Below are positions 1 to 10,556 of a DNA stretch of 10,556 nt, piece by piece (the stretch's first letter is position 1; every line of letters starts with the position of its first letter). The stretch comes from an uncultured cyanobacterium (GTDB taxonomy: Bacteria > Cyanobacteriota > Cyanobacteriia > Cyanobacteriales > Microcystaceae): positions 1 through 10,556 of the forward strand of contig CAWEDJ010000037.1 in assembly GCA_963807635.1 (NCBI GenBank). Direction: 5' to 3'. The notes below the pieces were generated by a model. That model saw nothing but the letters and a program-made list of their open reading frames with translations, searched no databases and had not been told where the DNA came from. A program made the translations under genes and the position numbers.

Positions 1-121
1 CTGAGACATCAACATTTTCTTCCTGGGCTAACTCTCGAATCTGGTTAATTTTTTCTTCTAATTCGTAAAGGGGCTTTTCAAAATCGAGTAAAAAAACTCG
101 GCGATCGCTAGTTTTGGTCAT
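1..121 (-). CDS. accA: Acetyl-CoA carboxylase carboxyltransferase subunit alpha, 5' part (runs off the window edge)
   Basis: Not in the ORF track. Manual translation from ATG at 121 gives MTKTSDRRVFLLDFEKPLYELEEKINQIRELAQEENVDVS, with the characteristic cyanobacterial AccA N-terminal LLDFEKPL motif. Confidence 0.93.
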   Translation of the reverse strand, partial: MTKTSDRRVFLLDFEKPLYELEEKINQIRELAQEENVDVS

Positions 122-251
122 TTTGGCTGGACAAGGCGGGAATCACTTGAGCAATACACCCAAGGTTAGTCCCCCATTTTACCGTAAACTTGACCCAACT
201 TCGATTTTGAAACTGATCCCCAAAACCCTACAAGCCCCAAAATCAAGCTAA

Positions 252-1412
252 TTAAAGGGGCCCACTGAAAATGATTTTCGCGATCGCGTTGGTCACATCC
301 TCTTCTTCCTCTTCTTTTAAAGACTCATACCACTGTTGGGTTAATTCCATTTCTTTCCCGTAAATAGTATCTGCCCGTTGGCGAGCTTTCAGAACTAAAC
401 GGGCGGTGCGTTCTTTTCGAGCTGATTCGTAGCGTTGGAGCGCGTCTTCCACACTGATATTCGTAGTGACTAAATAACGACAGAGAATTTCCGCATCTTC
501 CATTGCCTGACAACCACCTTGCCCCAACGTTGGAGTGGTGGCATGACCCGCATCTCCCACCAAGACGACCCGACCCCGTGCCAACTTTTCGAGGGGATCA
601 AGGTCATGAATTTCTAGGCGATTGGTTTCTAGGGGATTAAGTTGTTGAATCGAGATTTTGAACAGGTTCGGGCCAACCCTGAAAGAGTTTTGCTAGTTCA
701 TCTCGGCGATCCTGGGGTTCTACCACTGTTCCTTTTGACATTGGCACACCGAAGAAATAATAAAAGCGATCGCCCCCCACTGGCATCATCGAAGCGCGTT
801 TCCCATCGCCCACATAAATCACCCAGCTATGCTTATCCGCCAACTCAGGACTGGCATCCACTAACCCATTCCAGTTAACATAATCGGCATAGCGGGGTTC
901 GGGTTTTTGTTGGGTAACGTAATTTCGTAGGACAGAACGCACACCATCCGCCGAATCAACACATCCCCCGTCGCCGTGCTTCCATCCTCAAAAATCGCCG
1001 TAACCTGATTATTCTCTTCTTTGGCCCCGATACATTTGGTTTCTAGAGTTACGTGTTCCTTTCCCAATTGTTCCAACAACATTGACTGCAATTCGGTACG
1101 GGAGACGGGATAGGGTCTTTGTCCGACTTGATCAATCAAAGGCAGCAGATCAATATCATTCAATAACTCATTTTCCTTGCTCAGATAGGTCATGCGGTTC
1201 ATTTCACCGCCAATTTTGTGAATTTCATCCCCTAAACCCAGCCAATTCATGACCTTTACGCCATTCGACCAGAGAGAAATTCCTGCACCGACGGGACGTA
1301 ATTCTTTCACGCGATCATAGACTTCAATCTGATAACCCGCCCGTTTTAAGGCGATCGCTGTTGTTAAACCGCCAATTCCCGCACCAATGATAATCGCTTT
1401 TAAGTTATACAT
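252..1412 (-). pseudogene. hpxO: FAD-dependent urate hydroxylase HpxO-like monooxygenase, split by two frameshifts (real or sequencing error)
   Basis: Three ORF pieces join into one ~386-aa flavin monooxygenase with GAGIGG Rossmann motif, RPYPVSR, ADG, YVNWNGLV, GEG/GDGKRASMMP, NRLEIHD, GDAGHATTPTLGQGGCQAMEDA and C-terminal SGPL. A -1 nt near 953/954 and a +1 nt near 651/652 break the frame. Confidence 0.85.
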
Positions 1413-1634
1413 TTTGTAGAATAATTAATTGAATACTTGTAAATTTTTCTGCTACTTTAGATACATTTTGTTAGATAAAACTAAAAATCTTAGGGAATTT
1501 GTAACATAATATAGGTAAGTTAATCCCCCTTATCGCAACTTCCGACTTTGCGGATTGTTTAATGGATTGAGTTTTTTAGAGACAACTTCAAAGAAGTATA
1601 CGGTATACAACTAAATACAGCAAGGAGAAATCTC

Positions 1635-2222
1635 ATGTCTAACTTTTCAAAATCTGCTTTTAAATCTCCTAAATTAGCCTTAATTCGTCTATCTTCTCTA
1701 GCCTATGGATGTTTGCTGACTGCTTTAATGTTGAGTCCTTCTGTTCAAGCTGAGACATTAAAAGAGCAACAATCCTTTTTTCAACATACTCCCTACTTAA
1801 TTCAAAGCTCAGGAGTTAATATTGCTCCTGCGGCGATCGCATCAGTGACATTTTCGATTCAAGTTCCCGCCAATGCAGGACAATCCCTTAAGGCAATTAC
1901 GATCAACCCGATCACCAATGTTGAACCCATAGCCTTTAAGGAGGCGGATACTCGCGCTGTGATGGGAGAAGATTATGCAAGCGGAACGCCCCTAGCTCTC
2001 TCTTCTATTGGAGGAGAACAAGATCCCAACGACAAATCTACTACCCTCGTGTTTGATCAGCCCATCGAACCAGGAAATACGGTGACGGTACGCTTAAAAG
2101 TCGAAAAAAATCCTCTTTACGGTGGGATTTATTTGTTGAAAGTAACAGCCTTTCCTGATAACCAACATAGTCAGGGTTTACCGCTCGGTAATGTCCGTCT
2201 CCATTTTCTAGCATCGGATTAA
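1635..2222 (+). CDS. DUF2808-family exported cyanobacterial protein
   Basis: 195-aa ORF with AAGGAG RBS and a signal peptide (VQA|E). Motifs VPANAGQSL, FDQPIEPGNTVTV, NPLYGGIY, AFP and LGNVRL are typical of DUF2808. Confidence 0.8.
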   Translation: MSNFSKSAFKSPKLALIRLSSLAYGCLLTALMLSPSVQAETLKEQQSFFQHTPYLIQSSGVNIAPAAIASVTFSIQVPANAGQSLKAITINPITNVEPIAFKEADTRAVMGEDYASGTPLALSSIGGEQDPNDKSTTLVFDQPIEPGNTVTVRLKVEKNPLYGGIYLLKVTAFPDNQHSQGLPLGNVRLHFLASD

Positions 2223-2248
2223 ACCCAAAATAGCGATCGCCAACCCAA

Positions 2249-2416
2249 CTAACCAAACTGTTTTTTAGCCCGTTCATAAACTTCAACGGTTATTTCCCGA
2301 ATATCGGCATCCTGAGCAAATTTTTCGATTTTCTTACGGGCGGCAGGACGAACAAAGAAGGGGATTTCCTTTAATTTTGCCTCGGCTTCCGATGTCCAAC
2401 TAACAGACTCACTCAT
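2249..2416 (-). CDS. Small PCP_red (protochlorophyllide reductase ChlB C-terminal-like) domain protein, 55 aa
   Basis: Not in the ORF track. Manual translation MSESVSWTSEAEAKLKEIPFFVRPAARKKIEKFAQDADIREITVEVYERAKKQFG* carries the WxxEAEAxLxxIPFFVR signature. Confidence 0.88.
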   Translation of the reverse strand: MSESVSWTSEAEAKLKEIPFFVRPAARKKIEKFAQDADIREITVEVYERAKKQFG

Positions 2417-2446
2417 GGGTTCTACTCACAAAAATTATTTTCAAAA

Positions 2447-3357
2447 TTAAGGATGTTGGGATAATAGTTGCACCAACTGGCGACTGCTGTTGACTAAAGA
2501 CTTGTAATAAAATATTAGCCATTGCCCCTGGTTCTGCGGGAATCAGGAGTTGGGGTATTTGGGCATTTGCTAATTGTTGTAATGCTTCTGCCCGTCGTAA
2601 TTTTATGACCCTGTTCCAATTCCAGATAATCACTACCCTGTTTTAATTCTTTGATAATCACGGGGGCCAAAGTATGAAAAGAATGGCGGGGATTGGCGAT
2701 CGCCGACTGGACTGTTTTTAGAAGTTCTTGCCAAACATCTAATTGAGGAGCAAAACTGACCAATTCAGTACAAATATCCTGTAATTTTCGCCGATTTTCG
2801 CCTGTCGCTTCCTGATTAAAGATCTTCAACATATTTCTGAGTAACGTCTTGATTTGGGCAGAGATATCAATTTCATCGTCAACAGAATCGGTAGAGGGAA
2901 TACAATGCGCCGTTTGAGTAGATTTAGCATCACCAGAAGACTCATGATGCAGTAAATATCCCAAATAATTCTGTAACTCAACAAAATTTTGATCCGCACC
3001 TTCTACAATCGATTCGGCTTCTTCCTGTTGCAGTCCAAAGGGGCCTTGGAGCTTTTCGACTAAATCCTGAAGTACATCATAGCCCCGCAAAAAAAAGGAC
3101 TCTAATTTTTGGTCAATTGTGACCCGATTTTCTTTCAGAACTTTAAACGCATCTTCCAAACGGTGAGCAACTTTTTGGATACTGGAATATCCCAACATCG
3201 CCGCGCCACCCTTAACCGAGTGAGCCGCCCGAAACATTTCATTCACCCGTTCTTGATCGTCAATCACAGCAGACAGATCTAAAATGCCGCGCTCTAGGGT
3301 TTCGAGGTGTTCTTTCGCCTCTTCGATGAAATAGCCAAGAATTTTTTGCTGATCCAA
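2447..3357 (-). CDS. Hpt (CheA P1-like) domain protein. As sequenced the ORF stops at 2515, but the true C-terminus appears frameshifted and to end at 2447
   Basis: YFIEEAKEHL...FRAAHSVKGGAAMLG...AHRLED Hpt motif. Likely TTG start at 3357 behind GGAGA. A protein-like tail continues in other frames: AEALQQLANAQIPQLLIPAEPGAMANILLQVFSQQQ, then QLVQLLSQHP*. Confidence 0.8.
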
Positions 3358-3492
3358 GGTCTTTTCTCCCAAATGGAACCCAAGTGTTCACTAAAATTTT
3401 CTAAATATCCAGAGATTATAGCTTTAGGATGCCCTGTTTTTTCTGAAAAAACATCACTATGTGATTAAATTTTTCAAAATGATTGGGATTAT

Positions 3493-3647
3493 TCAATCCG
3501 ATTCCCGACGAAATAACCCAATCATCAGGGAAACGACACCGACCTGGAGCGCAAAATTCGCCAGCCCAGTCATTGATCCCCTTCCTGCTAGAAGTTGGGT
3601 AAAGAAAAATATCGCACCAATAAATCCCGATGCTCCTAATCCCAGAT
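3493..3647 (-). pseudogene. DUF3493-family membrane protein, 3' fragment (IS-interrupted)
   Basis: Reads LGLGASGFIGAIFFFTQLLAGRGSMTGLANFALQVGVVSLMIGLFRRESD*. Joins in frame to 5174-5279 once the IS and one TSD copy are removed. Confidence 0.85.
3639..3647. repeat. Target-site duplication, left copy (ATCCCAGAT)
   Basis: Identical 9-mer at 5174-5182, directly outside the other IR. Confidence 0.9.
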
Positions 3648-3664
3648 CAGCAATTCCAAATTCA
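3648..3664. repeat. IS terminal inverted repeat (downstream of transposase)
   Basis: CAGCAATTCCAAATTCA is the exact reverse complement of 5157-5173. Confidence 0.95.
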
Positions 3665-3740
3665 GAATGTAGCTAAAGACAAAAAAAACTCAAGCTTTTT
3701 ACTGGCAAGGGTTTTACCTTGAAGATTTCCAAGTAAGAAA

Positions 3741-5069
3741 TTAAGAAGAATTGGAAGCAGCAGGAGAAAGGGGGTCATCAAGCATAAAATCTAAAAGATG
3801 ATGCCAGCTTTCAAAGAGTAGATATTTGGTTAAAGAAAGAAAGTCTTGGAAGAATCCCTTACGAGTACAGCGTTGGACGCGAATCCTCTGGTAACGTTCA
3901 TCAACCAAACCCAAAACCGTGTGGAAGAGAAAAGCCAGTAGATTGAGAGTGAGCAAAACGGAGGCAAGGTGTTGTTTTCCATGCCCAAAATTATGTTCTA
4001 AATGATAGCCCCGATTTTTGAGAATATTGTGATTCTCATTCTCCGTGCGCCAACGAGTCCGTCCAGCACGACAGACATCAAGAACGACTTGAGGGGTGAG
4101 AAAATGGTTGGTAATCCAACTATTGTGATGGAGGAGTTGAGCATCGGATTCGCGGTAGACTTTTAGTTCACACCAGTTAACCAACAAAGCAGGCTGTTGC
4201 TCTCGCAGGGGGATTTGATTGAGATAACGACATTGCCAAATCTCAAAATACTTCCCATTCCAGCGTCGGTGTTGAGTAGTTTTGAGTTCCCCGTTGGCTT
4301 CTAAATAGGCTAACCACTCATAAAGTGTGGGATGAGAAGTCGGCAAACAGACGAAGATAAAGTTGAAGTCGTGGTCTAGACTATGCTGACAAGTCGGCTG
4401 ACGACTGAACAAGTCATCCCCTAGTAGCGTTATCTTCTGCCATGCAAACAAACTGGCATGATTACTTATCCAGCGTTTTGCCGCATTTTGCTCGCAATCC
4501 TGTTTTTCCGACCCGTCTTGAGGAGTGATAAATTCAGGAGCTAAGGAGAAAACTGATTCATGGTCTGGGGAAACAATCACTGGTAATAATGCTTGATGAA
4601 AGTAGGTGACTTTTCCCTGTTTTGACGTTTTGGTTGAACAGCATGGACAATTGACTTTCCCTGAACTGTGATAATTTGTTCCATCCATCGCCACTAATAG
4701 ATTTCCCCCCAATATCTCATAAGATTTTAGGAATCCCATGTTTCTCAATGCTTGGTAAATCAACCCAAACAATGGGAATAGACTGCTCGCTGTTATCCCA
4801 TCCACAATATTACGAATCTGCTCTACTGTCGGTATTTTGTTTAGTCCAAACAAACTTTGAGCATTATCTCGCCCACAACGACTGTTGAGTTGACGTTGGT
4901 ACTCTAAAAATGACTCATTTTGCGTAAAAAAGGCGGCAAATGCACCCAATATCGCCTCTCTTAGACTATATTTCGTTGCGTTACTCGCTGAGCGCGGGTC
5001 ATCTATTTTTGCGATAACCTCGTTTAAACACTCCATGATTCCATCAAAACTTAGGTCGGTTACTTTCAT
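3741..5069 (-). CDS. DDE transposase, 442 aa
   Basis: N-terminal DPR...KYSL, candidate catalytic residues in AMDGT, LGDDLFS and RWRTENENHNILK, plus LEHNFGHG. Lies between the IRs. Confidence 0.93.
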   Translation of the reverse strand: MKVTDLSFDGIMECLNEVIAKIDDPRSASNATKYSLREAILGAFAAFFTQNESFLEYQRQLNSRCGRDNAQSLFGLNKIPTVEQIRNIVDGITASSLFPLFGLIYQALRNMGFLKSYEILGGNLLVAMDGTNYHSSGKVNCPCCSTKTSKQGKVTYFHQALLPVIVSPDHESVFSLAPEFITPQDGSEKQDCEQNAAKRWISNHASLFAWQKITLLGDDLFSRQPTCQHSLDHDFNFIFVCLPTSHPTLYEWLAYLEANGELKTTQHRRWNGKYFEIWQCRYLNQIPLREQQPALLVNWCELKVYRESDAQLLHHNSWITNHFLTPQVVLDVCRAGRTRWRTENENHNILKNRGYHLEHNFGHGKQHLASVLLTLNLLAFLFHTVLGLVDERYQRIRVQRCTRKGFFQDFLSLTKYLLFESWHHLLDFMLDDPLSPAASNSS

Positions 5070-5156
5070 TTCACACTCTACAAAACCAGCAAAAGTTTCT
5101 CTTCTTGTTCATAGACCCCTAAATGCGAATACCATTCTGTTTTTGTTTATACCATT

Positions 5157-5173
5157 TGAATTTGGAATTGCTG
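5157..5173. repeat. IS terminal inverted repeat (upstream of transposase)
   Basis: TGAATTTGGAATTGCTG is the reverse complement of 3648-3664. Confidence 0.95.
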
Positions 5174-5279
5174 ATCCCAGATAGATAAATTTGCGTAATC
5201 CTTTATAGGGGGCTTGGGCTTCTGCTTTGAGTCGGGCATATTTTTCGGGGGAAAGTTTCGGATTGGGAGAATTGGTCAT
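5174..5279 (-). pseudogene. DUF3493-family protein, 5' fragment (IS-interrupted; includes right TSD 5174-5182)
   Basis: ATG at 5279 gives MTNSPNPKLSPEKYARLKAEAQAPYKGLRKFIYLG, with the RLKAEAxAPYxGLRxFIY motif of cyanobacterial DUF3493. The reconstructed gene is 252 nt / 83 aa. Confidence 0.87.
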
Positions 5280-5489
5280 AAAAAAAGGATATTCGCAAAA
5301 TTAATGATTATGGTGAAATTTTAACAAATCAAGATGATCGTTCTTAGTTGATCTTACCTGGAGTCGCAAATAAACAGAATACCTGAGTGACTACGGGCGA
5401 TCGCGTTGAGTGGTAAAAGTTGCAAAAAAAAGGAATCAGCGAATCAAGGGATTCAGACCAATTCCTGGGAGTTGTTGATTTTTTCAGTC

Positions 5490-5633
5490 TTAAGCCAATT
5501 GGGGCATTGCAAAAACTAAAATACGGTTCAATAACCAAGGGGCAAAGCGTTGACACCAAACAGCGACATGACTCTGCCATCCGACTAAGATCTCGTTGCG
5601 ATCGCGTTGGAGACCGTGAATAAAGGTTTTCGC
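5490..5633 (-). repeat. Orphan duplicate of the last 47 codons plus stop of the SDR gene (direct repeat of 7216-7359)
   Basis: Manual ungapped alignment gives 130/144 identical nt. It translates AKTFIHGLQRDRNEILVGWQSHVAVWCQRFAPWLLNRILVFAMPQLA*, with only 2 amino-acid differences from the SDR tail. Confidence 0.95.
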
Positions 5634-5634
5634 A

Positions 5635-5706
5635 AAAAATACTTTTCCCTCGGATTGTCCTTTTAGCCCTGAACAAGTTTTAGATGCTGACTATTTTCCT
5701 GAATAA
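5635..5706 (+). pseudogene. 3' remnant of a DUF29-family gene
   Basis: Reads KNTFPSDCPFSPEQVLDADYFPE*, matching the TFPxxCPFxxEQxLDxDYxP C-terminus typical of DUF29. Truncated right at the SDR-duplicate junction. Confidence 0.75.
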
Positions 5707-5733
5707 AATGGACATTATTCAAATTAATTAAGC

Positions 5734-5768
5734 AAAAAAATCTCCTAAATCTTGAATCATTTAGGAGA
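5734..5768 (-). terminator. Intrinsic terminator of the PEP-CTERM gene (possibly bidirectional)
   Basis: Perfect 10-bp stem TCTCCTAAAT/ATTTAGGAGA (5741-5750 / 5759-5768) with an 8-nt loop and a U7 tail on the minus strand (A-run 5734-5740). It lies 23 nt after the stop codon. Confidence 0.8.
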
Positions 5769-5791
5769 ACGTTTTACCTTAAAAAAAGCAA

Positions 5792-6514
5792 TTAAGCGTC
5801 TTTTTTGTCTTTTTGCCCTTGAGATAATTTGCGTTTTAAAGTTGAGCCGAATCCAAGAGCTATTACTGAGCCAAGAATAGTTAAAGGTTCAGGAACAGGA
5901 ACAGAGGTAGTATCATAGGTTCCTTGAATTCCCTCAACTCGTAGACCCGTTGGGTTCGCGACAGTCGCGCCATTATTAACAACAAAGCTTAAAGTATTTG
6001 AACCAATTTGAAATCCAGATCCGATTGTGAAATTGGATAAAGAAGAAAAGCTGGCAAACGTGGTAGTCTGTCCCGTAGAAATCCCGTTAATCAGAATGTC
6101 CAATCCATTATTGTCAGTTGACCACAGTCCATTAATAGAGACGGTTGCTAGATTAGCGAGATTGGGTAGAGTAAAAGTTGTTTCATACGTGTAACTACCT
6201 ACTGGGCCAATCGCACTAGTGGTATTCAATCCAATCCACCGAGAAGTTGTGCTATTTGCTACCCAAGGTGGAATGGGGTAACCTGGAGGTGTTGTAACAG
6301 CTTGGAGTCCGCCAGGTGCAGGTTGGCTTGTTAATGCGTAGTGGGGGTCTATAACGCTATTACCTAGAACAGCCCCAGAATCGTTAACACCCGTATTATA
6401 AAGATTGCTAATACTAAACGCTTGAGTAGGAGCAACGTTGAGCAACGACAACGCTGAAAAAATGCTCATAACAAGAGTTTTAGAAGCTACAGATGGAGAG
6501 TTTTTAATTTTCAT
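5792..6514 (-). CDS. PEP-CTERM sorting-domain surface protein (cyanoexosortase-type substrate)
   Basis: Signal peptide (TQA|F), an S/T/N/G-rich beta-type body (DPHY, WI, TDN, NPTGLRV) and a C-terminal VPEPLTILGSVIALGFG + LKRK tail. AGGA RBS. Confidence 0.92.
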   Translation of the reverse strand: MKIKNSPSVASKTLVMSIFSALSLLNVAPTQAFSISNLYNTGVNDSGAVLGNSVIDPHYALTSQPAPGGLQAVTTPPGYPIPPWVANSTTSRWIGLNTTSAIGPVGSYTYETTFTLPNLANLATVSINGLWSTDNNGLDILINGISTGQTTTFASFSSLSNFTIGSGFQIGSNTLSFVVNNGATVANPTGLRVEGIQGTYDTTSVPVPEPLTILGSVIALGFGSTLKRKLSQGQKDKKDA

Positions 6515-6816
6515 TTTAAAATTCCTAATTAAGGTGGGCTTGTTAAAGATATAAAAGAGATTGAAACGCTTATTTCGCCGTTGTTTTCAAACTTAATGGG
6601 AAAAGTGAAAACACAAACAACCGCAACAAACTATGTAAATGTTTATACTTAAGTAGGTGGCGATGCCATTCAATATAGCAGTGTTTTTGGAGTCAATCGT
6701 ATTGAAAACACTGAACTTTATTTTTCTTTATAATCTAGAAAAATAGACCCCTAGAGATCTCATTTTCATGTGAATACTGCAATTTCCTTTTTTCTGAAAA
6801 TATCAGGTTATTTGAT

Positions 6817-7044
6817 CTATTTTTGCGCTCGCCCCCCCCCCTGTCCGAAAAGTGGCATTGCTGATTTCAGATATGAATCTTCTTTTATGGAATTTTTAAA
6901 ATCTAGACTCAAACTAACTTTTGGATATGTGTAAAGTTGGCATTCATAGCTTGATTCAGCAACGCCCGAAAAGTTATTGATCTCCTGAATTTCGTTGTGC
7001 TGGAGGACTTTGAGTTTAGGAATCTTCAAATTTAGTACCGACAT
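6817..7044 (-). CDS. Hypothetical 75-aa protein
   Basis: ORF only, with AGGGGA directly abutting the ATG. No recognisable motif. Its 3' end runs through a G10 tract. Confidence 0.3.
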   Translation of the reverse strand: MSVLNLKIPKLKVLQHNEIQEINNFSGVAESSYECQLYTYPKVSLSLDFKNSIKEDSYLKSAMPLFGQGGGRAQK

Positions 7045-7215
7045 TCCCCTGATTGACTCTACAGATAGAGTAATTCATTTGTACTATACCGTTGCAAGTA
7101 TTCGGAACCAATGCCTTACACTACTTATAGGGTGTACAAAGATTCTATAAAACTACGAGTAGTACCCGCGGCAGGGGAGTTAGTCGGCAGAGGGTGAGTT
7201 TTGGAAAGAAATAAC

Positions 7216-7995
7216 CTAAGCCAATTGGGGCATGGCAAAAACCAAAATACGGTTCAATAACCAAGGGGCAAAACGTTGACACCAGATGGCGACATGACTC
7301 TGCCAACCGACGAGGATTTCTGTGCGATCGCGTTGGAGACCGTGAATAAAGGTTTTAGCAACCCGTTGGGGAGTCATGGCTCTGACCCAGCGAAACTTTT
7401 GGAATTCCCGAATCATGTCAGTATCGGTCAACGTGGGGAGTAAGGTGACAACCCGAATATTATGGGGAGCCAATTCTCCCCGTAGGGCATCACTAAACCC
7501 TAAAATGGCGAATTTTGTAGCCGAATAGGTGGACATGGTGGGAGCCGCGACTTTCCCCATCAAGCTAGACACATTGACAATCGTGCCTTCTCCTTGGGAA
7601 ACCATCCGCCGAGCCACACAGCGCGTCATGGTATAAAGTCCGATCAGGTTTAGGGAAATTTCCTGATAGACATCGGGGAGTCGCGCTTGCAAGAAAGGCC
7701 GTTGATGGGCAACTCCTGCACAATTAACTAATAGATGAATCGGGCCGTAATCTCGCCAGGTTTTGGCGATCGCGGTATTGACTTCAATCGCTTGGGTGAG
7801 ATCCAGAGGGAGAATGACAACCTCAATGTCTGCATTGCGATAGGTGATTTCCTGGGACAACTCCTCTAAATGCGATCGAGTCCGCGCCACGATGATTAAA
7901 CGTTCCAAACCTGCTTGGGCCAACTCTAGGGCGATCGCTCGACCAATTCCCCGTGAAGCTCCCGTTACTAATGCTGTTTTTCCTTGTAAATTCAT
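7216..7995 (-). CDS. Short-chain dehydrogenase/reductase (SDR)
   Basis: TGASRGIG cofactor motif, NCAG, NVSS and YSATK catalytic motif. AAGGAGG RBS. Confidence 0.95.
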   Translation of the reverse strand: MNLQGKTALVTGASRGIGRAIALELAQAGLERLIIVARTRSHLEELSQEITYRNADIEVVILPLDLTQAIEVNTAIAKTWRDYGPIHLLVNCAGVAHQRPFLQARLPDVYQEISLNLIGLYTMTRCVARRMVSQGEGTIVNVSSLMGKVAAPTMSTYSATKFAILGFSDALRGELAPHNIRVVTLLPTLTDTDMIREFQKFRWVRAMTPQRVAKTFIHGLQRDRTEILVGWQSHVAIWCQRFAPWLLNRILVFAMPQLA

Positions 7996-8108
7996 AGTTC
8001 AAACCTCCTTGGCTTGAGGTCAAAGTGACCCGCCATCACCCAACAGATCGGTTGAAATAAATCCACTAAAGTAGATAGACCTTCGGATAAAGCAGAAAAG
8101 TCTAACAT
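7992..8108 (-). CDS. Candidate 38-aa small ORF coupled to the SDR start
   Basis: MLDFSALSEGLSTLVDLFQPICWVMAGHFDLKPRRFEL*. Its TGA overlaps the SDR ATG (ATGA). No clear RBS. Confidence 0.25.
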   Translation of the reverse strand: MLDFSALSEGLSTLVDLFQPICWVMAGHFDLKPRRFEL

Positions 8109-8492
8109 CTTTGTCAATGAAAGATTTCTGTCGTAAAACCGTGTTGGAAATGGTAATAAAAGTTGTTCACACCCTTTGAGTTAAATTATTTCAATCCGTA
8201 ACTCGCCCTGGGTAGAGGATATGCTTGTAAAAATACCGTCATCAACCAATGACTGTAGAGGGATAGGGGGTTGATTGATTTTGGAACATGGTATTACGCC
8301 TCCTAAAATGATTCAGCGTGGATTCAGTAGATGTTCAACATACACAAGTTAACACACAAATCAATAATTGGCAAAATTTCTTAACATTCTAGTCCAGTTG
8401 TCTGGCTGGCACAGGTCGAATAAATCACTCAAAGCCCCATTCTAAAAGCGTTACGACATTTTGACTGTCTAACCCAAGACGTAAAATTTCCT

Positions 8493-9293
8493 CTAAGCAG
8501 GTAGGGATAACTCGACAATGACAGGCGCGTGATCGCTCGGTTTTTCCCAGGCTCTGGGTTCTGTATCAATGATGCAACTGACCGCTTTTTCGTAGAGTTT
8601 AGGCGTTAAATAATGATGATCAATGCGCCAACCTCGATTTTGCTTAAAAGCTCCCGTGCGATAATCCCACCAGCTAAAGTGTTTTCCTTCCTGGGTAAAT
8701 TTCCGAAACCCATCCTGTAAACCCATTGCCAAAATTTCCTGTAAAGCAGATCTTTCCGCAGGAGAAGCCATAATATCGGTGTCTTTTACCTTGCTCGTAT
8801 AAATATCGATCGCTTCTAGGGCAATATTAAAATCTCCACAGACGCAAAATTCGGGAGTGTCGCTCGCTCTGAGGGTTTCTAAATAGATTTTTAAAAGTTT
8901 GAGCCATTTTAATTTGTAGTCATATTTTTCACTACCGACAGAGGAACCGTTAGGAACATAGAGATTCACAATGCGAATATTATTAATAACACCTGTAATT
9001 ACCCGTTTTTGTTCATCTAAGTTATCAGTCAACTCCTTTCCCACAATTGCTTCAAAACCCGTACTTACCTCTTTAAGCGGTTCTCGACTCAATAAGGCGA
9101 CTCCGTTATAGGATTTTTGCCCTGAAATATAGAGATGATAACCCGCATCTTCAAAGGATTTTCTAGGGAAATCGGCATCAATCACTTTGGTTTCTTGTAA
9201 ACAAAGAACATCAACGGGATTTTTAATTAGCCAATCTAATAAATGTTGTTGACGCGATCGCACTGAGTTGACATTCCAACTAGCAATTTTCAT
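8493..9293 (-). CDS. xth: Exodeoxyribonuclease III
   Basis: Motifs SWNVNS, LCLQETK, GQKSYNGVA, YVPNG, GDFNIA, FSWWDYR, GWRIDH and SDHAPV. Confidence 0.97.
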   Translation of the reverse strand: MKIASWNVNSVRSRQQHLLDWLIKNPVDVLCLQETKVIDADFPRKSFEDAGYHLYISGQKSYNGVALLSREPLKEVSTGFEAIVGKELTDNLDEQKRVITGVINNIRIVNLYVPNGSSVGSEKYDYKLKWLKLLKIYLETLRASDTPEFCVCGDFNIALEAIDIYTSKVKDTDIMASPAERSALQEILAMGLQDGFRKFTQEGKHFSWWDYRTGAFKQNRGWRIDHHYLTPKLYEKAVSCIIDTEPRAWEKPSDHAPVIVELSLPA

Positions 9294-9349
9294 AGAAATA
9301 ATCAGTAATAAAAATAAATTGAGGCGTTTTATAATTAGTCTAAATATAT

Positions 9350-10246
9350 TTATTGATGACTAATAACTGCGCTAGTTCCATCCCATGAAAGAACTACTTT
9401 AGCAGATTTTTGTTGCATTTTAGGTGACATAAGTTCCCAATAAATAATGTAGTTTCCTTTACTAAGACTTTGGATTACTAAGGGCTGATCAAATAACTTA
9501 AAAGATACCCCTTGAAAAATTGGTATGTGCGATGGAGATCCCCAATTCATATGTAAGTACATAAATGACGATTGTTGCCCATTAACATTGAGCATTTGCT
9601 CTTGAATTTGCGTATTAGATGGTACGTTAGATAACGAAAGATTTGAATCAATAAATATATTTATTACTACATATTCTGCGGGAGTTGGCGAGTCATTTAT
9701 AATATTAGGTATAAGCTGTATAAAGTCATTATCAACTGTTATATTGAATTTTAATTTTAAGTTTGGAGAGTCATTACGTCGCGATACATCTCTAATCTCG
9801 TATCCTTCCATCGCAATGGACTGAAAATTATACCGTTTATAAAACTTCTTATCAATCGCTTGATGTGGCGCACGAAGACTTTGAGGGATATATACAACAT
9901 ATGCAACTTTATCTATAGATATTTCTATCGGATTAATTATAATCCCATCAATTCTTTGTTGAATAGAAGAATTTATTACTTGTTCTAACCACTCTTTAGA
10001 TGTAACTGAAGGATCAAAACCCTCATCAATTGCATCAGGAAGATGACCATTTTCAATTATGCCATAAACAATAATGCCCCCAGCCGAATTGGCAAAGGCT
10101 GAAACATCTTTACTAATTTCTTTCTTTTTTGGTTCTGTATTTGCAAGTGAATCACATCGTTTATAGTCAAGTCCAATATTCTCCTGAACACGATTGTGAA
10201 TTAAGCTATCTAGATCACTTTTATCCCATTCCCAAGGTTGTTTCAT
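9350..10246 (-). CDS. AlbA_2 (Schlafen N-terminal-like) domain protein with an unknown C-terminal domain
   Basis: Motifs ENIGLDYK, KDVSAFANSAGGIIVYGI and PHQ...FYKR. AT-rich with no HIP1 site. Confidence 0.85.
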   Translation of the reverse strand: MKQPWEWDKSDLDSLIHNRVQENIGLDYKRCDSLANTEPKKKEISKDVSAFANSAGGIIVYGIIENGHLPDAIDEGFDPSVTSKEWLEQVINSSIQQRIDGIIINPIEISIDKVAYVVYIPQSLRAPHQAIDKKFYKRYNFQSIAMEGYEIRDVSRRNDSPNLKLKFNITVDNDFIQLIPNIINDSPTPAEYVVINIFIDSNLSLSNVPSNTQIQEQMLNVNGQQSSFMYLHMNWGSPSHIPIFQGVSFKLFDQPLVIQSLSKGNYIIYWELMSPKMQQKSAKVVLSWDGTSAVISHQ

Positions 10247-10247
10247 G

Positions 10248-10301
10248 ATTTTATAACTTTCTAAATAATTATTTCTAATAAATCGAAATCAAACAAGCCA
10301 T
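10248..10301 (-). pseudogene. Possible heavily decayed 5' remnant of a hicA toxin gene
   Basis: ATG at 10301 reads MACLISIY*K*LFRKL*N. Each divergent codon is one substitution from a HicA-type start such as MARLTPISWKELVRKLKN. It sits in the expected slot after hicB. Confidence 0.45.
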
Positions 10302-10342
10302 ATTTAAACAATCTGAGTAATTTATGAGTTTAAATTAATTCC

Positions 10343-10552
10343 TTAAATAATGGGAATTTCTAGCTCTAGACGTAATCTTAAAGCTAGCCAATCGCTTAAT
10401 GCTTCCCGTAGATCTTGGCGGCATTGCTCTAATGTTTGTTGACAAGCCCAAACTCCCTTTAGAGCAGGAATTTCTCCCCAAAAAGTTTGATCTTCTTCAA
10501 TAATTTCATAGACTGCCAATTCCATTGCTTTGTCAAGATAGCTGGCTAACAT
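10343..10552 (-). CDS. hicB: HicB-family antitoxin (probably ending at a premature stop)
   Basis: YLDKAMELAVYE...FWGEIPALKGVWA...TLEQCRQDLREALSDW is a HicB-like motif. The frame continues GINLN after the TAA. Confidence 0.82.
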   Translation of the reverse strand: MLASYLDKAMELAVYEIIEEDQTFWGEIPALKGVWACQQTLEQCRQDLREALSDWLALRLRLELEIPII

Positions 10553-10556
10553 AACA

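Follow-up and report, generated by a model that had tools for sequence, protein, structure and literature searches.

Att-restoring prophages, ICEs and islands that insert into protein-coding genes duplicate the 3′ end of their target, leaving the gene whole and the displaced tail downstream. Homology-facilitated illegitimate recombination (HFIR), reported from Acinetobacter, Streptococcus pneumoniae and Pseudomonas stutzeri (PMC4437187, PMC6382021), combines a homologous anchor with a microhomology joint (PMC4437187, PMC6382021, PMC13344027). For gene-transfer hotspots free of mobile genetic elements (MGEs), one survey invokes double homologous crossover at flanking core genes (PMC5635113), and another describes small variable segments with flanking repeats in 10–18%, mostly <30 bp long (PMC2884548). 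The HIP1 palindrome has been tied to smtB excision, plasmid recombination in PCC 7002, the SDR5 insertion and higher transformation (PMC13756078, PMC4390886, PMC5861425, PMC9239245, PMC3025956, 10.1101/2024.09.10.611283), and its function is described as open for three decades (PMC13756078, PMC5861425). Laboratory work ties HIP1 to transformation, not to natural junctions.

The window analysed here is the whole stretch of 10,556 nt and makes up all of one contig (C37) of a 4.03 Mb genome (G000; 41% GC) with one HIP1 per 850 bp. The original prediction for the window was that two alleles of the end of an SDR gene bracket a PEP-CTERM gene, in the manner of an att-restoring element that swaps surface-protein cassettes without an encoded integrase. 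Our analysis favours, with a probability of roughly 0.55, a duplication produced by the host's own recombination, with no integrase involved, in which one homologous crossover and one illegitimate, HIP1-biased joint resembling HFIR would stack small genes at hotspots.

The SDR locus and its two gene tails

The tail of the SDR gene at 7216–7359 recurs at 5490–5633 in the same orientation, ungapped and at an offset of 1726, with 14 mismatches over 144 nt, reproducing the original observation, and the match extends 2 bases further, up to 5635/7361, to give 146 bp. The features of the locus are as follows.

7216..7995, minus strand: SDR-family oxidoreductase gene, intact, 259 aa (PF00106, E 1e-51; present in 6/6 genus genomes)
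7216..7361, minus strand: working SDR tail with the T/I allele (sequence comparison)
7324..7331: HIP1 in the working tail (sequence)
6854..6966: MITE-like repeat, 113 bp, with terminal inverted repeats (sequence)
5792..6514, minus strand: PEP-CTERM protein gene, 240 aa (TIGR04155, 50.7 bits, cut-off 21.6)
5741..5768, minus strand: terminator-like hairpin where the PEP-CTERM and DUF29 genes converge (consensus scan only)
5635..5706, plus strand: 3′ stump of a DUF29 gene, 23 codons plus stop, cut at 5635 (20/23 aa identical to the DUF29 protein of relative G001)
5631..5637: putative illegitimate joint where the DUF29 stump meets the orphan SDR tail (a few shared bases at most; microhomology presumed)
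5490..5635, minus strand: orphan SDR tail with the N/V allele, 146 bp, without start codon (sequence comparison)
5598..5605: HIP1 in the orphan, 30 bp off the joint (sequence)
5171..5489, minus strand: ancestral SDR downstream flank and start of DUF3493 (adjoins the SDR gene directly in the empty-site relative G003)

The two copies differ by 2 amino-acid changes (T/N and I/V), 8 synonymous codons and the stop (TAG/TAA), and as few as two amino-acid changes were reached in none of 100,000 simulated sets of 14 random substitutions. Twelve of the 14 orphan-specific bases are present in the intact SDRs of 7 relatives, which bears out the claim that the copies stem from different lineages; they are alleles and not a decaying local duplicate. 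The tail repeat (E 6e-52 against G000) has no third copy in this genome, and the only other SDR-like DNA is a single 55-nt match to the 5′ end of the gene, so the orphan is not derived from an SDR paralogue, a source that had been considered originally.

The differences are clustered, with 9/14 falling in the 38 bp of SDR nt 674–711 immediately past HIP1, and base 774G is common to both tail copies while missing from the intact SDRs of 7 relatives. Both observations would suit a history in which the whole SDR region was first duplicated on a larger scale or integrated additively, after which a deletion fused DUF29 to the second SDR, or else one in which a local duplicate was patched by short gene conversion; HIP1-bounded deletions are indeed known (smtB, as cited in PMC13756078). 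This history would, however, have to be repeated in the same two steps at dozens of loci, no second full SDR copy is present in the five genus relatives, and of the 5 differences that fall beyond the 38-bp patch, 4 are natural alleles too; we consider it unlikely.

Between the tails lies the PEP-CTERM gene, correctly recognised in the original prediction, whose closest other protein is 59% identical. The gene body was not found in G001–G005, in which the PEP-CTERM end and terminator alone are matched. No recombinase was found among the ORFs scanned from the insert, in agreement with what had been claimed, and an Rfam scan gave 0 matches. The stretch between the copies had also been singled out as free of HIP1, which carries no information as a signal since 17% of random 1580-bp windows of G000 are likewise without the motif; a GC content of 38% vs 41%, considered as a sign of foreign DNA, was judged uninformative. 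Two elements had passed unremarked, namely the DUF29 stump at 5635–5706 and the MITE-like repeat at 6854–6966, which is flanked on both sides by an 8-bp direct repeat (6846–6853, 6967–6974) and has 7 more near-full copies in G000 and many in relatives. DNA similarity to the G001 DUF29 locus reaches 5769, at 87%, and a DUF29-like contig from sequencing run X2 aligns starting at 5635. The search for a closer DUF29 donor allele found none, with one exact pattern match in genome contigs (record titled Snowella sp.). The position of the joint inside the DUF29 gene suggests an illegitimate event rather than a cassette boundary.

Of the 8 runs aligned, not one covers 5635 or the body of the PEP-CTERM gene, and the best public run holds 11% of the stretch’s words, shares this small being no sign of habitat. 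That no public run exceeds this share, that G000 is a bin of 107 contigs with 3% contamination and that the window is one whole contig would be compatible with a two-strain assembly chimera. The few bases shared at the DUF29/SDR joint would nevertheless be too few for a k-mer misjoin, the same architecture recurs in G001, G002, G004 and runs X11 and X12, and some of the repeat pairs described below are common to G000 and G004, making a chimera exceedingly improbable.

The SDR gene was found in all five genus relatives (G001–G005). One of these, G003, has the empty site that had been expected, with the SDR gene running straight into the flank equivalent to 5171–5489; flank identity to G003 and G004 is 91–93%, and 5425–5473 is the piece that recurs as a duplicate in G001 and G004. 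In G001 the duplicates are 138 bp long, include 24 nt of SDR and enclose a DUF29 gene, and the start of a PEP-CTERM-type gene comes next; those of G002 measure 182 bp, start at the HIP1 of the SDR gene and enclose a DUF3782-like gene and a different PEP-CTERM gene. A TumE pair lies between 52-bp duplicates in G004, an 860-letter insert between short duplicates of the G004 type in runs X11 and X12, and G005 has toxin-antitoxin arrays, with a 172-nt SDR tail on another contig. PEP-CTERM genes thus stand behind the SDR gene in 3/6 genomes. The SDR part of the duplication measures 24 nt in G001, 116 in G002, 146 in G000 and 172 in G005, with none in G004, and the total duplicated length 146 (G000), 138 (G001), 182 (G002) or 52 bp (G004). 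Beyond the genus, SDR loci totalling 774 kb (other genera and metagenomes) yielded 7 pairs, none of them an SDR tail duplication. Taken across the genus genomes, the site behind the SDR gene is a hotspot with variable breakpoints. The expectation of other cargo at the same breakpoint held for the cargo (G001, G002 and G004, each with duplications) and failed for the breakpoint, which differs in each genome.

The mechanism originally proposed can be cast as a discrete cassette that enters the 3′ end of the SDR gene at an att-like site, for which a recombinase encoded elsewhere would be needed. The SDR gene is indeed kept intact, and 6 tyrosine-recombinase matches are present elsewhere in G000 (on contigs C28 and C93). 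A fixed site is, however, hard to reconcile with a breakpoint that changes from genome to genome at the SDR locus, with a joint that truncates the DUF29 gene, or with the unrelated target genes described below, which have no common site save HIP1 in some; the likeness to att-restoring elements is largely refuted, and we hold such a cassette to be very unlikely.

Diverged repeat pairs across the genome and the position of HIP1

We compared G000 with itself, retaining low-copy direct repeats of 40–400 bp that are 78–98.5% identical and 0.3–6 kb apart, and excluding pairs of which each copy lay within a long ORF, a filter that also removed the SDR pair via a spurious ORF. The recurrence predicted for the genome at large was found, in 55 further pairs at 43 loci (medians 82 bp, 88% identity and 1.07 kb apart), some of which could represent the ends of paralogues and not insertions. 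Seven of the 55 are ungapped gene tails (codon changes 37 synonymous vs 23 non-synonymous). The targets are unrelated genes (gatA, tsaD, MarC, an ABC ATPase, GGDEF), and the named cargo and flanking ORFs scanned are mostly toxin-antitoxin, Uma2, DUF29 or DUF-family genes, with a transposase at one locus. This cargo shows no preference for surface proteins, contrary to the cassette swapping first envisaged. In G004, of which 1.38 of 4.6 Mb were scanned, 27 pairs were found, at least 2 of them common to G000. The SDR window is an ordinary member of this class and not its best example of HIP1.

A HIP1 common to both copies in register is present in 21/55 pairs and lacking in 34/55. It lies ≤6 bp from a repeat end in 15 of the 21 pairs that share it, against 4.9 expected. 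As a null we ran the identical BLAST on simulated duplications whose edges were frayed and whose HIP1 was protected, which placed HIP1 within 6 bp in 19–33% and exactly at the end in 2–7%. In a non-redundant set in which overlapping pairs were merged and the SDR pair added (n = 19), HIP1 is ≤6 bp from an end in 12/19 (P from 2e-5 to 0.007 across simulated nulls) and exactly at the end in 6/19 (worst-case P 0.002). Repeat boundaries are sharp, with 1–8/20 matches outside and 17–30/30 inside. The same tendency is seen in G004, with HIP1 at the end in 7 of 9 HIP1-bearing pairs vs 2.5 expected, and at the breakpoints of indels between G000 and G004, where a common HIP1 falls in the first 10 bp in 11/181 cases vs 1.95 per bin farther in; control motifs are without such a peak, GATC itself excepted, and ∼94% of these breakpoints are not at HIP1. 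Among 17 hand-picked tail joints, 8 are ≤6 bp from a HIP1 hexamer vs 8% by chance. In several cases the orphan starts from the GATC within HIP1 and the remainder of the site is missing on the cargo side, a hint that the DNA was cut there and not paired.

Smaller samples vary: G015 (400 kb) has 4 pairs, 0 with HIP1, while 1/2 pairs in G024 (200 kb) and 1/1 in G014 (200 kb) start exactly at HIP1, numbers too few to conclude from. At the SDR locus each of the two tail copies contains a HIP1 site; the joint in G000 is 30 bp from it, and the duplicate in G002 starts at the HIP1 of the same gene. A near-register GCGATC in the G001 DUF29 gene, one base off the SDR HIP1, was noticed post hoc and left uncounted. 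Two C5 methyltransferases were also noted.

Putative assembly of the paired tails

In the HFIR-like reading, DNA of a related strain, probably taken up by natural transformation, would recombine homologously at one side of the hotspot by pairing and crossing over, while its other side would be joined illegitimately, the combination amounting to homology-facilitated illegitimate recombination. Uptake would be by transformation and RecA would act on the homologous side, with HIP1 serving as microhomology or cut point at the illegitimate side; dprA and comEC are intact in G000. With the stray joint falling within the core gene or directly behind it, that gene would stay whole and the cargo of both lineages would be summed rather than swapped. 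One crossover plus one illegitimate joint would account for the presence of two alleles, the varying lengths, the cut genes, either polarity and the stacking into arrays. HFIR usually deletes recipient DNA, which counts against this reading, as do the 30 bp between the SDR joint and HIP1, the lack of HIP1 at most pairs and breakpoints and the four G015 pairs, none of them with HIP1.

Two polarities can be drawn for the SDR locus, both of which would end in an identical structure. Either the donor would bring a tail, the PEP-CTERM gene and a partial DUF29 gene, displacing the native tail, or an empty-site donor anchored in the DUF3493 flank would have its tip, the orphan, joined into a native DUF29 gene; we regard the two as nearly even. 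The working SDR is G004-like to nt 672 (differences 11/300, 11/334 and 2/38) and then differs at 10/48 right after HIP1, while the orphan remains G004-like past HIP1 (3/48 differences). This change in the working SDR from G004-like to T/I right after HIP1 fits the polarity of the original prediction, in which the incoming DNA supplied the working tail. At the 14 tail sites G004 agrees with the orphan at 8, the resident at 3 (nt 723, 753 and 762) and neither at 3. The T state is, however, the one found in 5/7 relatives. G004 is a 94% relative and itself mosaic, and may itself have acquired the N/V block. The orphan row of G005, misaligned by an indel, was left out of the allele comparison. No donor tract is visible within the SDR upstream of the duplicate, the gene being G004-like to nt 672, which also tells against the HFIR-like reading, although a same-species donor would leave none.

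Other loci gave different answers, and polarity as read from allele phase is mixed across them. The resident copy of gatA is the one that G004 matches at 22/29 sites, and the orphan is foreign along its whole length, while the Uma2 cargo is native-like (96.6% identical to G004), a combination that fits one-sided integration. At clpB, G004 sides with the resident at 7/7 sites, making the orphan the foreign copy, and at carB allele phase is mixed; the names carB and clpB were read from the sequences and not from the family scan. The MarC locus had no usable orthologue for phasing. At tsaD, G004 matches the resident at 3 sites and then the orphan at 3, switching across HIP1.

The phase switch at tsaD is a circle signature and as such speaks against the HFIR-like reading. 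In the main rival explanation, insertion-duplication by a small circle, tail and cargo would be excised or circularised by an illegitimate join, often at HIP1, followed by a single crossover inside another strain’s tail, again often at HIP1. The working SDR turning T/I-like just after HIP1 with no upstream donor tract would follow from such a crossover, as would the native-left then native-right phase at tsaD and the A-then-B order of several other pairs, and both HIP1-bounded smtB excision and HIP1 plasmid recombination are on record (as cited in PMC13756078, PMC4390886). The A-then-B patterns are, however, partly an effect of alignment ends, duplicates of 24–50 bp would seem short for a single crossover, and the gatA and clpB orphans, foreign throughout, and the native-like gatA cargo speak against a circle. 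We judge a circle rather improbable and retain the HFIR-like reading.

We offer only tentatively, at clearly less than even odds, the wider proposal that cyanobacteria stack genes all over the genome without an integrase, with HIP1 as the working joint. Incoming DNA would be cut or paired at HIP1 and anchored by homology opposite, adding toxin-antitoxin, Uma2, DUF29 and PEP-CTERM units behind unbroken core genes and leaving allelic orphan tails. If true, HIP1 would gain a function in natural gene gain and the spread of recombinase-less small genes would be explained.

Relation to known systems

In our search, which covered mainly open-access literature, we came across no description of gene tails duplicated as two alleles, nor of natural insertion ends enriched at HIP1, for cyanobacterial chromosomes. 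The parts of the recombination are already known, and their genomic footprint at HIP1 would be new as far as the literature was searched. The paired alleles could serve as datable scars placing HIP1 at natural insertion ends, and the class would offer a route for small accessory genes without a recombinase to accumulate at cyanobacterial hotspots.

As in att-restoring elements, an intact SDR gene (259 aa) is restored by a duplicated 3′ end; unlike them, the insert has no integrase and no fixed att core, its cargo is truncated and many unrelated genes are targeted. The repeat-flanked variable segments likewise are small, strain-variable and bounded by direct repeats, whereas here the repeats are 40–365 bp long and diverged as alleles. 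The MGE-free hotspots of the Oliveira type share the lack of an integrase, the position beside a mosaic core gene and a genome with competence genes, and behind the SDR gene in 6 genomes we find a PEP-CTERM gene, DUF29, a TumE pair, DUF3782, toxin-antitoxin arrays or nothing, with no mobility genes. A double crossover, however, replaces cargo and leaves no duplicate, while here the cargo accumulates and every event leaves an orphan tail behind; a clean replacement of that kind does not describe the locus because the orphan tail and truncated DUF29 gene need an illegitimate joint.

HFIR resembles the locus in its single short-match joint, lack of an integrase and gene cut at the joint, and its single homologous anchor would have a presumed counterpart here; a one-ended illegitimate joint is what we see at 5635, where DUF29 is cut with few shared bases at most. 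The difference is that the present case is a natural footprint in cyanobacterial genomes, with a gene tail duplicated as two alleles and HIP1-biased joints. HIP1-associated recombination also has HIP1 at its joints, as do the several orphans starting at its GATC, but the earlier cases are single loci, plasmids and laboratory assays, whereas those described here are natural chromosomal insertion ends across the genome.

Interrupted and variable genes in the window

Several features of the window are listed here by position.

252-1412, FAD-dependent monooxygenase gene (HpxO-like), fragmented
2409-3372, Hpt-domain gene
3645-5176, insertion sequence (IS) with a 442-aa transposase (PF13808 match weak) and 27-bp inverted ends
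6854-6966, MITE-like repeat of 113 bp
9350-10246, low-GC Schlafen/AlbA_2 gene flanked by xth and a UPF0150 gene

The IS interrupts the DUF3493 gene, leaving a 5' half that starts from 5279 and a 3' half at approximately 3493-3645, and locus comparison found this gene unbroken in the genus relatives G003 and G004. A further copy of the start of the IS transposase lies on contig C45 of the same genome (G000). The fragmented monooxygenase has as its G004 counterpart an intact ORF of 387 aa, and the Hpt-domain gene, judged against G004, appears to carry a frameshift close to its 3' end. Elsewhere in the G000 assembly tsaD is broken into two ORFs (locus L147, C93 47336-48378), which may reflect either a frameshift or an error of assembly. 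The MITE-like repeat is found genus-wide: G000 contains seven more copies of nearly full length, and G001-G005 have many.

Locus comparison also showed the Schlafen/AlbA_2 gene to be missing from the corresponding position in G002 and in loci L064 and L065; this position constitutes a second variable slot in the window.

The SDR neighbourhood in relatives

Downstream of the SDR oxidoreductase gene, G005 carries three toxin-antitoxin pairs (L035, 4762-7420), an array in which HIP1 sites separate the units and a 155-bp duplicate brackets the middle pair. The G005 SDR tail (L036, 8004-8175) is located on a different contig, ahead of a TPR gene, and in the more distant locus L067 this TPR gene directly follows SDR. 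The tail and TPR gene in L036 are probably the former SDR neighbourhood, a remnant of rearrangement.

Orphan carB tail and repeat arrays

In G001, too, carB has an orphan tail; it is located on a separate contig (L172), where it adjoins DUF29-like cargo that G000 also has, and the joint is 26 bp farther upstream. Within G000, diverged repeats form three-copy arrays on contigs C43, C45, C98 and C105, with consecutive copies enclosing one small gene pair each, as would be expected from repeated stacking, the proposed successive addition of accessory genes behind core genes.
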